A model generated the notes under the pieces. It worked only from the letters and a program-made list of their open reading frames with translations, searched no databases and was not told the DNA's origin. Both the position numbers and the translations under genes were made by a program. 64,000 bases of DNA. Origin: a virus. Lineage: Duplodnaviria > Caudoviricetes. Location of the stretch: the IMG/VR virus record IMGVR_UViG_2974704529_000001, positions 13,877 through 77,876 of that record; one strand, given 5' to 3'. This document shows positions 1 to 64,000 of this stretch, piece by piece; the first letter of the stretch is position 1, and each line of letters begins with the position of its first letter.

Positions 1-2106
1 CTTAACCAGGGCGAGATTGATCCGTCCATGCTGCCTGGTTTCGACGGTGGTGGTCTGGTTGATCTGATCCTGCCGGGTGCCGGTGCGGGTGCTCCTGCGG
101 GAGGTAACCGCTTCGACGCGGCTCCGTTGCCGATCAGTGGGTTTGGACCTAAGCCGCTGGCTCCGGTTCCGCCTGCGCCGCCTGGTGCATTCGATGCGCC
201 GACTCCACTGGATATGTTGCCTAAGCCGGTAATTCCGTTGCCTGACGTGACGAATCCTGGTCTCTACGACCCGACGAGCGGCAAGTACGGTGCTGCGCCA
301 GCGTCAGCGGTTCAGAAGCCACTTAAGCCGGGTGTCGATGGGGACAAGGGCGAGACGAGTGGGCCTAACGTGCCGCCAACCGATCCGCGTTCGCCTGGTT
401 ACGGCCAGCCGAATCACGGTTTGGGTGGTTCGCCGGGGCCGGGGAATGGCATCCCGCATTTGACGGGTGCTACGCCGGGGCCGGGCACGCCGACTGTGGC
501 GGGTCTGGCTGTGCCGGGGCTTACGCCTCAGGCGGGCGATCCTATGGGGCTGTCTGGCCTGCCGGATGAGTTGCAGCCGGTCAGCATTTTGGAGCAGATC
601 GGGGAGATTCTACTTAGCGCGGTATTGGGATTCTTTGGGATTGATCCAACGTATTTCAATATTGGCAAGCGAATCTTTACGGGCCTGACTGGTCAGGATA
701 AGGATAAGAAGAATAAGCCTCGGGAGGCTGACCCTCAGGTTCAGCAGATTATCGACGGCTATCCGACTGACCTAGGAACGCAGTATCCGTTTGTTGGTGC
801 GCTGAATGGTACGGGATCTTCGGCTTCGCAGCGTGCGGCGAATATGGCTGACCTTATGGCGGGTAAGCCTTACGTGTGGGGCGGTGCGGGCCTTGATGGC
901 ACGGACTGCTCGGGTCTGGTTATGTATGTGGCAGACGCGCTTAACGGTAAGCCTTTCGCAGGCCGTACGGGTGGTACCGGCGGGTTCGCGCAGGCCATTC
1001 CGGCTAAGGGTGGCGTGATCATTAGTGATCCGTCGCAAGCGCCGCCGAATAGTTACCGGATTGGCTGGAATGCTTCGCATACGGCGGCAACGCTGCCTGA
1101 TGGCCGGAACATTGAGTCAAGCACGTTTGGTAAGCCGATTGCGGTTGGGTCGGGGGCTTCGGGTTATAACGATCCGCAGTTCACGAACTGGGCGTACTTC
1201 CCGCTGCCTAGCTATGCCAGTGGAGGGTTCCTGAGTGGTGCCGGTACGGGCCGTTCAGATTCGATGCTGGCGCGTGTTAGTAACGGTGAGTTCATCACGC
1301 GTGCGGATTCGGTCGCTAAGTACGGTCGCGGCTTCATGGAGGCGATCAACTCGGGCCATATTGATCCGTCTGCGTTGCCAGGCTTTGCGCCTGGTGGTAT
1401 GCCGTTGCCTCCGGTGACTCCGTTGCCTAATCCTCAGCCAGCTCCACCGCCGCCAGTTGCGACGGCTGCGCCTCCTGGTGCGCCTAGCGATCCGGCTGCG
1501 GCTCCACCGCCTGAGCAGCCTGTCGTCCCTACGGAGACGGCAGAGCAGGCGCTTGGTGGGCTTGGTAACGCGCTGGCTGGTACTGGTGCCGGGCCGAGCG
1601 GGCAGATGCCGGGTGCGGCTGCGCCGGAAGGTGCAACGCCGGGTGTTGATCCTCGCTCTGTCGCGGGCCGTGCGCCGACGAACCTTGACCACAACAACCC
1701 TGCCTTGAGCAAGGGTATTCAGTCTGGGTTTGCGCATGTGGGCAGCTTGGTTGCTACGGCGGCGTCTATGGGCGCTGGCGCTGCGGGGGCTGCGGCTCCT
1801 GGCGCTGGCGCTGCGGGTGGCGCTGCGGGGGCTGGCATTCAGGCGGGCGCGCAGATTGCGGGGCAGGTCGCTAGCGGCGCTGTCAACATTCTGTCGAGCT
1901 TGCTGGTGGGCACGCTGTCTGGTGGTTCGTCACCTAACGCGTATGGCGCTCCGGTGCTGCCTCAGCAGCCGCAGGGTAGCGGTATGGGTGGACCGGCTGT
2001 GGTTAACAACTACGGCGATATCCACACGGCTTCTTATGACCAGTTCTATCAGGGTCAGCAGAGGCGTGAAGCTCAGACGCAGGCACCATTCCTGCCGATG
2101 AAGTAA
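1..2106 (+). CDS. Tape measure protein, C-terminal part (5' truncated), with an NlpC/P60-like peptidoglycan hydrolase module
   Basis: Frame is open from base 1. Pro/Gly/Ala-rich, contains KPYVWGG...DCSGLV, and lies directly upstream of the minor tail genes. Confidence 0.85.
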   Translation, partial: LNQGEIDPSMLPGFDGGGLVDLILPGAGAGAPAGGNRFDAAPLPISGFGPKPLAPVPPAPPGAFDAPTPLDMLPKPVIPLPDVTNPGLYDPTSGKYGAAPASAVQKPLKPGVDGDKGETSGPNVPPTDPRSPGYGQPNHGLGGSPGPGNGIPHLTGATPGPGTPTVAGLAVPGLTPQAGDPMGLSGLPDELQPVSILEQIGEILLSAVLGFFGIDPTYFNIGKRIFTGLTGQDKDKKNKPREADPQVQQIIDGYPTDLGTQYPFVGALNGTGSSASQRAANMADLMAGKPYVWGGAGLDGTDCSGLVMYVADALNGKPFAGRTGGTGGFAQAIPAKGGVIISDPSQAPPNSYRIGWNASHTAATLPDGRNIESSTFGKPIAVGSGASGYNDPQFTNWAYFPLPSYASGGFLSGAGTGRSDSMLARVSNGEFITRADSVAKYGRGFMEAINSGHIDPSALPGFAPGGMPLPPVTPLPNPQPAPPPPVATAAPPGAPSDPAAAPPPEQPVVPTETAEQALGGLGNALAGTGAGPSGQMPGAAAPEGATPGVDPRSVAGRAPTNLDHNNPALSKGIQSGFAHVGSLVATAASMGAGAAGAAAPGAGAAGGAAGAGIQAGAQIAGQVASGAVNILSSLLVGTLSGGSSPNAYGAPVLPQQPQGSGMGGPAVVNNYGDIHTASYDQFYQGQQRREAQTQAPFLPMK

Positions 2107-2123
2107 AACACTCTAAGGACGGG

Positions 2124-2174
2124 TTAGCCCCGCTCGAATGTCGGTACTAATCCGGTGGCCGGGCGGGGCTTTCT
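2124..2174 (+). terminator. Hairpin after tape measure gene
   Basis: AGCCCCGCTC pairs with GGGCGGGGCT, followed by TTCTC. Confidence 0.45.
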
Positions 2175-2195
2175 CGTTAGAAAGACAACTGAATA

Positions 2196-3110
2196 GTGAG
2201 CGATTACGTCAAGATTACTTTGACGGGTCGGGATGGTTCTACCTGGTGCTTGTCTGGCGCTGGCGCGGGTCGAGAGGGCGTAACCCTTTCCCCGAATGTC
2301 CAGAATCTTATTGATGCGCCGGTTAAGACTTTGTGGACGCCCGGCCCCTTCGGAGAGCAGTACGCCGGTAAGCGTGTGCGTCGGCGCGAGGTCATTTTCT
2401 CTGTCCAGGTTGGACATGAGGGATGGGACCCCGATACGTGGGCCACGGTTGATTCGCGTTGGCGGTGGGCCTGGGATTACGACCAGGAATGCACGCTAAC
2501 TGTCGAAACTAGCGACGGTATCCGGAACCTTAAGCTCCGGCTGCTAGAGGAACCTAAGGCTTACGGGACGAAAGACCCGTTCCTTACTGGCGACTGCGAA
2601 GTGATGATGACGACGGTCGCTGAGTTTCCGTATTGGGTTAGTGAGCCGGACGTTTTCATTTGGAAAACGCCGAACCTTGCGGACCGCACGACGGTGTTTG
2701 TCGCCAATAACGGCGATGTGCCGGTGTGGCTGCGGTGGACGTTCACTGCGCCTGGTACGTGGACGATTCCTGATTTTTCGTGGGAAAACGACATGTTTGC
2801 GCGCGGTGAAATGGACCGGGGCCGAACGCTTGTGCTGCCTGAGCTTAAGCAGGGCGAGCACCTTACGGTCGATTCAGACCCGCGTGTGCAGACGATTGTG
2901 GCCGCTAATGATTCGCCTGTTCAGCACAGGTGGAAGGGCAATGACCTGCTGTACCCGCTGATGCCGGGTAAGAGCGGGGAGATTCCGGTCGGGTTCAGGG
3001 CTAAGCCTACTGAGCCGGGGTCTGAGAACGGTGGCGCTTTCAAGCTGACTGTTCCTAAGTGGTATTCGCGTCCGTGGTCGCGTCCGCATGTGATTCGGAC
3101 GGTGTACTAA
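2196..3110 (+). CDS. Minor tail protein (distal tail type)
   Basis: First gene after the tape measure gene; ITLTGRDGS and WRWAWDYD motifs typical of mycobacteriophage minor tail proteins. Confidence 0.85.
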   Translation: MSDYVKITLTGRDGSTWCLSGAGAGREGVTLSPNVQNLIDAPVKTLWTPGPFGEQYAGKRVRRREVIFSVQVGHEGWDPDTWATVDSRWRWAWDYDQECTLTVETSDGIRNLKLRLLEEPKAYGTKDPFLTGDCEVMMTTVAEFPYWVSEPDVFIWKTPNLADRTTVFVANNGDVPVWLRWTFTAPGTWTIPDFSWENDMFARGEMDRGRTLVLPELKQGEHLTVDSDPRVQTIVAANDSPVQHRWKGNDLLYPLMPGKSGEIPVGFRAKPTEPGSENGGAFKLTVPKWYSRPWSRPHVIRTVY

Positions 3111-4844
3111 ATGTGGCAGGACAGTGACCTTTGGGAGATTGACAAGTCTTGCGATTACTACCGTGGTCGGCACGAGTCGATGCGGAAGGCGCACCCGCTA
3201 ATCCGGATTTGGATTAACGATCCAGAGAATAGTCATGGCGCTGTCTGTGTCGGGCGGATCGACTTTACGGACACCATTAAGGGTTCATTTCCTTTTAAGA
3301 ACAACACGGCCACTCAAGGCGTGTTGCAGATTCGAGACGATCATTACATTGCGGTGTTCCTTAAGCGGTTGCCGCAGGATCAGCGCTATCAGAAGAACGT
3401 AATGATCACGGTCGACTTTTACGGCGGCGCTAAGCGTTGGTCGGGGTTGCTGGATAAGTGGAACATTAAGACCACTGAGGATGGCGCAAAGTATTTCGAG
3501 ATGACGTTTCAGGACGACCTCACTTACTTGCAGTACCTTTTGGCACCGCCTAATCCGTTCCTGCCGATTCCGATTTTCCAATTCCCGCGCATGTTCATGC
3601 TGGCTGGCCCTAGCAAGTGGGCTATTTCGATGCTCATTCTGCTTAACCTGCTAAGGGTTGAGGGCAACCTTTGGGAGCTACCGGACGACCCGTTTGACCC
3701 TGAGGAGTGGGACCAGATTCTTGATTGGTCCGACTGGCAGGTTCACATTAAGGGTTCGCCGTGGCTAATTGACGACTCGTCTATGTGGACGTTCCTGTCC
3801 GCGCGTATGAACCCGGTGGACGCGGTTATCGCTGATGCACTGGATGACTGCCAGCTCACGATGACGTACCGGCGAGTTCTGACCGATGACGGCGAGGTCG
3901 CGGACGGCCTGATGGGCATTGCGGACGGCACGCGCGTTAAGAACGGTGCGCTCGTTTTCGAGGTTGTCGATAACTCTAACGCGCACGCTTTCGACGGCAC
4001 GTTCCTATCGGGGACGGTCATTGACGGTTTCGCGCGGTCGCTAATCACGTACGGCGGCGGGTTTGTTGAGGATGTGTTTAACCAGGTCGGGGAGGACTCG
4101 ACGCTGCATCCGGACGAGTATTACCAGTCTGGGTGGTTGGGCACTATCGCTAAGCAGCCGTGGCTAGTTATTCGTGATAGCGAGTGGACGCCGATTACGT
4201 CGTCTGATATGTCGTGGGGTCCGTCTAAGAACGTTTCCGTTGTTGTGGGTGGTGATAACCCGGCGGCGGACGCCATTGCAAAGCTGATCATTGAGACGAC
4301 TGGCGCGCTCATTGGGTACTTCCTACTAGCTGGATTCTCCGGCTTGGGGAGTATCGCGGCGGACGTGATTATGCCGTTCCTTGTGGGGACCATCGCGGCC
4401 TGGCTGCAATGGAAGAACACTGGGCGAGCTAACGCGCTTGGCTGGATGCACTACTGGGAGCTGTACCAGGCCGGTGCCGAGAATAACTCTTGGTCCCTGG
4501 CTGCGCTTAGCGCGCTGCGTGGTGGGTTCCTGGTGGGCAAGTCGGAGACGACTCATCTAGTGGCGTTGCATGATTCGTGGGCCATTCCTGGTTTGCATTT
4601 CGATGTGGGTCACCGGATTGGTACGACGGTGGATTCGCCGGGCGTGCAGGACATCGTTTGGGTTAACCAGGTCGAGGAAATGGTTGCGGAGTGGGATAAC
4701 TCCGGCGACGGTCAGCCGTATGCGTGGGTCATTAAGGCCGGTAAGTCGCAGCGGAACATGAGCATTGGCGAGCGGTTGGCGCGGCTTTCAAAGAAGTTCC
4801 TAGATGCAATTAACAACGTTGGCGTTCACCTTGTTCAGGGTTAA
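3111..4844 (+). CDS. Minor tail protein (baseplate hub type)
   Basis: 577 aa; LAPPNPFLP...QFPR motif and synteny. Confidence 0.85.
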   Translation: MWQDSDLWEIDKSCDYYRGRHESMRKAHPLIRIWINDPENSHGAVCVGRIDFTDTIKGSFPFKNNTATQGVLQIRDDHYIAVFLKRLPQDQRYQKNVMITVDFYGGAKRWSGLLDKWNIKTTEDGAKYFEMTFQDDLTYLQYLLAPPNPFLPIPIFQFPRMFMLAGPSKWAISMLILLNLLRVEGNLWELPDDPFDPEEWDQILDWSDWQVHIKGSPWLIDDSSMWTFLSARMNPVDAVIADALDDCQLTMTYRRVLTDDGEVADGLMGIADGTRVKNGALVFEVVDNSNAHAFDGTFLSGTVIDGFARSLITYGGGFVEDVFNQVGEDSTLHPDEYYQSGWLGTIAKQPWLVIRDSEWTPITSSDMSWGPSKNVSVVVGGDNPAADAIAKLIIETTGALIGYFLLAGFSGLGSIAADVIMPFLVGTIAAWLQWKNTGRANALGWMHYWELYQAGAENNSWSLAALSALRGGFLVGKSETTHLVALHDSWAIPGLHFDVGHRIGTTVDSPGVQDIVWVNQVEEMVAEWDNSGDGQPYAWVIKAGKSQRNMSIGERLARLSKKFLDAINNVGVHLVQG

Positions 4845-4868
4845 GGCCAGCTTAGGGGGAGATAAGTA

Positions 4869-5366
4869 ATGCTATCGCAGAACGAATGCGACATGGAGAA
4901 TCCGGAAGAGTTTGCGGCGTGGGCGTTCGCTGCGGGGGTACCTGACCCTCGCGGCGAACGTTACCCGAATCAGCCTTTGATTCCTGCGAAGTGCTTTAAG
5001 GGCTTGTCGCAGATGCTTTGGGATTTCGGTTTCCGTTGGCATGAGGATAAGCAGGCTAAGTGGGTTAGTCCTCGCACCGGGCCGACGCGCAACTTTGAGG
5101 CGTGGGGCAGTACGGATATCAAGCCTGAGGACGTTATGAGTGACGTTGCTCAGATGGCGGTTGAGGAGTTCCCGCAGATCGCGGCGAAGGTCGCGGCGGT
5201 GACGCCGGAGAAGCACCAGGAAGCGCTTGAGGAAGCGACTAAGGACTTGCTTAGCAAGATCGAGCGTCTTAATGAGGCGCGGTCGCGTATGGAGAGTCGT
5301 TTGGCTGAGCGCGAGGACCGGGAGGTAACTCCGGAAGCGGAGGCGGTCGATGGCGGGTCTGCCTAG
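4869..5366 (+). CDS. Minor tail-associated protein (DUF2744-like)
   Basis: PEEFAAWAF...SQMLWDFGFRWH motif and synteny. Confidence 0.75.
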   Translation: MLSQNECDMENPEEFAAWAFAAGVPDPRGERYPNQPLIPAKCFKGLSQMLWDFGFRWHEDKQAKWVSPRTGPTRNFEAWGSTDIKPEDVMSDVAQMAVEEFPQIAAKVAAVTPEKHQEALEEATKDLLSKIERLNEARSRMESRLAEREDREVTPEAEAVDGGSA

Positions 5367-7146
5367 TGGTGGTGCGGGTCTAGACGACCCCAAGTATGTA
5401 ATTCAGAACACGGTCAAGGCGCTCGCGCAGCGGACGCAGGCCAATGTTGAGGCTGAGCACCGGGCGGCAATTGAGGACGCGGGCAATCCGCTGTCTCCGG
5501 CTATGACGTTTTTCTTTAACACGATCATGGGCGGCTTTCAGACGCTAAGCAATTTTCTTGAGCAGATCATTCAGGCCATCACTGGCGCTGCTAATGGCAC
5601 GCTAGCCACGCTTTCGAGCTTCGTTACGGGCGTCGTGACCGACGTTGGTAATGCGCTGGGCTGGCTGGCTGATCTGGTGGACGATCTGTGGAACAACGCG
5701 GCGTCGGTGATCGGGTCTATCCCGCAGACGCTTGTGTCGGGCCTACAGAGCGCGCTTAACGGCATTAACAACACGATCCAGGCGGTTATCGAAGGCATCA
5801 TTGGCGCTATTCGGGGTATCCCGTTGGTGGGTGCTGGGATTGCTGATCTGGTGTCGATCCTTACGGGTTACCGGGAGGGTGTTGAGACTGATCAGGTTGT
5901 TCAGCAGAACCTAACGATTTCGTCTACGAGTTCGGTGCAGCGGCAGCCCGCTTGGGCGTCGTCTTATCCGATTTCGGCGGTGACGTATCCGGCGATCCTG
6001 CATTCGGATTTCACGGTCTATGCGGAGACGGTGGGGCCTGCTACGGCGGGTACTGCGCACTCGCATGAGATTCGTGGGTCGACTGATGATGCTTACGCTA
6101 TTGCGCCGTTTTGGGCGTGTGAGCAGAACGGCAGCTTGGGCGGGTTTGTTACTGCGTCTGAGGATACGGTGTTCTCCAAGTTTGGCCTGGTGATCTTCGC
6201 GGACACGACTCCGGTTCCTGCTGGGACGGTCTATTTCGAGGTCTACCGCGAGCAGCCGGGCGGCAGTTTGGAACGGCTGACGCAGACGGATATCTCGGCG
6301 AACATCACCAATACGAGCAAGCTTCTGGTATTGCAGTGGACGGACTTCCGGATCGTTGCGCGCCGGGGCGAGCGGTACCTACTGCGGATTAAGAACACGT
6401 CGAGTCCTAACGTCGTGCCGCGTTTGCGTGGCCTTGCGTGGGGCACTGGTGTTCCGGAGATTCAGTGGGAGACGACGACCGCTGCCAACACGAACAAGAC
6501 GACCTACACGGCGGCGGAAGCGGCTGCGGTTATCTCCACGTCAGGTATTACGCCGTGGCTGATGCTGGCGGCTGAGGAAACCGATATCCCTGAGGCGCGG
6601 ACGTGGGCAGACGACTTTAACCGCCCTGAGCTGGGCTACTTGTGGAACCACAGCAAGACGGATAACGGCGATCTGGTCATTGCGGCTAACAAGCTGACGT
6701 ACGGCGGGACCACTAACGGTTTCCAGCAGGCTTTGTATATCCATCCGTTGGCTACGGACAAGTTCAAGCTAACGGCTGAGGTTTCAAACCTTGGCGGTAC
6801 CGGCCAGGTGTATTTCATGTGCGCTGGTGGCCGCAATAACAATGTGTCGGCGGTGCTGGCTATTGGCACGACTGGTGTGTCTATTCAGACCTTGATCGGC
6901 ACGACGGTGACGGTGCGAGCGCAGGTGCTCAGGGTTAATAACGCGGGTCGGTACACGTTTACGTATGACCCGGCGTCTAAGACGTACAACGTTCTGCTTA
7001 ACGATCAGCCTATCGGGCTGTCATGGACCGACAGTGGCAACTTGCTAGATAAGGGTGTCCAGTTCCGGTATTTCCAGATTCAGATTCAGCGCGTTAGTGG
7101 CGTTAATGGGGGGCAGGTGGACAATTGGGTGATTCAGGACAACTAA
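5350..7146 (+). CDS. Minor tail protein
   Basis: Amphipathic helical N-terminus, C-terminal beta-rich WADDFNR domain, synteny. Confidence 0.8.
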   Translation: MAGLPSGGAGLDDPKYVIQNTVKALAQRTQANVEAEHRAAIEDAGNPLSPAMTFFFNTIMGGFQTLSNFLEQIIQAITGAANGTLATLSSFVTGVVTDVGNALGWLADLVDDLWNNAASVIGSIPQTLVSGLQSALNGINNTIQAVIEGIIGAIRGIPLVGAGIADLVSILTGYREGVETDQVVQQNLTISSTSSVQRQPAWASSYPISAVTYPAILHSDFTVYAETVGPATAGTAHSHEIRGSTDDAYAIAPFWACEQNGSLGGFVTASEDTVFSKFGLVIFADTTPVPAGTVYFEVYREQPGGSLERLTQTDISANITNTSKLLVLQWTDFRIVARRGERYLLRIKNTSSPNVVPRLRGLAWGTGVPEIQWETTTAANTNKTTYTAAEAAAVISTSGITPWLMLAAEETDIPEARTWADDFNRPELGYLWNHSKTDNGDLVIAANKLTYGGTTNGFQQALYIHPLATDKFKLTAEVSNLGGTGQVYFMCAGGRNNNVSAVLAIGTTGVSIQTLIGTTVTVRAQVLRVNNAGRYTFTYDPASKTYNVLLNDQPIGLSWTDSGNLLDKGVQFRYFQIQIQRVSGVNGGQVDNWVIQDN

Positions 7147-7151
7147 GCAAG

Positions 7152-7322
7152 ATGGGTGTTTACGTGCCAGACAAGGGCACGGAGGCGGTTCCCGATGATG
7201 TGCCACAGAAGCCGTCCATTAAGGAACCGATTCTTTCCGCGAGTGCAGAGGTTCGTCAGCAGATCGCCGAGGCCACCCTTAAGCGCGCTAGGGCCGAGAA
7301 AGGGGGGCTAAGTGTCGCTTAA
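7152..7322 (+). CDS. Small hypothetical protein in tail module
   Basis: ATG at 7152; fills the gap between tail genes and overlaps the next start. Confidence 0.55.
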   Translation: MGVYVPDKGTEAVPDDVPQKPSIKEPILSASAEVRQQIAEATLKRARAEKGGLSVA

Positions 7323-7587
7323 GAAGTTCACGCAAGACCCAGATGAAGTATTGGACTACACGATTGATTGGTCGGAGTGGCTGGCTGAGGGTGACACGAT
7401 CACCGAAGTTACGGCTACTCCGGCTTCTGGGATCACGGTTGATTCCACTTCTTTCACGGTTAGTTCTACGACCATTTGGGTTTCTGGTGGCGCTGCTGGT
7501 CAGCGTTACGACATTAGCGTGCATGTGGTTACTAACGGCGGGCGTGAGGGTGACCGGTCGATCACGATTGAGATTAAGGAGAAGTAG
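7312..7587 (+). CDS. Fibre-tail adaptor-like virion protein
   Basis: KDPD/QDPDEVLDYTIDWSEWL-type motif. Confidence 0.7.
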   Translation: MSLKKFTQDPDEVLDYTIDWSEWLAEGDTITEVTATPASGITVDSTSFTVSSTTIWVSGGAAGQRYDISVHVVTNGGREGDRSITIEIKEK

Positions 7588-7671
7588 TGACGAACCCGGT
7601 TTTCACTCTGGTGGCTTATGCCACTGCGGAGGTCACTCCGGCTAATACACAACTAAATATGGAGGACGGTA

Positions 7672-8058
7672 ATGACGGTCGGGATTCACACGGTCAACCT
7701 GGCGAATAAGTGGCTTGGCATCCTGCGGGGTACGGCTTTCACTGCGCCTACTGGCATTTATATTCAGCTTCATAAGGGCGATCCTGGCGGGGCTGGCACG
7801 GCCAACCTTTCAGCGGTGACGACGCGGGCGCTGGCGACTTTCGCGGCTCCTGCCTCGGGCGCTATCGCGCTTACGGGCACTAACCCGTCGTGGACGATGA
7901 CGGCCACGGAGACGATCACGCATATCAGCGTGTGGGACGCGTCGACCAGCGGAAACTTTCTGTGGTCGGCGGTGCTGGCTGCGTCTAAGAACGTGCAGTC
8001 GGGTGACACGTTGACGCTTACTACGTGCGGGCTGTCGCTGGGCGCTTTGGCGGCTTAA
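7672..8058 (+). CDS. Tail fibre/minor tail protein
   Basis: YIQLHKGDPG...WDASTSGNFL motif; GGAGG RBS upstream. Confidence 0.75.
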   Translation: MTVGIHTVNLANKWLGILRGTAFTAPTGIYIQLHKGDPGGAGTANLSAVTTRALATFAAPASGAIALTGTNPSWTMTATETITHISVWDASTSGNFLWSAVLAASKNVQSGDTLTLTTCGLSLGALAA

Positions 8059-10347
8059 ATGGCTATCGCGTTCAACGCGGCCACCGTTGGGAATATCACC
8101 CCTTCTGGGCGGACCGCTTCTGTTACGCATACAGCTAATGGCTCTAACCGGGCCGTAATCGTTATGGTCGTCGGTGGGTGCGGGCCAAGCAATGAACAAC
8201 CTTGGGGCAATGGCGATTCCGAGGGTTTGACCTGCACCTACGGCGGTTCGGCTATGACCCTGTTGGGCCATATCGGCACTAACGCGGGCACTTTCGGTGG
8301 TGTGGCGTTCTTCGGGATGCTTAACCCGCCCACTGGTGTGCAGACCGTCGCGTTCTCTAAGACGAACAACACGTGGTCGTTGCGGGCGGCGGCTATGTCG
8401 TATACCGGGGTGGCGAGCTTCGGGGCTGCGTCTGCGACTTACGGGACTGGCTCGGGGGCCGGGCTGGGAATGACTGTCTCGGCTGCCGTGGGTGAGGTTG
8501 TCGCTCAGGCGTTTGTAACGCTCCTGGGCACGGTTTCGAGTTGGTCGGCTACCGGCGGTGGCACGCAGCGCCAGATCGTTAATGCTACCGATTCTGGCGG
8601 TGGCGCTTACGGGGTGTTCGGAGATGCGCCGGGCGCAGCGTTGGTTGCGTTCAGTGGAACGCGTACCACTTCGGGTGATCAGTATGCGGCGGCTGCGGTT
8701 CGTCTATTGCCTGCGGAGGGCGGCGAACCGGAGAACCCTGGCGAGCTGGCGACGTTCTCAACCACTGGGCCTTATACGTATGACATTCCGTCGTGGGCTA
8801 CCCATGTCGATGTCATTGCGATTGGTGGCGGCGGTGGTGGTGCTGGCGGCGCTAACGTCGGTAACGGCGATGGTCAGGGCGGTAGCGCTGGCACGTGGCA
8901 GTCGTTGACTGTTAAGCGCGGTGTTGATATTCCGTCGGGTGTTACGCAGATTACGGGCGTCGTCGGGACTGGCGGTACGGCTGGTGGTTCAGGTAACGGC
9001 TCTGGCGGTGGCGGTAATGCGTCGACTGCCTTAGCTTCTGGGCTTAGCGTTTCGGCTGCCGGTGGTGGTGGCGGTTCGGGCACTAACCCTGCTGGCGGCC
9101 AGACGACGTATGGCAAGTCGCCGGGGAATCGGGTCTTTAACGGCCAGACCTATACGGGTGGTGCGCAGGCTGGCACGTCGAATAACCCAAGCGGCACCGG
9201 TACGACGGGCAATGCTCCCGGCGGCGGTGGCGAAGGTGGCGGTGGCGTTCTGTTTGGAACCGGCTCGAATGGTGGCCCTGGTGGTGCCGGGCGGGTGTTC
9301 TTCTACGCGTATCGCGTGGGTGTCGACTACGACGGCCAGGCTTCGCTTGCTGTGGTGGTGTCCACGGAGGCGTCTGCCACGCTGCGGGCGGTAGCGCAGG
9401 CGGTTTTGGCGGTGGACGCGGTTACGTCGTCTGTCGTTTCACATGGACAGGCCATAGAGGCGTCTCTAAGCGTCTCAGCGGACCCAGACGATGTGGCCCG
9501 GTATGACGCCCTCGGTAACACCGATTTGTTCCTAGATGTGGCTTTCACGGCTTCTGGCATGAAAACCCTGAACGGAATTGCGGTGCTGTCACTGACGGCG
9601 GATACGTGGGCTGACGTTACGGAGTTCAGCGTGGCTGATGCGGAGCTGTCTGTGGTCGCTGACATGTCGGCGGACGTTTCGCAGTGGCAGCCGCTTAGTG
9701 GGTCGCTGGCGGTCGGGGTTACGCCTACGGGTGAAATGTCGCAGGGCCAGGACGTGGGCGCTGATCTTGAGGCCATCGTGTCGCCTACGGCGGCGATGCT
9801 TTACGAGGGCGCGGTGCGGGCGAACCTGGTGGTTAACGCAACGTTCGTGGCGGTCGCGGAGCGGGATGCTCCGGTGGACGCGGACCTGGCTGTGGTGGTG
9901 GTCGGTACGGCTGACGCTTCGTCGGGGCCGGTCGCTGGCTCGGGCCTGGCGGTGGTTGTGACGACTACGGCGGTGATGCAGCGCACGCAGTACGTGGACG
10001 CGGACCTGTCGCTGAGCGCTATCACAGACGGCGAGCTGTCCGCGAGCTTCGGCATTGATGCCGTCCTAGAGCTGGTCGCTAACGCGTCGGTTTACTTCGG
10101 CTCAGTCCGCGAAATTGTGGTGGTGCCTTTCCATGATCGGCACGCGGTTGTGCCTGAGAGTCCGCGCTTAGTGGAGGTTAACGGCGAGCTGCGCCTAATC
10201 AAGGCTGATGGCGATTACCGCATTGTGGGTGTGCCTGAGGTTGAGCGTGTGGTTTTGGTCGGCGAATCGGATAGGTCCGCGCTGGTGGCCCCTGCCGATA
10301 GGTGGGTTCAGGTCGCGCCGGTACCTAAGGCGGTGGCGGTGCGCTAA
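8059..10347 (+). CDS. Minor tail protein with glycine-rich domain and repeated beta segments
   Basis: IGGGGGG glycine-rich domain followed by repeated L-x-V-x-A segments. Confidence 0.8.
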   Translation: MAIAFNAATVGNITPSGRTASVTHTANGSNRAVIVMVVGGCGPSNEQPWGNGDSEGLTCTYGGSAMTLLGHIGTNAGTFGGVAFFGMLNPPTGVQTVAFSKTNNTWSLRAAAMSYTGVASFGAASATYGTGSGAGLGMTVSAAVGEVVAQAFVTLLGTVSSWSATGGGTQRQIVNATDSGGGAYGVFGDAPGAALVAFSGTRTTSGDQYAAAAVRLLPAEGGEPENPGELATFSTTGPYTYDIPSWATHVDVIAIGGGGGGAGGANVGNGDGQGGSAGTWQSLTVKRGVDIPSGVTQITGVVGTGGTAGGSGNGSGGGGNASTALASGLSVSAAGGGGGSGTNPAGGQTTYGKSPGNRVFNGQTYTGGAQAGTSNNPSGTGTTGNAPGGGGEGGGGVLFGTGSNGGPGGAGRVFFYAYRVGVDYDGQASLAVVVSTEASATLRAVAQAVLAVDAVTSSVVSHGQAIEASLSVSADPDDVARYDALGNTDLFLDVAFTASGMKTLNGIAVLSLTADTWADVTEFSVADAELSVVADMSADVSQWQPLSGSLAVGVTPTGEMSQGQDVGADLEAIVSPTAAMLYEGAVRANLVVNATFVAVAERDAPVDADLAVVVVGTADASSGPVAGSGLAVVVTTTAVMQRTQYVDADLSLSAITDGELSASFGIDAVLELVANASVYFGSVREIVVVPFHDRHAVVPESPRLVEVNGELRLIKADGDYRIVGVPEVERVVLVGESDRSALVAPADRWVQVAPVPKAVAVR

Positions 10348-10384
10348 GGCCGCTTAATAACTAAATAGAGGGGGTCCAATGATT

Positions 10385-10528
10385 ATGGATCACGCGGGGG
10401 AGCCGGAGGTTCGCTGCGTTGCATGTGGCGACCGCAGTGTGGACCATCCCACTTTCAAGCATAGGGCTTGGAATTGGTTGGCGGCTTCCGAGGCTTTCGT
10501 GCGGTTTCACCTAGGGCGGGTGCTCTAG
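10385..10528 (+). CDS. 47-aa hypothetical protein (CxxC)
   Basis: Translated manually (MDHAGEPEVRCVACGDR...); GAGGGG RBS; stop abuts the next start codon. Confidence 0.55.
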   Translation: MDHAGEPEVRCVACGDRSVDHPTFKHRAWNWLAASEAFVRFHLGRVL

Positions 10529-11470
10529 GTGAAGCACGAAGCTGTATTGAGCACGATTCCCATGTCGCGGGGATCGGGATTTAAGTACGAATTGCGCGGT
10601 AAGCCGGGCGATTACTGGCCGGAGTCGGGCACCGCTTACGTGGTGTTTTACGAGTCGACGGGCGCGGTTATCGCAACCCTTGAGGGGACGGTTAAGCCGG
10701 AGCTGCTGCTGTTTGAGGCCGAGCCGCCAGAGGTTGAGTCCATTCCGCATGGTGCGGGGTTTGAGCTGTTCGTTACGCCGGATGAGACCGGAGTGCCGGT
10801 GATGGTTCGTTATGGGACGGTCACGCGTCGGGAGGTCCGGTTTCCGGATGCGCCTGCTACGGACGTTTCGGATACTGCGCTGCTCTATGCGGACGATATG
10901 CAGCGGACGATTCTTGGGCCTAGGTGGCGCAAGGTTGGCGGCAAGGCGGCGATTTACGACGACTGGATTTCGCTGCATCCTAAGCGCGCTATCGGTCCGG
11001 ACTTCGTTTTCTTTGACCGGGCGTCTGTGTTGTGGTTTGCGCCGCTGAATCTGGATTCGGTGACCGTCAATGTCAACATTGTTAACGCGGGTGCCGGTAA
11101 GTCGACGGTCGTTTTGGCGTCGGACTACAACATGACTTCATGGCTGGGAGTCCAGTTCGAGACGGGCATTTCCAATAACAAGTGGCACATCGTGGTCGGG
11201 CATTCGCCTCAGGGTGACGACTACGAGATTAAGGCCAGCGTTAACGCGAACTCGGACAACGGTAATAACGCGCTGATCAAGTTTAACCACGCTGCACGGC
11301 AGATTACGGCGTTCCGGAATAACGGCACTACGCCGGTTTTGACGTGGACCGATGAAACGGAGTCGCTGCCTATTGGTGACGGCTTCCGCTATACGGGGTT
11401 CTCTTGGATTTCGTCGTTGGCTGCTCGTGGTGCGTGTTTCTACGACTGGTGGGCTAAGGACGGTATTTAG
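10529..11470 (+). CDS. Minor tail protein (LtfC-like, lectin-like C-terminal domain)
   Basis: Two-domain layout typical of the last mycobacteriophage tail gene. Confidence 0.7.
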   Translation: MKHEAVLSTIPMSRGSGFKYELRGKPGDYWPESGTAYVVFYESTGAVIATLEGTVKPELLLFEAEPPEVESIPHGAGFELFVTPDETGVPVMVRYGTVTRREVRFPDAPATDVSDTALLYADDMQRTILGPRWRKVGGKAAIYDDWISLHPKRAIGPDFVFFDRASVLWFAPLNLDSVTVNVNIVNAGAGKSTVVLASDYNMTSWLGVQFETGISNNKWHIVVGHSPQGDDYEIKASVNANSDNGNNALIKFNHAARQITAFRNNGTTPVLTWTDETESLPIGDGFRYTGFSWISSLAARGACFYDWWAKDGI

Positions 11471-11473
11471 CAG

Positions 11474-12424
11474 ATGGCTTTTGTTAGCAGGTATGGAAAC
11501 TGGTATTCGGAGAACGGGTGGCGTATGTGTGACGCCAACGAGCTTGACCGGGGGGCGGTGCCGGGCACTTCGCTGGTGCTGCCTATCCGGAAGGGTGTTG
11601 CCAACCTGATCCTTAAGGGTTGGGTGGCGTGGTTTCACCGCAATGTTGAGTCGTTGAATAACGCTCGCGGTTTCAGTGATGAGGGCGCGTGGACGCCGAC
11701 TAATGACGTGGCGAACTCGAATCACCTGTCAGGTACGGCGGTTGACCTTAACTGGTCGGACCACGCCTTTCGGGTGTCGTATTCGGGGTTCACTCAGGCG
11801 GAAATTAATAAGGTCCGTGAGGGTCTAAAGCTGTTTGAGGGGACGATCTGGTGGGGCCAGGACTGGAACTCGCCTAAAGATCCGATGCACTTTCAGCTTA
11901 ACTACGGCGAGGGTGACGCGCGGAACGCGGCTTTTGCTACGAAGTTGCAGAACGGATATCTGAATATCTGGTCTGGCGGCGGTGGGGTCATTGAGCCTCC
12001 GGCGGGCGTGGATGACATTTACGCGGAGCTGGGCGATTCGGGCGACCGGGTTAAGCGTTTGCAGCAGTTCTTTAACGACAACTTCAAGAGCTATTCGCGG
12101 CTTGAGGTCGACGGCGATTTCGGACCGGCGACTAAGGCTGTGGTTGTCGAGTTTCAGAAGCGGGTTGGTGTTCTGGCTGACGGAATCGTCGGGCCGGTCA
12201 CGTTGGCCGCAATGGTGAAGCACGGCTTTAAGACTGAGAGTGGGGTGAAGGTGGCGAATCTGCCTGAGGATTGGACGGACCGTCAGGTCATTAACGATAT
12301 CTGGGAGCAGTTGCGCGGTCCGGACGGTAAGGGCTGGGAGCGGCTAGGGAAGAACGCTAAGGGCGAGAATCTTTCGCTGGTCGACGCCATTGCCGAGGTT
12401 AAGAAGCGTCTAGAGGCGGCCTAA
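11474..12424 (+). CDS. lysA: Endolysin (lysin A): M15-type Zn peptidase plus peptidoglycan-binding domain
   Basis: SNHLSGTAVDLN and DPMHF motifs; DGDFGPAT...DGIVGP peptidoglycan-binding repeat. Confidence 0.9.
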   Translation: MAFVSRYGNWYSENGWRMCDANELDRGAVPGTSLVLPIRKGVANLILKGWVAWFHRNVESLNNARGFSDEGAWTPTNDVANSNHLSGTAVDLNWSDHAFRVSYSGFTQAEINKVREGLKLFEGTIWWGQDWNSPKDPMHFQLNYGEGDARNAAFATKLQNGYLNIWSGGGGVIEPPAGVDDIYAELGDSGDRVKRLQQFFNDNFKSYSRLEVDGDFGPATKAVVVEFQKRVGVLADGIVGPVTLAAMVKHGFKTESGVKVANLPEDWTDRQVINDIWEQLRGPDGKGWERLGKNAKGENLSLVDAIAEVKKRLEAA

Positions 12425-13395
12425 TGCCGCTACAGGTCGGCTCGCAGGGCGAGCTAGTTAACCAGTGGGTCCGGACGATGAACAAGCGGTTTTCGTCTTA
12501 CTCGCGCGAGAAGGATGGAACTCCGCTTAAGGTCGACGGCTATTTCGGTTATCCGGACCGTGACGTTCAGCGGGAGTATGAGCGGCGCACAAATCAGGTG
12601 CAGGACGGCATCGTTAGCGATGGCGACTTGGCGGCGCTGGGGTTGATTGCGACTCCACCCGCCGAGGAGCTGCCGGTCCTGTTTACGGTCAGCGGGACGT
12701 TCGCGGACATGTGGTCGGGCTATCCGGCGGACGTTGCTCGCGCGCTGGCGGGCGTCTACTACTGGCAGCCGGTCAACTATCCGGCGGCGGCATTCCCGAT
12801 GGAGCCGAGCGTCAATGAGGGTGTCCGTGAACTGATCAGCCTGATTAACAAGATGCGGCCAGGCCGGAAGTTCGCGCTGTGTGGTTACAGCCAGGGCGCA
12901 ATCGTGTGCTCGCTGGTGCTGATTGAGATTCTGTTCGGCAGCTTGTCGCACCGTAAGGACGACCTGCTGGGCGGCTCGATGTTCGGTAACCCGATGCGGC
13001 AGGGCGGGGTGTCGTTCCCTGGCGGGCGTGATCCTGGCGGGCGCGGTATCGCGCTGGAACAGCTCAAGGTGACGCCGCCGAATTGGTGGGAGTACGCGGA
13101 CCCTGACGACATTTACACGGCCACGCCTGCGGGTGCTGGGGGAGAGGAAATGTCCTCAATCTATGCCGTGGTGATGGACCCGCTTAAGGGTGCGCCGAAG
13201 TTGATTTGGCAGATTTGGGAGCTTTTGGCTAACCCGGCTGCGGAGGCACCGGCGCTTGTTAAGGCAATCGTGCTGGGGCTTAAGTTCGCGGGCACTCGGA
13301 CGGCTGCGCATGTGGAGTACCACATTCGCCAGGCCACGCCGGGGACCACGTATTTGCAGCACGCAATCAATCATTTACGAAGCATTAAGGGGTAA
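12424..13395 (+). CDS. lysB: Lysin B (mycolyl-arabinogalactan esterase, cutinase-like)
   Basis: GYSQGA nucleophile elbow; FGNPMR; N-terminal DGYFG peptidoglycan-binding motif. Confidence 0.9.
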   Translation: MPLQVGSQGELVNQWVRTMNKRFSSYSREKDGTPLKVDGYFGYPDRDVQREYERRTNQVQDGIVSDGDLAALGLIATPPAEELPVLFTVSGTFADMWSGYPADVARALAGVYYWQPVNYPAAAFPMEPSVNEGVRELISLINKMRPGRKFALCGYSQGAIVCSLVLIEILFGSLSHRKDDLLGGSMFGNPMRQGGVSFPGGRDPGGRGIALEQLKVTPPNWWEYADPDDIYTATPAGAGGEEMSSIYAVVMDPLKGAPKLIWQIWELLANPAAEAPALVKAIVLGLKFAGTRTAAHVEYHIRQATPGTTYLQHAINHLRSIKG

Positions 13396-13399
13396 TCCA

Positions 13400-13867
13400 T
13401 TGTTGATTTATGACGAGCAAGTGCCGGTGTTGGACGACACGTTTGAGGGCGACGAGGTTGCGCTACTAGCGGTGCGTGGTGGCCGGGTGGATCGGCATTT
13501 CCGCCGGAACTACGCATGGGCTAAGCACGCTGCCGACCGGGGCCAGCTAAAGAAGATCGTTGTGAAGGTCGGGGTCACTAAGGACTCATGGGTTCACACG
13601 GTGGGTGCGGTCATGTCGGCCCTATCGGGCCAGCGGTTGCATCCCTTGGCGGCTTTCAATGTGGACTCGGACGTTCGGGATATCGGCGGCGACAAGCTAA
13701 CGCAGGTATTGGAAGCGCTTAAGGAGCTGGCACCTAAGCCAGCGGCCTTCATGGCTTCGGATGCCGACGTTAAGGCTCTTGTGCGGGCACAGAACGCGCA
13801 GGCGAAGAATGCGCCCAAGCCGGGGCCTAAGAGTGATGCGACTAAGGACGTGAAGGACGGTGAGTAA
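13400..13867 (+). CDS. Degenerate GH25-like protein in the lysis cassette
   Basis: TTG start after an AAGGGG RBS; DRHFRRNYAWAKHAADRGQL resembles the GH25-type domain of mycobacteriophage lysins. Confidence 0.6.
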   Translation: MLIYDEQVPVLDDTFEGDEVALLAVRGGRVDRHFRRNYAWAKHAADRGQLKKIVVKVGVTKDSWVHTVGAVMSALSGQRLHPLAAFNVDSDVRDIGGDKLTQVLEALKELAPKPAAFMASDADVKALVRAQNAQAKNAPKPGPKSDATKDVKDGE

Positions 13868-14121
13868 TGAAGATTCTCGGGCACAAGCCGAGCGAGATTC
13901 GGAAGTCAATTGCGGGGTTCGCGGCTGCCCTGTTGGTACTGCTAGTGGCGTTGCCTGTGGCCGGTCTACCGGTAGGTGTTGCGGCTGTAGTGGCGACTGT
14001 GACGGCCTTCCTGACGGGTGTGAGCGTTTATCTCGCTAAGCCCAATGTGGCTGCGGTAATTGATGGGCTGGACGTGATTGATCCACCTGTCGAATACCCA
14101 CCATTTATTGAGAAGTCATAG
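13867..14121 (+). CDS. Holin
   Basis: Two transmembrane helices, RKSIAG motif, position after the lysins. Confidence 0.8.
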   Translation: MKILGHKPSEIRKSIAGFAAALLVLLVALPVAGLPVGVAAVVATVTAFLTGVSVYLAKPNVAAVIDGLDVIDPPVEYPPFIEKS

Positions 14122-14123
14122 CG

Positions 14124-14546
14124 ATGCCGGAGACGGGCGAGTGGATTGGGGTGCTGGTCACTAACTGGCCTGAGCTTGCAGTGATTGCCAGCTTAGTGTT
14201 CGGCGTTTATATGATCGTTCGTTTCCTGGCGGGCACCTTTGAGTCGTTTAGTAGGGCGCTAGGGCCGGTGGGTCGATTCCTCCGTGCCCAGCGCGCTATT
14301 AACAAAGCTGAATCAGACGACATGCGGAAGCGGATTGCGTATCTGGACAACCGGGTAACGAAAATGCTTTACCGCGACCAGTGTTATTTCGCGTACGTGT
14401 TGGCTGACACGGAGTGGCATCGCAGGCATGAGCTTAAGGCGGCGGCACTTGGTTGGGTGTTTGAGCCGCACGTTTCATTCCTTGAGTTCCGCGACACGTG
14501 GATGCGCGAGCGTGGACTAGATAAGGAATTGGAAATTTGGAAGTAA
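14124..14546 (+). CDS. Membrane protein of lysis cassette
   Basis: N-terminal transmembrane helix plus coiled segment; follows the holin. Confidence 0.7.
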   Translation: MPETGEWIGVLVTNWPELAVIASLVFGVYMIVRFLAGTFESFSRALGPVGRFLRAQRAINKAESDDMRKRIAYLDNRVTKMLYRDQCYFAYVLADTEWHRRHELKAAALGWVFEPHVSFLEFRDTWMRERGLDKELEIWK

Positions 14547-14803
14547 CGGTTTACTCACCAGCGACCGCTTGCACAGGCTGTATGGCAACGAAGCTTGCTC
14601 TTAAGAACGCGGCTATTCCGTTTACGGCTGTAGTGGCCTCTGACGATCAGGTAGAGAAGTTTAAGGCGGATGGGCACGCGTCGTTCCCCGTCGTCATCGT
14701 TGATTGTGGCGATGGCGCTACGTGGACGTGGAGCGGTTACCGCCATGGCGACATTAAGCGACTTAAGGATTTGCGGCAGGAACAGACGCCTTTGGCGGCT
14801 TAA
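14537..14803 (+). CDS. NrdH-like glutaredoxin
   Basis: VTVYS...CTGC...K; PVV; WSGYR. Confidence 0.85.
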   Translation: MEVTVYSPATACTGCMATKLALKNAAIPFTAVVASDDQVEKFKADGHASFPVVIVDCGDGATWTWSGYRHGDIKRLKDLRQEQTPLAA

Positions 14804-14809
14804 ATAGAC

Positions 14810-14866
14810 TCGGGCACTCGCGCTCCCCTCTTTCCCCTGGGGTTGAGCGCGGGTGCCCGTCTTTTT
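14810..14866 (+). terminator. Intrinsic terminator between convergent operons
   Basis: CGGGCACTCGCGCTC pairs with GAGCGCGGGTGCCCG, followed by TCTTTTTT. Confidence 0.75.
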
Positions 14867-14872
14867 GTGTCT

Positions 14873-15220
14873 CTAGCAGTATCCGCAGTTGCAGTCGTTC
14901 GGTGACCGGCTGGATATCGTCATCACGTCGATGTGCCGCCCGAAGGCCACCGGCTGGTCGATCTTGGCCGGTGGGAACTTGCCGTATATGCCGTCCTCGA
15001 ATCCATCTAGGGTCCGCTGGTGTTGCCAGTCGGCCCGCTCGATGAGCGCCTGGTCTCGCTTGGCCCGTTCTGCCGCCTGAGCGTCCTGCCGCCGAACGAT
15101 CCTCATAGCGATGCGGTAAGCCAGCCAGACGACCGTTACGCCCAGCAGAAGCGGCCACACAACTTTGACCACTAGAACTATCACAACAGCGATAGCCAGC
15201 CAGACGACGAACTCACTCAT
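14873..15220 (-). CDS. Membrane protein
   Basis: Two N-terminal hydrophobic helices. Confidence 0.65.
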   Translation of the reverse strand: MSEFVVWLAIAVVIVLVVKVVWPLLLGVTVVWLAYRIAMRIVRRQDAQAAERAKRDQALIERADWQHQRTLDGFEDGIYGKFPPAKIDQPVAFGRHIDVMTISSRSPNDCNCGYC

Positions 15221-15225
15221 GAGAC

Positions 15226-15558
15226 TTAGGCTCCCTTCGCGTATATGGACGCTTCGTATTCGGGGCAGTAGTAGGCGACCGCGCCGCTAAGGATGCCGAC
15301 CGCCAGGGCCTTGTCCCCTAAAAGGTTGGTGTCGTCAGCCAAGATGTCTCGCCATGACGCGCCGTCCGCCAGTTGGGCGCACCGCGACTGAGCGATGGGG
15401 ACGGCCATGTTGCAGTTAACGTTGCGCCCCGTCTGCCCGGTCACGTAGGTACAGAACTCGTAGTCGTCCTGCGGCGCGGCGGCGGCTTGCGGGGCGCTTA
15501 GGACGCTGAGCGCAAGGGCTGCAAGCCCCACAAGCGCGCGTGCGTGTCGATTAACCAT
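15226..15558 (-). CDS. Secreted DUF732-like protein
   Basis: Signal peptide (APQAAA); C...C and AVAYYCP motif. Confidence 0.7.
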   Translation of the reverse strand: MVNRHARALVGLAALALSVLSAPQAAAAPQDDYEFCTYVTGQTGRNVNCNMAVPIAQSRCAQLADGASWRDILADDTNLLGDKALAVGILSGAVAYYCPEYEASIYAKGA

Positions 15559-16244
15559 TGGTCGATCTTGGCCCGGTTAGGTTCGTCTGGCAAGGAAGTC
15601 GTAGCTTCCGCGCGCTGGATCATGTCGCGCCAGTCTGCGATGTCCTCTAGCACTTGCGACTGGGCGACCTCGCCGTTGCGGATGCTCAGCAGGTAGTCCC
15701 GGCGCAGCTCCATCATGGGCATCTGCATTTCGCCGCTGACCAGCATTTCGTGGCCCTGCATGAGGAGCCGGAGCGCATGGAACGCGGCCTTAGTGTCGTA
15801 GCCGTGGGCCTCAATTAGCTCGGGCCGGTTGGTGCGCGGCGCGCGTTCGCCGGTTAGCCGGGCGGACATGGAGTCTGCGTATCCCATGTGCCGGGCAGCT
15901 AACCGCTTGCTAAGGAACATCTGCCGGTTCTCTTGGAGCCTGATCATGTCAGGGAAAATCAGGTTAGGCGTGAACAGTAGGGTCATGACCGTAGGGTTGC
16001 CCTGGCAAACGAGGCTCACATATTTGCGCAGCCCGTAAAACTGCGTCTCGGAGTCCCCGGCCTCACTCTTAACACCTTCGGGCTTGTCGCGCCTACGCAC
16101 GGCCCCGACCTGCGGCTTAAGTCCGATTAGCGCTTCTGGCGGATCGGGATAGATACCGATGTAGTCATGGTCGGAGTCCTCACGGTTTAGGCCGTGGGCA
16201 AACGATCCAATCTCGCCAATGATCAATGGCTTTATCTCAGCCAC
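15498..16244 (-). CDS. Pol-beta-like nucleotidyltransferase (RlaP/PF10127-like)
   Basis: GSFAHGLNREDSDHDYIGIY catalytic motif; GNPTVMTLL; YDTKAAFHALRLL. Confidence 0.8.
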   Translation of the reverse strand: MAEIKPLIIGEIGSFAHGLNREDSDHDYIGIYPDPPEALIGLKPQVGAVRRRDKPEGVKSEAGDSETQFYGLRKYVSLVCQGNPTVMTLLFTPNLIFPDMIRLQENRQMFLSKRLAARHMGYADSMSARLTGERAPRTNRPELIEAHGYDTKAAFHALRLLMQGHEMLVSGEMQMPMMELRRDYLLSIRNGEVAQSQVLEDIADWRDMIQRAEATTSLPDEPNRAKIDQWLIDTHARLWGLQPLRSAS

Positions 16245-16330
16245 ATTCCCCCCTTAAACAAAGCTAACCCCGGTTGGCGCTCCACCCTCCCAAGAGGAGC
16301 GGCCAGCCGGGGCCAGCGGTCTTTGCGCCG

Positions 16331-16798
16331 TTAAGGCTCTCCCGCTGCCGAAAACTGCGGGTCGTCTTTCTTCTGAGCCGGTGCAGCTTTCTTAGCTGGC
16401 GCGGCTTTCTTGGCCGGTGCCGGTGCGGCCTCTTTGATTTCGTCGCCCGTAGGTGAGCCAGCGGCTTTCCAAGCCCGAATGACACCTGCGGAGACGCGGC
16501 CACGGTCGGACACTTCGTGTCCGTTGACCTGCGCCCACTTGCGAACGTCTGCGAGTGGCAAGCCCGGTTCCCCGCCGGAGAACGTGTTCTTGCTGCTAGA
16601 GCGCTTGCGACCGGTTTCCTTGCCGACCCGCGAGGCAACTTCCAGCCACTTCTCCAAGTCCTTGTCGAACTGCTTAGCGTTCTTCTCGGACAGGTCCAGG
16701 TGGTAGTTAACCCCGTTGACGGAGAAGTCGCGTTCCGCCTCCGCTTCCAGCTCCGGCTCGTAGTCATCGAACAGTGTGACTGTTACCCGCTTACCCAT
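16331..16798 (-). CDS. lsr2: Lsr2-like nucleoid-associated protein
   Basis: YHLDLSEKNA dimerisation domain; VRKWAQVNGHEVSDRGRV DNA-binding motif. Confidence 0.9.
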   Translation of the reverse strand: MGKRVTVTLFDDYEPELEAEAERDFSVNGVNYHLDLSEKNAKQFDKDLEKWLEVASRVGKETGRKRSSSKNTFSGGEPGLPLADVRKWAQVNGHEVSDRGRVSAGVIRAWKAAGSPTGDEIKEAAPAPAKKAAPAKKAAPAQKKDDPQFSAAGEP

Positions 16799-16842
16799 TT
16801 CGGTGTCCCTTCGGTTTCGTGTTTCGGGTATGTGCTGCGTAC

Positions 16843-16872
16843 ACAGTAAGCACCCTAATCATTATCCGTCAA
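16843..16872 (-). promoter_or_regulatory. Putative SigA promoter for the lsr2 operon
   Basis: TTGACG-18-TACTGT on the minus strand. Confidence 0.5.
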
Positions 16873-16874
16873 CT

Positions 16875-17276
16875 TCATCTGAGCGGATTAGTCGCTAACT
16901 GCACAACGAACAGGACGAACATGGTTAGGACCACAGCCGCGACGATACCGCCGATGATGAGCTGAGTAGGCGTTACGCGCCGGTAGAGCGGGACGCGCTT
17001 AACGACGGCTTTGGACCAGGCCAGTTCAAGCTGGCTGATGTCCGCCGCAAGCTGCTTGTACTTCGCTTCATGCTGCTGAAAGTAAGGCCGAGGGCTGACG
17101 AGGGGATCACGTTTCCAGTTGTCGAGCGCGAGCCTGTAGCGGTCGAGAGCGTCGTTCGCTTCCCGTAGCGCCAATGCGCGCGCCCGCAGGGACGGGTCTC
17201 GTTGCAATGCCGCGATGAACGGGGGCGGGTTCGTGGTGCTCATGCGCGCGTGTCTCCTACCGGACTTAGTAACCAC
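16875..17276 (-). CDS. Membrane protein
   Basis: C-terminal transmembrane helix; the real start may be the internal MSTT. Confidence 0.6.
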   Translation of the reverse strand: MVTKSGRRHARMSTTNPPPFIAALQRDPSLRARALALREANDALDRYRLALDNWKRDPLVSPRPYFQQHEAKYKQLAADISQLELAWSKAVVKRVPLYRRVTPTQLIIGGIVAAVVLTMFVLFVVQLATNPLR

Positions 17277-17557
17277 TAGTTATGAGGACTGTTCACTTAC
17301 TCAACGTGAGTTGCGTTAGAGCGTGATTAGAAGATTTCGTTTAAAGACCCAATGCCCAAGGTGACGTTTAGCGGGTTGTTGTCGTTGCTTGGCAGGGGAA
17401 CGCTACTAGCGAGTGTCCTGTACTAGAACAGCAGGAATTTCGCAAATTATGGAAATATTAAAGAAAACCCACAGGGTTCCCACAGGGGTGGAGGGTTGCC
17501 CAGACATGTCCGCAGGTGTACCGGTCGCGGCGCTCCGACCAGGGCTGATCCGGCTCT

Positions 17558-17758
17558 TAGTTGATACTTTTGTTGATACCTCGGAGCAAAACACCCTCTG
17601 ACCTGCGTGTTCTTAACCTCACATGAGGATTAAAAGTCCGTAGGTATACCCCCTGCACGCCTGGGTGTATGGTGTCAAACATGCAGCTAAGGCGGGTTAA
17701 GAGCCTCTAGAGGACTCAGGATGACTCACCCGTAGTTGATACCTGTAGTTGATACCTG
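17558..17758. mobile_element. attP: attP region: core matching the tRNA-Lys(TTT) anticodon arm plus arm-type repeats
   Basis: 17627-17643 reverse complement is CTACGGACTTTTAATCC. Paired GTTGATAC repeats at 17560/17572 and 17735/17748 flank it, immediately upstream of the integrase. Confidence 0.8.
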
Positions 17759-17780
17759 GGCACCGCGAGAGGGGCGAAAC

Positions 17781-19082
17781 GTGGCCGACGAGCCGAAGAA
17801 AAATAAGAGGCGCGCGAAGGGCGATGGAGGGCTGTACGAGGACGCGAACGGGTTGCATGTCGGCATCGTCTGGGTGACCGGTCCGGACGGCAAAAAGAAG
17901 CAGAAGCGGGTAGCCAGCAAGAGCAAAGCGGAGGCTGCCGCGAAGCTGAACAAACTGCGCGCCGACGTGCTGGCCGGGAAGGTCGGAACGACGCCGGGGA
18001 AGGTCCGGACGGTGGGTGAGTGGCTGGACTACTGGCTGACCGTTAAGAAGCGCGAGGTTCGCCCGAAGTCCTACAAGAGCTACGAGAGCACCGCCCGGCT
18101 GTACCTCAAGCCTCATATCGGCCATATCCGGCTGGATAGGCTGACGGTCGCTCAGGTCCGCTCTATGCTCTCGGCGCTACAGGATGGGTCCGGAGACACC
18201 AAGGGGTCCACGCGGAACGCTGAGAAGGCGTACCAGGCGCTAAACAACGCACTCAGGCAAGCGGTCAACGAGTCCGCGATTCCACGCAACGTGTGCGATG
18301 CGATCAAGAAGCCGAAGCACCGGAAGCAACAGCGCGGCGCATTCGAGACGAACGCGGCGGTCCACATTCTGCGGACGGCGGCCAAGCGTGACGACGAGGA
18401 CGCACCCAAGCGGCCTAAGCTCGCGTCCCGGTGGGCGGCGGCGTTCATGACCGGCGCGCGGCAGGCTGAGCTGATCGGGTTGGAGTGGGATCGGGTCGAC
18501 ATAAAGAACGGCGTGCTGGATATCTCGTGGCAGTTGCAGCGGCTTTCGTATGAGCACGGCTGCGGGGAGCCTAAGGACGGCAAGTATCCGTGTGGCAAGG
18601 TTCGGGTCGGGTACTGCCCTGACCGGAAGTTCGTACCGCCTCCCGGCTTTGAGTACCGGCCTTGTCACCGGTCGCTGTTCTGGACGCGGCCTAAGACGTA
18701 CGCGGGGGAGCGGATTGTTCCGATGGCTCCGCTGCTCGCTGAGTCGCTTAAGGTGCATTCCCGGCTGGATACGGACCCGAACCCGTATGGGCTAGTGTGG
18801 CATCACCGTGACGGCAGGCCGTTAAGCCAAGAGGACGATAACGAGCAGTGGAACATGTTGATGGCTGCCGCCGGGATTGAGAAGCTGCCCCGGCAGGTGG
18901 TGCTGCATGAGGCGCGGAATACGGCGGCAACGATGCTCTTAGAGTCGGGTATCGACGCTAAGGTCATTCAGCAGATTTTGGGACATACGTCGATCTTGCA
19001 GACGCGGGAGTACCAGAGGGTCAGTTTGGAATTGGGCAAGAGCGCCGTTAGCAATGCTTTCGACGCTCTGCTGCCCGGTTAG
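17781..19082 (+). CDS. int: Tyrosine integrase
   Basis: ARQAEL (R), RPKT (K), HEAR, LGH and TREY (Y) motifs; GDGGLY N-terminal arm-binding domain; GTG start chosen after the GAGAGGGG RBS. Confidence 0.95.
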   Translation: MADEPKKNKRRAKGDGGLYEDANGLHVGIVWVTGPDGKKKQKRVASKSKAEAAAKLNKLRADVLAGKVGTTPGKVRTVGEWLDYWLTVKKREVRPKSYKSYESTARLYLKPHIGHIRLDRLTVAQVRSMLSALQDGSGDTKGSTRNAEKAYQALNNALRQAVNESAIPRNVCDAIKKPKHRKQQRGAFETNAAVHILRTAAKRDDEDAPKRPKLASRWAAAFMTGARQAELIGLEWDRVDIKNGVLDISWQLQRLSYEHGCGEPKDGKYPCGKVRVGYCPDRKFVPPPGFEYRPCHRSLFWTRPKTYAGERIVPMAPLLAESLKVHSRLDTDPNPYGLVWHHRDGRPLSQEDDNEQWNMLMAAAGIEKLPRQVVLHEARNTAATMLLESGIDAKVIQQILGHTSILQTREYQRVSLELGKSAVSNAFDALLPG

Positions 19083-19858
19083 ACTGCGCCGTCGAGCTGC
19101 TTGGGCGCGGAGGCTTTCTTGGCCCTGCGCTTAAGCGGCTTCTCGGCGCGGATGCGCTTCCACACGTGAGCTTTAAGGTGGCGCTGCTTGCGGGTCCACG
19201 ACAGGCTCATGGTGACCGTCCACAGGATGGCTGCGAGGACGGTGATTCGCCAGGGCCAGCGCCCCTCAGCTACCCCGATTGTGACGGGGGCGGCGAGCGC
19301 CAGGCCGGTGCCGATCAGGTAGAGGTTGGCGATTAGTGGCGAGCGTGGATCGGTTTGGCGGATGCGCCAGAACAACCAGCAGGTATGGGCAAGTAGCCAG
19401 ACGTACACCGTGATTGCAACCGGGGTAACGGCGGCATCGTTGTCGGTTACCCACAGTCCGATGATTGTTGGCGTGGTCACGGTGAGTGGGATGCCTACGT
19501 GGCTGTTGAGTAGCGCGTCTTTGTATAGGCGCGTCCACTCCATGCGTTCGATGAGTTCGCCGAGGAATACCGCGTAGCCGGTCATGAGCACGATGTGCCC
19601 GATAACGAACTGTGCGGGGATATGGCTGTAGCTGAATGTGTTGGGGGCCAGTGGGTTAAACACTGATAGCCAGGGCGATAGCAGGGCCAGGGCCGCGAGC
19701 ATGAGCGCGGCGCTGGCAGTGGTGCCCGTCTCCCATCGAATGCGCCAGGTATGTCGTCGTAGTACCTGGTTGGCGATTCCTACGGTGATCAGCGTCCACA
19801 TGAGCGCGTGGTCTACGAGGGAGGTTAGTTCGTTGGCAAGGTGGAACTGATCAAGCAT
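19079..19858 (-). CDS. Multi-pass membrane protein downstream of repressor
   Basis: About seven hydrophobic helices; basic C-terminal tail. Confidence 0.75.
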   Translation of the reverse strand: MLDQFHLANELTSLVDHALMWTLITVGIANQVLRRHTWRIRWETGTTASAALMLAALALLSPWLSVFNPLAPNTFSYSHIPAQFVIGHIVLMTGYAVFLGELIERMEWTRLYKDALLNSHVGIPLTVTTPTIIGLWVTDNDAAVTPVAITVYVWLLAHTCWLFWRIRQTDPRSPLIANLYLIGTGLALAAPVTIGVAEGRWPWRITVLAAILWTVTMSLSWTRKQRHLKAHVWKRIRAEKPLKRRAKKASAPKQLDGAV

Positions 19859-20030
19859 AGGGTCGTGCCTTTACGGGAGGGGCTGGACTCGCACGTATCT
19901 AGGCTGTGTTTCTGAGTCCGGTGGGAGGTGGAAACGGCTTGTGGCTCAGGCCGTTACAGGGAATGTACTGCCCTGTTACCCAGCCGTCAATGGCTGTTTT
20001 ACCTCCCAGCAACCTCCCGCAAAAAGCGCA

Positions 20031-20420
20031 CTACAGAGGCGGAATATCGGTGCGCGCTTTGGGCTGGCTAAGTCGGCTCTTGGTCCGTCTCCTCACTGTC
20101 GTTAGCACCGGAGGGTCCAAGGCCCCGTCGCCTCCGTCTGCTATGACCTCACCCTCCCGCTCTAGGAAGTCGATCAGGTCCGTTTTGGATAGGTGGCCGA
20201 AGCGCACCAGCAGATCAACCTTGTCTAGGTGGAAGTGCTCAGCGACCGCCATGAGGTTGGGAATGCTGTTGAGCACGCCTTTGTCCCGCTGCTCGTAATA
20301 GGTGGAGCGGGACATGCCTAGCGCGCTCAGCGCCTCTTGCATACGTACCTGCCGTTTAAGCAGGTAGCTCACTACAACGATCAGGTCATTGTCTTCATCT
20401 CTGGCCGACATGCCGATCAT
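20031..20420 (-). CDS. Immunity repressor (HTH)
   Basis: ALSALGMSRSTYYEQ helix-turn-helix; divergent from a Cro-like gene. Confidence 0.75.
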   Translation of the reverse strand: MIGMSARDEDNDLIVVVSYLLKRQVRMQEALSALGMSRSTYYEQRDKGVLNSIPNLMAVAEHFHLDKVDLLVRFGHLSKTDLIDFLEREGEVIADGGDGALDPPVLTTVRRRTKSRLSQPKARTDIPPL

Positions 20421-20421
20421 C

Positions 20422-20508
20422 TTGTCCGACTATCGGGACAAGTGTCAACCCGGCTGACCAGCAAAGACGGTCTTACACGGCTGTAATTTTGTCCGATCTG
20501 TCGGACAA
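20422..20508. promoter_or_regulatory. Two 20-bp palindromic operators in the switch region
   Basis: TTGTCCGA-CTAT-CGGGACAA (20422-20441) and TTGTCCGA-TCTG-TCGGACAA (20489-20508). Confidence 0.75.
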
Positions 20509-20548
20509 AATACTTCCGAATCGGACCGGACTGTGTACTGTTCAAACC

Positions 20549-20836
20549 GTGACGCCGACAACCTCCCAAACCTCAGCCCACACAATTCGCTGGATTCCCG
20601 AAGCCGTGCAGAATCTCCTGCATAACAACGACATTCTGACCCGCACCGAGCTTGCAAAAACGCTGGGTGTAGCCCGTTCCACCGTGTACCGCACGTTCGA
20701 TGACGACTGGTCCGGTGAGCCGAGCATGACGATGCTGGCGACGATGGCAGGGCACTTCAAAGTCCCCCTAAACCGCATCGTTACCGAGCCTGGCAGCGGC
20801 GGGCCGCGCCGTAGAACTGTCCGGCTGGCCGGATGA
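20549..20836 (+). CDS. Cro-like HTH protein
   Basis: TRTELAKTLGVARSTVYR; GTG start chosen downstream of the operator. Confidence 0.75.
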   Translation: MTPTTSQTSAHTIRWIPEAVQNLLHNNDILTRTELAKTLGVARSTVYRTFDDDWSGEPSMTMLATMAGHFKVPLNRIVTEPGSGGPRRRTVRLAG

Positions 20837-21048
20837 CTGCCGCCACAGAGCTTCTGTCCGATGAACCCGACAGATTGCTTGTGACTCGCCCAGAAGCCGC
20901 ACGAATGCTGTCCCTATCGGTTCCTGAGATTGACCGGCTGCGCCAGGCCGGGAAGCTGCTGGCGAAGAAACACGGCTCAAAGGTGCTGTTTCCGGTGAAA
21001 GAGCTTGAGCGTTTCGCTAACAACCTGCCTTGGGAGCTTGACCAGTGA
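20833..21048 (+). CDS. xis: Excisionase-like HTH protein
   Basis: LLVTRPEAARMLSLS...KKHGSKVLF winged-helix motif. Confidence 0.75.
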   Translation: MTAATELLSDEPDRLLVTRPEAARMLSLSVPEIDRLRQAGKLLAKKHGSKVLFPVKELERFANNLPWELDQ

Positions 21049-21407
21049 CCAGAACCCGCATTGAACCTGACACCGAAGCAGTCGAAGAACTTAAGGCCGC
21101 GTTAGCGCGGCTTAGGAAGGACGGATGGAACCGTGGAAAGTTTCACGATTTCTCAACAGGCAAGTGCTGTGCTCTTGGGGCATTCGGACACCAGTTCCCC
21201 ATGGACTCGCCGGGCGTTAAGTACCTCGCCTACGCAATCCGCACCCGCAAAGCCGGGCACCCATACCCGGCAGACATGCCTGATATGTCCGTCGTCATTC
21301 ATTTCAACGATGCACACGGCAGAAAGTGGGTCGATATTGAAGCCGTATTCCTCGCCGCTATCCGTTACGCGGAAGGTAAAGGCGTCTATGTCCGAGAAGG
21401 CCGTTAG
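21045..21407 (+). CDS. Hypothetical protein
   Basis: GW...CCALGA...FNDAHGR motif common in actinophages. Confidence 0.7.
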   Translation: MTRTRIEPDTEAVEELKAALARLRKDGWNRGKFHDFSTGKCCALGAFGHQFPMDSPGVKYLAYAIRTRKAGHPYPADMPDMSVVIHFNDAHGRKWVDIEAVFLAAIRYAEGKGVYVREGR

Positions 21408-21494
21408 GGATAACGTGCTGGCCGCGCTGTCGCTGGCCGCACTGATCCTGCTGGGTGCCATCGTGCTTAACGATCTGTTCGCGGCGTGGCACGC

Positions 21495-21908
21495 ATGAGT
21501 ACAGCGCCCGTACGGAAACTTGGTTCTATTGTTTCCATATCCCCCGAAAACTACGTAGAGTTATTAGTAGAGGGGGAGGGGATGAGAAAGTTCCGAGACG
21601 TGATCAACGAAGCGCGAAAGGTCGCAATGTTGAATCCACTTGGACGTAACACCGGTAAGGGTTACTACGAGTATGGAGAGCCTTGCTGCTTCTTCGGTCA
21701 CGTCTTGGAACGTCTCGGACTTCCCGTCGCCAAATGGGAAATTGCCCTCTTTAACACCTACACACTTGCTGAACTGCCCTGGCCGCATTGGGGCATCGAA
21801 GAACCTAACGATTATCAGCGGCTATGGATCGCTAAGGTCCAAGCTGCTGCCGATAACGGAGATTCGTGGATTATCGCTATTGCGATGGCTGACGCGACTC
21901 TCATTTAG
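21495..21908 (+). CDS. Hypothetical protein
   Basis: PCCFFGHVL...VQAAADNGDSW motif common in actinophages. Confidence 0.65.
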   Translation: MSTAPVRKLGSIVSISPENYVELLVEGEGMRKFRDVINEARKVAMLNPLGRNTGKGYYEYGEPCCFFGHVLERLGLPVAKWEIALFNTYTLAELPWPHWGIEEPNDYQRLWIAKVQAAADNGDSWIIAIAMADATLI

Positions 21909-22126
21909 ATTTCAGCTAAGCACCTGAGGCTGACTAAACAAATCAGCTGCACATTGTAGAAGTACCTAGTTCTATCTGTTGACCTATACGAAGTAACTCC
22001 GTTGCCGGAGCGTCTGTGTTCAGTGTCCAGACGGCAGAGTGGTTCGCCTGCAAGTAAGTCAGCATGAGTACGTCCGCACTACGAATCGGTCCCTGATGGG
22101 TTTATGTCCTGTCGGCAGCCGGAGAC

Positions 22127-22243
22127 GTGCGGGGTAGCGATACGCGGTTGGTACCCGAGGGTGACCGCATGAAAACGCTCTGGCGGGGTCCGTGGCCTTA
22201 TCTACGGGCCGGGGCATCCAGGTTCGATTCCTGGGTATCGCAC
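22127..22243 (+). ncRNA. tRNA-like structured RNA candidate with expanded D arm
   Basis: GTGCGG/TCGCAC closing stem; perfect T arm CCAGG-TTCGATT-CCTGG; two long internal hairpins. Confidence 0.5.
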
Positions 22244-22396
22244 TGGGCCGGGAGGTTGAGGCGCACGGCACTAACGGGCATTAGTGCTTAGGCGCGGGAC
22301 GTAAGGGTGTGGCGTTCGCGCTGCCTTGTTTGCGCTCCCTCCCGGCCATTCTCTTTCACCACCGATCACCACATCACCACCACGAAAGGGCGCGCT

Positions 22397-22759
22397 ATGA
22401 CGGTTATCTACTTGGGCGAACCGACCGGCCCGCGACTCCGGAGCCTGACCCGTACCAAAGAGCAGGAGCTTGACGCCTGGCTTACCAGTGCGCTTAAGAA
22501 CCCGCCCAAAAAGCGCGACCTGCCTAGCGACCTGGCCGACTTCACCAGGGCTTTAAGTGCCTTAGCTAAGCGTCGGGGTATTCAGTTCCATTTCAACGGG
22601 GACCGTATGCGCGTACGTGGCGAAGTGGTCTTTGGCAGGAACATTCCCGGCTGTGTTGGCGGGTCGAAACGAAAGGTCACGGCGGGTAACGAACGTGAGG
22701 CGTTCACGAAACATGGGCAGCGCGTCGAACCCTGGAATATGAGGGATTGGCGTGAATGA
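22397..22759 (+). CDS. Hypothetical protein
   Basis: ATG after a GAAAGG RBS. Confidence 0.65.
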   Translation: MTVIYLGEPTGPRLRSLTRTKEQELDAWLTSALKNPPKKRDLPSDLADFTRALSALAKRRGIQFHFNGDRMRVRGEVVFGRNIPGCVGGSKRKVTAGNEREAFTKHGQRVEPWNMRDWRE

Positions 22760-22949
22760 GTTGACACCAACGGTACAAGGCATGTACCGTACTGATTGCG
22801 AGGAGTTCAGAAAGTGGCAAAGCAGTTTTCTTGCCCGCTGGAATGTGGAGCCTCTTACTCCGAGGAGTACCAGCTCCACCTTCACGAGTACGCATCCGAA
22901 AAAGGCATCCTTCCGACGTGTGGTCGGGGGGCCGAACGAAAGGCGCACT

Positions 22950-23783
22950 ATGCCGGAGGCGATCACGCTGCAAACGGACTTGAGGCAGCCTGAGAAGCTA
23001 ATGCTGGCCGGGGACTGGCACGGCAATCTGCCGTGGGCGTTCAAGGCGATCCACTTCGCTAAGGCGAACGGCGCAGACACGATTCTGCACGTGGGCGACT
23101 TTGGCTGGTGGGCACCGATTGAGCGGACGTTCCAGTTCCTCTCGGAGGTCGACAAAGAGCTTAAGACGACCGGCATTGACCTCCTGTGGGTCGACGGCAA
23201 CCACGAGGACCACGCGTTCTGGCACCAGTTCAACAAGCCGGGCGCGTATCCACAGACGTTCATGTCCTACTCGTCCATCACGCACTTGCCGCGTGGTTTC
23301 CGGTGGAAGTGGTGGGGCGATACGTGGATGGCGCTGGGTGGCGCTCACTCGGTCGACCGGAGCTGGGCGACGGAGGGTGAAACCTGGTGGCCGGGCGAGT
23401 GGTTGCAGGACGACCAGCTTGAGTACGCATGTCGACCGGGCAATGTCGACATCATCGTGGCGCATGACGCACCTACTAACGTCACGATCCCTGGCATTGT
23501 CCCCGGTAAGGCGATTTACCTGAATATCGGTGGCCTTAAGCGCCGTGTTCCGCAGGTGGACTTGCTTAAGGCTGAGGAGCACCGCGCTCGCATTCAGCAG
23601 GTCGTGGACACGGTTAAGCCGGTCGAGTTCTACCACGGCCATTACCACCGGGCTTATCAGTCGTTGGCTCGTCATGAGGGCGGCGGCTACACCCTGTGTC
23701 GTGGCCTGGATAAGGACGAAACCACGATGGCTAAGAACACCCATTTCATCACCGGAGGGACGCAGGATGACGACGACGACTAA
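22950..23783 (+). CDS. Metallophosphoesterase (calcineurin-like)
   Basis: GDWHG, HVGDFG, DGNHED, AHDAP and HGHYH motifs. Confidence 0.9.
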   Translation: MPEAITLQTDLRQPEKLMLAGDWHGNLPWAFKAIHFAKANGADTILHVGDFGWWAPIERTFQFLSEVDKELKTTGIDLLWVDGNHEDHAFWHQFNKPGAYPQTFMSYSSITHLPRGFRWKWWGDTWMALGGAHSVDRSWATEGETWWPGEWLQDDQLEYACRPGNVDIIVAHDAPTNVTIPGIVPGKAIYLNIGGLKRRVPQVDLLKAEEHRARIQQVVDTVKPVEFYHGHYHRAYQSLARHEGGGYTLCRGLDKDETTMAKNTHFITGGTQDDDDD

Positions 23784-24099
23784 CCCTGAGCGGGAGGTCT
23801 GCCGGTTGCCCAGCGGCGACCTGACGATTAAGGGGACCAAGGTTTGGTTGCCGTCCGCTCCGGACCTGTTGGAGCGGGAGCGTCAGGAGACCGCGCAGCG
23901 GCTCACCGACATTCTCGCCGCTAAGCGGTTCCTGGCCGAGGAGGAGGACCGGGAGTACGGCGGGGCTATCGACTTCGCGTGCCGTAAGGCTAACGAAGAG
24001 GTCGGGCGCGCTAACCAGGTGCTCTACCGGGATATGTCGGGCCGTGACCAGCGCTGGTGGGTCGCTTTCCTTAAGGCGGTGCGCCATGAAGGCGAGTGA
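23767..24099 (+). CDS. Hypothetical protein
   Basis: ATG after a GGAGGGA RBS; tight overlaps with neighbours. Confidence 0.6.
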   Translation: MTTTTNPEREVCRLPSGDLTIKGTKVWLPSAPDLLERERQETAQRLTDILAAKRFLAEEEDREYGGAIDFACRKANEEVGRANQVLYRDMSGRDQRWWVAFLKAVRHEGE

Positions 24100-24403
24100 A
24101 CGGCTAGCGGAGCGTAACGACATTCTCGAAGTCATCGCTGAGATTGATTCCGAGTTGGCCGGGCTAATCGGCGTTAGGTCTTTCCGCGCTGCGCAGGAGG
24201 CGCGGGAGAAGTTGGATATCCGCCGGGGTTTGGAGGCGGAACTTAACTCGCTTGGGTTTAAAGCGCCTGAGCTTGACGAGAGGTTGAAGAACCGTGAGGT
24301 TGCTAGCGGCAGTGCTGCTACTGGTGGTGATCGTTCTGGTGGTGGTGGCGGCGATTCAGTGGTTGCGAAACGCCGTATTGGACCGTCGCCTCAAGCGAGC
24401 TAA
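24086..24403 (+). CDS. Hypothetical coiled-coil protein
   Basis: ORF overlapping both neighbours. Confidence 0.5.
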   Translation: MKASERLAERNDILEVIAEIDSELAGLIGVRSFRAAQEAREKLDIRRGLEAELNSLGFKAPELDERLKNREVASGSAATGGDRSGGGGGDSVVAKRRIGPSPQAS

Positions 24404-24539
24404 CGACCCGTTGCAGTACCTCACCCGGCAGGAGCGTCGGGAACATGCGCGGGCGCTCGCTAAGCGCCACCTGTCCGAGGCGGACGAGGCGTATTACCAG
24501 CGCCTTAACAACATGCTTTACAACACACCGGCTCTGTAA
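24294..24539 (+). CDS. Membrane protein
   Basis: N-terminal transmembrane helix. Confidence 0.65.
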   Translation: MRLLAAVLLLVVIVLVVVAAIQWLRNAVLDRRLKRANDPLQYLTRQERREHARALAKRHLSEADEAYYQRLNNMLYNTPAL

Positions 24540-24576
24540 CTCAGGGCCACCCTCTAAGAAAGGTAATCGCACCAAA

Positions 24577-24705
24577 ATGAAGAAGATCATGGAGTTCTTC
24601 GGTTTCACGTCGGCTGGCAAGTTCATGCCGGAGTGGAAGGCCCTGACCGATCAGGACCGGGAGCAGCTCAAGGCCGGTATCGAGGACGGCTCGCTGACCT
24701 ACTAA
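24577..24705 (+). CDS. Small conserved actinophage protein
   Basis: EWKALTDQDREQLKAGIEDGSLTY; GAAAGG RBS. Confidence 0.7.
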   Translation: MKKIMEFFGFTSAGKFMPEWKALTDQDREQLKAGIEDGSLTY

Positions 24706-24720
24706 CCGCACTTCCTAACT

Positions 24721-24756
24721 AAGCCCCCACTGACTTCGGTTGGTGGGGGCTTTGTT
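24721..24756 (+). terminator. Intrinsic terminator-like hairpin
   Basis: AAGCCCCCAC pairs with GTGGGGGCTT, followed by TGTTGT. Confidence 0.55.
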
Positions 24757-24796
24757 GTGCGTAAAAAACAAATCCCTTTAGAAAGGAACCCTTACG

Positions 24797-25747
24797 TTGA
24801 ACCGTAAGAAGATTGCCACTCTCGCACTCGCTGGCCTGGTGGCGCTCCCGATTGTCGGGTGTTCGACTCAGATTCCGGCGGGCCAGAAGGCCGTTAAGGT
24901 CGAGGACTACGCGATCATTCCGACCGCGCCTGAGCTGATCGGCTGCCAAGACCCAGAGACTTCGGCTTACAACCCGATTGGCGGGTATGAGACGTACCCG
25001 TATCCGACGCGGCTGATCAATTACGACATGACCGGCGAGCGGGACCAGAGCGGGAACCTGATCGCTGAGGCTGAGGCCACTGTGGTTGTGTCCAACGCTA
25101 AGGCTCCGGCTGAGCTGCGGGTGCCGATCCAGTTGACGTTCGACATGACGAGCGACTGTGACGCGTTGCAGGACTTCCACCGGGAGATTGCTACGCAGTA
25201 CAGCGCGTGGCTGAACGACGACGGCTCGGTGTCGGCTGGCTACCTGGACATGCTGCGGAACATCGTCGGCCTGCCTGCGCAGCAGACGTTGATCAAGACG
25301 GCGCAGAAGTACACGTGGCGTGAAATCTGGAACGACGAGAATGTGCGCGTCGAGTTCCAGAACGCGCTGCGGGAGACGCTGCCGGAGACCGTTAAGGCGC
25401 GTACCGGCGGTCGGGAATACTTCAACAACTTCACGGTCGTTGTTGGTAAGCCCACTCCGGTGGATCAGAACTTGGTGAATGCCATCACCGCTGAGCAGTC
25501 GGCGCTTGCCGAGGCTCAGGCGCGCGAGGCTAAGGGTGTCGCGGACGCTAAGGCGGCTGAGGCTCAGGCTAACGCGGAAGTTACCTCCGCTGAGGCTCAG
25601 ACCAAGGTGGCGCAGGAGAAGGCCAAGCAGCGCCAGGCTGAGGTTTCGGGCTACCCGTCTGAGGACACCTACCTCAAGCAGAAGGCGATTGACGCTGGTA
25701 TCACTCCGTGGCCCGCGCCGATTGTTACCGGGATGCCGGTGCGCTAA
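24797..25747 (+). CDS. SPFH/band-7-like lipoprotein
   Basis: Lipobox IVGC, SPFH-like core, alanine-rich coiled coil. Confidence 0.75.
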   Translation: MNRKKIATLALAGLVALPIVGCSTQIPAGQKAVKVEDYAIIPTAPELIGCQDPETSAYNPIGGYETYPYPTRLINYDMTGERDQSGNLIAEAEATVVVSNAKAPAELRVPIQLTFDMTSDCDALQDFHREIATQYSAWLNDDGSVSAGYLDMLRNIVGLPAQQTLIKTAQKYTWREIWNDENVRVEFQNALRETLPETVKARTGGREYFNNFTVVVGKPTPVDQNLVNAITAEQSALAEAQAREAKGVADAKAAEAQANAEVTSAEAQTKVAQEKAKQRQAEVSGYPSEDTYLKQKAIDAGITPWPAPIVTGMPVR

Positions 25748-25842
25748 TGCTTAGCCGCATTAAGCCAGGCGATATCCGGTTCCTGGCCTTTAGCGTCATC
25801 GTGATTGCGGTGTGCGTTATCGGCCTGGCGATCTTCGCCTAA
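25747..25842 (+). CDS. 31-aa single-pass membrane peptide
   Basis: MLSRIKPGDIRFLAFSVIVIAVCVIGLAIFA; TAATG overlap with the SPFH gene. Confidence 0.55.
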   Translation: MLSRIKPGDIRFLAFSVIVIAVCVIGLAIFA

Positions 25843-25928
25843 CTAACCCTCCCTAGATGGGGCGCGCATATCTAGGGGTGATTAACGCACGCGCACCCTA
25901 AACCCTGTGAGAATTAAGGAAAAACACC

Positions 25929-26354
25929 ATGTCGAAAAAGTCCCTGTTCAAGCAACCGGGTGTCGAACAGTTGCTCCCCGGCGCGGACCTACCGGTCGGC
26001 GTTAAGGTCACCGGTCGCAACATGCACGCCGTGTCGCTGCTGGCGTCGGTGAGCGGCGAGGCGCTGGGTCGTCGGACCATCGTCAAGTCCTACTTTGAGG
26101 AGGACGGCTCGCTGTCACACGTCAGGATTGTTGACGAGGACGGCACCGTCGATATCAAGGCGGGCGACTACATGACCCTCGGTGACGACCGCAAGACCAT
26201 CGTCGTGGTCACTCCGGAGGTTTACGCGCAGCTTAAGTCGGTGCTGCCTCTGGTCGTCGCGCTCGGTGATGCCTTTGCCGGTGCTGGCGCTACTGGCCTG
26301 CCGATCTTTGACGGCCTGGCCGGTGTGTTCGGGACCATGTTCGGGAGCGTCTAA
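25929..26354 (+). CDS. Hypothetical protein
   Basis: AAGGA RBS; phage-like codon usage. Confidence 0.7.
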   Translation: MSKKSLFKQPGVEQLLPGADLPVGVKVTGRNMHAVSLLASVSGEALGRRTIVKSYFEEDGSLSHVRIVDEDGTVDIKAGDYMTLGDDRKTIVVVTPEVYAQLKSVLPLVVALGDAFAGAGATGLPIFDGLAGVFGTMFGSV

Positions 26355-26593
26355 TGGCGCTGTTCAAAAAGCCCGTTCCCGTCGTCGCTCCTCCTAAGTC
26401 CGTAGCGTCCATTACGGCGGGGCTGAGCGACACTCTCGCGGAGCTTGAGGCACACGCCGACCACCAGGCAGAGCAGGTGTCGTTTCAGAACATGCTCGCG
26501 GAGCAGGCGCGGAATGCCGCTAAGGCGCATGAGGTAGAGCACGACAAGGCGCTTAAGGTTGCCGGGAATATCAGGGCGCTACTCGACTCGTGA
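26354..26593 (+). CDS. Hypothetical coiled-coil protein
   Basis: TAATG coupling with the upstream gene. Confidence 0.7.
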   Translation: MALFKKPVPVVAPPKSVASITAGLSDTLAELEAHADHQAEQVSFQNMLAEQARNAAKAHEVEHDKALKVAGNIRALLDS

Positions 26594-26719
26594 TCAATTT
26601 CGTTTTGCGGAACCTGTCCGCGCTTCATTACTTCCGTAAGGAGCGCGGCAGGTTTCCCACACTCAAAGAATTTCGTGATGAAACACGATGACACTACGAC
26701 CTTGCCCTAAGGAGAACTA

Positions 26720-28150
26720 ATGACGACGTTTTTGCAGAGCCTTACCGGCCAGCTCAACACGACCCGCACGGAGAACGGCGATAAGGCGCATAAGTCGTCG
26801 CTTGATCCGGTGGTCGATTACTTCGGTTTGGCGGGCGCTATGCGTGACCGCGCCGAGGCGAGCGCTGATCTGTTTGAGAAGGCGTTCCGCGTTGACCCGC
26901 AGGCTGCCGTGCGGACCCTGTTCTATCTGCGCGATGTGCGCGGGGGCCAGGGGGAGCGTGACGTGTTCCGCGCGGGCCTCAAGCGCCTGTTTGCCGTCGA
27001 CCCGTACACGGCGATGGCTGTTGTTGAGCACGTCCCGTTCTATGGGCGCTGGGATGACTTGTTCATCTTCGGGTCTCAGGTTCCGGCGGGTATCTCAGCG
27101 ATCATTCGGAACCAGTGGTCCGACGACGTTGACGCTTACGAGCGCGGCGAGAAGGTCTCGCTACTGGCTAAGTGGCTGCCGTCCGACAAGAGCCGGTCGA
27201 ACTTGGAGCTGGCTATCGCGGTCCGCGAAATGCTGGGTCTGACTCAGCGGGAGTACCGCCAGACGCTTAGCGCGCTTCGGGGTCGTATCGACCTGCTCGA
27301 GCACGCCATGTCGGAGGGCGTGTACGCGAACGTCGACTACGGCAAGATTCCGGCGCAGGCGCACCGTAAGCACGTTAAGGCGTTCCGGCGCAACGACGGC
27401 GAGCGGTACCAGGCGTTCCTAGACGCGGTTGACCGTGGCGAGGCCAAGGTGAACACGTCGACCCTGTATCCGTACGAGCTGTACGACATGGTTAAGGGTG
27501 GGGACGCGGCTGCCGCTAACACGCTGTGGAACAACCTGCCGGACTACACGCGCCCCGGCCAGGACGCGATCGTTCTAGCGGACGTTTCAGGCTCGATGTG
27601 GGGTCGGCCTATGTCGGTGTCTGTGTCGCTGGCTTTGTACTTCGCAGAGCGCAACACAGGGCCGTATAAGGGCTACTTCATGACGTTCGCCTCTACGCCT
27701 GAGCTGGTGCAGGTAACCGGTAAGACGTTGGAGCAGAAGCTTCACGCTATCGAGCACTCGACTGGCTGGTGTGGGTCGACCGACTTGGAAGCGGCGTTTA
27801 AGGCGATCCTGCGCGCCGGTAAGCAGTCGGGCACCGTCCCGGCGACGCTCTACGTCGTGTCGGACATGCAGTTCAATCAGGCGCTTAACCACGCTGATCT
27901 GAGCGTGTTTGAGTCGGCCCGGCTGGACTTCCAGCGGGCGGGGCTTGAGCTGCCGCATGTCGTGTTCTGGAACGTCAATGCGCGCCACGATCAGCTTCCG
28001 GCCACGATCCTTGACGGGAACGTGACGCTGGTGTCTGGCCTGGCGGCTACGACGTTCGGCATGGCTGTGGAGGGTAAGACCCCTCGTGAGCTGGTAAATG
28101 ACGTGATCAACAGCGAGCGGTACTCGCAGATCAACGTTTACGGTTCCTAA
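26720..28150 (+). CDS. Ro60-like RNA-binding protein (DUF2828/TROVE-like plus vWA domain)
   Basis: TENG...SSLDPVVDYF, RDVRGGQGER, YGRWDDL, AKWLP; MIDAS-like DVSGSM; SDMQF; FWNV. Confidence 0.85.
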   Translation: MTTFLQSLTGQLNTTRTENGDKAHKSSLDPVVDYFGLAGAMRDRAEASADLFEKAFRVDPQAAVRTLFYLRDVRGGQGERDVFRAGLKRLFAVDPYTAMAVVEHVPFYGRWDDLFIFGSQVPAGISAIIRNQWSDDVDAYERGEKVSLLAKWLPSDKSRSNLELAIAVREMLGLTQREYRQTLSALRGRIDLLEHAMSEGVYANVDYGKIPAQAHRKHVKAFRRNDGERYQAFLDAVDRGEAKVNTSTLYPYELYDMVKGGDAAAANTLWNNLPDYTRPGQDAIVLADVSGSMWGRPMSVSVSLALYFAERNTGPYKGYFMTFASTPELVQVTGKTLEQKLHAIEHSTGWCGSTDLEAAFKAILRAGKQSGTVPATLYVVSDMQFNQALNHADLSVFESARLDFQRAGLELPHVVFWNVNARHDQLPATILDGNVTLVSGLAATTFGMAVEGKTPRELVNDVINSERYSQINVYGS

Positions 28151-28157
28151 TGTTTCC

Positions 28158-28186
28158 GATACCGGGTGCCGCCCGGTATCTTTAAT
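28158..28186 (+). terminator. Hairpin after the Ro-like gene
   Basis: GATACCGGG pairs with CCCGGTATC, followed by TTT. Confidence 0.5.
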
Positions 28187-28190
28187 CTTG

Positions 28191-28242
28191 TGGACGCTAA
28201 CAGCAACTAAAACTGTTTGCGGATAACAAAGAAATGCGTCCA
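28191..28242 (+). ncRNA. Y-RNA-like element 1
   Basis: TGGACGC/GCGTCCA stem; TAACAGCAA after the 5' strand; inner TGTT/AACA hairpin. Confidence 0.7.
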
Positions 28243-28253
28243 GTTAAAACGTG

Positions 28254-28375
28254 TGGACTCCTACAGCAATTACAACGCTTCCACTGTTAATGGCGAGGTC
28301 TGGGTTCGAGTCCCAGTAGCGGCCCCGTGTCGCTGTAGCTTAAGGGCAGAGCGCGTATGCAAAAAACGGAGTCCA
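28254..28375 (+). ncRNA. Y-RNA-like element 2 (YrlA-like) enclosing a circularly permuted tRNA-Asn(GTT) fold
   Basis: TGGACTCC/GGAGTCCA stem and ACAGCAA, then anticodon arm, T arm (GGTTCGAGTCC), closed acceptor stem and D arm, in that order. Confidence 0.8.
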
Positions 28376-28386
28376 GTAAGCGGTTG

Positions 28387-28447
28387 TGGTCACTAACAGC
28401 AATCCTATGAAATCAATTTAACTGAAACTGATAATCAAATGTGACCA
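28387..28447 (+). ncRNA. Y-RNA-like element 3
   Basis: TGGTCAC/GTGACCA stem; TAACAGCAA; A/T-rich loop. Confidence 0.7.
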
Positions 28448-28465
28448 GTCTTGCCGCGCCAGATT

Positions 28466-28506
28466 AGCCCCGTATCCAGTCCTAGCCGACTGGCCGGGGC
28501 TTTTTT
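28466..28506 (+). terminator. Intrinsic terminator after the Y-like RNA array
   Basis: AGCCCCG...CCAGTC/GACTGG...CGGGGCT followed by a T run. Confidence 0.8.
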
Positions 28507-28651
28507 GTGCCCTAAGAAAGGATTTACATGCCTGGACCAATGTCCGCGCCCAACGGAAACGCGCTGATCACCTACAGCGCCGAGGCGCGCAAGAAAGCCG
28601 GTCGGACCGGCAAGACGGAGCTTGTGAAAGCCCGTAAGGGGGATAAGAAGA

Positions 28652-28987
28652 ATGCGTAAGGCAATCGTCGCAGCCATGCTGGTTGGCGCGCTGTCGCTGG
28701 TCGGGTGCGCTACCCAGAATCAGCACTGGGAGCGCGGCTGCAAGGTCCAGTCAAAGGACATGCTGTACGGCAGCAACAGTGACGGCGGGACCACGCGCAC
28801 TAAGCGCATTAGCACCACATGCGGCGCGTTCGACGTGGAGGACGCTATCGAGGTCGGCCACATGAACAGCTATGACCTGTGGGCCAAGCTCGAAGAGGGC
28901 AAGACCTACGACCTCAAGGTGGGCGGGCTGCGTAACGGCTTCTTTTCGATGTTCCCCACGGTGTTGGAGGTTAAGGATGCCAGTTAG
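28652..28987 (+). CDS. Lipoprotein
   Basis: Lipobox LVGC. Confidence 0.75.
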   Translation: MRKAIVAAMLVGALSLVGCATQNQHWERGCKVQSKDMLYGSNSDGGTTRTKRISTTCGAFDVEDAIEVGHMNSYDLWAKLEEGKTYDLKVGGLRNGFFSMFPTVLEVKDAS

Positions 28988-29294
28988 CGTTAGCGAGGCC
29001 ATCCGGCGCTACAAAGAGGCGCAGGCTGAGAAGCGCGGCGAGACGCTGCCGGAGAAGTTCTACCCGGTGCCCAACCGCAAGGCGATCCGCGCGCACCGCT
29101 TCGGTGGTTTCCGTGAGGGCCTTGGTTCTGGCGATTCGTACGTCCTGATGAGGCCGTACCGGTCGCGTATTCAGCGTGGCAAGTCGCGTCCTCAGCCGCG
29201 CGGGCAGATTGTCCGGCGAGGCTTTAAGGACTACTTGGAGAACGGTCCGGACGCGGACAGGGGTAAGCCGTCCGCTTGGACGCAGAAGCTATGA
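28977..29294 (+). CDS. Basic hypothetical protein
   Basis: ATG after a GGAGG RBS. Confidence 0.6.
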   Translation: MPVSVSEAIRRYKEAQAEKRGETLPEKFYPVPNRKAIRAHRFGGFREGLGSGDSYVLMRPYRSRIQRGKSRPQPRGQIVRRGFKDYLENGPDADRGKPSAWTQKL

Positions 29295-29467
29295 GCTACC
29301 GCGTAGAGGTTCTGCTTAGGGACCGCGTACTTCCGCCGATGGTTGCCGTTAGGGAGCCGGAGGTTAGCCACAACGGCATTCTTCAAGTGATGCTCAAAGA
29401 TGGCTATTTGGTATACGCGCCGGGCTATTGGTTGAGCTACGGAGTTAAGGAACATAAAGATGGCTAA
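29291..29467 (+). CDS. Small hypothetical protein
   Basis: ATGA overlap with the upstream gene. Confidence 0.55.
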   Translation: MSYRVEVLLRDRVLPPMVAVREPEVSHNGILQVMLKDGYLVYAPGYWLSYGVKEHKDG

Positions 29468-29663
29468 GGTCGGCACTGTTTACCGCAAGGATTACGAGCC
29501 TGACTGCGGTTGTAGCGCGGGTCCATGTTTCGACATGTACGTCAAGACGCTGGATGGCTGGCTTCTAGTCGACCAGTACGGGCCTCAGGGGATCGTGGCA
29601 AATAAGCCGTGGAAGCGCGCTGCTGGGTTTGTCCGGTTCCCGCCGAAAGTTAGCGAGGACTAA
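29460..29663 (+). CDS. Small hypothetical protein
   Basis: AAGGA RBS; overlap coupling. Confidence 0.6.
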   Translation: MAKVGTVYRKDYEPDCGCSAGPCFDMYVKTLDGWLLVDQYGPQGIVANKPWKRAAGFVRFPPKVSED

Positions 29664-29704
29664 TCACTGACTATCAAGTAAAGCGTGACTACTGGGACCG
29701 TCCG

Positions 29705-30637
29705 ATGGTTTACCCACCGGACTTCCAGGGTCAGCTAACGGGGGAATGGCGCGAAGGCAGGGGGCGCGATGGAAAGCAAAAGCGCTGGTGGTACTCCAAA
29801 GACGCCAAGGGATATAGCCGGGCGTCCGGTGCGGGCAAGGGTCTCGACACCAAGGATGGGCTTATCGACTGGGCAGCCTGTCAGGCAGCCGTTGGCATCC
29901 TCTTGGACTCCTCCGCACGCTCAGAGGTCGCAACGCTTATCAACGAATACGACGCCGACCCCTGGTACAAGGGCGACGACGGCGGCACCCGCTCCGGTAA
30001 AGAGCGGCTTAAGGCCGCTGTTGAGCAAGCGCGTAACACTGCCGGTCAGCACACTGCTGCTTCTGCTGGCACTGAGTTCCATAAGCTCGGTGAGCTGCGC
30101 AATAAGGGCGAAACGCCGCGCGTAATTCAGGAGCACCTTAAGGAACCTCTCGCTAAGTACGACAAAGCGGTCGAACCTATCGAGTTCATTGATCAGGAAA
30201 TGCTTATCGTTAACGACAAGCTGGAACTGTGCGGCTCGGTGGACTATCTGATGGCGCTGCCGCCGGGGATTACTACTCCGGATGGCGTTAAGCACGATCA
30301 AGAGCTTGTCGTTGTGGGCGATCTTAAGACGGGGCGCTGGGACGCGAAGCGGCCTATGGGTGTGACCTGTCAGCTTGCGGCTTATGGGACGGGTCTGCGT
30401 TATGACCAGGAGACGAATACGCGTACTCCGCTGCATAACCAGATCAATAACAAGTGGGGAGTGATGGTTCATTTCCCAATCATGACTAAGAACCCTCAGG
30501 TCAAGTTCTATTGGGTTGACCTTGAGCTGGGTTTGCAGGCGGCGATGCTCGGCAAGCAAGTCGAGGCTATGCGCCGCGTTTTCAATTCTAAGGATTCAGA
30601 GCTTAAGGAGTTGAGCCTTGACCGTTATCAGTGGTAG
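29705..30637 (+). CDS. PD-(D/E)XK (Cas4/RecE-like) exonuclease
   Basis: GTEFH, CGSVD, VGDLKTG and QLAAYG motifs. Confidence 0.85.
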   Translation: MVYPPDFQGQLTGEWREGRGRDGKQKRWWYSKDAKGYSRASGAGKGLDTKDGLIDWAACQAAVGILLDSSARSEVATLINEYDADPWYKGDDGGTRSGKERLKAAVEQARNTAGQHTAASAGTEFHKLGELRNKGETPRVIQEHLKEPLAKYDKAVEPIEFIDQEMLIVNDKLELCGSVDYLMALPPGITTPDGVKHDQELVVVGDLKTGRWDAKRPMGVTCQLAAYGTGLRYDQETNTRTPLHNQINNKWGVMVHFPIMTKNPQVKFYWVDLELGLQAAMLGKQVEAMRRVFNSKDSELKELSLDRYQW

Positions 30638-30932
30638 CCGGGAAACCAGCTTGGCGGCGTACATGGCGCTGAGTAAGGACGATCTGCGGGAGTCGCAGCG
30701 GGCGGTGCTTAAGGCGCTGGGCCGTCTGCGTAAGGGCGGTACCGATACGGATATCGCGCGGGTTTACAACCGGTCCAAGTGGGGCGCGGTGCTGCCTCAG
30801 TCACCTTCGGGTCTGCGGACTCGTCGGTCGGAGCTGGTGCGCCAGGGGCTTGTGGTGGATACCGGCGTGCGTAAGCGGCTGGCGAGTGGTCGTCAGTCCG
30901 TGGTGTGGGCCAAGGCAAAGAACGGGGCGTAG
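30618..30932 (+). CDS. Winged-helix DNA-binding protein
   Basis: TDTDIAR...SGLRTRRSELVRQGLVVDTG. Confidence 0.65.
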   Translation: MTVISGSRETSLAAYMALSKDDLRESQRAVLKALGRLRKGGTDTDIARVYNRSKWGAVLPQSPSGLRTRRSELVRQGLVVDTGVRKRLASGRQSVVWAKAKNGA

Positions 30933-31688
30933 TTGACTGCAACCAAAGCTGAGTTGGAGGCCGCGCTAGCGGAGTCTGACGCCAAGATCGAGTCCCTTGA
31001 GGAGGAGCTTAAGACCGCTCCGAGGTTGGACGGGTCAAACATTCCCACCGTCTATGAGGCGTGGAACCGCGTTATGCGCGATGTGCAGTTCATTAGTAAG
31101 AACTCGCGCAATGAGCAGCAGAGGTTCAACTTCCGTGGCATTGACGCGGTGATGAACGCGGTCGGCCCGGTGCTCCGTGAGCATGGCGTGATTGTCGTTC
31201 CTAACGGTGTGCGTCACGATTCGGAGCGTTACACGACCGCTAAGGGTGGTCAGATGTGTAACCGGACCGTCGAAATGGGCTTTGAGGTATTCGGCCCCGC
31301 TGGTGACTCGTTTAAGGGTTACGCGTTCGGTGAGGCTGCGGACGCTGGCGATAAGGCCATCACTAAGGCTGAGTCGGTGGCGTTGAGGACGTTCCTGCTG
31401 CAAGCGCTGATGTTGCCGACTGACGATCCGGACCCTGATGGCGACTCGCACGAGCGGGCCACTCCGGCGACTGCTGCGCGGGCGCAGCCGCCAGCTCCGG
31501 TTGGTAACGCGGATTCTGCTGCTGCGCGCGGAAAGCTGCGCGAGCTGGCGACTTCTAAGAACTGGGACTTGAACGGCATCGCTAACAAGTTCGCGGAGCA
31601 CAACAAGGGCCGGGAGCTTAAGGACGCCACTGCCGAAGAGGTCACGGCGTTTACGAACCTTCTAGAGACAGGGGCGGTCACCGTCTAA
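30933..31688 (+). CDS. ERF-family single-strand annealing protein
   Basis: FNFRGIDAV, GEAADAGDKA and DDPDPD motifs; adjacent to the exonuclease. Confidence 0.85.
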   Translation: MTATKAELEAALAESDAKIESLEEELKTAPRLDGSNIPTVYEAWNRVMRDVQFISKNSRNEQQRFNFRGIDAVMNAVGPVLREHGVIVVPNGVRHDSERYTTAKGGQMCNRTVEMGFEVFGPAGDSFKGYAFGEAADAGDKAITKAESVALRTFLLQALMLPTDDPDPDGDSHERATPATAARAQPPAPVGNADSAAARGKLRELATSKNWDLNGIANKFAEHNKGRELKDATAEEVTAFTNLLETGAVTV

Positions 31689-31888
31689 TGTTCAACAACA
31701 CGATTGCGGGTATCCCTGTGGAGCTGGTCGACGCTCCACAGGGCATCGTGGTTCCTTGTGAGCTTTGCTTCGTTAAGGAGGCTGAGTTCGCGGTGGGTTC
31801 GCACGATCACAAGCTGGTGTGCGAAGGCTGCCTCGATTATGGGGATTCGCGCCGGTTCTGGAATCTGGAACCGAGGCAAGCTCTGTGA
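31688..31888 (+). CDS. Small Cys-rich protein
   Basis: CxxC...CxxC. Confidence 0.55.
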   Translation: MFNNTIAGIPVELVDAPQGIVVPCELCFVKEAEFAVGSHDHKLVCEGCLDYGDSRRFWNLEPRQAL

Positions 31889-32166
31889 GTGAACCGGAAC
31901 TGTGGGACGCCCGACGCATCCTTGAAAACTTTAAGGTCGGCCATGCTGACCACGGATGGCATGAGGAATTGCAGGCTATCTGGTATGCGGACCGCGAGCG
32001 CACCTGGGAGTTGTTAGACGAGGTTGGCGACGTGGGCCGGATTGTTGATCCGGTGATCATTGACCGTGCCTCTAACCAGGTGTGGGACGGCCACCACCGT
32101 ATCGCCGTGGGCTTAGCGCTGCTTATGCCAGTTCCGTTGGTCTATAGGGAACAGGGGGACCGTTGA
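31885..32166 (+). CDS. ParB/sulfiredoxin-like small protein
   Basis: PVIID...VWDGHHRI; GTG start overlapping the upstream stop. Confidence 0.65.
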   Translation: MSEPELWDARRILENFKVGHADHGWHEELQAIWYADRERTWELLDEVGDVGRIVDPVIIDRASNQVWDGHHRIAVGLALLMPVPLVYREQGDR

Positions 32167-32522
32167 GTGAGTACAACCCGGTATCTGTAGAGCAGGAAAT
32201 CCTAGCGACCGTTAACGATATCTCGTCTGGGATTATCACGGCGCGGGATGCTCACGAGAAAAAGCTGGAAACGGAGCGCGCCTACAAGCGTGCCTATGCC
32301 CGCGCGTTCATGGCACATAAAGGTCCGCAGACTGAGAAAAAGGTCGCGGCGAACATCGTCGAAGATGTCATGAGCGCCGAGGATGAGCGGGACGCTTGGG
32401 CGGTCGCTTACGAATACGCGAAGGACAACAACCGGGCGCTTAGCTCAAAGCTGGACGCTATTCGGTCTGTGGGCGCTTCTGTTCGTCAGGCGTACGCGAA
32501 CGCGGGCAGGGGCGAGTGGTGA
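32163..32522 (+). CDS. Hypothetical coiled-coil protein
   Basis: Overlap coupling; LDAIRSVGASVRQAY motif. Confidence 0.7.
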   Translation: MSEYNPVSVEQEILATVNDISSGIITARDAHEKKLETERAYKRAYARAFMAHKGPQTEKKVAANIVEDVMSAEDERDAWAVAYEYAKDNNRALSSKLDAIRSVGASVRQAYANAGRGEW

Positions 32523-32568
32523 GGTTCGTTCACTGGTTCTGGCTCCATATGTGCCCGCCCGCTCCGAT

Positions 32569-32955
32569 GTGAGCGAGAAGAAATGCCGTCAAATCCTCAA
32601 GGTCCGCTCTGAGGGCTTCTGTGAGCGGTGTACCCGGTGGGGCAACCTCACCCTTCACCACCGCAAGAAACGCTCCCAGGGCGGCTTGTGGACGGCTGAA
32701 AACTGCGTCCTGGTGTGCGGCCACGGTACGACCGGCTGCCACGGATGGATTGAGCACCACCCAGACCAAGCGGAAACGCAGGGCTGGCATGTGCGCCCTT
32801 GGCAAAACCCGGCTGAGATTCCGCTGCTTTGGCGCGGGTCGACCTGGGTTCTCTTAACCAACGATGGAGGGATTCAGCATGTCGAGAAACCTCAAGGTGC
32901 TCCTGGCAGCATTCGGGACGGCTTTAGCTATGACTGCGTGCCAACCGAGTGCTGA
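32569..32955 (+). CDS. HNH endonuclease
   Basis: CERC...LHHRK...NCVLVC...GCH. Confidence 0.8.
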   Translation: MSEKKCRQILKVRSEGFCERCTRWGNLTLHHRKKRSQGGLWTAENCVLVCGHGTTGCHGWIEHHPDQAETQGWHVRPWQNPAEIPLLWRGSTWVLLTNDGGIQHVEKPQGAPGSIRDGFSYDCVPTEC

Positions 32956-33112
32956 GAACGGGGTCAGCACTGACTCTGGTACTAGCTCCGGCGACTCCGG
33001 CTCCGGCTTCGTTATCTCCCCTAGGGGCGGTATCGGGTTCGACATGGGCGGCGGCATGTACCTGGACCCCGGTAGCGGCCAGATCGGCTTCGGCGGCATT
33101 CCGCTGGGATGA
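32879..33112 (+). CDS. Small Gly-rich lipoprotein
   Basis: Lipobox MTAC; GGAGG RBS. Confidence 0.6.
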   Translation: MSRNLKVLLAAFGTALAMTACQPSAENGVSTDSGTSSGDSGSGFVISPRGGIGFDMGGGMYLDPGSGQIGFGGIPLG

Positions 33113-33789
33113 GCGACTTCGGGAAAATCCACCGGAAGTTCTGGGACCACCCAAAGGCTAAGCAGGCGGGTAACGCTGCGCTTGGCCTTTGGGTCAAGGC
33201 CAACGCGTGGACTCGGGATAACCGATCCGGAGGGTTCGTCCCGCGCGAGGTCGCACTAGAGCTGGGAACACGCGAAGAGGCTAATGCCCTGGTTAAGGCC
33301 AGGCTTTGGCGCAGGGTCGATAAGGACGGCGAGTTCATCGGCGTTCAGTTCAACGACTACGAGCACTGGAACGATGACGTTGAGCCGAACACTGAGGCGG
33401 GAAAGCTGGTCCGTAAGACCATTCCGGAGTCGCAACCTTTCGCTATCCGGCAACAGCTAGTCAAAAAGACGGCTGAGCTGCTGCGCGAGGGTATCGACCT
33501 GGAAATCATGGAGCGCGCACTTAACCTCTGGCTCGCTAAGGACTTTGGGCCGGGCATTCTGCCTAGCCTGGTCAGTGAGGCGCAGAAAGAGGCGCAGCGC
33601 GCGGCCACGCTAAGGAACACGATCACTGAGTGTCTTAAGACGGGGCAAGTTTCACCGCTTAAGGCTTACGGATATATCTTCTCGCCTCCCGTTCCGCCGG
33701 ATGGGCTTGACGTGGACTCGCGTCGGGTTTGGATGGATCGCGCTAAACGGGACTGGCTGAATGAACTTAGAGGGAGGGTAGCGGCCTAA
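33109..33789 (+). CDS. Putative replication initiator/helicase loader-type protein
   Basis: FWDHPK...AALGLW...GFVP motif; upstream of DnaB. Confidence 0.6.
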   Translation: MSDFGKIHRKFWDHPKAKQAGNAALGLWVKANAWTRDNRSGGFVPREVALELGTREEANALVKARLWRRVDKDGEFIGVQFNDYEHWNDDVEPNTEAGKLVRKTIPESQPFAIRQQLVKKTAELLREGIDLEIMERALNLWLAKDFGPGILPSLVSEAQKEAQRAATLRNTITECLKTGQVSPLKAYGYIFSPPVPPDGLDVDSRRVWMDRAKRDWLNELRGRVAA

Positions 33790-34079
33790 TGGGGCTGGCA
33801 TATCCGCGCCGCGATGATGCGGTGCGTTACGAGAAGTTCGACGGGACGCTTGAGTCTGTGCAGCGGATTGTCAACATGACTCGGATTCCGGTTGACCTGG
33901 TGATTGAGCCACGTGACTCATTTCTGGCGGGTGATGTCCTGAGGATTAGCCAGTTTAGCTGGGGCAATGGACAGGTTAACTCCGGCGATTACGTCACCTT
34001 TAGGGATAAGCAGGTGTTGGTGTATCCGGACGACGTGTTCCATGCCAAGTTCTCAACTAAGGACGGATGGGGTAATTGA
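33789..34079 (+). CDS. Hypothetical protein
   Basis: Translational coupling on both sides. Confidence 0.65.
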   Translation: MGLAYPRRDDAVRYEKFDGTLESVQRIVNMTRIPVDLVIEPRDSFLAGDVLRISQFSWGNGQVNSGDYVTFRDKQVLVYPDDVFHAKFSTKDGWGN

Positions 34080-35341
34080 CAGAAGTTCAGCCTCCCAATG
34101 ATCAGACTGCCGAGCAGTGCGTTATTGGGTCGCTGCTCTTGTCGTCCAAGGCGCTTAACACGCTTTCGACGTTAGTTACCGCTGAGGACTTCTACCGTCC
34201 TATTCACGCGGATATTTTCACGGCAGCAATGGACTTGCTGGCTGCCGGTGAGGCGGTCGACGCAATGACCGTCGCTAAGGAGCTTGAGTCGCGCGGCCAG
34301 CTCCGCAAGATCGGCGGGGCACCGTACCTGCTGACCTGTATGGAGAACACGCCTACTGCTACGAACGCTGAGGCGTACGCGCGGATGGTTCTGGATAAGG
34401 CCCGGCTCCGGCGTATGGCTGAGCTGGGCAACCGGCTTAAGCAACTGGCCTACTCGGAGGCGACGACCAGCGATGACGTTGCTTCGCTGCTGGGGGAGGG
34501 TGAGAAGTTCTTCCGGCAGGAGCACGAGCCTGACGACCGGGCGCTTGACTTCGGGAAGATGCTTGAGTCCTGGGAACACTGGCAGGCGACCAGTGAGGGC
34601 TATATCAAGACCCCTTGGGAAGCGCTCAATGACCGGCTGAATGGCGGTTTGCAGCGCGGCAGGCTCTACACGATTGCGGCTAGGCCGGGCGGCGGAAAAA
34701 GTGTTGCAGCGTTGCAGCTAGCGAGCAATGCGGCGTTCTGGGGTTTCCCGTCCGCGTTCTTCACACTGGAAATGTCGAGCGACGAAGTTACGTCTCGTCT
34801 CGTTTCTGCCGGTTCAAGCGTCGACTTCACGAAGATCATGAAGAAGAGGCTGGACTTAGAGGACCGGGCGAAGATCGACAACTTCGTTAAGTTGAACGAC
34901 ACCATTCCGCTACAGGTTGTGGACCGGCCAACGATTAGCACAGAGCAGATCGTTGCCCACTGCCGGTCGGTCGGAAACCTGGGTGTTGTCGTCGTGGATT
35001 ACCTGCAATTGGTTAAGCCGTCCGATAGCAAGGTGTCACGTGAGCAACAGGTGGCGCACATGTCGCGGTCACTCAAGATTGCGGCGCGTGAGCTTAACGT
35101 GGCGATGGTCCAGTGTGCGCAGTTGAATCGCGGTCCCGTTAAGGACGGTAAGCCACGTGCGCCGACTATTGCGGACCTCCGCGAATCCGGAGCGATTGAG
35201 CAGGATAGCGATGTGGTTCTCCTGTTGCATACCGACGAGGACGATCCCGGCATTATCCAGATGATTATTGGTAAGAACCGGAATGGCCGAATGGGCGATC
35301 TTGCCCTGAATTTCGAGGGCCACTATCAGAGGATCACGTGA
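34076..35341 (+). CDS. dnaB: DnaB-like replicative helicase
   Basis: AARPGGGKS, VVDYLQL, AQLNR, DLRESGAIEQDSD and KNRNG motifs. Confidence 0.95.
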   Translation: MTEVQPPNDQTAEQCVIGSLLLSSKALNTLSTLVTAEDFYRPIHADIFTAAMDLLAAGEAVDAMTVAKELESRGQLRKIGGAPYLLTCMENTPTATNAEAYARMVLDKARLRRMAELGNRLKQLAYSEATTSDDVASLLGEGEKFFRQEHEPDDRALDFGKMLESWEHWQATSEGYIKTPWEALNDRLNGGLQRGRLYTIAARPGGGKSVAALQLASNAAFWGFPSAFFTLEMSSDEVTSRLVSAGSSVDFTKIMKKRLDLEDRAKIDNFVKLNDTIPLQVVDRPTISTEQIVAHCRSVGNLGVVVVDYLQLVKPSDSKVSREQQVAHMSRSLKIAARELNVAMVQCAQLNRGPVKDGKPRAPTIADLRESGAIEQDSDVVLLLHTDEDDPGIIQMIIGKNRNGRMGDLALNFEGHYQRIT

Positions 35342-35577
35342 GCGTTGACATTAAGGCGCTAATGGAAGGTAAGACGCTCCGTTGGCAAGACGAGGCGGCT
35401 TGCGATAGCGACGACCGTTTTACCGGTCGGGTCGAAACGCTTAGCTGGCGCGATCACGTCGAAATGCGGCTCTTGTGTGAGAGCTGTCCAGTTTTTGACG
35501 AGTGCGCTAAGTGGGCTGAGCGTGAACAGGTAATCGAGGTATTCGCAGCGGGCCAATGGAGGTACCCGAATGGATGA
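35338..35577 (+). CDS. WhiB-like protein
   Basis: WQDEAAC...LCESCPVFDEC. Confidence 0.7.
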   Translation: MSVDIKALMEGKTLRWQDEAACDSDDRFTGRVETLSWRDHVEMRLLCESCPVFDECAKWAEREQVIEVFAAGQWRYPNG

Positions 35578-35618
35578 GTACGACGACGACTACGACGACG
35601 TAGACGAGGAATACCCAC

Positions 35619-35807
35619 GTGACAGTTAAGCATAAGCAGACCGTTGAGTTGAGCCACCCGATTCATTTCGGGGACGTAGAGCAGTTCGTGCAGATGGGGA
35701 AAGACCTGGGCGTTAAGCCTGGGGCTGAGGTCAATGTCCGCATTTTCGCAGTGCATGGCGGCGGTTACAGGGCGGACCTATCAGTAGGGACAGTCAATGG
35801 AGCCTGA
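35619..35807 (+). CDS. Small hypothetical protein
   Basis: ORF within the operon. Confidence 0.5.
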   Translation: MTVKHKQTVELSHPIHFGDVEQFVQMGKDLGVKPGAEVNVRIFAVHGGGYRADLSVGTVNGA

Positions 35808-35927
35808 CGACGATTACGAAAACCCGGTCGGCGAAGTTCTAGACGAGGACACGGTTAACGATCTTAAGTCCAGCCACTTCGTCTTTTCGATTGCCGGTCT
35901 GCTGGGAATTAAGACGGGAGAGTCCTG

Positions 35928-36785
35928 GTGACCGTTCACCTAAAGGTCTACGCCGAGAAGCTCGGCACTATTAACGCGGCTGCGGAGGTGTTCAAGTTTC
36001 CCGGCGGGGAGCTGCACCTTAGGAGCATTCTCCCGCCGCTGATTGATGGGACGTGGATTGCGGACGTGCGGGGCGCTGCTACCGACGACCTGGTAACCGC
36101 GCTGCTGCTGGCTGACCACGCGGCGCAACTGGGCCAGCCGTTCGTGTTGTTCCTGCCGTACCTTCCGGCTGCTCGCGCGGACCGGGGGACTCCGTTCGGC
36201 CTGCGGGTGTACGCGGACATGATCAACAACTGCGCGTATGCGGAGCACGTCATGGTCATTGACCCGCATTCGCCGGTCGCTAACCGGCTGGTTAGGAACA
36301 TCTGTCCGCTTGAGCCTCTGCCGCTGCTGGACCGGGCGCTAGAGAGTCAGGGCCATTGGCGTTACGACGCGATCATTGCGCCAGATAAAGGCGCGGTGGA
36401 TCGGGCCGGGGCAATCGCTAAGCACTACGGGCTGGACCTGGTTGTGTGCGATAAGGAACGCGATTTCGAGACGGGCCGGATTACCAAGTACAAGGTGCCA
36501 GTTCTGTCCACCAAAGGTAAGTACCTGGTGGTCGATGACATCTGCGACGGCGGCGGCACCTTCGCGCTCTTGGCTAGCGAGGCGCTTATCTCTAAGTCCA
36601 ACTTGGACCTTTGGGTTACGCACGGCATTTTCTCCGGAGCTGCTACCAACCTCCGGAATTACTACGGGCGCATCATGACGACCGACTCTCACCCTGGGCA
36701 TAACCGGGTGGGTGTGGCTACGTCGATTGTGCCGACTTTTACATACATGCACCAGGCGATGGTTGAGCTTAAGGGGATAGGGTGA
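35928..36785 (+). CDS. PRPP-synthetase-like protein (Adps-like, NARP1)
   Basis: FPGGE, LPYLPAARADR, DPHS, APDKGA and VVDDICDGGGTF motifs. Confidence 0.85.
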   Translation: MTVHLKVYAEKLGTINAAAEVFKFPGGELHLRSILPPLIDGTWIADVRGAATDDLVTALLLADHAAQLGQPFVLFLPYLPAARADRGTPFGLRVYADMINNCAYAEHVMVIDPHSPVANRLVRNICPLEPLPLLDRALESQGHWRYDAIIAPDKGAVDRAGAIAKHYGLDLVVCDKERDFETGRITKYKVPVLSTKGKYLVVDDICDGGGTFALLASEALISKSNLDLWVTHGIFSGAATNLRNYYGRIMTTDSHPGHNRVGVATSIVPTFTYMHQAMVELKGIG

Positions 36786-38266
36786 GCACGAAGTTTGCGC
36801 CGGTCGCGGCGCTATTCGAGACGGACGCATACAAGCTGGGCCACGTCGACCAGTACGCGCTTAGCGGCGACGTGACGCGGGTGTATTCCAACTACACCAA
36901 CCGTAAGTCGCGGCTGCCGGGCGTCGATAAGGTCGTGCATTTCGGCTTGCAGGCATATATCACTAAGCACCTGATGGAGGCTTTCGAGCCGTTCTTCGCG
37001 GCTAAGGAGAATGAGGTTGCCGCGCTTTACGAGGAGCGGGTAGCCCAGATTCTCGGGCCGGATGCGGCCCACTCGATTGGGTCGGACCACATTCGCCAGT
37101 TGCACGGCCTTGGGTTCCTGCCACTGCGGTTCAGTGCGGTGCCTGAGGGGACGCTAGTGCCTATCGGGGTGCCGTCGTTCACAGTGGAGAACACTCACGA
37201 GTCGTTCTACTGGCTGACCAACTACATCGAGACCGGCCTGAGCGCTGGGGTGTGGCAGGCCAGCACGAGCGCGACTATCGCCAAGCAGTACCGGCGGGTG
37301 CTTGAGGCCGCGGCCTTGCGGACCGGTGCGGACCTGGCGGGCGTCGACTGGCAGTGCCATGACTTCTCATACCGGGGCATGTCGTCGCATGAGAGCGCGG
37401 CGGCGTCGGGCGCAGCCCACCTGCTGAGCTTCACCGGTACGGACTCGCTGGTGTCGCTGGACTGGATCGACCGTTACTACGGCGGCGATTACGTGGCCGG
37501 GTCGGTCCCGGCTACCGAGCACTCGGTTATGTGCACCGGCATCGAGACTGTCGGGGAGCTTGAGACGTTCAAGCGGCTGCTGGACCTGTACCCGTCCGGC
37601 ATCGTTAGCGTCGTTAGCGACACGTTCGATCTATTTAGAGTGCTCAACACGTACCTGCCGACGTTGCATAAGCAGATCGTGGGCCGGGACGGGAAGCTGG
37701 TTATCCGGCCTGACTCCGGCGATCCGGAGAAGATCATTTGCGGCGATCCGGACGCGCCCGCTTTCTCTAACGAGTGGATGGGTGTGCTCGGGCTGCTCTA
37801 CGAGCACTTCGGCGGCAAGAAAAACGCTGCGGGGTTCATTGAGCTTGATCCGCACGTCGGTGTGATCTACGGCGACTCAATCACGGTTGAGCGTGCGACG
37901 AGCATTACCGCGCGCATGGAGAAGCTGGGTTACGCGTCGTCCAACGTCGTGTTTGGCGTGGGTAGCTTCACGTACCAGTACAACACGCGTGACACGTTCG
38001 GGTCCGCGATGAAAGCGACGTGGGCTGAGGTCGACGGCAAGGGTTACAACCTGCTCAAGAATCCGGTGACCGACGACGGGACTAAGAAGTCCGCTACGGG
38101 CCGGTTGGCTGTGTTGGAGAACATCTGGGGCGATCTGGCGCTCAAGCAGAACGCCACGATTGAGGACGAGAAGTCGAGCTTGCTCCGTCCCGTCTGGGAG
38201 AACGGAAAGTTTCTAGGCCGGCAATCGTTTGCGCAGGTCAGAGGCGTTTTAGCGCGTCAGCGGTAG
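36782..38266 (+). CDS. Nicotinamide phosphoribosyltransferase-like protein (Namat-like, NARP1)
   Basis: TDAYKLGH, HDFSYRG, ATEHS, VSDTFD, RPDSGDP and GVGSFTYQ motifs. Confidence 0.9.
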   Translation: MSTKFAPVAALFETDAYKLGHVDQYALSGDVTRVYSNYTNRKSRLPGVDKVVHFGLQAYITKHLMEAFEPFFAAKENEVAALYEERVAQILGPDAAHSIGSDHIRQLHGLGFLPLRFSAVPEGTLVPIGVPSFTVENTHESFYWLTNYIETGLSAGVWQASTSATIAKQYRRVLEAAALRTGADLAGVDWQCHDFSYRGMSSHESAAASGAAHLLSFTGTDSLVSLDWIDRYYGGDYVAGSVPATEHSVMCTGIETVGELETFKRLLDLYPSGIVSVVSDTFDLFRVLNTYLPTLHKQIVGRDGKLVIRPDSGDPEKIICGDPDAPAFSNEWMGVLGLLYEHFGGKKNAAGFIELDPHVGVIYGDSITVERATSITARMEKLGYASSNVVFGVGSFTYQYNTRDTFGSAMKATWAEVDGKGYNLLKNPVTDDGTKKSATGRLAVLENIWGDLALKQNATIEDEKSSLLRPVWENGKFLGRQSFAQVRGVLARQR

Positions 38267-38272
38267 GTGGGG

Positions 38273-38292
38273 GTGTCCGACGTTTCGGACAC
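38273..38292. promoter_or_regulatory. Distal copy of the repressor-type operator
   Basis: Perfect palindrome GTGTCCGA-CGTT-TCGGACAC, same as the switch-region sites. Confidence 0.65.
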
Positions 38293-38352
38293 TTTCGCAT
38301 GTTTCCGGAGTACACGTGTTGTACTTGAAACCGAAGCAGAGAGGGGGTCGGA

Positions 38353-39279
38353 ATGACGACCTTATGGGCGATGCGGGGTTATCCCGGCTCTGGTAAATCG
38401 ACCAGGGCGCGTGAAATCGCTGACGAGACCGGCGCGGTTGTCGTTTGTCGTGACGACTTGCGCATGATGCTGCACGGCACGTATTTCTCGGGCAAGAAAG
38501 AGCTTGAGGAGGAGGTTACGGTTGCGGAGCGGGCGCAGGTTAGCGCGTTCCTTAAGGCCGGTATCTCCGTCGTTGTCGACGCCACGCATTTGGAGCCGTC
38601 TTACCTGCGTAAGTGGGCGAAGATGGCGAGCATGTACGGCGCAGAGTTCAAGCGCGTCGATATCGAGACTCCCGCTAGCTACTGCATCGTCGCTGACTTT
38701 AAGCGCGGCGAGGCCGGGGACCGGACTGTCGGCGCGGAGGTGATTAACCGGATGGCTAAGCGTCACCCGATTAAGAACTGGCCGAATATCCAGGCTCCTC
38801 CGACGTTCGACCCTAAGCCGGTCGAATGGATTGAGGGTCTGCGGGAGGCCATCATCGTGGATATCGACGGCACGGTGGCCCACATGACGGGCCGGTCACC
38901 CTACGACTACACGCAGGTCCATACCGACGTGGTTGACGAGAACGTGCGCTGGCTGGTCAACGTGATTGACCAGTTTGGCATCACCAACGATGTATCGGTG
39001 CTGTTCGTATCGGGCCGGGACGACTCTTGCCGTAACGAGACGGTTCGTTGGTTGTACGACAACGGCATTCCGTTCGATGAGCTGCACATGCGGCCTACCG
39101 GCGCTAAGGATGAGCACGGTAACAAGCTGCCGGATTACCTGGTCAAGTACGACCTGTTCGACCAGAACATTCGCGGTAAGTACAACGTGCGGTTTGTGTT
39201 GGACGACCGGGACCAGGTTGTGAACTTGTGGCGCTCGCTGGGCCTTAAGTGCCTGCAAGTTCAGCCGGGAGACTTCTAA
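38353..39279 (+). CDS. pnk: Polynucleotide 5'-kinase/3'-phosphatase (T4 PseT-like)
   Basis: GYPGSGKST P-loop; DIDGT HAD motif; DDRDQV. Confidence 0.92.
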   Translation: MTTLWAMRGYPGSGKSTRAREIADETGAVVVCRDDLRMMLHGTYFSGKKELEEEVTVAERAQVSAFLKAGISVVVDATHLEPSYLRKWAKMASMYGAEFKRVDIETPASYCIVADFKRGEAGDRTVGAEVINRMAKRHPIKNWPNIQAPPTFDPKPVEWIEGLREAIIVDIDGTVAHMTGRSPYDYTQVHTDVVDENVRWLVNVIDQFGITNDVSVLFVSGRDDSCRNETVRWLYDNGIPFDELHMRPTGAKDEHGNKLPDYLVKYDLFDQNIRGKYNVRFVLDDRDQVVNLWRSLGLKCLQVQPGDF

Positions 39280-39419
39280 TGGAACCGATTCTAGCCACCG
39301 TAGGGGTGCTGTTCCTGGTGGGCTTCGCCGCGTTCTTCGGGCTAATTGCTTGCTTCATTTGGTCGGTTTACAAAGAGCTAAGGGGGCCACTCAGTGGGAA
39401 GCGTCGTAATCACCGGTAA
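39279..39419 (+). CDS. Small membrane protein
   Basis: Manual translation shows one transmembrane helix; TAATG coupling. Confidence 0.55.
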   Translation: MEPILATVGVLFLVGFAAFFGLIACFIWSVYKELRGPLSGKRRNHR

Positions 39420-39642
39420 CGGCGGGGTGGCGATCACTCCGGAGGGTGTGCAGATAAGCCTGCCGGACACCAATGTCGTCTTTAAGTACGACACGGCCAC
39501 GCACGCGATTACGCTAGAGGGTGCAGAGTTCGCCCGGTTCTCGGATGACATTAAGTCAACCCACCTGATGTTCAGGCAGGACCGGAACGCCAAGCAGGAG
39601 ATTCTGCTGCTGCATCCCGACTGGCCTGGTTTCAAAGAATAA
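39394..39642 (+). CDS. Hypothetical protein
   Basis: ORF within the operon. Confidence 0.55.
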   Translation: MGSVVITGNGGVAITPEGVQISLPDTNVVFKYDTATHAITLEGAEFARFSDDIKSTHLMFRQDRNAKQEILLLHPDWPGFKE

Positions 39643-39645
39643 GAC

Positions 39646-39764
39646 TTGGATGGGTGCGTTAAAGGGTGTTAACCCGATCCCAAGGTGGGATGGTTCCCAT
39701 GCGCCCCAAGCCTGGCCCAAGACCCGAATCGAAGCGGCGAGGTCTGCGCTGCGCACCCATCTAA
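39646..39764 (+). ncRNA. Structured intergenic RNA candidate
   Basis: 13-bp closing stem enclosing three small hairpins. Confidence 0.45.
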
Positions 39765-39798
39765 CTAACTTTCCCCCTCCCCTAACGGGGGAAATGTT

Positions 39799-40197
39799 TT
39801 GGAGCACCTGCTAGTAGCGCCTTTCAAACGGCCACCTATGACCGCTAACGATCAGCGGCGCGCACATTGGGCCGTGGTCCGAAAGGCCAAGCAAGAGGTA
39901 GGGGACACGGTTTTCTGGTTGGCCCGGCGGGCGGGCATTAAGGACTTAGGTCCGTCCGTCGTGTCATTCCTCTGGTACACGCCCACTAGGCGGACTACCG
40001 ATTCCGATTCCCTCGGCCCTTTCGTCAAAGGGGCCTTAGACGGATTAGTGCGGGCTGGTGTTTGGCCCGACGACAACTCTAAGTACGTCAAACAAACGCG
40101 CATGGCAGTAACGGACTCGGATACGAAAAATCCACGGATTGAGATAAGGATTTGGGAAGTTGGCGACACCGGAATTGAAATGGCGGGAACTGGCTGA
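39799..40197 (+). CDS. RusA-like Holliday junction resolvase
   Basis: TDSDSL...KGALDGL...PDDN motif. Confidence 0.85.
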   Translation: MEHLLVAPFKRPPMTANDQRRAHWAVVRKAKQEVGDTVFWLARRAGIKDLGPSVVSFLWYTPTRRTTDSDSLGPFVKGALDGLVRAGVWPDDNSKYVKQTRMAVTDSDTKNPRIEIRIWEVGDTGIEMAGTG

Positions 40198-40456
40198 GTG
40201 CCAGTACACCGACCCCGAAGCGTTCTTTCCGACCGAGAAAGGGTCGACAGAACCCGCTAAGCGCATCTGCAACACGTCTTGCGCAGTGCGCGAAGAGTGC
40301 CTAGACGCGGCCATGCGGGAGGAATACGGGCTGTGCGCAAACATGCGCTTCGGAGTTCGCGGCGGTCTAGGCGCTAAGGGCCGGTACCTGCTCGCTCTTA
40401 ATCGTGGTGAGCCAGTCAGCCGTAGAGAGTTGGACGAACTAGGAGAGGCAGCGTAG
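40160..40456 (+). CDS. whiB: WhiB family transcription factor
   Basis: AECQYTDPEAFFP...AKRIC..C.VREECL...GVRGG. Confidence 0.85.
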   Translation: MATPELKWRELAECQYTDPEAFFPTEKGSTEPAKRICNTSCAVREECLDAAMREEYGLCANMRFGVRGGLGAKGRYLLALNRGEPVSRRELDELGEAA

Positions 40457-40861
40457 ATGTACTCGGTTAACCAGCGCGTCGGCGTTGAAATGCGGTTCGC
40501 CGCTAACCGGATGAGTCGCGGAAGTGCGTTCAGCATTCCCGTCACGAACGTTAGCGGTGTGCGCAGCAAGCTTATCCCTGAGTTGGACATTCCCGATCTG
40601 CCGGGCGCGGCCTGCAAGGGGTCTGTTACCGACGCTGACGACGACCCGTTCTTTCCTAAGGCGGGAGCTGGCGGGCGGAAGCAGGTCGCAGAGGCTCGCG
40701 TCATGTGCAACGGCTGCCCGGCTAAGCGGAAGTGCTTGGACGCGGCGCTCGAATGGGACCGCGCGCACCCTGACTATTTCGACCGCACCCAAGGCGTCTG
40801 GGGTGGGACTACGGAAGCGGAGCGCCGAGAAATCCTTAAGGAGGAGAACAATGCTGCTTAG
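40457..40861 (+). CDS. whiB: WhiB family transcription factor
   Basis: AAC...FFP...MCNGCPAKRKC...GVWGG. Confidence 0.85.
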   Translation: MYSVNQRVGVEMRFAANRMSRGSAFSIPVTNVSGVRSKLIPELDIPDLPGAACKGSVTDADDDPFFPKAGAGGRKQVAEARVMCNGCPAKRKCLDAALEWDRAHPDYFDRTQGVWGGTTEAERREILKEENNAA

Positions 40862-41081
40862 CGCCACGATAAAGCTTAACTGCGGAGTTTTGGAGTACGG
40901 GTTTAACCCGGCGCACAACTACCACCTGGTGCAGGTCTCGCAGGGCTGTACCAGGGGTTTCCGCCGAGAGCTGTACCGGTCGGCGGGCGAGGCGATTAGC
41001 GGCCTGTCCCCGTACCGTGAGGAGAACACAGAGGTAGCGACTCTGATTCGCTGGCTGTCCCGGTTCCCGCACGATGCGTAG
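40851..41081 (+). CDS. Hypothetical protein
   Basis: ATG after a GAGGAG RBS. Confidence 0.55.
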   Translation: MLLSATIKLNCGVLEYGFNPAHNYHLVQVSQGCTRGFRRELYRSAGEAISGLSPYREENTEVATLIRWLSRFPHDA

Positions 41082-41159
41082 GCGGCGCAAGCCCCGCCGG
41101 AACTGGCGGCGGTTCCTATCCGATCTATTCGAGTCATTCCTTGACGGGGTGTTCGACGT

Positions 41160-41726
41160 ATGGGACTAGCGGAACGCTGCCGGGCCGGGCGCAGGTGCGT
41201 TAGCCGCACTCCGGACGGCCCGGCCTTGGTCGCGCTACGTCCACTGTGCGACGGCTGCGTTAAGGACATTCAGAAGTGCCTAGATGAACTCCCGACGTAT
41301 TCCGACTTGCTCGAAACCTATAAGGGCTATGTGCCCGGTTCGGTGGGGCAGTCGAAAGTCAGTTCATCGGCAGAACCTAAGGCACCGTTAAACCTGACGG
41401 TCGTTGATCTGATCGGCCAGATTCGCGCGGTGATGCACCGGGCGGACGGCTACCTGGTGCGCGACTTGATCACGCTTACCGGTGGCCTAGAGGTAGCGCT
41501 TGATATCCGCGATGTCTATTCCAAGGCTGACGGGATTATCGGGCTGCAAAGGGTGTGGGAGCGGAGGCGCGTCCCATGTCCTGAGTGCGCTTTACCCACT
41601 CTCGGGGGATGGGTGGGCGAGGACCGCATTTACTGCACTAACGCGGATTGCGGGACCGTCTTAACGAAAGCGCAGTACGAAGAATATTGCGAAATGAAAT
41701 CAAAGGAGAAACGTGCCAAACGCTGA
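41160..41726 (+). CDS. Zn-finger hypothetical protein
   Basis: Multiple CxxC pairs; common mycobacteriophage family. Confidence 0.7.
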   Translation: MGLAERCRAGRRCVSRTPDGPALVALRPLCDGCVKDIQKCLDELPTYSDLLETYKGYVPGSVGQSKVSSSAEPKAPLNLTVVDLIGQIRAVMHRADGYLVRDLITLTGGLEVALDIRDVYSKADGIIGLQRVWERRRVPCPECALPTLGGWVGEDRIYCTNADCGTVLTKAQYEEYCEMKSKEKRAKR

Positions 41727-42099
41727 AATTACGATTCAGGGCAACCTTACCGCTGATCCGGAATTGCGGTTCCTTGAGTCGGGCGTGGCCGTCGCTCAGT
41801 TCTCGGTGGCTTCTACGCCTCGGGTTAAGAAGGGCGACGAGTGGGTGGACGGCGAGACGGTGTTCCTCCGTACCTCCGTGTGGCGCGAGCTGGCTGAGGG
41901 TGCGGCTGAGTCCCTGCGTAAGGGCGACTCGGTTGTGGTGATCGGCAAGCTCAAGCAGCGGTCGTTTGAGACCCGCGAGGGTGAGAAGCGGTCCGTGTTT
42001 GAAATCGACGGCGAGTTCGTCGGGAAGAACGTGCGTAAGCGCCGGGAGAACGGCGGCGGCGGGTATCAGTCTGCCGCTAACGACGCTCCCGCCTGGTAA
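41713..42099 (+). CDS. ssb: Single-stranded DNA-binding protein
   Basis: GNLTADPELRF; C-terminal DAPAW. Confidence 0.92.
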   Translation: MPNAEITIQGNLTADPELRFLESGVAVAQFSVASTPRVKKGDEWVDGETVFLRTSVWRELAEGAAESLRKGDSVVVIGKLKQRSFETREGEKRSVFEIDGEFVGKNVRKRRENGGGGYQSAANDAPAW

Positions 42100-42113
42100 T
42101 CGAAACCGCCGGA

Positions 42114-42143
42114 GGTAGGGCTAGTAACCCTGGCCCTACCTTT
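42114..42143 (+). terminator. Hairpin after ssb
   Basis: AGGTAGGGC pairs with GCCCTACCT, followed by TTG. Confidence 0.5.
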
Positions 42144-42163
42144 GTGGCCCGTAAGGATACGAA

Positions 42164-42379
42164 ATGTCTCATGAGAAAACTTCCGTTGTGCTGCGAAAGA
42201 TTGATAAGGCCGCGCGGGTTCGGGGTCTTACTTTCGAGATTCGACGGCCCGGCGGTAATCACACCATTTATGACTTAGACGGTCTGATGGTCACTATCCC
42301 TAATGGCACTAAGGTCACGCGGGTTGAGGCCACTTACCGGCAATTGCAGGACAAACTTGGAAAGGGCTGGTGGCGGTAG
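42164..42379 (+). CDS. HicA-like toxin (no HicB partner seen)
   Basis: 71 aa, basic, RPGGNHTIY...VTIP dsRBD-like signature. Confidence 0.7.
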   Translation: MSHEKTSVVLRKIDKAARVRGLTFEIRRPGGNHTIYDLDGLMVTIPNGTKVTRVEATYRQLQDKLGKGWWR

Positions 42380-42795
42380 TGGCTAGGCGAATCTTAGTTA
42401 CGGGTTCCCGCGACTGGACCGACAGGAACGATGTTTTCCTAAGGCTGTCCATTCAAATGGCCGGGGCCGATTCGGTGGTGATCGTTCACGGCGATTGCCC
42501 TACGGGCGCTGATCTGTTCGCGGACGACTTCGGAGTGCGGCATCCGCGCTGCGTGGTGGAACCTCACCCGGCGGATTGGTTCAAGGCTTGCACTGATAAG
42601 TGCTTCCACAAGCCGCGCGTTAAGGACGGTAAGCCGTACTGCCCGGTGCAGGGCTTTATCCGGAATCAGAAGATGGTTGACCTTGGCGCAGACGTTTGCC
42701 TGGCTTTCCCGCTCGGTAAGTCGCCGGGCACCCGCGATTGTATGCGCCGCGCTAAGAAGGCGGGCATTCACGTAATCAACTGTGGAGACGAATAG
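42370..42795 (+). CDS. SLOG-superfamily (DUF2493/YspA-like) protein
   Basis: ILVTGSRDW, IVHGDCPTGAD, RNQKMV and SPGTRDC motifs. Confidence 0.8.
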   Translation: MAVVARRILVTGSRDWTDRNDVFLRLSIQMAGADSVVIVHGDCPTGADLFADDFGVRHPRCVVEPHPADWFKACTDKCFHKPRVKDGKPYCPVQGFIRNQKMVDLGADVCLAFPLGKSPGTRDCMRRAKKAGIHVINCGDE

Positions 42796-42884
42796 ATGAA
42801 CAAGTTCTTTAAGGGCCTTGACCGCCGGAAGGTGCTCAAGCTCATTGACCGGATTTTGTGGGGTGTAGAGGGGCGGTGGGTTAA

Positions 42885-44165
42885 GTGAGCTTTGACGCTC
42901 CGGAGAACGCTAACTACGCGGCGACAATCGTTAAGCTGCCGCAGGGCGTCCTCCTAGACGGCCTGGACAACTTGGTCGGCGTGCCCATGTTCGGGTACCA
43001 GGCGCTCACTCAGAAAGAGGGCTACGAGCTGGGCGCGCTGCGGGTGCTGTTCATGGCTGAGACTCAGCTAGACACTGAGTATGCGCGGCAGAGCAACCTG
43101 TTCCGTGAGGCCACGCTGAACCGGGACGCGAGCGCGACCGGCTACCTAGAGCCGAATGCCCGCGTTAAGGCGCTGCGGCTGCGTAAGCACCAGTCGGACG
43201 CGCTGCTGATGCCGGTGTCGTCGCTGGCCTATACCGGCTACGACGTGTCGACGCTCAAGCCGGGGGACACGTTCGACAAGCTGAACGGTCACACGATCTG
43301 CCGGAAGTACGTCCCGAAGGGTAAGAAGCAGGCCACTCAGGGCCAGCCCAAGGTTCGTAAGCAGGTTGATGAGCGGCTGTTCCCGAAGCACCTGGACACG
43401 GAACATCTGTTCCGGAACCTGCATTACTTCCGTGACGCTAAGCGCCTGGTGGTGACGCAGAAGTTGCACGGCACGAGCTGGCGCGGCGGCAATGTCCCGG
43501 TCAACCGGACTAAGGGTCGGTTTGAGCGGTTCCTGAACCGGCTGGGTGTTGTCACTCCTGACACGGAGTACAAGCACGTCTACGGCTCTCGGAACGTGGT
43601 TAAGGGCCGGTCGGAGAACAACCACTACTACAAGACCGATTTGTGGTCGAAGTTCGGCGCGAAGCTTGACGGCAAGATTCCGGAGAACTTCATCATTTAC
43701 GGCGAGCTGGTCGGGTGGGTTAGCGAGGATGAGCCGATCCAGAGGGGTTACACCTACGACCTGCCGCCGGGTGAGTGCGAGCTTTACGTGTACCGGGTAG
43801 CGACGGTGAACCCTAAGGGTGTTATCGCTGACCTGTCATGGGAAGGCGTTAAGGACTTCTGCCGGACGTTGGAACTTAAGACGGTGCCAGAGTTCGGGTA
43901 CGACACTGAGCATCTTCCGAATCAGGAGTCGGAGGAGTTGTTCATTGAGGATTACCAGGAAACCTATCTAGATCGGCGCTACGCGGACGATTACCCGACC
44001 GGTGGGTATCTGCCGCTGAGTGACCGTAAGACGGTTGACGAGGGTGTCTGCGTCCGTATCGAGGGCCAGATTCCCCACGTCTTTAAGGCTAAGTCTCCGA
44101 AGTTCCTTGAGCACGAGACTAAGCAGTTGGATAAGGGAGAGGTTGACCTTGAGTCGGTGGCTTAA
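42885..44165 (+). CDS. RNA ligase (Rnl2/DRB0094-like)
   Basis: Nucleotidyltransferase motifs KLHGT, YGELVG, DEGVCVR and FKAKS. Confidence 0.88.
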   Translation: MSFDAPENANYAATIVKLPQGVLLDGLDNLVGVPMFGYQALTQKEGYELGALRVLFMAETQLDTEYARQSNLFREATLNRDASATGYLEPNARVKALRLRKHQSDALLMPVSSLAYTGYDVSTLKPGDTFDKLNGHTICRKYVPKGKKQATQGQPKVRKQVDERLFPKHLDTEHLFRNLHYFRDAKRLVVTQKLHGTSWRGGNVPVNRTKGRFERFLNRLGVVTPDTEYKHVYGSRNVVKGRSENNHYYKTDLWSKFGAKLDGKIPENFIIYGELVGWVSEDEPIQRGYTYDLPPGECELYVYRVATVNPKGVIADLSWEGVKDFCRTLELKTVPEFGYDTEHLPNQESEELFIEDYQETYLDRRYADDYPTGGYLPLSDRKTVDEGVCVRIEGQIPHVFKAKSPKFLEHETKQLDKGEVDLESVA

Positions 44166-44328
44166 GGCCATTGTCGCGGGTGCCGCAGTGTTGGCAGCTT
44201 TCGGGCTGTCAGCCTGCGGCGCTTCCGTGCCTGCCAATACATACAAGCAGAAATTGCCAGACGGTCGCACCGTTCAGTGCGTCACGAGTGGTCCCGCTAT
44301 TAGCTGCGATTGGAGCAATGCTAAGTGA
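44149..44328 (+). CDS. Small lipoprotein
   Basis: Lipobox LSAC; VQCVT...ISCDW. Confidence 0.65.
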   Translation: MSRWLKAIVAGAAVLAAFGLSACGASVPANTYKQKLPDGRTVQCVTSGPAISCDWSNAK

Positions 44329-44999
44329 TGAACGATACGGTCATTAAGGATCGTTTCAAGGATGCTTTCAAGGCAGCCAAGCTGCGTGAGGTTGAGGCTA
44401 AGGCCGACCTTGCGGAGTTGCAGACCGGCCAGGCGCAGCGCGCGGAGCGTCATTTCAAGGCGACTGACGACATGGTTCACCAGCACTATTTCATCGGTGG
44501 CGTGGACTCTAAGAACGTCGCTGAGTGCGCGCAGCACCTTGAGTTCTGGCACCGGCTGGACCCGACGTGCGACATGAACATTGAGATTCACTCCGGCGGC
44601 GGGGCTGCGCTGGCGGGCCTGAGTCTGTTCGACAACCTGACGCGCTACAGCTTGCGTGGGGGCGGTCAGCACAAGGTGACCATGACTGTCCGTGGCCTGG
44701 CCGCGAGCATGGCGACGGTGCTGGTTCAGGCTGCCGACGAGCGCGTTATCGGGCCTGAGTCGTTCTTTATGGTTCACGAGCTGTCCGGTAACACGGCGGG
44801 CAAGATCGGTGAGCTTGAGGACACGATGGCGTTCTACCGGAAGCTCAATACGCGTATCGGTGAGATTTACGTGGAGCGGTCTGGCGGTAAGTGTTCTGCG
44901 GATAAGTTCGCGGCGCTGTGGACGCGTCAGGACGTGTGGCTTAACGCTCAGGAGGCTTTCGATCTGGGCTTTGTGGATCGTATCGAGGGGGTGGTTTAA
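44325..44999 (+). CDS. ClpP-like serine protease
   Basis: IHSGGG, AASMA (Ser), MVHE (His), WLNAQEA..LGFVD. Confidence 0.88.
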   Translation: MMNDTVIKDRFKDAFKAAKLREVEAKADLAELQTGQAQRAERHFKATDDMVHQHYFIGGVDSKNVAECAQHLEFWHRLDPTCDMNIEIHSGGGAALAGLSLFDNLTRYSLRGGGQHKVTMTVRGLAASMATVLVQAADERVIGPESFFMVHELSGNTAGKIGELEDTMAFYRKLNTRIGEIYVERSGGKCSADKFAALWTRQDVWLNAQEAFDLGFVDRIEGVV

Positions 45000-45605
45000 G
45001 TGGAGTACGGCATGAGCGCGGCTGACGCTGCATACCGGGACGCCGCTAAGGCTCCCACGTTGACGCTGAATGGCCGTAAGGGCGGGCACGCGGTGCAGCC
45101 GCACGAGGTTGCTTTCCAGCCTCAGGTTGGCGCTAACCCGTTCGCTAATCCCAATGCTGACGTTCCGTCGCGGGTTAAGGCGATTAAGGCGGCGCGCGAT
45201 TCTGTCGCCGCCTATGGCGAGCGCCTTGGGCTTAAGGACGCCAAGTACGCGGTGGAGGCCACGTTCCAGTCGGTCGCTGATCAGGGCTTCGTGATCAAGC
45301 GGTCGACTGCGGGCGACGAAATCGAGCTGACCGACGCTGAGAAGAAAGCGGCGCGTAAGGCCATCGGTCAGATTCACGCCAACATGGACGTGAAGCTGCA
45401 AGCTGTGTTGGACGCCATTAACCACGTGCGGTCTAACGATCCGGTGGGGACGCTGCGTAAGAACAGCAAGGGTGTGTACGCGTTCGCTTTCGAGCCGGGC
45501 AAGTGGCTGCTTATCGACGTGGATAAGCCTGCTTACAAGTCGGTGGAGACGCCTGCCGATAGCGCGGCTATCCAGAACTCTTGGGAGCTGGTGGTTTCCG
45601 GCTAG
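45000..45605 (+). CDS. Hypothetical protein
   Basis: 201-aa ORF abutting the protease gene. Confidence 0.7.
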   Translation: MEYGMSAADAAYRDAAKAPTLTLNGRKGGHAVQPHEVAFQPQVGANPFANPNADVPSRVKAIKAARDSVAAYGERLGLKDAKYAVEATFQSVADQGFVIKRSTAGDEIELTDAEKKAARKAIGQIHANMDVKLQAVLDAINHVRSNDPVGTLRKNSKGVYAFAFEPGKWLLIDVDKPAYKSVETPADSAAIQNSWELVVSG

Positions 45606-45711
45606 TGGTCAATTACCTGTCGGGGTTGTTCGTGGGCGCGGTCGTTGGGGCCGCGCTCACGGCCTACCTCTTTGCGAGCGGCAAGTTGTCGGTTACCGGC
45701 GAGGAGGACTA

Positions 45712-45930
45712 ATGGCTTACAAGGTGGTTAAGATCACCGGCCCGAACTCCGCGATTGTGGAGCACGAGCCGGGCGAGGTTTTCGAGTACGCGAACATCGG
45801 CGGCACCGTTGTGTCGTACGTGCGGGTGGAACATGCGTTCGGCTGGAACGGCAAGTACCTTGCAGAGTTCGCCACTATCGACCAGCTCCGCACGTGGTGG
45901 AATTACGACCGGCTGCCTAAGGCGTCGTGA
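45712..45930 (+). CDS. Hypothetical protein
   Basis: GAGGAGG RBS. Confidence 0.65.
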   Translation: MAYKVVKITGPNSAIVEHEPGEVFEYANIGGTVVSYVRVEHAFGWNGKYLAEFATIDQLRTWWNYDRLPKAS

Positions 45931-46265
45931 GTAAGTGGCCGTGGCCTGCGGACACTAAGGACGACCGGTACCGCAGGATCATTGACCACTACCGGTCAGC
46001 CCTAGCGGAGATTGACCTAGAGGCTTGCCTGGTTGTCGATAAGAAAATGGCAGAGTACGGGCAACCGTGGGTGTCTGATAACTCAATTATCGACGTGAAC
46101 GAAATGCTGAGCGCTAAGCAACTATCTGAGCGGTTCGGCATTTCGGAGTGGGACGTGCGGAACTGGGCTAAGCGTCATCCCGACAAGATCAGGCGGCATA
46201 AGGCGGCTAACGGTCGGACGTTATTCCGTGTCGGGGACGTGCTCACTTTCCATGCGACCCGCTAG
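45927..46265 (+). CDS. HTH DNA-binding protein
   Basis: LSAKQLSERFGISEWDVRNW...RTLFRVGDV. Confidence 0.75.
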   Translation: MSKWPWPADTKDDRYRRIIDHYRSALAEIDLEACLVVDKKMAEYGQPWVSDNSIIDVNEMLSAKQLSERFGISEWDVRNWAKRHPDKIRRHKAANGRTLFRVGDVLTFHATR

Positions 46266-46312
46266 GGAACTCTTGGTCATGATTTAATTAAAGAGGGGAA
46301 AGTTGTACCCAA

Positions 46313-46726
46313 ATGTGGGCTGATATTCCTATTCCAGAACTTAAGGGGTACCAGGCCAGCGACCAAGGCAAGATTCGTGGCCCTCGCAAGGAATTGTCCG
46401 AGTGGCCCGACGAGCGGGGCTGTATGCGCGTTAAAGCGGCTGGGAGGCCGTGGGCGGTACATCTGCTCATGTTGCTGACGTTCGTTGGCCCTAGGGCTGA
46501 TGGGGCGGCTCCAAAGTGGCTCAACGGCGATCCCACTGACAACCGGCTTGTCAATCTCAAGTGGCAGATGCCGGATGATCCTGAGGTTCAGACGCGGGTC
46601 AATCGTTGCCGCAATGGTCACGTGTACTCACGAGAAAACACAAAGGTATGGGGTTCGGGTCACCGGGTTTGCCTAGATTGCGATAAGGGCGTCCCTAAGG
46701 TGATTCAGCTTCCGGAAGTGATTTAG
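46313..46726 (+). CDS. NUMOD4/HNH homing-endonuclease-like protein
   Basis: YQASDQGKIR, VHLLMLLTFVGP, NGDPTDNRLVNL and CRNGH motifs. Confidence 0.75.
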   Translation: MWADIPIPELKGYQASDQGKIRGPRKELSEWPDERGCMRVKAAGRPWAVHLLMLLTFVGPRADGAAPKWLNGDPTDNRLVNLKWQMPDDPEVQTRVNRCRNGHVYSRENTKVWGSGHRVCLDCDKGVPKVIQLPEVI

Positions 46727-46772
46727 CGCGCCCGTCCAACGAGGAAACTGGACGGTTCTGGCTGCGCTGAGG

Positions 46773-46812
46773 CGGGTGTCCTGGCGAGGGGTCGGGGCAC
46801 CCGCCTTTCTCT
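46773..46812 (+). terminator. Terminator-like hairpin
   Basis: GGCGGGTGTCC pairs with GGGCACCCGCC, followed by TTTCTCTT. Confidence 0.5.
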
Positions 46813-46824
46813 TAAGGGGGTGCG

Positions 46825-47064
46825 GTGAAGCCATCTGACTATGCGTGGTTGGCATTGCTTAGCGCGATTGTCGGATACGAGATTGCGGCACCACCCGGCG
46901 AGCTACTTAGTGAAGGCTGGGACCGCTACTTGCAGAGGTTTCCAATTGGCGCGCGTGTGCTGCCGTTGGTGTTGACCTTGCATGTGATTAATGCGCTGCC
47001 TGAACGCTATGACCCGGTTCACCGGTTGTCTGTGCTGTTCGCGGCGCTTGGGGGAAAGAATTGA
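46825..47064 (+). CDS. Small membrane protein
   Basis: AWLAL...GYEIAAPPGELLSEGWD actinophage motif. Confidence 0.7.
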   Translation: MKPSDYAWLALLSAIVGYEIAAPPGELLSEGWDRYLQRFPIGARVLPLVLTLHVINALPERYDPVHRLSVLFAALGGKN

Positions 47065-47414
47065 CCACTAGGGACGCTATTAACCCGTCGCACTACAAAG
47101 ACGGGTGGTCGGATAACGCTGAGCTGATCAGCATTACTGAAAACTTGACCAGCTCGGGTGGGCAGGCTGTGCAGTACATTGCACGCGCTACTCGACTGGA
47201 TACGAGCAAAAACAAGGGTAAGAACACACTTGAGTGGATTCAAGACCTAGAGAAGGCTAAGTGGTTCCTTGACCGGGAGATTAAGCGTCTCCGGAGCAAG
47301 ACTGCGCAGCCGGTTAAGCCGATTCTCATTAACGAGTATGCGGTGCCGTTTCCTAGCGCGGTCGACCACATGAAGGCGCTGCGCAACGAGTGGCACCCTA
47401 GGGCGTTCGCGTGA
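47061..47414 (+). CDS. DUF3310-like protein
   Basis: INPSHY...AVQYIARA...QDLEKAKWFL. Confidence 0.8.
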   Translation: MTTRDAINPSHYKDGWSDNAELISITENLTSSGGQAVQYIARATRLDTSKNKGKNTLEWIQDLEKAKWFLDREIKRLRSKTAQPVKPILINEYAVPFPSAVDHMKALRNEWHPRAFA

Positions 47415-48196
47415 GCGCCCGCGTCCTAATCCTCGACATTGAGACGCAGCGGGCCGTCGTTGAGACGTTCGGCCTGTTCAAGCAGTTCATTGGGATTGAT
47501 CAGGTCCAGGTGCCGACGCGTGTCCTGTGCTGGGCTGCTAAGTGGCGCGGCGAGGATCGCGTGATGTTCAAGGCCGCGTGGGACGACCGCGACGAGGCTG
47601 CTTACCGAAGCATGATGCAGGTGATGTGGGATGCGCTGGATAGCGCCGACATCGTTGTGACGTGGAACGGTGATCGGTTCGACCTGCAATGGCTTGAGGC
47701 TGAGTTCCTACGCCTAGGTATGGGCCGTCCGCTGCCGTACAAGTCGGTTGACTTGATTAAGACGGTGCGCCGCTGGTTTAAGGGCGGGCTGATGAGCATG
47801 AAGCTCGATTGGTCGTCTCGCATGATCCTTAAGGATCGCAAGGTTCATCACGGAGGGAGTGACCTCTGGTGGGATATTAGGCACGGTACGCGGGCTGAGA
47901 AGCGCGCTGCGCAGAAGATTATGCGTGAGTACAACGAACATGACGTAGAGCTAACGGCCCGTCTGTTTGAAACTCACTTGCCTTATCGGACTGATCTGAA
48001 CTTGGCGCTGTATGAGGACACGGTTGATGACGGTGTTGAGCGTTGCGTTAAGTGCAATAGCGAGAATTTGAAGAAGGATGGCGTGAAGGCTTACGTCACT
48101 TCGGCGGGTGTTTATCAGATGTTCCGCTGTAAGGACTGTGGGGCGACTTCGCGCGGTAAGCGTATTCGCGGCACGACCGAATTGAGGCCGGTGTGA
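47411..48196 (+). CDS. RNase H-like/DnaQ-like 3'-5' exonuclease with C-terminal Zn ribbon
   Basis: LDIET, TWNGDRFD, YNEHDV; CVKC...CKDC. Confidence 0.85.
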   Translation: MSARVLILDIETQRAVVETFGLFKQFIGIDQVQVPTRVLCWAAKWRGEDRVMFKAAWDDRDEAAYRSMMQVMWDALDSADIVVTWNGDRFDLQWLEAEFLRLGMGRPLPYKSVDLIKTVRRWFKGGLMSMKLDWSSRMILKDRKVHHGGSDLWWDIRHGTRAEKRAAQKIMREYNEHDVELTARLFETHLPYRTDLNLALYEDTVDDGVERCVKCNSENLKKDGVKAYVTSAGVYQMFRCKDCGATSRGKRIRGTTELRPV

Positions 48197-48402
48197 CGGA
48201 TACATCTGAGTTCATGCCGGGCGGCGATCACGCGGGCTGTCGTGTCATGTCCCTAACCCCTGGTGGGCCGTGGGTCTGTATCGGTATGCACTGTGCATTT
48301 TGCGGTAAGCCCTGCGGAGCGCAGGGCCATATGGATTGTTGGGAGAAATCGAAACATGAAGCCAGTGGCGCAGCCGAACCAGTTGCACCAGATGATCGTT
48401 AG
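48193..48402 (+). CDS. Small Cys/His-rich protein
   Basis: Cys/His pattern; overlap coupling. Confidence 0.5.
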   Translation: MTDTSEFMPGGDHAGCRVMSLTPGGPWVCIGMHCAFCGKPCGAQGHMDCWEKSKHEASGAAEPVAPDDR

Positions 48403-48538
48403 TTCACTGCTCGACAATAAGCAGGTGTATGTCCCTGCCCCTAAGGGTGTGGATGGTCCTGGTCATTGGCGGGGCGCGTTGGCGAACAACGTGTCGGAGC
48501 TGAACATGGATCGCGCGGCTAAGCGGTGGCTTAAGTGA
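48356..48538 (+). CDS. Small hypothetical protein
   Basis: ATG after GGGAGA. Confidence 0.45.
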   Translation: MKPVAQPNQLHQMIVSSLLDNKQVYVPAPKGVDGPGHWRGALANNVSELNMDRAAKRWLK

Positions 48539-48723
48539 GCGACACCGTTTACATGCTGTACGACCCCGACGCCAAAGGTAAGGGTCGTTTCAGCCTAGGT
48601 GGGGGTTCGTCCACGCCTAGCGCGCCTCGTGTGTACGACACGCCAGAGGAGGCGGTGCGGATGCGTAAGCGCTATTTCCCGCGCGCTCTCGTCCTACCGG
48701 TGAGGCTTCGCGGCGGTGAGTAA
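48535..48723 (+). CDS. Small hypothetical protein
   Basis: GTGA overlap. Confidence 0.55.
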   Translation: MSDTVYMLYDPDAKGKGRFSLGGGSSTPSAPRVYDTPEEAVRMRKRYFPRALVLPVRLRGGE

Positions 48724-48907
48724 AGAAGCAGCGTCCCGGCGGCAGGAATTGCGCCGGTCCAACGCGGCGGTCCCACACCGGAACCGTTACCGGGAGCGTA
48801 AGGCTGGTCTGATCACTCCTGGCGGTAATCCGCTGTGTGAAGAGTGCGGGGACTGGTACACAGGACGCCACGATTGCGGGGTGGACGATGCCGGGGAACC
48901 TTCGTAA
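48716..48907 (+). CDS. Small basic protein
   Basis: RRQELRRSNAAVPH motif common in actinophages. Confidence 0.6.
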   Translation: MSKEAASRRQELRRSNAAVPHRNRYRERKAGLITPGGNPLCEECGDWYTGRHDCGVDDAGEPS

Positions 48908-49310
48908 AAAGGGTGGGACTGGCAAGACTGAGCGTGATTACCTTAGGGCGCGTAACCGCGTACTGAGGCAGTCTCAGATTTGCGCACTCCCAAGTTGCCG
49001 AAAGGCAATTGACCTCACCCTTAAGCCGATCTGCCAGTTCGTGGATACGAGCAAGTACACGGTAGAGACGGCGCACTTGATTCCTTTGGACTGTGGCCCT
49101 GAATGTCGGGAGCTTAAGCACTTCCGTAAGAGCAATCCGTGGGGCAAGTCCGCTAACCACAAAATCTCGGTGGCCTCGTTGCCGCCTGATTCACCACTGT
49201 TGGCGTCCGCTAAGAATCTTGAGCCTATGCACTTGAAGTGTAATCAGGAGCTTGGAGACGGCAAAAACGCTAAGCCTCGGAATAAGACTTCGAGAGATTG
49301 GTTCGCATAG
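48888..49310 (+). CDS. HNH endonuclease
   Basis: ICALPSCRKAID...ANH...NLEPMHLKCN. Confidence 0.75.
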   Translation: MPGNLRKKGGTGKTERDYLRARNRVLRQSQICALPSCRKAIDLTLKPICQFVDTSKYTVETAHLIPLDCGPECRELKHFRKSNPWGKSANHKISVASLPPDSPLLASAKNLEPMHLKCNQELGDGKNAKPRNKTSRDWFA

Positions 49311-49528
49311 TGTCGGATAATTCTTCGCCCGACGACCAGGGCAATATCATGGTCGGGGAGCTGCGCATCGTTCAGTACATTGACGGTGACGGCACCCTTA
49401 ATACCGTGGATTTGTCTCAGGGGCCGGGTGGCGCTGAGCTTGAGGACGAGGCGTATTCGCAGTTGCTCGATTGGGGCCACGCGTTCACGTTGGCTCCGAA
49501 GGTGGCGGCGATTCTCGCTAATGAGTGA
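49298..49528 (+). CDS. Hypothetical protein
   Basis: Conserved-looking acidic small protein. Confidence 0.6.
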   Translation: MVRIVSDNSSPDDQGNIMVGELRIVQYIDGDGTLNTVDLSQGPGGAELEDEAYSQLLDWGHAFTLAPKVAAILANE

Positions 49529-49640
49529 GGTTTACACGTCGGAGGTTTTCGCGCGCTGTTTGGAGTGCGACGATTCGATCCGGCAGGGCGATGAGATTAC
49601 TGAGTATGCGGGGGAGCTGTTTCATGCCGAGTGCGTCTAA
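49521..49640 (+). CDS. Small Zn-binding protein
   Basis: CLEC...FHAEC. Confidence 0.5.
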   Translation: MSEVYTSEVFARCLECDDSIRQGDEITEYAGELFHAECV

Positions 49641-49774
49641 GGTCAAGCGGCCTTGCGTGGAGTGCGGCAAGTCAGTTCCTACAGATCGTTTCCATAAGAT
49701 TTATGGGCGCGGTTGGAGCAAGCTATTTCATGTGGAGTGCGCCCCAGATCAAATAGAAGCCACCGGGACGCGTC

Positions 49775-49978
49775 ATGTCGAATAGCTGGACGGACCATAT
49801 GCGGTCGCTGCTAGGACAGCAGGTTGTGGTTGTGCTCAATCGTGAGCCGCTAGCTGCGGTTGTCGGTGAGCTGTTGTCGTTTGACGAGGGCGGCGAGGTC
49901 GTCATTCGTGACGATGGCGGCTTTGTGCGTTGGTGCTGGCCTGCATTGGAGGCAGAGCGTCGTGGAGTTCAAAGCTAA
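49775..49978 (+). CDS. Small Sm/Hfq-like beta protein
   Basis: LLGQQVVVVL...VGELLSFDEGGEVVI pattern. Confidence 0.5.
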   Translation: MSNSWTDHMRSLLGQQVVVVLNREPLAAVVGELLSFDEGGEVVIRDDGGFVRWCWPALEAERRGVQS

Positions 49979-50151
49979 GTGCTGTACGCCAGGACATGAC
50001 TGGTGTGATCCGTGCTGCGTGTGTGGTGAGCCGGAGGGCATTAATGAGCGGCCTGATCTTGCGCCGCCGTCGAATCCGGTTCCGTCGCGTATCAAGCGGA
50101 AGATCAATAATCCTTGGCCGACCGAGAATCGTTGGAAAAAGTAGCAGTAAG

Positions 50152-50224
50152 GCCACCTTAGCTCAGTTGGTAGAGCGGTTCCTTCGTAACGAACAGGTCA
50201 GCGGTTCGATTCCGCTAGGTGGCT
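50152..50224 (+). tRNA. tRNA-Thr(CGT)
   Basis: Cloverleaf paired manually; loop TTCGTAA. Confidence 0.9.
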
Positions 50225-50255
50225 CGTGAGTATATAACTAAATAGAGGAGATATT

Positions 50256-50408
50256 ATGGCTTTGATTTCTGATCCGGTTGAGGTTGACCCGATTCAGGTT
50301 GGCCGGGATGCGCTCGGTTGGGTGCAGGAACTTCGGGACCGTAAGGCGTGGCCTAAGGCTGAGATTCCGGAGCAGGCTAAGAAGCCCGCTAAGGTCGGGA
50401 ATAGCTAG
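50256..50408 (+). CDS. 50-aa hypothetical protein
   Basis: GAGGAG RBS; manual translation MALISDPVEVDP... Confidence 0.65.
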   Translation: MALISDPVEVDPIQVGRDALGWVQELRDRKAWPKAEIPEQAKKPAKVGNS

Positions 50409-50428
50409 TTAGTCCCCTTCGGGGGTTT

Positions 50429-50502
50429 CTGCTTGTAGCTCAGCTTGGTAGAGCGCCCGCTTTGGGAGCGGGAAGTCGCAGGTTCAAATCCTGCTTGGCA
50501 GA
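50429..50502 (+). tRNA. tRNA-Pro(TGG)
   Basis: Cloverleaf; loop TTTGGGA. Confidence 0.9.
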
Positions 50503-50530
50503 CGTTAGGGATTACCCCGCCTCACGGCGT

Positions 50531-50631
50531 GTGGCCCCTCGGTTAGTCCACCGACTGAACGGCTTGGTCTAGTAGGTGTGAGCCTGCCAGCGTTGCAGAT
50601 CGTATAACTGTCGGCCCGGTGCAGGGGGCAC
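50531..50631 (+). ncRNA. Structured RNA candidate between tRNAs
   Basis: GTGGCCCCT/AGGGGGCAC closing stem with internal hairpins. Confidence 0.35.
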
Positions 50632-50688
50632 TGATCGTAAGCAAATATGCGCCGCTCTTGGTCCAGGGTGTTAGGCAAAAGGCCGTAT

Positions 50689-50764
50689 AGCTCGGTAGCT
50701 CAATTGGTAGAGCAGCGGTCTCCAAAGCCGCCGGTTCGGGGTTCGAGTCCCTGTCGGGTTGCCA
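50689..50764 (+). tRNA. tRNA-Trp(CCA)
   Basis: Cloverleaf; loop CTCCAAA; encoded CCA end. Confidence 0.9.
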
Positions 50765-50794
50765 ATGCAGTACAGGCCATGTACTATATGTGTC

Positions 50795-51103
50795 ATGAGA
50801 TACGCAGAGGTCGAGTACCGCATAGCTGACCTTTACCGGCTGCATCGCTACGATGCGTTCGCCAATCCCGATAAGGTTGGCCTTGGCAGGTGTGGTTGCG
50901 GTGAGGATATGTACTACTCGGGGCATGATCTGCATTTCGGTCGTGCGGTGGCGGCTGCGCTCAAGCTGGGCGACGAATGCCGGGCTTGTAAGGCTGAGAT
51001 TTACTACCACGACGACGTTAGGCAGTGGTTCCATCGCGCCGATGTTGGCGACCGGCCTACGTGCCGGTTTGGGGATGGCCCAGTGACGGAGCTGGTCGAA
51101 TGA
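50795..51103 (+). CDS. Cys/His-rich hypothetical protein
   Basis: CGCG...H; CRAC...C pattern. Confidence 0.55.
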   Translation: MRYAEVEYRIADLYRLHRYDAFANPDKVGLGRCGCGEDMYYSGHDLHFGRAVAAALKLGDECRACKAEIYYHDDVRQWFHRADVGDRPTCRFGDGPVTELVE

Positions 51104-51348
51104 CCGACAAGCCGCACGCCTTCATCCCAAAGGGCACGCTTCCCGCTCCCGCGTCATGCAACGTCTGCGGACGGTCAGCGTTCCACAGCATTCACGACGC
51201 AACGCCTGTCGAGAGGCTTCAACGTATCGAGCGGATCGCGTCGGCGGCGTCCTGGCAGGAACGTGCATCGAATCCGACTGACTTCGCCCGATTCTGTAAC
51301 GAGATTCTGTGTGCGGTCGATATAGACAGCTTGGACGGCTTAACGTAG
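51100..51348 (+). CDS. Hypothetical protein
   Basis: SCNVCGRS..HSIH; overlap coupling. Confidence 0.55.
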   Translation: MTDKPHAFIPKGTLPAPASCNVCGRSAFHSIHDATPVERLQRIERIASAASWQERASNPTDFARFCNEILCAVDIDSLDGLT

Positions 51349-51361
51349 CCACAGATTTACC

Positions 51362-51435
51362 GGCCCTCTAGCCCAATTGGCAGAGGCAATAGGCTTAGAC
51401 CCTATCCAGTGCGAGTTCGAGTCTCGCGGGGGCCA
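51362..51435 (+). tRNA. tRNA-Leu(TAG), short variable loop
   Basis: Cloverleaf; loop CTTAGAC. Confidence 0.88.
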
Positions 51436-51509
51436 CGCGAGGTAGCTTAAGGAGCAAAGCCCCCGACTGTGACTCGGGTGATTCGGGTGCAAGTCCCGGC
51501 CTGTCGCCA
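51436..51509 (+). tRNA. tRNA-His(GTG)
   Basis: Loop CTGTGAC; acceptor stem has two mismatches; atypical T loop TGCAAGT. Confidence 0.75.
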
Positions 51510-51510
51510 A

Positions 51511-51585
51511 TGACCGCTAGCACAATTAGGCAGTTGCGCCGGAATCTGACTCCGGAGGTTCCAGGTTCGATTCCTGGGTGGTCAG
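51511..51585 (+). tRNA. tRNA-Gln(CTG)
   Basis: Cloverleaf; loop ATCTGAC. Confidence 0.85.
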
Positions 51586-51742
51586 CGTGAATAGGGGGAA
51601 TGATGTTCAGTAAGAATGCGTGCAATCAGTCGTTCGGCTGGATTTAGAGGACACGAGGAGCGGGCATCACGATTGGGGTTGGTGTTGGTTGCGGTGATGC
51701 ACGTCGTTAGCAGGTTGGGCGCTGTCCTCGATATAGCCCACT

Positions 51743-51816
51743 GTGCTAGTAACCCATGTTGGCTGGGTGCCACTCTTCCAAAGTGGATTTCGCGGGTTCG
51801 ATTCCTGTCTAGCACA
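51743..51816 (+). tRNA. tRNA-Gly(TCC)
   Basis: Cloverleaf; loop CTTCCAA. Confidence 0.88.
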
Positions 51817-51851
51817 CACCCACCCTGTTCTCTCGTTAGGCAGGGTCTTTT

Positions 51852-51927
51852 GCCTCGTTAGCTCAGTTGGTAGAGCTGCCGACTCTTAATCGGTAGGTCA
51901 CAGGTTCAAGTCCTGTACGGGGTACCA
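51852..51927 (+). tRNA. tRNA-Lys(CTT)
   Basis: Cloverleaf; loop CTCTTAA; CCA end. Confidence 0.92.
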
Positions 51928-51928
51928 C

Positions 51929-52016
51929 GGAGAGTAAAGCAGCGGGGAGTCCCGCGACCAGCCTTGAAAGCTGGGAAGCCGTAATGGAGCTTGGGGATCA
52001 AGACCTCTGCTCTCCA
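51929..52016 (+). tRNA. tRNA-Ser(TGA)-like, non-canonical D and T loops
   Basis: GGAGAGT/GCTCTCC acceptor; CCAGC-CTTGAAA-GCTGG; long variable arm; T loop ATCAAGA. Confidence 0.6.
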
Positions 52017-52058
52017 CTTTGAGAAACGTACTCATGCTGACTTACTTGGGGGTGGTCT

Positions 52059-52748
52059 GTGTCTAAGGTGCTTAGCCTTTACGGCACACGGTCATCTAAG
52101 TATTGGTCGGAAGCTCCGGCGAAGATGGACGCGCTGAATCTGCGTGCGATCTTCCCGTCGAGCAATCCGTTCGGTTTCCCTGATCTTGAGCGTTGCGATT
52201 GGGTGCCTGATTACCTGGGGGCGTGGCATCTGCCGCGTCAGCGGGAGCGCGCAGCTCGGGAGAACGGCGCAATTCACTTCTTTTTGGACGACTACCGTTT
52301 TGAGACGGCGTTTACGAGCCCTGAGAGGACGCTGGGGCGAGTTACGGCGGTCGGTGGTGCCCTGACACCCGATTTCAGTTTGTGGCGCGATATGCCGCGT
52401 GCAGCGCAGCTTTGGAACGTGTACCGGTCCCGCTGGTGTGGCGCGTACTGGCAGAGCCAGGGCGTGAACGTCGTTCCTACGGTCTGCTGGGCACGCCCTG
52501 ACACGTTCGACTTCTGCTTTGAGGGTCTGCCTCGGGGTGGGCCTGTGGCGGTGTCTGCGGTGGGTGTGCGGGCGAAGCCCGAGGATCAAGCGCTGTTCCG
52601 TGAGGGCCTGGCCGCGATGGTCGAGCGCCTTGAGCCGGCGATTTTGCTTAGCTACGGGCGGCTGGTGCATGTGGAGGGCTTAGACCTGCCACCTGTGCGG
52701 GAGTTTCCGACGTTCTGGGATGAGCGCCGTAAGGCTGTTAACGCTTAG
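52059..52748 (+). CDS. DUF4417-domain protein
   Basis: IHFFLDDYRFE, PDFSLWRDMP and GAYWQSQGVNVVPT motifs. Confidence 0.8.
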   Translation: MSKVLSLYGTRSSKYWSEAPAKMDALNLRAIFPSSNPFGFPDLERCDWVPDYLGAWHLPRQRERAARENGAIHFFLDDYRFETAFTSPERTLGRVTAVGGALTPDFSLWRDMPRAAQLWNVYRSRWCGAYWQSQGVNVVPTVCWARPDTFDFCFEGLPRGGPVAVSAVGVRAKPEDQALFREGLAAMVERLEPAILLSYGRLVHVEGLDLPPVREFPTFWDERRKAVNA

Positions 52749-52757
52749 GGGGTGCTC

Positions 52758-53111
52758 ATGGGCGGTCGTGGTGGTGGCGGTGGTGGCCCGGTTAGTTCCC
52801 GGTCGTCCACGGTGACGCTGTATCACAGGACTTCTGCGAGTGCGGCGCGTGACATTGTGGATCGTGGGTTTCAGCCGCAGTTCCGGCCTGGCATGGATAA
52901 GTCTTACCGTGATGAGAACTCGCAGTATGGGTTCTTTAGTAAGACGGTTAATGGCCAGGAGGGTTACGGCCAGAATGTTGTGGCCGTGGAGGTTCCGAAG
53001 TCTGCTGTTGAGCGTGATCCGTGGTCGGGTCATGTTCGGGTGCGGGTTGAGGAGCTTAGAAACGCAAACTTCCGGCACTATGAAGGTAAGCGCCGGAAGA
53101 AGCTATCTTAA
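52758..53111 (+). CDS. MGGRG-leader protein with an ADP-ribosyltransferase-like fold
   Basis: TLYHRT...ARDIVDRGF, YGFFS and YG..VVAVEV resemble ART strand motifs. Confidence 0.5.
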   Translation: MGGRGGGGGGPVSSRSSTVTLYHRTSASAARDIVDRGFQPQFRPGMDKSYRDENSQYGFFSKTVNGQEGYGQNVVAVEVPKSAVERDPWSGHVRVRVEELRNANFRHYEGKRRKKLS

Positions 53112-53116
53112 GTTGT

Positions 53117-53187
53117 GCCGTTGTGTCCGAGTGGTTAGGTGCCAGGCTGCAAACCTGGTTAGTCGCGTTCGATTCGCGGGGACGGCT
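53117..53187 (+). tRNA. tRNA-Cys(GCA)
   Basis: Cloverleaf; loop CTGCAAA. Confidence 0.88.
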
Positions 53188-53193
53188 CTTTTA

Positions 53194-53310
53194 GGCGACT
53201 GGCATTCCGAAGCGGAGCGCCGCTCTAGCCATACGCCGGTAACGGTCCTTAGCCTTTGGGCCAAGGTCGTTCCAGGTGGTGTGGCCGGGGATGGGTTCGC
53301 CCTTGTCGCC
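53194..53310 (+). ncRNA. Cloverleaf-like structured RNA with a very long central arm
   Basis: GGCGAC/GTCGCC closing stem, short 5' hairpin, ~65-nt irregular hairpin, GGG-TTCG-CCC hairpin. Confidence 0.45.
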
Positions 53311-53360
53311 GGTTGGCAGGCTGGCTAGGAATACCGCTTTGGCGGCTGCGTCCTGGTCCA

Positions 53361-53504
53361 TCAGTTGCCGTCATCCCAGTTGTTGGGCTTGATCACGCCT
53401 TTACGCATGAGCCAGCCCTTGAGCTTGAAGTAGACGCCTACGGGCCACAGGAGACGGCCCAGACCGGCCCAGCCGGGTTCGATGTCGTCGTGGTTGCTGC
53501 TCAT
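53361..53504 (-). CDS. 47-aa hypothetical protein
   Basis: Manual translation MSSNHDDIEPGW...; GGAGG RBS. Confidence 0.55.
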   Translation of the reverse strand: MSSNHDDIEPGWAGLGRLLWPVGVYFKLKGWLMRKGVIKPNNWDDGN

Positions 53505-53641
53505 TCTTCCTCCATCCATACATGGGCGTCAGGCATGATGCCCAACAGGTTGTTGACCAGACGGTCAGCCTTCTCGTGGTCTATGTCGCTAAGCACGATC
53601 CGGTCGTCGTCTATGGCGTCCTTCATCCAGACAGTCCACAT
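53501..53641 (-). CDS. 46-aa hypothetical protein
   Basis: Manual translation MWTVWMKD...; ATGA overlap. Confidence 0.5.
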   Translation of the reverse strand: MWTVWMKDAIDDDRIVLSDIDHEKADRLVNNLLGIMPDAHVWMEEE

Positions 53642-53645
53642 ACAT

Positions 53646-53718
53646 TCCTCCGTAGCTCAATTGGCAGAGCGCGCGACTGTTAATCGCGTGGTTGGTGGTT
53701 CGAGTCCACCCGTTGGAG
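53646..53718 (+). tRNA. tRNA-Asn(GTT)
   Basis: Cloverleaf; loop CTGTTAA. Confidence 0.88.
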
Positions 53719-53722
53719 CTTA

Positions 53723-53911
53723 TTAACGCTTAATCGTCACGGTGGCGGTAAGGCCGTGCTTCTCGATTTGGTGCTGTACCGCTTCGGCGGCTAGTTCACG
53801 TATGAACGTTTTAGCGGTGAGCGGTCCGACGAGGCTAAATTCCTCTATCCACTTGTCCAGGTCTGTTGTGCAGACGAGGGTGATGAGGAATTGACCTTTA
53901 GGTCGTTGCAT
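53723..53911 (-). CDS. Hypothetical protein
   Basis: MQRPKG start directly after tRNA-Lys(TTT). Confidence 0.5.
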   Translation of the reverse strand: MQRPKGQFLITLVCTTDLDKWIEEFSLVGPLTAKTFIRELAAEAVQHQIEKHGLTATVTIKR

Positions 53912-53914
53912 GGG

Positions 53915-53987
53915 TGCCCCCACAAGGGATCGAACCTTGGACCCGATGATTAAAAGTCACCTGCTCTGCCAACTGAGCTATAGGGGC
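53915..53987 (-). tRNA. tRNA-Lys(TTT), opposite strand to the other tRNAs
   Basis: GCCCCTATAGCTCAGTTGGCAGAGCAGGTGACTTTTAATCATC...GGTTCGATCCC. Confidence 0.92.
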
Positions 53988-54012
53988 GCGGGTGGCAGTA
54001 TAGCAGGCCACC

Positions 54013-54447
54013 CTAGGACATCCTTACGTCGGAACGGCGCTTAACTATCTTGGCGATAGCCAGCTCTGCGTCCTCGTCGGGCGCGTCGATGCACTCGATG
54101 CCGTGGGCGGCTGCCTCGGCTCCGGACGAGAACAGTGGAACCGGGGTGCTGTAGTCGTATGTGGCGTCCAGCTCCTCCGGTGACATGGACCCGAACGCGG
54201 ATGCCAGGCGCAACGCCAGCAGGTTGTCCGGTCCGTGGGTGCCTACCCACCCGGCGCAGAGACGCGCTTGTGGGTCGTCACGTTCGTTCTGGTGGCACTG
54301 GAACAGGCCGGTTGGCTGGTATGGCATGTCAGCGTCGTACTGTGGGAGCTTGACGTATTCCTGCTCAGCCCAGATGCCGCTAGGCACGTCGCGGCGGTAT
54401 GGGCATGAGGCGCAGGGGTTCGGAGCTGGCCGGTTGATATCGCTCAC
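54013..54447 (-). CDS. DUF6283-like Cys-rich protein
   Basis: PCASCPYRRDVPSGIW...FQCH...LCAGW. Confidence 0.75.
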   Translation of the reverse strand: MSDINRPAPNPCASCPYRRDVPSGIWAEQEYVKLPQYDADMPYQPTGLFQCHQNERDDPQARLCAGWVGTHGPDNLLALRLASAFGSMSPEELDATYDYSTPVPLFSSGAEAAAHGIECIDAPDEDAELAIAKIVKRRSDVRMS

Positions 54448-54626
54448 TGTCCTAGCTCCTGGCTCAGTTCTTCAAGTTCGATCAGGTCGAGCGCTTCTCG
54501 GAAGGCGCTTGATCGTGAGGCTGCCGCAAACCCGTCTAAGGCTGTCGTGCCTGGGTTGTAGATTATGGCGTCAGCCTCTTCGCGCAGCTTCTTTATTCCG
54601 GCTTTAACATTTTCAAGGTTGCCCAT
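54444..54626 (-). CDS. Hypothetical protein (probably leaderless)
   Basis: ATG 7 nt downstream of a -10 box. Confidence 0.6.
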   Translation of the reverse strand: MGNLENVKAGIKKLREEADAIIYNPGTTALDGFAAASRSSAFREALDLIELEELSQELGQ

Positions 54627-54632
54627 ACAGGT

Positions 54633-54661
54633 ATGGTACTAGCCATGTACTTACGGGTCAA
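54633..54661 (-). promoter_or_regulatory. SigA-like promoter with GTAC spacer motif
   Basis: TTGACC-CGTAAGTACATGGCTAG-TACCAT. Confidence 0.65.
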
Positions 54662-55223
54662 CACCCAATATAGCGAGAATTTCACCAGGGGTAACCCGCT
54701 CATTCTCTGCCTTAGCGTCGAGCGCTAACGCCTTAAGCTTCTCTAGCTTGTTCTCCGCGATCTCGCGCAGTGCATGAGGGGTGCGGTCCTTAGCCTTAGC
54801 GACGTAGAACACCCACTCTTGGTTAGTGTCCTTCTCGCGCAGCCGGGATTCCAGGTAATTGACATCTGTCGGGTACTGGGCGTGCCAAACCTTAGCGATG
54901 GCCACGAACTGGTCAGCCAGCCATTGGGGGAGACCCAAGCTGAACGCGTTGGGGTCCAGCTCGTTAACGAATGCCTCGGTCTCAGCGGTTAGGTGCGCCT
55001 TGACCTTGGCGTACTTCTCAGCCTTCTTGGCGCTCTTGTGGCGGTCCTCCGGCGGAATGCTGAGGACTAGCTGGTTCTCGGAGCGCCAGCCTTTCGTGTT
55101 GCCGTCGTCCTTAATGACGGCGTGCGGCCAGGTAAGGCCGATGACGTTTATGAGCGTCCCGGTAATGTCGATAGGCAGGGGCAGCTCAATGCGAATGTCA
55201 ACGTTGTCGTCGCTCACTTCCAT
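54651..55223 (-). CDS. Hypothetical protein
   Basis: 190-aa ORF; GGAGGG RBS. Confidence 0.7.
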   Translation of the reverse strand: MEVSDDNVDIRIELPLPIDITGTLINVIGLTWPHAVIKDDGNTKGWRSENQLVLSIPPEDRHKSAKKAEKYAKVKAHLTAETEAFVNELDPNAFSLGLPQWLADQFVAIAKVWHAQYPTDVNYLESRLREKDTNQEWVFYVAKAKDRTPHALREIAENKLEKLKALALDAKAENERVTPGEILAILGVDP

Positions 55224-55367
55224 GCCCTCCTTTCGCCGGGGCCGACGAACAGGAACGGCCCTAGCGTGATTACGAACAGCTTCTCGTCTGACTTGGTGTT
55301 AGACGATTGCGACATGGCCGTAAAGAACTGACCTAACGTCGCTTTAATGAGGCGCGGACGCCAGCGG

Positions 55368-55613
55368 CTAATCATCTTCATTCCACCTTTCACCGGCATA
55401 AGTCGGGTCGAACCAGTCTGGCGGCTGGTCGGTGTCGGGGTACCGGGCACGGATAGCGTCGATCTGTGGTTGCACGCGTTCGACGTACAGCCGGTAGTGG
55501 CGCTCACATCGCGGGTATGACTCGCCGGAGCCGGACAGGGACGCGTAGAGGCTCACTACGCCCTCGCAGTCTCCCAGCTCGTCAACGTGGCCGTGATCCA
55601 CACAGGCAACCAT
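55368..55613 (-). CDS. Hypothetical protein
   Basis: C...CERH...PDWFDPTYAGERWNED motif common in actinophages. Confidence 0.65.
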   Translation of the reverse strand: MVACVDHGHVDELGDCEGVVSLYASLSGSGESYPRCERHYRLYVERVQPQIDAIRARYPDTDQPPDWFDPTYAGERWNEDD

Positions 55614-55641
55614 TACGACACCTTCCGTCACAGTGACATTT

Positions 55642-56493
55642 CTACTTCGTGAGACCGAGCTGACGCAGCACGGCGGGTACGAACTTACCGGCCTGCGAAT
55701 TGTCGGAAATGCAGGGAATGTAAATCGAGTACGGAGGAAAGTCCTCCATGTCGGACGCGTTGTTAATGCACGAACCGTACCCGCCGCCTGGGTTGATGCC
55801 GCAAGCATCGCGCACGTCGGCATCGTGTGCGTGCATAGCGTTGAACAGATGGGCGCGCAGGAATGAGTTGTGCGTCAGTGCGTACATGAACATGGACACG
55901 TCGAACGGCTCACCGGCTTTCTTAAGCCGCACTGCGGTGCGGGCACGGTATTCACTACCCCAACCACGCACGTACATGTCGACCCAGATTTCGGCCTGCA
56001 TACCGGCGGTCTCGATGGCTTCCACCAGAGCAAACATGGCTTCGCCGTTTTCCTTAATCGCCTTAGCTGTAATCGTCCAGTTGTAGGTGATGTTAAGGAT
56101 GAGCGCGACAATCTTATTCTGGCCGGGTTCCTCGGTGGGCGTGAAGTCCACCATGCACTCCGGCTCACCTTCCATGTAACGCCCCATGTCGACGTAAGCA
56201 CCGGCTGTGTCGTGGTAGTCGTTGAACGCGGGCCGGTACAAATCGCCTGCCAGTAGGGCTACCTTGTGCTCTGCGAGGTTGATCGCCTCGACACCGGCCT
56301 TGGGCAAACCCTTCTGTGCGAGCTGGTCTGCTTCCTGCATGTTCTTAGCGCCGTAGAACGACGGGTCGTCCATGTCTTTAGAGCGGTGGTCCTTACCCTC
56401 GCGGTTGTGGGTAAGCAGGTCGTCAAAAGAATCGAACGTGATAACGCTCCGCTTGACGTTGCGTTCCTTGTCGTCGTACCGCTGCATACGCAT
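55642..56493 (-). CDS. vWA-like partner of AAA+ ATPase, copy 1 (DUF7192-like)
   Basis: AGAYVDMGRYMEGEPECM; ALVEAIETAG; paralogue of 59561-60409. Confidence 0.7.
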   Translation of the reverse strand: MRMQRYDDKERNVKRSVITFDSFDDLLTHNREGKDHRSKDMDDPSFYGAKNMQEADQLAQKGLPKAGVEAINLAEHKVALLAGDLYRPAFNDYHDTAGAYVDMGRYMEGEPECMVDFTPTEEPGQNKIVALILNITYNWTITAKAIKENGEAMFALVEAIETAGMQAEIWVDMYVRGWGSEYRARTAVRLKKAGEPFDVSMFMYALTHNSFLRAHLFNAMHAHDADVRDACGINPGGGYGSCINNASDMEDFPPYSIYIPCISDNSQAGKFVPAVLRQLGLTK

Positions 56494-56579
56494 GGTTAAG
56501 CCACCTTTGAATTTAGGAACTTTAGGAAGGTTTAGCGAATAAAGCTAAAAAGTTTTTGGAATGGGAGACGAGCGGGGGA

Positions 56580-56951
56580 TTACTCCCCCGCCCGCTCCAC
56601 CATTTCGACCACCTTGCCGGGGACGGCCAGGGTGTTGCCGTCCTCGTCTGCGCCACCGGTCACCACAACCACTCCGCGCAGGTGGTCTTTGCCGGTCATG
56701 ACAGGGTTCACACTCCACCACAGAGTTGTCGCCTGCCAGTTCACCGGCTGATTCAAGATTCTACCTTCACCGTTGATGAAGAAGGTGACATCAGCGGCCT
56801 CCACGTCGGGGCCAGTCCACCCGTACGCTGCCTCAATGTCCCCGTCCACGGCGTGCCGCATGGCTGTCAGCTCGTGGGTGTTGGTCACTTCCATGATCCA
56901 GCGTGCCCCCGAAGGGTGAAGGACCAGGGCGCGGTGGGTGTCGTTGCTCAT
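56580..56951 (-). CDS. DUF3846-like protein
   Basis: AVDGDIE...FFINGEGRILNQPVN...LRGVVVVTG. Confidence 0.75.
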   Translation of the reverse strand: MSNDTHRALVLHPSGARWIMEVTNTHELTAMRHAVDGDIEAAYGWTGPDVEAADVTFFINGEGRILNQPVNWQATTLWWSVNPVMTGKDHLRGVVVVTGGADEDGNTLAVPGKVVEMVERAGE

Positions 56952-56958
56952 GTCACTC

Positions 56959-56988
56959 ACTGTACACGGCCAGTACGCAGCGTGTCAA
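56959..56988 (-). promoter_or_regulatory. SigA-like promoter with GTAC spacer motif
   Basis: TTGACA-CGCTGCGTACTGGCCGTG-TACAGT. Confidence 0.7.
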
Positions 56989-57218
56989 CACCGATCTTCA
57001 ACAGAAAGTCGCGGGTTCTTACCTGCGGCGATGTTCTGCAAGGTTCCACGCGTGAACTTAGTTGCTACTTCTAGCTCGTTGTACGAATAGCCGGTTTCTT
57101 TAGCTTCGCGTATCGCGTCATAGAGAGCCACGGTCTCAGCAATAATTGCCTCGGTGCGAGCGGCGATGGCAATAAGTGTGGCGTCAGAAACCATGCTCGG
57201 AGAGTACACGCTCTCCAT
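56985..57218 (-). CDS. HTH DNA-binding protein
   Basis: GYSYNELEVATKFTRGTLQNI. Confidence 0.65.
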   Translation of the reverse strand: MESVYSPSMVSDATLIAIAARTEAIIAETVALYDAIREAKETGYSYNELEVATKFTRGTLQNIAAGKNPRLSVEDRC

Positions 57219-57387
57219 CGTTAACCTCCCTTAGACGCGCGTCGATTGCGTCGATGCGGCGTTGATTGTGCTCTATCTCGCGCACTAGTCGAATGCGCTC
57301 TTGTGTCAAGCGGTGACGTTCCTGCCGGAGCATGAGAGCGGCGGTGCTGTCGGGTATGTCTGGGAGGAAGCTAGGCACCCTTACCAT
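57184..57387 (-). CDS. Small coiled-coil protein
   Basis: AAGGA RBS; heptad pattern. Confidence 0.55.
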   Translation of the reverse strand: MVRVPSFLPDIPDSTAALMLRQERHRLTQERIRLVREIEHNQRRIDAIDARLREVNDGERVLSEHGF

Positions 57388-57464
57388 TCCTTAGCTTTAA
57401 ATGCGTGTGGGCGGACCCGGTTATGTGATAACCAGACCCGCCCACCAAGTTACACCGGTAGACG

Positions 57465-57728
57465 CTAGTCCACGGCCTCTGCGAGCGCCTTAGCTAGGTG
57501 CTCAAAGTAGGGGAGTACCGGCTGGTTGCAGGCGTCGAGCCTGACCAGCGTGTTCTTGATCTGTAGCTGCTCGGACGCGGACACGCCCTTGGCTACCTCG
57601 ACCACGACGGATACCGGGATGAAGTGGGTTTCCCACTGGTGACCTGGGGTTTCGATGGTGAACGTGTGGTTTAGGTCTACGTCCTTCTCGTCTAGGAACG
57701 TGTCAAACCATTTCGTGAATGCGCTCAT
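57465..57728 (-). CDS. Hypothetical protein
   Basis: FTKWFDTFLDEKD motif seen in phage proteins. Confidence 0.65.
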   Translation of the reverse strand: MSAFTKWFDTFLDEKDVDLNHTFTIETPGHQWETHFIPVSVVVEVAKGVSASEQLQIKNTLVRLDACNQPVLPYFEHLAKALAEAVD

Positions 57729-57740
57729 GTTTACGTGTCC

Positions 57741-58019
57741 TTAGAACAGTCGGAGAGTTTCGATCTGCACGTCAGTGGTGCCGAAGTCGTCCAGCTCGTG
57801 CATACGTGACGTGAACTCACCGTCCTTACGCTTCTCGGCCCACTCAATGCGACCCTCGCGGTTAAACCGCACTTCCAGCTCGAACATGCCGCCGTATCTG
57901 CCGGGCTTCTCGTAGACAACGACGTTGCCGTTGTCAAAGATCAGTTCCCAGTCCTTAGCGGTGGCACGCTCACGTACCAAGTCGCCTACGCCGTAGACGT
58001 GTGTGGTTTGTGTGGGCAT
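57741..58019 (-). CDS. Hypothetical protein
   Basis: GGAGG RBS. Confidence 0.6.
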   Translation of the reverse strand: MPTQTTHVYGVGDLVRERATAKDWELIFDNGNVVVYEKPGRYGGMFELEVRFNREGRIEWAEKRKDGEFTSRMHELDDFGTTDVQIETLRLF

Positions 58020-58156
58020 GTCATTCCTCCGGCAGTTTCACGCCGAACATCGGCGGGTGTGTTGGGTGGTATCCGACGACGGGTGTTCCGCCGACCATGA
58101 GGGACACCATGACGACGTTCCAGATCGCTTGGGCCTGCTTCTGCCACGCCAACATG

Positions 58157-58372
58157 TCAGCTCGCCATCGCTAGCGCGTCGTCTGCCTCGGCCTCGTCCA
58201 TCGCGGCCTGGACCGCGCCCTTGAGGCCGAACTTGCCCTTGTTGGACGTGTCCTCGCGGGGGAGCTGCGGGTGGCGCTCGGTCGGGAAGTCGTAGGTCAC
58301 GGTCCCGTCCTCGTGTTCGTACATGACGGTGAATCCGGTGGGGCTGACCCACTTCACTTGGCTGTTGCTCAT
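58157..58372 (-). CDS. Hypothetical protein (probably leaderless)
   Basis: ATG 8 nt downstream of a -10 box. Confidence 0.6.
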   Translation of the reverse strand: MSNSQVKWVSPTGFTVMYEHEDGTVTYDFPTERHPQLPREDTSNKGKFGLKGAVQAAMDEAEADDALAMAS

Positions 58373-58379
58373 GGACCTC

Positions 58380-58407
58380 ACAATACATGCCCTGTACTTC
58401 ATGTCAA
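58380..58407 (-). promoter_or_regulatory. SigA-like promoter with GTAC spacer motif
   Basis: TTGACA-TGAAGTACAGGGCATG-TATTGT. Confidence 0.65.
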
Positions 58408-58431
58408 CTGTTCTTACTAAGGGGGTTAAGC

Positions 58432-58884
58432 ATGGGTGGTCGTGGAGGCGGCGGAACCGGTGGCGGTAAAGGTGGCGGTAAGGGTAGTGACAGTGACGTA
58501 ACGGTGGATAAGCGGCCTGCTGTGGACGCTGCTGCTGAGAAGCACAGTGACCCGAATGCTGCGGCTGAGTCATTGGGACTTACGGGTGCCGATAAGGACC
58601 ATTTCGTAAACGGCGCTAATTCGACTGAGCGGAAGCTTGACGATGCGGGTAGCCCTGAGGCTGCGGCGGCGAAGTTTAAGGCGGCTGTGATCGCGTATGA
58701 GCGTAAGTATGGGCGTGGTGCGGCTCAGGTGTACTCACGTGGTGGGTACTGGTCGCTGGTGAGGTTTATCAAGACGGTTATGGCGGTGTCGTCCACGGTG
58801 ACGCAGGCGGGTAGCGCTCCGGCGTTGGCGGCTGTGAATGCGGCGATGCTTACTGCGTACTGGGTGGATCGAGCGAAGCGCTAG
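58432..58884 (+). CDS. Second MGGRG-leader protein
   Basis: AAGGGGG RBS; N-terminus like 52758-53111. Confidence 0.65.
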   Translation: MGGRGGGGTGGGKGGGKGSDSDVTVDKRPAVDAAAEKHSDPNAAAESLGLTGADKDHFVNGANSTERKLDDAGSPEAAAAKFKAAVIAYERKYGRGAAQVYSRGGYWSLVRFIKTVMAVSSTVTQAGSAPALAAVNAAMLTAYWVDRAKR

Positions 58885-58890
58885 ATTTTC

Positions 58891-58937
58891 CAATTTTCTC
58901 AATTTCGCAATTTTCCAATTTTGCAATTATGCCAATT
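58891..58937. repeat. Six CAATT repeats at 8-9 bp spacing
   Basis: CAATT at 58891, 58900, 58908, 58916, 58924 and 58933. Confidence 0.85.
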
Positions 58938-59560
58938 CTCCTCCCCGGCCCCGGCTGGGCGTTTGTCCTGGTCGGGGGGGCGGGTGTGGTGGGGAACCGA
59001 GCAGCACCCACGGATCGGGCGGCTAACCTAAGGTCAGCCCAGGTCGCGGGGCTAAGCCGGTGGGGAACCGAGCAGCAGCCTCGAACTAACGTGCGATTTG
59101 CTAAGGTCGCGGTCGAACACCCGTTCGAGTCATTTGCTTAGGCAAACGAACCTTTTTTCGACCAAACCCTTAGGCTTGCGAACTAGTTAGCGGGAGCCGC
59201 TAACACGCACCGGCTAACGCTGGTCACCGGGCCACGCGGCTAAGTGCCCTTAGGTTGCTTAGCGCTAGCGGCCAGGGGACCGGGTAAGCCACGCGGGAGC
59301 GCGGCCAGCACGACGGGACCACAGGGGACCGGGAGCGCGGCCAGGGCACGCGGGTAGCGCCAACCACACGACGGGACCGGTTACCTAACGCCAGGGAGCG
59401 CGGCAGAATGGCCGCTAGATTCAACGCTGGCGGACTTTTAGGACCGGTTAGGGTAAGGGTGCCCAAGAACGCGCTAGGGACGCTTAGGGAGCGCGCCAGC
59501 CAGGGCACGAAAAAACGCCAGGGCACTTGCTCCCCTGGCGCTTAGTGGACCGGTTACGGG

Positions 59561-60409
59561 CTAGCTGATACCTAGGTCTCGGAGTACCTGAGCGACGGTC
59601 TCGCTAGCGTTATCGCCGTAACGCACGGCGGGCAAGTAAACCGCTCCCTCACCGTAGGTCTCAGGGACCATTACCGATTCTTTAACCACGTACCCGTAGC
59701 CGCTACCGACGTTGTACTTACGTTGTTCCGACGACGGGAGCGCGTGCATAGCGTTGAACTTAAGAACGCGCAACATGGACGGGTCTGTGAACGCGTACAT
59801 AACCGCGCCCATGTCTAACGGCTGGCTGGCAGCCTTGATCTTGACGCTAATCCGGTAATACTCGTCAATCGTGTCGAACCCGTTACGCGCTTGGTTGGTT
59901 GAATCGGTCCAAAGTTCGGTTGACCGGCCCGACGTTTCAACTGCCTTGATCAGTGCCACGATCAACCGGCCCCGCTCCCGCAAGTCCTCCGCGCTAATGC
60001 CACCCGACGCGTTGATATTGCTAACGATGGTCACGACGGGACGGGTAACGGGTACCTCATCGAACGTGGTTTGAATCATGCACTCAGGTTCACCGGTAAC
60101 AAACCGGCCCATGTCGACGTAAGCACCGGCTACGTCGTAGGTGCTTTCCATGTCGTACGTGTTGACCTGTCGCATAGCGCTATCGGTAAGGGACCGTGAC
60201 GTGTCCAGAACCTTAACGCCATCCTCCGGCAGACCGGCTAGCGCTTTGTCGCACGCTTCATTAATGCTGGCTACGCCGGAGAACTCACGGTTAGCGCGTG
60301 CGCTGCGCTTGCCCATGTTGTAGTGCTTGTGTGCGCGCTGGTATTCGGCGAACTCTGCAAGGCTGGCATAGCTGTGCTGGATAATGTTGCCCGGTTTCGT
60401 GACCTGCAT
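59561..60409 (-). CDS. vWA-like partner of AAA+ ATPase, copy 2 (DUF7192-like)
   Basis: VAGAYVDMGRFVTGEPECM; ALIKAVETSG. Confidence 0.72.
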   Translation of the reverse strand: MQVTKPGNIIQHSYASLAEFAEYQRAHKHYNMGKRSARANREFSGVASINEACDKALAGLPEDGVKVLDTSRSLTDSAMRQVNTYDMESTYDVAGAYVDMGRFVTGEPECMIQTTFDEVPVTRPVVTIVSNINASGGISAEDLRERGRLIVALIKAVETSGRSTELWTDSTNQARNGFDTIDEYYRISVKIKAASQPLDMGAVMYAFTDPSMLRVLKFNAMHALPSSEQRKYNVGSGYGYVVKESVMVPETYGEGAVYLPAVRYGDNASETVAQVLRDLGIS

Positions 60410-60452
60410 TTTTCAATCCTCCCGTTTGGGCTGTGGTGACCTGCTACCCGTC

Positions 60453-60481
60453 AAGTTACAGCACGTGTACCCGGTGCGCAA
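60453..60481 (-). promoter_or_regulatory. SigA-like promoter with GTAC spacer motif
   Basis: TTGCGC-ACCGGGTACACGTGCTG-TAACTT. Confidence 0.65.
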
Positions 60482-60617
60482 CGTAGCGCGGCCAGGGGAC
60501 GGAAACCAAGCAGCTCCGTCATGGCTGGCTGGCGCTAGGCCACGCGCTAAGCAACCCTTAGGCACAAAGCAAAGGGACCGGCTACCCGTAGGCAACCGGT
60601 CCCCTGTGAGCTAGTGG

Positions 60618-61850
60618 CTAGGCCACCTTGCGCCACGTGGCATCATCCATGCCCTTACGCAGGGACCAAGCGACTGCCTTATCCCAATCGACATTCTGTG
60701 CCAGAAGAGAAGCCATCTTCTGAGACGCACGCGGCGAGATAACCACGCCGGTCACAGCCTCACGCTTAACGTTCTCCCGAACGCGCTGCACGTAGGCAAC
60801 TGCACGCTTGGTCACGTCCAGCGGAGCACCCTTAGCCATAGCGGCAGCCATTTCGATATCGGTATCAATCTCAATCTCCATTGCGATGAACCGATCCATG
60901 AACTCCGCGCTGAATTTCTGCGCCGCCGGGTACTCCCACGTCGGACCCATGCCCCACGTGTTCGTAGCGGCCAGAATGACGTGATTCTTGGTCAGGCGGA
61001 CAATCTCGCGGTTAGGGAGCGCCAGGAACCGGTTAGACAGGATGGAGTTAAGGCCAGCCAGGATACCCGCGTGCGCCCGGTCCACTTCATCGCACAGCAA
61101 CACGCCGCCGTCAGGGTTGGTCGCCCAATCGTAAACCGCCGTAGGCACGTACTCGCCGGTAGCGGACATGTAACCCTTAAGCTCACTCGCCGTGCTCTGC
61201 AAGTGGAAGTTGACCACGTAGAACTCACGGCTAAGCGCGTCGGCTACCTGCTCGGACACGTGAGTCTTACCGACGCCGGGACCGCCGACCAACTGCACGT
61301 TTTCGCCGCTAGCGATGGCCGCGAGAATGTCGCCGAACTGCTTGTGCGTCACGCCTTCAATCTCGCGGGTCTCGGTCTCAGACTGCACATAGGTACGCGT
61401 CGGGTAGACGAACTCCTCCATTTTGCGCGAAATGATCGCTTCAATCTGGGTCTCGTCAAGCTGTTGCTTACCGAGCACCTTAAGCAGCATGTCGCGCAGC
61501 GCGGCCATTTCGTCAGCGCCAGCACTCTTAGAGTCGGTTTCGACGGTCTCGGTAGCCGTGCCCTGCGTCGGGACGGTCTCGGTCTCGGTCTCGGTCTGGC
61601 CACCGCCGAACGCGTCACGAATACGCTGCGATTCGTCGTCGTGGGTGCCGAACGTCTCAACACACACGTGCAAGAACTGCGCCGGGATGGACTCACCCTG
61701 TGCGGCAGCTTTGGTCAGCGCGTTCTTGATAACGAAATGCTCCGCGCCGTTCTCGTCGGCTGCGAGGTAAAACGGCCCTTCATTGCTGCACTTGGGGCAG
61801 CCGGTGCGCAGGGTCCGCTGTGAAAGCTTGGTCAAGTTGGTAACGGTCAT
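60618..61850 (-). CDS. AAA+ ATPase (MoxR/CbbQ/dynein-related type)
   Basis: GGPGVGKT Walker A; LCDEVD Walker B; ATNT; FMDRF; ISPRA. Confidence 0.9.
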   Translation of the reverse strand: MTVTNLTKLSQRTLRTGCPKCSNEGPFYLAADENGAEHFVIKNALTKAAAQGESIPAQFLHVCVETFGTHDDESQRIRDAFGGGQTETETETVPTQGTATETVETDSKSAGADEMAALRDMLLKVLGKQQLDETQIEAIISRKMEEFVYPTRTYVQSETETREIEGVTHKQFGDILAAIASGENVQLVGGPGVGKTHVSEQVADALSREFYVVNFHLQSTASELKGYMSATGEYVPTAVYDWATNPDGGVLLCDEVDRAHAGILAGLNSILSNRFLALPNREIVRLTKNHVILAATNTWGMGPTWEYPAAQKFSAEFMDRFIAMEIEIDTDIEMAAAMAKGAPLDVTKRAVAYVQRVRENVKREAVTGVVISPRASQKMASLLAQNVDWDKAVAWSLRKGMDDATWRKVA

Positions 61851-61910
61851 TTCGGTGTCCTCTCGCGGGGGCCGGTTGGTTGGGCCGGTCGGGTTGTGGT
61901 GACAAGAGAC

Positions 61911-61939
61911 AAGTTACACACCCTTTACTGTGTTTGCAA
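61911..61939 (-). promoter_or_regulatory. SigA-like promoter (GTAA variant)
   Basis: TTGCAA-ACACAGTAAAGGGTGTG-TAACTT. Confidence 0.65.
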
Positions 61940-62195
61940 ACTGTTAGGTACAGCGCACATAAAGTGCCTGATCAGGCTGTGTGTCCCTGTGTGTCGCTGT
62001 AGCGGCTAGGGGACGCGCTTAGGTCTCGTTATGTGTCGCTATGGGGACGCGCTAGCGACACTTAGGCCAGCGGCCAGCCAGCCAGCGACGGAGCTGCTTG
62101 GTTCGTGTCCGGCTACGGCTGGCACAGCGGCCAGGGCAGAACGCAAAGAACCCGCTACCCAAACGGGTAACGGGTTCTAAGCCAGGGGAGCGCGG

Positions 62196-62462
62196 CTAGC
62201 GCACTAGCCACTGTTGCACGGCTAGCGCTTTGGTCAGCGCTGAACCGTACGCAAACCGCTGCGTCGGTCCGCAGTAGTCCCACACAGCCGTAACGACGTC
62301 GTAAGGGCCACGCCACGACACATAGATACGGGTATCGCCCCGCGTGTATGCGACGACGGTAATACCGCGCGCTTTGTCCACAGGGTCCTGTTCTGTCTTG
62401 AGCACAGCCCAACCATGTGCCTTAGCGGTATGCGCAATGTATGCGCGTAGGTTGGCGTTCAT
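62196..62462 (-). CDS. Hypothetical protein
   Basis: ATGA-type overlap with the upstream gene. Confidence 0.55.
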   Translation of the reverse strand: MNANLRAYIAHTAKAHGWAVLKTEQDPVDKARGITVVAYTRGDTRIYVSWRGPYDVVTAVWDYCGPTQRFAYGSALTKALAVQQWLVR

Positions 62463-62695
62463 CGCAGGGTCTCGGTCTCGTCGTCGCTGTACGTGTCGCA
62501 ATCGTCTAGGAACACGTGACCGTCCACATTGGTCACTGTGCAGCGCAGTACGGGAGCGCTAGCCGTGTCCCCCGTAGGCCAGTGCAACACCAGCGCGGCC
62601 AGCGCAGCGCCAACCGTGATGAGTAGCGCCAGGGCGAGAACTCCGCGCTGTGTCATGGCGCGTTCTGTGGTGACGTTGATCTGTTGGGTATCCAT
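62459..62695 (-). CDS. Membrane/secreted protein
   Basis: One transmembrane helix; AAGGA RBS. Confidence 0.6.
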   Translation of the reverse strand: MDTQQINVTTERAMTQRGVLALALLITVGAALAALVLHWPTGDTASAPVLRCTVTNVDGHVFLDDCDTYSDDETETLR

Positions 62696-62775
62696 TGCCT
62701 TAGTCCTTAGGTGGTTGTGGTCAGTACGGGACCGGCCCGGCTGGCTGTGTGCCATACCGGGCCGGTAACACGTGG

Positions 62776-63153
62776 CTAGTAACGGCCCTTAGCCGCTGCG
62801 TAGGAATTGTTGAGACGGTCAATCAAGCGTGTTGCCTCACCAATCACGTGGTTGGCCTCACCCGTTGCGTAATCGTCCTTAGCGACTGTCAGCGCACGCT
62901 GTGCGGTTTCGATGGCAGATTGTGCGTAGCCGACGCGTGAGGACATGTAAGCCCGATCAAGCAAGCCGCTAGCGCGCTGCATGAACCGGGAGAACGCTTG
63001 TTCGTCCTTAGCGGTATCCGCCCACACGATCATTTCGGCGATATCGTCCGCTGTGGTGTCGTCAACGCTAGGTGCTGCGTACTCCGACATGTCGACGCGC
63101 TGCGCTTGGACGTCGGCAACCATGTCGAGCAGGTGAGACAGGTAATCAGACAT
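62776..63153 (-). CDS. Hypothetical helical protein
   Basis: GGAAGG RBS before MSDYLS. Confidence 0.6.
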   Translation of the reverse strand: MSDYLSHLLDMVADVQAQRVDMSEYAAPSVDDTTADDIAEMIVWADTAKDEQAFSRFMQRASGLLDRAYMSSRVGYAQSAIETAQRALTVAKDDYATGEANHVIGEATRLIDRLNNSYAAAKGRY

Positions 63154-63197
63154 TGTGGTGACCTTCCGGTAGGTGGTTGTGGTGACTGACAAGCGAC

Positions 63198-63226
63198 ACG
63201 TTACGCGCCGTGTACTCAGAACGCAA
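63198..63226 (-). promoter_or_regulatory. SigA-like promoter with GTAC spacer motif
   Basis: TTGCGT-TCTGAGTACACGGCGCG-TAACGT. Confidence 0.65.
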
Positions 63227-63263
63227 ACACGCGCACGTGAGGGTTAGAGAACCGAGCAGCTTT

Positions 63264-63730
63264 TCAGGACACAGGGCACAGCCAGCCAGCGCTTAAGCCA
63301 CACGCGCTCACACAGCCCACACAGCCACACAGCCAGGGCACACAGAACACAGCCTCACAGCCACACACAGCCACTAACACACAGCGGGCATACACACGCC
63401 TAGCCACAGGGCACAGGGACGCACAGGGACTCACGCAGCGCCATTCCCCTATGCACACAGCGCAGCGCACAACACAGCGCACACAGCCAGCCACACAGCG
63501 CACACAGGCACACAGCCCACGCCCAACACACAGGGCACACCTAAGCACTCACCCACAGGGCACACAGCCACACCTAACGCACACACCTAAGCCATCACAC
63601 AGGCAAGCACTAAGCACAGCGCTACACAGCGCACAGGGCACAGCACAGGGGAGCACTAAGGCACAGCCACTAGGCACACCTAAGCGCACCATAGCCACAG
63701 CACGACACACCCAAACCCAACACGCCGACA
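63264..63730. repeat. C/A-rich low-complexity tract with about 30 CACAG copies
   Basis: Manual count; almost no T on the + strand. Confidence 0.9.
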
Positions 63731-63733
63731 GGG

Positions 63734-63763
63734 TTGACATGGACCGTACACAGGGTGTACCAT
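63734..63763 (+). promoter_or_regulatory. Rightward SigA-like promoter pointing at the genome end
   Basis: TTGACA-TGGACCGTACACAGGGTG-TACCAT. Confidence 0.6.
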
Positions 63764-63990
63764 GCCCGACCCTCGACGGAGCTAATTAGACATGCGTGTT
63801 TGCTGACTAAGGCTAAGCCATTGTTTCGATCCTAACGACAAAACCGCAGGTCAGAGCAGGCCGGCCTAAGGCACAGCATGTGAATAGGTGAGCGATGCAC
63901 CTAAGGTCGACGCGCCAGCAAACAGAGAAACCGCAGGTCGGAGCGTTGACCCCCCTGGGGGGTGTCCGAAAACGCGCAGCGTGGCCCTCC

Positions 63991-64000
63991 TCGATCAGCC
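63991..64000 (+). other. Probable 10-nt 3' cohesive end (cos)
   Basis: The window ends in TCGATCAGCC, which I recall as the cluster L overhang; preceded by non-coding DNA. Confidence 0.6.

What the first reader, a model, noticed from the sequence alone, without database searches (positions are those of the whole stretch)
26720..28506. Ro60-like protein followed by a tandem array of three ACAGCAA hairpin RNAs with variable cargo loops
Seen: three units follow the stop codon, all built as TGTGG-[stem]-(T/C)(A/T)ACAGCAA-[variable loop]-AAA(T/C)-[stem]-CAGT. The stems differ in sequence but stay paired (TGGACGC/GCGTCCA, TGGACTCC/GGAGTCCA, TGGTCAC/GTGACCA), which is compensatory change within one genome. 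Unit lengths are 52, 122 and 61 nt, and a strong terminator closes the array. Established: Ro60/Rsr proteins bind Y RNAs through a terminal stem, and the loop domain recruits effectors. Inference: a modular ribonucleoprotein system with one scaffold protein and interchangeable RNA adaptors (tRNA mimic, AU-rich loops with 7-nt hairpin loops TGCGGAT and ATTTAAC) that could act as guides, decoys or tethers against host RNA-targeting defences. The protein looks like the poorly studied DUF2828 type rather than classical Rsr.
Basis: partly seen in the sequence, partly recalled or inferred. Interest (0 to 1): 0.88.

Follow-up and report, generated by a model that had tools for sequence, protein, structure and literature searches.

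The report
Phage Ro60-like protein with handle RNAs
A mycobacteriophage gene for a ring protein shaped like the RNA-binding autoantigen Ro60 is followed by three small RNAs that share one conserved "handle" and carry tRNA-like parts; the same pairing recurs in hundreds of unrelated phages and gut bacteria, a relative of the protein is a proven anti-defence factor, and I found no paper or catalogue that describes the RNAs.

Summary
The window is a Cluster L mycobacteriophage. ORF 26720-28150 is a DUF2828/DUF7788 protein whose model folds like Ro60. It is followed by a hairpin, three RNA units of 52, 122 and 61 nt, and a terminator. Each unit is a 7-8 bp closing stem, then ACAGCAA, then variable cargo.

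The array is kept in all 12 related loci I read, with compensatory stem changes and swapped cargo.

- A covariance model of the handle hit DUF2828 loci 128 times (viral) and 77 times (bacterial or archaeal). All hits were on the gene's strand.
- It found nothing else in 550 kb of five complete phage genomes, and nothing in 11 classical TROVE/Ro60 loci, 8 of which carry YrlA-like hits.
- Unit 2 is a YrlA-type tRNA mimic set on the ACAGCAA handle. Cargo hairpins are strongly enriched for tRNA-like 7-nt loops.
- In 34 of 80 bacterial loci an RtcB ligase gene lies within 4 kb on the same strand, mostly just after the gene.

A homologue, Bas63 gp130 (34% identity), is published as a Ro60-like counter to the Ppl defence. 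No paper or Rfam family I searched describes the RNAs. The nearest sequence match is the Dictyostelium Class I RNA, below threshold.

Binding and function are inferred, not shown. This scan has reported the same pairing before in at least 62 other genomes.

The parts
26720..28150 (+). Ro60-like protein gene (476 aa; Pfam DUF2828 + DUF7788/vWA; PHROG 850). The MIDAS residues D288, S290, S292, T354 and D382 are invariant among homologues.
   Evidence: ORF. Pfam, PHROGs. AlphaFold2 model with pLDDT 83. The top 13 Foldseek PDB matches are all Ro60, over the full length. Invariant columns.
28158..28180 (+). 10-bp GC-rich hairpin right after the stop codon, followed by a short T run. It may be a leaky terminator, an mRNA 3' stabiliser or a processing barrier.
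   Evidence: Fold -17.3 kcal/mol, z -4.55. Terminator-like match. A hairpin sits at the same place with a different sequence in Samty, Krypton555 and DyoEdafos.
28191..28242 (+). Unit 1 (52 nt). Closing stem TGGACGC/GCGTCCA, handle TA-ACAGCAA, cargo hairpin TGTT[TGCGGAT]AACA.
   Evidence: R1 scores 59.6 bits (this is a training sequence).
28254..28375 (+). Unit 2 (122 nt). Closing stem TGGACTCC/GGAGTCCA, handle T-ACAGCAA. The cargo is a permuted tRNA mimic: an anticodon-like hairpin with loop CTGTTAA, a T arm, a capped acceptor-like hairpin and a D arm.
   Evidence: Rfam YrlA 23.1 bits against a cut-off of 69. Consensus fold of 10 such units has 13 of 22 pairs with two-sided changes. The same interior is seen in TROVE-linked YrlA of Mycobacteriales. 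Relatives annotate it as tRNA-Thr or tRNA-Asn.
28387..28447 (+). Unit 3 (61 nt). Closing stem TGGTCAC/GTGACCA, handle TA-ACAGCAA, AU-rich cargo.
   Evidence: R1 scores 58.7 bits (this is a training sequence).
28380..28457 (+). Outer helix GCGGU/GCCGC that brackets unit 3. Its sequence is the same in all Cluster L relatives read, so there is no covariation to judge it by.
   Evidence: Fold. GCGG...CCGC is seen at the same place.
28466..28507 (+). Intrinsic terminator that closes the gene-plus-RNA unit: a two-tier GC-rich stem followed by TTTTTT.
   Evidence: Fold -23.4 kcal/mol, z -4.47. A terminator of different sequence sits at the same place in relatives.

Best explanation
The locus encodes a Ro60/Y-RNA-like ribonucleoprotein of a second kind. 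The DUF2828 protein has a HEAT-repeat ring plus a vWA domain with an intact MIDAS site.

Proposed steps:
1. The protein gene is transcribed together with three small RNAs that lie between a post-stop hairpin and a terminator.
2. The RNAs are cut out of this transcript.
3. Each RNA is bound by the protein through a constant handle. The handle is the helix formed by the RNA's two ends, the single-stranded ACAGCAA on the 5' side and an A-rich stretch on the 3' side.
4. The variable interior displays tRNA parts. Unit 2 carries a whole permuted tRNA mimic of the YrlA type. The other units carry short hairpins that, in relatives, are often anticodon-like.

By analogy with Ro60-Y RNA particles and the rsr-yrlBA-rtcBA operon, the RNAs would gate the ring, or tether it to enzymes that recognise tRNA. 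Together with the phage's own Pnkp and RNA ligase, the particle would serve RNA repair or quality control and counter-defence during infection.

What is shown: the anatomy, the Ro60 fold, the cross-phylum linkage and strand bias, the handle's specificity for DUF2828 over TROVE, and the tRNA-like cargo.

What is inferred, with my odds: protein-RNA binding (about 0.8), co-transcription and processing (about 0.7), and an RNA-repair or counter-defence function (about 0.5).
For: Fold: all of the top 13 PDB matches are Ro60, over the full length. They include Thermus phage phiLo Ro60, TM 0.56-0.62.

Linkage:
- Handle model R1 gave 128 hits in 56 of 80 IMG/VR DUF2828 loci, all on the gene's strand. 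75 of them lie within 500 nt of the gene, a zone that is 10.8% of the flanking sequence. None lies inside the gene.
- It gave 77 hits in bacterial and archaeal loci, again all on the gene's strand.
- In five complete phage genomes (550 kb), all 14 hits lie within about 2.7 kb of the gene.
- In this phage's whole 77.9-kb record, only units 1 and 3 are hit.

Model-free count: ACAGCAA occurs 288 times on the gene's strand against 50 on the other. 74% of the former have a closing stem, against 30% of the latter.

Specificity: 11 TROVE loci in Mycobacteriales gave no R1 hit at E<=1, while 8 gave YrlA-like hits.

Cargo: 67 seven-nt loops against 9.0 +/- 2.7 in shuffles; 29 Y-U-NNN-R-N loops against 0.5. 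The T and D arms covary.

Repair link: an RtcB gene lies within 4 kb on the same strand, mostly just downstream, in 34 of 80 bacterial loci. Pnkp and RNA ligase are in this window.

Experiment in a homologue: Bas63 gp130 counters Ppl (PMC11482910). It is 34% identical to the window protein, E 4e-91, and has three handle RNAs in its tRNA island.
Against: - I have no binding, expression or processing data for any of these RNAs.
- Single-unit folding energies are ordinary.
- No promoter was found for the RNAs, so co-transcription is assumed.
- Bas63 gp130 counters Ppl when expressed alone, and when moved into T7. The RNAs are therefore not needed for that activity (PMC11482910).
- 24 of 80 viral loci had no R1 hit within 5 kb.
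- Pnkp and Rnl are hardly ever near DUF2828 in other loci, 1-2 of 77.
- The look-alike amoeba RNAs are reported to bind an RRM protein directly, not a Ro-like one (PMC7919456).
- The stems of the non-mycobacterial training units were picked by requiring that they pair. The 100% pairing is therefore partly circular.
Confidence: 0.6

Rival explanations
1. The RNAs are real and are co-inherited with the DUF2828 gene, but the protein is not their binding partner. They work on their own, or with a host factor such as an RRM or La-type protein or a tRNA enzyme, as tRNA-part decoys or sponges. The protein acts separately as an anti-defence factor.
For: Bas63 gp130 alone counters Ppl, from a plasmid and in T7, without the phage RNAs (PMC11482910). 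The look-alike Class I RNAs of Dictyostelium bind the RRM protein CIBP/Rnp1A directly (PMC7919456). The cargo looks like anticodon loops and T loops.
Against: The handle tracks the protein family and not the cargo. YrlA-type cargo sits on a different closing stem beside TROVE genes, and on the ACAGCAA handle beside DUF2828 genes. The handle stays tightly linked to the gene on the same strand across phages of several bacterial phyla and across bacterial and archaeal assemblies. That is hard to explain without a direct functional tie.
Confidence: 0.15
2. The units are cis-acting parts of the mRNA or operon and not free small RNAs. They would be 3'-UTR stabilisers, processing punctuation or attenuators that set expression of the Ro-like gene or of the genes downstream.
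For: They lie between the stop codon and a terminator. No promoter of their own was found. In other phages they sit like spacers between tRNAs.
Against: They lie upstream of the gene in some lineages, downstream in others, and scattered among tRNAs in still others. A single-stranded heptamer that stays invariant across phyla, together with tRNA-mimic cargo, fits a trans-acting RNA better. The unit 2 interior matches YrlA, which Chen et al. describe as a stable Ro60-associated RNA (PMC4201824).
Confidence: 0.1
3. The units are decayed or rearranged tRNA genes (tRNA relics) with no function of their own.
For: Unit 2 is called tRNA-Thr or tRNA-Asn in some relatives. In most other phages DUF2828 genes sit in tRNA islands.
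Against: ARAGORN calls no tRNA here in the window. Units 1 and 3 have no T or D arm. The ACAGCAA handle is not a tRNA feature. The closing stems and the arms keep pairing through two-sided changes, which is purifying selection and not decay.
Confidence: 0.03

Closest known systems
Ro60 (Rsr, TROVE + vWA) with Y RNAs. Examples: bacterial and mycobacteriophage YrlA/YrlB (Chen et al. 2014, PMC4201824; Rfam RF02553) and Thermus phage phiLo Ro60 with Yrl1/Yrl2 (PMC12135203; PDB 9KOP, 9L5Y).
   Same: The protein is a ring-shaped HEAT + vWA fold. The small RNAs are encoded beside the gene and are closed by a helix made of their two ends. One RNA carries a T arm, a capped acceptor-like hairpin and a D arm in YrlA order. 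There is a link to RtcB and RNA repair.
   Different: The protein matches Pfam DUF2828/DUF7788, not TROVE, and no PDB chain matches it by sequence. The handle is ACAGCAA, not the CGAA-type motif. Unit 2 scores 23 bits against a cut-off of 69. In the same bacterial order, TROVE loci carry no ACAGCAA handle. The cargo also includes short anticodon-like hairpins.
Bas63 (Felixounavirus) gp130, a Ro60-like counter to the Ppl defence (PhageMaP preprint, PMC11482910).
   Same: It is a full-length homologue (34% identity over 475 aa, E 4e-91). Handle RNAs lie just downstream of it.
   Different: It lies at the head of a tRNA island, whereas here the tRNAs are 22 kb away. The preprint guessed that some annotated tRNAs might be Y RNAs and did not describe the ACAGCAA RNAs, which lie in unannotated spacers. 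Anti-Ppl activity has not been tested for the mycobacteriophage protein.
Class I RNAs of Dictyostelia (Rfam RF01414; Kjellin et al. 2021, PMC7919456).
   Same: They are about 60 nt long, with a short covarying helix joining the two ends. An 11-nt motif ending in ACAGCAA lies next to the 5' strand, with U3, C6, C9, A10 and A11 conserved. The interior is variable, and the tail after the 3' strand is CUG(U)-like. RF01414 is the best sequence match for short units (20.8 and 14.4 bits here; 22.4 bits in a Staphylococcus phage).
   Different: All scores are below the cut-off of 41.5. Class I RNAs are eukaryotic genes with their own DUSE promoter and are reported as unique to Dictyostelia. The known direct binder is an RRM protein. 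Whether the amoebae pair these RNAs with a DUF2828 protein was not testable here.
Salmonella rsr-yrlBA-rtcBA RNA-repair operon (PMC4201824, PMC7790460).
   Same: In 34 of 80 bacterial DUF2828 loci the layout is handle RNAs, then the Ro-like gene, then RtcB on one strand.
   Different: The protein family and the RNA handle are different. This phage has no RtcB but has Pnkp and an RNA ligase, 10-15 kb away.

Membership tests
Pfam DUF2828 / DUF7788 (PHROG 850, 'Ro-like RNA binding protein') | A match to the family profiles above the curated cut-offs. | tested here: met
   DUF7788 scores 104.5 bits (cut-off 27.1) and DUF2828 scores 99.8 bits (cut-off 29). phrog_850 matches at E 3.7e-167 over the full length.
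Ro60 / Rsr (TROVE) proteins | A match to the TROVE domain (PF05731) by sequence. | tested here: not met
   No TROVE hit at E<=0.01. No Ro60 chain was found by sequence in the PDB at E<=10.
Ro60 / Rsr (TROVE) proteins | A fold of an N-terminal alpha-helical HEAT-repeat ring plus a C-terminal vWA domain. | tested here: met
   The model has pLDDT 83.4. Foldseek ranks 1-13 are all Ro60 structures, with about 500 aligned columns, probability 1.00 and TM up to 0.62.
Ro60 / Rsr (TROVE) proteins | The MIDAS motif of the vWA domain (DxSxS ... T ... D). | tested here: met
   D288, S290, S292, T354 and D382 are invariant in 44 homologues.
Ro60 / Rsr (TROVE) proteins | Binds Y RNA on the outer surface of the ring, and misfolded RNA in the cavity. 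| not testable with these tools
   This needs EMSA, RIP or a structure.
YrlA Y RNA (Rfam RF02553) | A score at or above the gathering cut-off of 69 bits. | tested here: not met
   Unit 2 scores 23.1 bits.
YrlA Y RNA (Rfam RF02553) | A tRNA-like domain made of a T arm, a capped acceptor-like stem and a D arm, in that order. | tested here: met
   Consensus fold of 10 long units, with covariation in all three elements. The interior resembles TROVE-linked YrlA of Mycobacteriales.
YrlA Y RNA (Rfam RF02553) | A CGAA-type (GNCGAAN0-1G) Ro-binding motif in the closing region, and a location beside a TROVE gene. | tested here: not met
   There is no CGAA anywhere in 28187-28451 (sequence). The neighbouring gene is DUF2828.
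Dictyostelium Class I RNA (Rfam RF01414) | A score at or above the gathering cut-off of 41.5 bits. | tested here: not met
   20.8 and 14.4 bits in the window. 22.4 bits in a Staphylococcus phage.
Dictyostelium Class I RNA (Rfam RF01414) | A length of 42-65 nt, a helix of about 6 bp joining the ends, and an 11-nt motif next to the 5' strand with U3, C6, C9, A10 and A11. | tested here: met
   Units 1 and 3 are 52 and 61 nt with 7-bp helices. Their motifs GCUAACAGCAA and ACUAACAGCAA fit all five positions. Unit 2 fits with a one-base deletion.
Dictyostelium Class I RNA (Rfam RF01414) | A DUSE promoter about 60 nt upstream, in a dictyostelid genome. | tested here: not met
   The locus is in a phage, the units lie 4-11 nt apart, and they follow a protein gene.

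The most novel reading that the evidence does not exclude
DUF2828 proteins and ACAGCAA-handle RNAs form a second, very widespread Ro/Y-RNA-like particle. It would be found in phages of Actinobacteria, Firmicutes and Proteobacteria, in gut bacteria, and possibly in eukaryotes as the Class I RNAs. The handle would be a universal adaptor, and the swappable cargo (anticodon-loop and whole-tRNA mimics) would act as decoys or tethers for tRNA-directed nucleases and repair enzymes. The particle would then be a programmable phage counter-measure to tRNA-targeting immunity.
Probability: 0.25. Interest if true: 0.9.

Novelty: new variant of a known kind. Interest (0 to 1): 0.8.

Why it matters
Ro60 and Y RNAs are a long-studied but still poorly understood RNA-surveillance system, with a role in autoimmunity. 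This locus belongs to a parallel system that is far more common in phages than classical Ro60: the protein is found in 707 of 50,697 phage records.

Its RNA partners are missing from Rfam and from every paper I could search. A relative of the protein is already a validated, transferable anti-defence factor with no known mechanism. Knowing the candidate RNA partners and their tRNA-like cargo makes that mechanism directly testable.

The shared handle also gives a concrete lead for the unexplained Class I RNAs of social amoebae.

Cluster L phages infect M. smegmatis, have many sequenced relatives with naturally swapped cargo, and have a clean operon (gene, hairpin, three RNAs, terminator). They are a convenient model for these tests.

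Tried and rejected
- **Rfam.** No family reaches its cut-off in the array at permissive thresholds. In 13 other DUF2828 loci only tRNAs reach their cut-offs.
- **Single-sequence folding.** The units give weak z-scores, so they cannot be claimed as structures on thermodynamic grounds.
- **Promoter scan.** No promoter lies between the gene and the units. The one match lies inside unit 3 and is at chance level.
- **Other ACAGCAA sites in the window.** They are at chance frequency. I read the one at 6650, which has a TGTGG-like prefix: it lies inside a 598-aa ORF, has no closing stem I could see, and is not hit by R1.
- **Pnkp and RNA ligase as general neighbours of DUF2828.** Rejected: found in 1-2 of 77 viral loci and 0 of 80 genome loci.
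- **Whether Chen et al. 2014 already listed Cluster L phages.** Their supplementary tables are not held. Their search started from TROVE-annotated genomes, and unit 2 would not pass a YrlA model genome-wide.
- **Papers not held.** Sim et al. 2020 could not be read, and Avesson et al. 2011 has no PMC copy. Whether the Class I RNA pull-down protein DDB_G0281243 is a DUF2828 protein therefore stays open.
- **Pairing statistics.** These are partly circular, because the non-mycobacterial units were chosen by requiring a stem. I rely instead.
Full report
**What the window is.** The region is 94% identical to Cluster L mycobacteriophages such as Archie and Faith1 (Lclasvirinae). The whole record is a 77,876-bp virus genome, and the window covers positions 13877-77876 of it. 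In relatives the ORF is annotated "Ro-like RNA binding protein". The 377-nt gap after it carries no annotation in Archie. In two relatives a tRNA call lies over part of the gap.

**Observation.** The sequence holds, in this order:
- ORF 26720-28150 (476 aa).
- A 10-bp hairpin at 28158-28180.
- Three units at 28191-28242, 28254-28375 and 28387-28447, of 52, 122 and 61 nt.
- A strong terminator at 28466-28507.

Each unit is built as TG, a 5' stem, 1-2 nt, ACAGCAA, cargo, AAAT or AAAC, a 3' stem, then GT. The heptamer is not over-represented in the window as a whole (7 found, 6.9 expected). The clustering is what stands out: three copies in 203 nt on one strand. Single-unit folding energies are ordinary (z about -1), so the case rests on comparison with relatives.

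**Conservation among relatives.** I read 12 related loci. Seven are named Cluster L phages: Zakai, Wyatt2, Samty, DyoEdafos, Krypton555, Baudelaire and DirkDirk (IMG/VR copy L012). Five are IMG/VR relatives at 97% to 60% protein identity. All keep three units between the gene and a terminator.

The closing stems change on both sides:
- Unit 1: GGACGC/GCGTCC, GAGCGC/GCGCTC, GGACAC/GTGTCC, GGGCGC/GCGCCC.
- Unit 2: ACTCC/GGAGT, ACCCC/GGGGT, ACTCA/TGAGT.
- Unit 3: GGTCAC/GTGACC, GGACGG/CCGTCC, GGACAC/GTGTCC.

The cargo is swapped among close relatives:
- Unit 1 carries the loop TGCGGAT here, TGCATAC in Samty, ATGGTAA in Wyatt2 and CTTCTAA in Baudelaire.
- Several units share one stem, TTTCA/TGAAA, around different anticodon-like triplets.
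- The tRNA-like unit 2 is replaced by a 50-nt hairpin unit in Baudelaire and two IMG/VR relatives.

**The protein.** Pfam gives DUF7788 and DUF2828, with weak vWA hits and no TROVE. PHROG 850 matches over the full length. No PDB chain matches by sequence. An AlphaFold2 model built from 44 homologues has pLDDT 83.4. Its top 13 Foldseek matches are all Ro60 structures over the full length. They include Thermus phage phiLo, Deinococcus Rsr, and Xenopus and human Ro60. The MIDAS residues are invariant. The protein is therefore Ro60-like in fold, but it belongs to a separate sequence family.

**Is the RNA linked to the protein family?** Homologues of the protein occur in 707 phage records, among them Felixounavirus, Listeria, Staphylococcus, Enterococcus, Bacillus, Campylobacter, Vibrio and Aeromonas phages. 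In the first four phages I opened, exact ACAGCAA units with covarying closing stems lie beside the gene on its strand:
- E. coli phage VpaE1.
- Listeria phage LP-048.
- Bacillus phage MrDarsey.
- Staphylococcus phage S-CoN_Ph5.

I built a covariance model, R1, from 20 short units. Its results:

| Search space | Result |
|---|---|
| 80 IMG/VR DUF2828 loci (851 kb) | 128 hits at E<=0.01 in 56 loci, all on the gene's strand; 75 within 500 nt of the gene (10.8% of flank space); none inside it |
| 80 bacterial and archaeal assembly loci (630 kb) | 77 hits, all on the gene's strand |
| Five complete phage genomes (550 kb) | All 14 hits lie within about 2.7 kb of the gene |
| This phage's whole genome | Only units 1 and 3 |

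A model-free count over 77 IMG/VR loci, leaving out the close relatives L011-L013, agrees. ACAGCAA occurs 288 times on the gene's strand and 50 times on the other. Composition-matched heptamers occur 44-111 times on the gene's strand, apart from the overlapping CAGCAAA. A closing stem accompanies 74% of the same-strand copies and 30% of the opposite-strand copies.

**Handle specificity.** In 151 Mycobacteriales genomes, 11 carry a TROVE gene. Around those genes Rfam finds YrlA-like RNAs in 8 loci, at 36-44 bits. R1 finds nothing there even at E<=1, and ACAGCAA is nearly absent.

The interior of those YrlA RNAs is an anticodon-like hairpin, a T arm, a capped hairpin and a D arm. That closely resembles the interior of unit 2 here. 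Only the closing region differs. The cargo is therefore shared between the two systems, while the handle follows the protein family. This is the strongest indirect argument that the handle is the protein's binding site.

**Cargo.** Across 124 model hits, predicted cargo hairpins have 7-nt loops 67 times, against 9.0 +/- 2.7 in shuffled controls. Of these, 29 have the Y-U-NNN-R-N form of anticodon loops and T loops, against 0.5 expected. In this window the unit 2 hairpin loop CTGTTAA equals the anticodon loop of the phage's own tRNA-Asn(GUU).

**Functional context.**
- The window also encodes a Pnkp-type kinase-phosphatase (38353-39279), an RNA ligase (42885-44165), an NAMPT and a phosphoribosyltransferase-domain protein, and 11 tRNAs.
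- In 34 of 80 bacterial loci an RtcB gene lies within 4 kb on the same strand, mostly just downstream, with handle RNAs usually upstream of the DUF2828 gene. This mirrors the rsr-yrlBA-rtcBA operon.
- LeBron gp53, the Cluster L1 orthologue, is toxic when overexpressed alone in M. smegmatis (PMC13148394).
- In the PhageMaP preprint, Bas63 gp130 is described as structurally similar to Ro60 and as lying directly upstream of the tRNAs. It counters the Ppl defence, and it does so alone from a plasmid and when moved into T7 (PMC11482910). I verified that bas63_0130 is a full-length homologue of the window protein (34% identity, E 4e-91). Three handle RNAs lie in unannotated spacers of its tRNA island.

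**What is known and what is not.**
- Chen et al. 2014 described YrlA next to TROVE Ro60 in 254 bacteria and 22 phages.
- The phiLo study showed that a phage Ro60 binds two CGAA-type Y-like RNAs.
- Neither work concerns DUF2828 or ACAGCAA.
- Searches for DUF2828, for ACAGCAA with phage, for Ro-like proteins, and for TROVE with RtcB found no description of these RNAs.
- Rfam has no family for them.
- The nearest sequence match is the Dictyostelium Class I RNA, RF01414, whose consensus is a 6-bp stem, CCUUACAGCAAU, then a closing stem and CUG. It scores 14-22 bits against a cut-off of 41.5. Its published description fits units 1 and 3: about 60 nt, a covarying terminal helix, and an 11-nt motif with U3, C6, C9, A10 and A11. 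The authors report that family as unique to Dictyostelia.

**Earlier notes of this scan.** The same DUF2828/ACAGCAA pairing has been reported here before, in at least 62 other genomes. The Class I lead came from those notes, and I re-tested it myself.

**Verdict.** The most likely meaning is a Ro60/Y-RNA-like particle of a second kind, with a constant handle and tRNA-like cargo, tied to RNA repair and counter-defence. Binding, processing and mechanism are inferred. The one published experiment shows that the protein can act without the RNAs against one defence system.

Noticed in passing
window 28158-28180: A very stable hairpin sits right after the stop codon, before the first RNA unit (z -4.55). 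It is kept at this place with a different sequence in other Cluster L subclusters. It may set the ratio of mRNA to small RNAs, or protect the mRNA 3' end.
   Followed up: partly
window 28380-28384 with 28453-28457: GCGGU/GCCGC pairs around unit 3 and gives it a two-tier stem. The sequence is the same in all Cluster L relatives read, so covariation cannot show whether the structure or the sequence is what is conserved.
   Followed up: partly
window 35928-38266: A phosphoribosyltransferase-domain protein (annotated in Archie as ribose-phosphate pyrophosphokinase) and an NAMPT-like gene lie side by side. This looks like an NAD-salvage pair of the kind phages use against NAD-depleting defences (the role is from my own knowledge).
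   Followed up: partly
window 38353-39279 and 42885-44165: A Pnkp-type kinase-phosphatase and an RNA ligase, the classic phage tRNA-repair pair, lie in the same early-gene arm as the Ro-like gene. Their LeBron orthologues are reported as toxic on overexpression (PMC13148394).
   Followed up: partly
window 50152-53987: An island of 11 tRNA genes, including Lys(UUU), Lys(CUU), Asn(GUU) and Thr(CGU), lies 22 kb from the Ro-like gene. In most other phages the DUF2828 gene sits inside or at the head of the tRNA island.
   Followed up: no
L001 4534-4604 (Zakai); Gardann: In some deposited genomes, part of unit 2 is annotated as tRNA-Thr or tRNA-Asn. This is most likely a mis-call of the tRNA-mimic cargo. 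ARAGORN calls nothing at this place in the window.
   Followed up: partly
L003 3083-3277 (Samty gp55); L006 3267-3410 (Baudelaire gp61); L010 4019-4366 (S-CoN_Ph5 CDS0152, 0151): Small 'hypothetical protein' ORFs are annotated right over the RNA units in several phage records. They are probably spurious gene calls.
   Followed up: no
L185 16069-16143, 16236-16301, 16691-16766 (Bas63, MZ501086): Three handle RNAs lie in the spacers between annotated tRNAs, downstream of the experimentally validated anti-Ppl gene gp130. One overlaps a small ORF annotated on the minus strand.
   Followed up: partly
L099-L167 (34 of 80 bacterial assembly loci): An RtcB gene lies on the same strand as the DUF2828 gene, mostly immediately downstream of it. 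Most of these loci are from rumen and gut Clostridia. Only 1 of 77 IMG/VR viral loci has RtcB within 5 kb.
   Followed up: partly
L173 2219-2327 (-): Beside a TROVE gene of a Mycobacteriales genome, next to the YrlA-like hit, a second RNA scores 37.7 bits against a nematode sRNA family (ceN72-3_ceN74-2, cut-off 38). It may be a second Y RNA.
   Followed up: no

What the first reader, a model, noticed from the sequence alone, without database searches (positions are those of the whole stretch)
28276..28356. Circularly permuted tRNA-Asn with an intact GUU anticodon arm inside the middle Y-like RNA
Seen, 5' to 3': anticodon arm TTCCA-CTGTTAA-TGGCG (GTT at 28286-28288), variable AGGT, T arm CTGGG-TTCGAGT-CCCAG, acceptor 3' strand TAGCGGC, CCCGT loop, acceptor 5' strand GTCGCTG, TA, and D arm GCTT-AAGGGCA-GAGC. 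ACGC/GCGT then rejoins the Ro-binding stem. Established: YrlA RNAs mimic tRNA with T, closed acceptor and D arms, and as I recall the Ro stem occupies the anticodon position. Here a full anticodon arm is kept as an extra branch, with the same 7-nt loop as the phage's own tRNA-Asn (53677-53683). Inference: a non-chargeable decoy or bait for anticodon nucleases or modification enzymes, or a permuted tRNA precursor matured by the phage Pnk and RNA ligase.
Basis: partly seen in the sequence, partly recalled or inferred. Interest (0 to 1): 0.82.

Follow-up and report, generated by a model that had tools for sequence, protein, structure and literature searches.

The report
Permuted tRNA mimic on phage Y RNA
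A mycobacteriophage small RNA next to a Ro60-shaped protein gene carries a rearranged, end-sealed tRNA that still has an anticodon-type hairpin; this hairpin is a common feature of such tRNA-mimic Y RNAs, which papers call a long variable loop, and its "Asn" triplet is not conserved.

Summary
The element is the tRNA-like module of the middle of three Y-like RNAs, just downstream of a gene whose predicted fold matches Ro60/Rsr.

The extra hairpin is not special to this phage. About half or more of the YrlA-like RNAs I sampled from phages and bacteria have a hairpin at this spot. Published work calls it the V stem-loop or long variable loop.

The two bases after the D arm pair with the two bases after the hairpin, giving a composite 5-bp anticodon stem that the Ro-binding stem leaves between tRNA positions 28 and 29.

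Loops keep the anticodon-loop frame (Y32, U33, R37, A38), but the triplet drifts: GUU, GGU and GAU in sister phages, 17 triplets overall. Subclusters L1 and L3 lack the hairpin. Likeness to the phage's tRNA-Asn is confined to this arm.

An Asn-specific decoy or a re-ligated tRNA precursor is therefore unsupported, and both remain untested. The scan noted the same kind earlier on other DNA (e1-5725019).

The parts
26720..28150 (+). Ro60-fold protein gene (DUF2828 + DUF7788 + vWA), the presumed partner of the Y RNAs
   Evidence: Pfam hits. AlphaFold model with pLDDT 84. The top 13 PDB fold matches are all Ro60/Rsr, TM 0.55-0.61 for most. GenBank relatives are annotated 'Ro-like RNA binding protein'.
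28254..28261 (+). 5' strand of the 8-bp closing (Y) stem, TGGACTCC; pairs with 28368-28375
   Evidence: Sequence. Present in every fold. The stem changes sequence but stays paired in relatives.
28262..28273 (+). Conserved bulge TACAGCAA, shared by all three Y units, followed by TTAC, the YUAY motif of YrlA RNAs
   Evidence: Chen 2014 says YUAY begins the 'V loop'.
28275..28278 (+). ACGC. This is a lineage-specific alternative that competes with the composite stem.
   Evidence: 4 bp in the window and L031, 3 bp in other L2 phages, fails in CELFI and the L4 phages. Nearest-neighbour energy favours it in this one sequence.
28281..28293 (+). Distal anticodon-type stem-loop: CCA / loop CTGTTAA / TGG (tRNA positions 29-41)
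   Evidence: Three pairs, 100% paired in 20 sequences, all three with compensatory changes. Loop frame Y32 U33 R37 A38.
28294..28295 (+). CG, tRNA positions 42-43; pairs with 28354-28355
   Evidence: 97.5% paired across 20 sequences. The pairs seen are CG, GC, AU and GU at one position and GC, AU, CG and UA at the other. 25 of 26 curated cases pair, against a shuffle mean of 8.7.
28296..28299 (+). Variable loop AGGT. Its last base (position 48) is the Levitt partner of A15.
   Evidence: 15:48 covaries: G:C 22, A:U 18.
28300..28316 (+). T arm CTGGG-TTCGAGT-CCCAG
28317..28335 (+). Sealed acceptor stem: 7 bp closed by loop CCCGT
   Evidence: A 7-bp stem is what Chen 2014 link to RNase P cleavage of M. 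smegmatis YrlA.
28336..28353 (+). U8 A9, D arm GCTT-AAGGGCA-GAGC, and G26
28354..28355 (+). CG, tRNA positions 27-28. This is the proximal part of the composite anticodon stem.
28356..28375 (+). 3' linker TATGCAAAAAAC and the 3' strand of the Y stem, GGAGTCCA
28191..28242 (+). Sibling Y-like RNA 1 (no tRNA module)
28387..28447 (+). Sibling Y-like RNA 3 (no tRNA module)
28467..28506 (+). GC-rich hairpin followed by a T run, which closes the RNA array
   Evidence: Read from the sequence. The consensus scan missed it, probably because of its long loop.
53646..53719 (+). The phage's true tRNA-Asn(GTT), used for comparison

Best explanation
The stretch is the effector (tRNA-like) module of a YrlA-class Y RNA. 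This RNA is the middle of three small RNAs transcribed downstream of a phage Ro60-fold protein gene.

The module is a complete tRNA shape in permuted order:
- the acceptor end is sealed by a loop;
- the T arm, the D arm and the 15:48 tertiary pair are kept;
- an anticodon-type stem-loop is kept as well.

The anticodon stem is composite. Two pairs join the bases that follow the D arm (28354-55) to the bases that follow the hairpin (28294-95). Three more pairs form within the hairpin. The Ro-binding stem leaves between tRNA positions 28 and 29.

This hairpin is the feature published as the 'V stem-loop' or 'long variable loop' of YrlA RNAs. It is widespread, and its triplet is free to drift, so 'Asn' is a label and not a function.

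Inferred, not shown here: the RNA binds the Ro-like ring through its closing stem and the ACAGCAA bulge, and presents the tRNA shape to one or more tRNA-binding host or phage proteins. In M. smegmatis its 7-bp acceptor stem may be opened by RNase P and given a CCA tail, as reported for the host's own YrlA.
For: Shown here:
- All parts are present, and the re-permuted sequence is called a tRNA.
- There is a weak full-length YrlA match.
- The neighbouring protein folds like Ro60/Rsr.
- The composite fold is 99.7% paired on 20 sequences, with 0 of 500 shuffles as high and slid controls at 30-45%.
- The composite pairs form in 25 of 26 curated cases with 7 different dinucleotide combinations, against a shuffle mean of 8.7 and a maximum of 16.
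- The hairpin is followed by a normal 4-5 nt variable loop whose last base covaries with D-loop position 15. The variable region is therefore already accounted for without the hairpin.
- The loop frame is Y32 in 20 of 22, U33 in 21 of 22, R37 in 21 of 22 and A38 in 20 of 22, with 17 different triplets.
- The hairpin occurs in YrlA-like RNAs of Mycobacteriales, Lachnospiraceae and many uncultured phages.
- Close relatives carry GGU, GAU or 8-nt loops, and L1, L3 and Douge have the plain YrlA layout.

From papers:
- Long variable loops, and the dimeric-tRNA origin model (10.1101/312249).
Against: - Rfam's YrlA score is far below its gathering score. The sampled actinobacterial YrlA-like matches also fall below it (35-49 bits).
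- The Ro-binding motif (ACAGCAA bulge) differs from the published GNCGAAN0-1G.
- The partner protein is Pfam DUF2828 and not TROVE. It shows no sequence-level hit to solved Ro60 structures.
The unconstrained minimum-energy fold breaks the D arm.
- The 26 curated cases were parsed by me and are not phylogenetically independent; 12 of them share CG/CG.
- No expression, binding or modification data could be obtained.
Confidence: 0.7

Rival explanations
1. Published layout: the closing stem is the anticodon stem, and the hairpin is a class II-type long variable arm that sticks out of the L shape. It is not an anticodon arm.
For: Around the junction the helices run D, Y stem, hairpin, T, acceptor. 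This matches D, anticodon, variable, T, acceptor of class II tRNAs. The S. Typhimurium YrlA crystal structure puts the Ro-directed stem in the anticodon position (10.1101/312249). Only one base (G26) separates the D stem from the next helix in both readings.
Against: A full class I-type variable loop of 4-5 nt, with the Levitt partner at its end, already follows the hairpin. The hairpin's 3' strand runs without a break into the two covarying pairs, which favours stacking there. The loops have the U33/R37 frame, which variable arms lack. S. Typhimurium YrlA has no hairpin, so its structure does not settle the question.
Confidence: 0.15
2. The hairpin is a working anticodon-loop mimic. It would be a decoy or sensor for host anticodon nucleases, or a handle or sponge for anticodon-loop enzymes such as the t6A37 machinery.
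For: The anticodon-loop frame is conserved while the stem sequence changes. All four cluster L loop types end in U-A-A, which from memory are the t6A determinants U36, A37 and A38. The phage also encodes Pnkp and an RNA ligase and 11 tRNAs, the T4-style answer to anticodon nucleases.
Against: The triplet varies between near-identical phages, two lineages have 8-nt loops, and L1 and L3 phages with the same Ro-like gene, Pnkp and ligase manage without the hairpin. No nuclease, modification or cleavage data exist. The frame could be kept simply because it makes a stable 7-nt U-turn loop.
Confidence: 0.15
3. It is a permuted tRNA precursor that phage Pnkp and RNA ligase turn into a working tRNA-Asn.
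For: All cloverleaf parts are present and re-permute to an ARAGORN-accepted tRNA-Asn. The phage encodes Pnkp and an RNA ligase.
Against: - The phage already has a canonical tRNA-Asn.
- Sister phages would produce Thr- or Ile-reading tRNAs, or tRNAs with 8-nt loops, from the same gene.
- The body is no closer to tRNA-Asn than to other tRNAs.
- Acceptor stems of 12 bp in L4 phages are incompatible with a tRNA.
- The discriminator position is C, whereas the true tRNA-Asn has G.
- The RNA sits in a Y RNA frame shared with two non-tRNA siblings.
Confidence: 0.03
4. [quoted passage not shown] It would be aminoacylated or would enter the ribosome.
For: M. smegmatis YrlA is cut by RNase P and gains CCA in vivo, which the authors tie to its 7-bp acceptor stem (PMC4201824). 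This RNA has a 7-bp stem, and the loop begins CCC.
Against: The acceptor length is not conserved (5-12 bp). No charging data exist for any YrlA. The triplet drifts.
Confidence: 0.05

Closest known systems
YrlA (Y RNA-like A; Rfam RF02553; Chen et al. 2014, PMC4201824; structure in Wang et al. 2018, 10.1101/312249)
   Same: It lies next to a Ro60-fold gene. The 5' and 3' ends form a closing stem. The acceptor stem is sealed. The T and D arms are nearly invariant, with a covarying 15:48 pair. A YUAY motif precedes a stem-loop upstream of the T arm, the published 'V' or long variable loop. Several Y RNAs sit in a row.
   Different: The partner protein is Pfam DUF2828/DUF7788 and not TROVE. The presumed Ro-binding element is an ACAGCAA bulge and not GNCGAAN0-1G. 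The Rfam score is 23 bits against a gathering score of 69. The published model treats the hairpin as a variable arm, whereas covariation here fits a composite anticodon stem-loop.
Tandem (dimeric) tRNA transcripts, proposed as the ancestors of YrlA (Sim and Wolin 2018, as quoted in 10.1101/312249)
   Same: The layout equals positions 29-76 of one tRNA copy, a short spacer, and positions 1-28 of the next copy. Streptomyces genomes carry two identical tRNA-Asn(GTT) genes 5 nt apart, which the YrlA model also picks up.
   Different: There are no free ends, the element is embedded in a Y stem, and the body sequence is not specifically Asn-like.
Circularly permuted tRNA genes of red algae and some archaea (recalled from memory, not checked here)
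   Same: The 3' half is encoded before the 5' half, and the acceptor strands are joined by a short linker.
   Different: Those genes are matured through a bulge-helix-bulge motif and a circular intermediate by the splicing endonuclease, which bacteria lack, and they yield working tRNAs. No such motif is evident here, and the triplet is not conserved.
Phage T4 Pnkp/Rnl1 tRNA repair and phage tRNAs that counter anticodon nucleases (recalled from memory; T4 pathway also cited in PMC13148394)
   Same: The genome context includes Pnkp, an RNA ligase and a tRNA cluster.
   Different: Nothing here links the Y RNA hairpin to cleavage or repair.

Membership tests
YrlA-class Y RNA | Encoded next to a Ro60/Rsr ortholog | tested here: met
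   The RNA starts about 100 nt after a gene whose model matches Ro60/Rsr as its top 13 PDB fold hits. This holds by fold only: Pfam gives DUF2828/DUF7788/vWA, and phmmer against PDB sequences finds nothing.
YrlA-class Y RNA | tRNA-like T and D arms with the conserved tertiary partners, including a covarying Levitt pair 15:48 | tested here: met
   T loop TTCGAGT, D loop AAGGGCA, and A15:U48 in the window. Across the sample, G:C occurs 22 times and A:U 18 times. All T and D stem cells pair.
YrlA-class Y RNA | Acceptor stem closed by a loop, with order T arm, acceptor, D arm | tested here: met
   7 bp plus loop CCCGT. The outer acceptor pairs covary.
YrlA-class Y RNA | Closing stem of 5' and 3' ends carrying the Ro-binding motif GNCGAAN0-1G | tested here: not met
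   The closing stem is present (8 bp), but the conserved element is TACAGCAA and not GNCGAAN0-1G. Some sampled actinobacterial YrlA-like RNAs do show GTCGAAG.
YrlA-class Y RNA | Score at or above the Rfam RF02553 gathering score | tested here: not met
   23.1 bits against 69. The best matches found in actinobacterial genomes also reach only 35-49 bits, so the cut-off excludes much of the family.
YrlA-class Y RNA | Bound by the Ro protein; modified by TruB and DusA | not testable with these tools
   This needs immunoprecipitation and modification mapping.
Functional tRNA-Asn | Free 5' end and 3' CCA end; contiguous cloverleaf; conserved GUU | tested here: not met
   ARAGORN and the Rfam tRNA model do not call it in its native order (14 bits). 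The acceptor is sealed. GUU is replaced by GGU or GAU in relatives.
Permuted tRNA gene matured by splicing-type processing | Bulge-helix-bulge motif at the junction, a circular intermediate, and a mature tRNA product | not tested
   No read data were available. I did not run a formal motif search; none is evident by eye around 28275-80 and 28353-60.
Class II tRNA-type variable arm | The stem-loop replaces the short variable loop, with only 1-3 nt before the T stem | tested here: not met
   The hairpin plus two bases is followed by a 4-5 nt loop of class I type in all parsed cases.

The most novel reading that the evidence does not exclude
The 'long variable loop' of many YrlA RNAs, this phage's included, is a true anticodon stem-loop completed by two pairs from the D-arm side. 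These Y RNAs would then be whole, permuted tRNAs. Their anticodon loops would be read by cellular or phage factors: loop-modifying enzymes, anticodon nucleases or, after RNase P opening and CCA addition, the translation apparatus. Ro-type particles would in that case display a full tRNA bait, not just a tRNA elbow.
Probability: 0.2. Interest if true: 0.7.

Novelty: new variant of a known kind. Interest (0 to 1): 0.42.

Why it matters
For this phage the result is mostly deflating. The "tRNA-Asn decoy" is an ordinary feature of tRNA-mimic Y RNAs, and its triplet is not under selection.

Two points carry some weight.

First, cluster L mycobacteriophages pair a Ro60-fold protein of the DUF2828 type with an array of Y-like RNAs. 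These RNAs are unannotated, or misannotated as tRNA-Asn or tRNA-Thr, in GenBank.

Second, the comparative data suggest that the published "variable arm" of YrlA RNAs is better read as the distal part of an anticodon arm. If that holds, it fits the idea that YrlA arose from tandem tRNAs. It also widens the list of candidate effector proteins from those that read the tRNA elbow to those that read the anticodon loop. That question is still open for every bacterial Y RNA of this class.

Tried and rejected
- Rfam at gathering scores finds only the 11 true tRNAs.
- ARAGORN finds no tRNA at the site in the window or in Gardann, Zakai or Wilder. The GenBank tRNA-Asn and tRNA-Thr features there cover the equivalent of window 28253-28323 and are misreadings of the Y RNA.
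- Single-sequence folding is uninformative (z -0.84).
- Descent specifically from tRNA-Asn is rejected as unsupported. The 15 of 17 identity is confined to the anticodon arm, the rest of the body ties with or trails other tRNAs, and the 7-mer is at chance frequency.
- phmmer of the protein against PDB sequences found nothing. The fold search was needed to show the Ro60 likeness.
- I tried to fetch M. smegmatis YrlA with the primer printed in Chen 2014, but only 12 genomes were searched and none matched. That primer (CACTTCTAATGGAATGGTCGC) nevertheless shows the same hairpin type, with loop CTTCTAA. I treat it as a lead only.
- Many hits of the pattern scans are true tandem tRNAs, which I removed by requiring a self-complementary acceptor hairpin.

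Full report
**What is there.** The window is from a cluster L (subcluster L2, Faithunavirus-like) mycobacteriophage. The nearest GenBank relatives of the 28150-28520 stretch are Archie and Bazzle at 93.8% identity. The record is a 77.9-kb virus contig.

A 476-aa gene ends at 28150. It is followed by three small units, each with an 8-bp closing stem and a shared ACAGCAA bulge, and then by a hairpin with a T run. The finding concerns the middle unit, 28254-28375.

The phage's own tRNA-Asn has the same 7-nt loop.

**Is it a permuted tRNA?** Yes. When the pieces are put in tRNA order, ARAGORN calls a 74-nt tRNA-Asn(gtt). In native order no tRNA finder accepts it. Rfam's YrlA model gives a weak full-length match (23.1 bits, E 0.013) and treats the hairpin as a 16-nt insertion.

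**The neighbouring protein.**
- It carries Pfam DUF2828, DUF7788 and weak vWA matches.
- It has no sequence-level match to solved structures.
- An AlphaFold model built on 13 homologues (pLDDT 84) has Ro60/Rsr as its 13 best PDB fold matches, over the full length (TM 0.55-0.61 for most).

The RNA therefore sits where a Y RNA should.

**Relatives within cluster L**.
- L2 phages carry loop CTGTTAA or CTGGTAA. The two differ by one base and occur in near-identical phages. Annotators of Gardann and Wilder called the site tRNA-Asn, and those of Zakai called it tRNA-Thr.
- Crossroads and IMG/VR locus L035 have 8-nt loops.
- CELFI and the L4 phages (Chaser, DyoEdafos, Bromden) have stem TCC/GGA with loop ATGATAA.
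- L1 (Wyatt2, DirkDirk), L3 (Kingsolomon, Lolly9, Lumos, Whirlwind, DuncansLeg) and Douge have no hairpin. There the strand after the D arm pairs directly with the strand before the variable loop, and this pairing covaries (ACCGG/TTGGT against ACTGC/GCGGT). That is the plain YrlA layout.

**Wider survey.** I looked for closed-acceptor tRNA mimics in three ways:
- a T-loop-to-D-arm pattern in IMG/VR;
- the same pattern in GTDB genomes;
- the Rfam YrlA model in 151 Mycobacteriales genomes and 5 others.

After true tandem tRNAs were removed, roughly half or more of the YrlA-like RNAs have a hairpin directly 5' of a normal 4-5 nt variable loop. The actinobacterial consensus reads TTAC-TT-CCA-CU-NNN-RA-TGG-NN, which is the window's own pattern. 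TTAC is the YUAY motif that Chen et al. say begins the 'V loop'. [quoted passage not shown] Wang et al. call it a long variable loop like that of class II tRNAs, and state that S. Typhimurium YrlA lacks the anticodon loop (10.1101/312249). The extra branch is thus published, under another name.

**A better fold.** In nearly every hairpin-bearing case, the two bases after position 26 are complementary to the two bases between the hairpin and the variable loop:
- CG/CG in the window and many others;
- CU/AG, CC/GG, GC/GC, CA/UG, AC/GU and UC/GA elsewhere.

This holds in 25 of 26 curated cases, against a shuffle mean of 8.7 and a maximum of 16.

On a MAFFT alignment of 20 sequences, the composite fold pairs 99.7% of cells. 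The two composite pairs and all three hairpin pairs show changes on both sides. None of 500 shuffles reaches these values, and slid controls pair 30-45%.

Its two outer hairpin pairs form in 10 of 14 and 4 of 15 rows. ACGC/GCGT pairs in 63% of the cells, in the few rows (4-7) that have letters there.

In the window, the anticodon stem is therefore C28354-G28295 and G28355-C28294, then C28281-G28293, C28282-G28292 and A28283-T28291. That is five Watson-Crick pairs with no mismatch, and the closing stem leaves between positions 28 and 29. Because the hairpin's 3' strand runs straight into the composite pairs, stacking into one arm is the natural expectation. This last step is inference.

Caveats:
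- For this single sequence, nearest-neighbour energies prefer ACGC/GCGT (-34.4 against -30.7 kcal/mol), so the two may alternate in this lineage.
- My curated set is not phylogenetically independent.

**Is the loop an anticodon loop?** In 22 seven-nt loops, position 32 is a pyrimidine in 20, position 33 is U in 21, position 37 is a purine in 21, and position 38 is A in 20. Positions 34-36 show 17 different triplets. That is the generic anticodon-loop frame with no fixed identity. The 15:48 pair covaries as in tRNA (G:C 22, A:U 18).

**Is it tRNA-Asn?** Only nominally. The re-permuted sequence is closest to the phage's tRNA-Asn (56 of 70, against 44-51 for the other ten tRNAs). All of that excess lies in the anticodon arm (15 of 17, with the two differences being a flipped 30-40 pair). 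The 5' part ties with tRNA-Pro and tRNA-His, and the 3' part trails tRNA-Thr and tRNA-Trp. The 7-mer itself occurs at chance frequency.

**Function.** Nothing here tests function. From the literature, YrlA RNAs bind Rsr, carry tRNA modifications, and have an unidentified effector thought to read the tRNA elbow. M. smegmatis YrlA, which has a 7-bp acceptor stem, is cut by RNase P and gains CCA in vivo. The window RNA also has a 7-bp stem and a loop that begins CCC, so the same processing is plausible in the same host. Acceptor length, however, ranges from 5 to 12 bp in relatives.

The phage does encode Pnkp (38353-39279) and an RNA ligase (42885-44165). L1 and L3 phages, though, have the same genes without the hairpin. 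In LeBron (L1), the Ro-like protein, Pnkp and ligase are each growth-inhibitory when overexpressed in M. smegmatis, and that paper mentions no Y RNAs (PMC13148394).

**Verdict.** The structural reading is right in spirit but needs redrawing. The claim that this is special, or Asn-specific, is not supported.

The element is a YrlA-type tRNA mimic attached to a divergent Ro-binding frame and a DUF2828-type Ro60-fold partner. The scan noted the same design earlier on other DNA (e1-5725019).

That evidence still needs a tree-aware test and structure probing.

Noticed in passing
L001 1604-1674 (Gardann), L002 404-474 (Zakai), L003 404-474 (Wilder); equivalent to window 28253-28323: GenBank records annotate this stretch as tRNA-Asn or tRNA-Thr. 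The feature runs from the Y stem to the acceptor 3' strand, and ARAGORN finds no tRNA there. It looks like a misannotation of the Y RNA.
   Followed up: yes
L015 about 505-560, L016 402-453, L026 about 2165-2220, L037 2385-2443: Sibling Y-like RNAs without a tRNA module end in apical hairpins with 5-bp stems (TTTCA/TGAAA, TTCTT/AAGAA) and 7-nt loops of anticodon-loop form (CTGCTAA, ATGGTAA, CTTCTAA). The hairpin type may be a shared module of this Y RNA family and not a tRNA relic.
   Followed up: partly
L179 2430-2560, also L184, L206 and L301 (Streptomyces): Two identical tRNA-Asn(GTT) genes lie 5 nt apart. The acceptor 3' strand of copy 1 is complementary to the 5' strand of copy 2, so the YrlA model and my filter pick them up. 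This is a living example of the dimeric-tRNA state proposed as the ancestor of YrlA.
   Followed up: partly
L051 2345-2900 and L052 1288-1560 (low-GC metagenomic phages, Ro-like protein 46-55% identical): These hold arrays of four or five Y-like units with TAGAC/GTCTA stems and a CAGCAA bulge. In L051 at least three of the units carry tRNA-like modules, one of them with a TTCCA...TGGAG hairpin.
   Followed up: no
L037-L043, L047, L050, L053 (IMG/VR contigs, Ro-like protein about 60% identical): Three Y-like units follow the Ro-like gene, but none has a tRNA-like module. The tRNA module is therefore optional in this RNA-protein pairing.
   Followed up: no
window 28158-28180: A 10-bp GC-rich hairpin followed by TTTAAT sits 8 nt after the Ro-like stop codon and just before the first Y unit. 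It is conserved in relatives and may be a processing site or a weak terminator.
   Followed up: no
window 53913-53987 (- strand): The only leftward tRNA is tRNA-Lys(TTT). It is the gene that Hatfull and colleagues showed to be needed for tRNA-dependent lysogeny of cluster L phages (PMC10865867).
   Followed up: no
window 38353-39279 and 42885-44165: There is a T4-type polynucleotide kinase-phosphatase (AAA_33 + HAD_PNKP) and an RNA ligase (PF09414), that is, an RNA repair pair in the same genome as the Ro-like/Y RNA locus.
   Followed up: partly
L013 about 405-425 (DuncansLeg): Its T arm carries a 5-nt internal duplication (GGGTTGGGTTCAAATCC) compared with Whirlwind, which should disrupt the T stem.
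   Followed up: no
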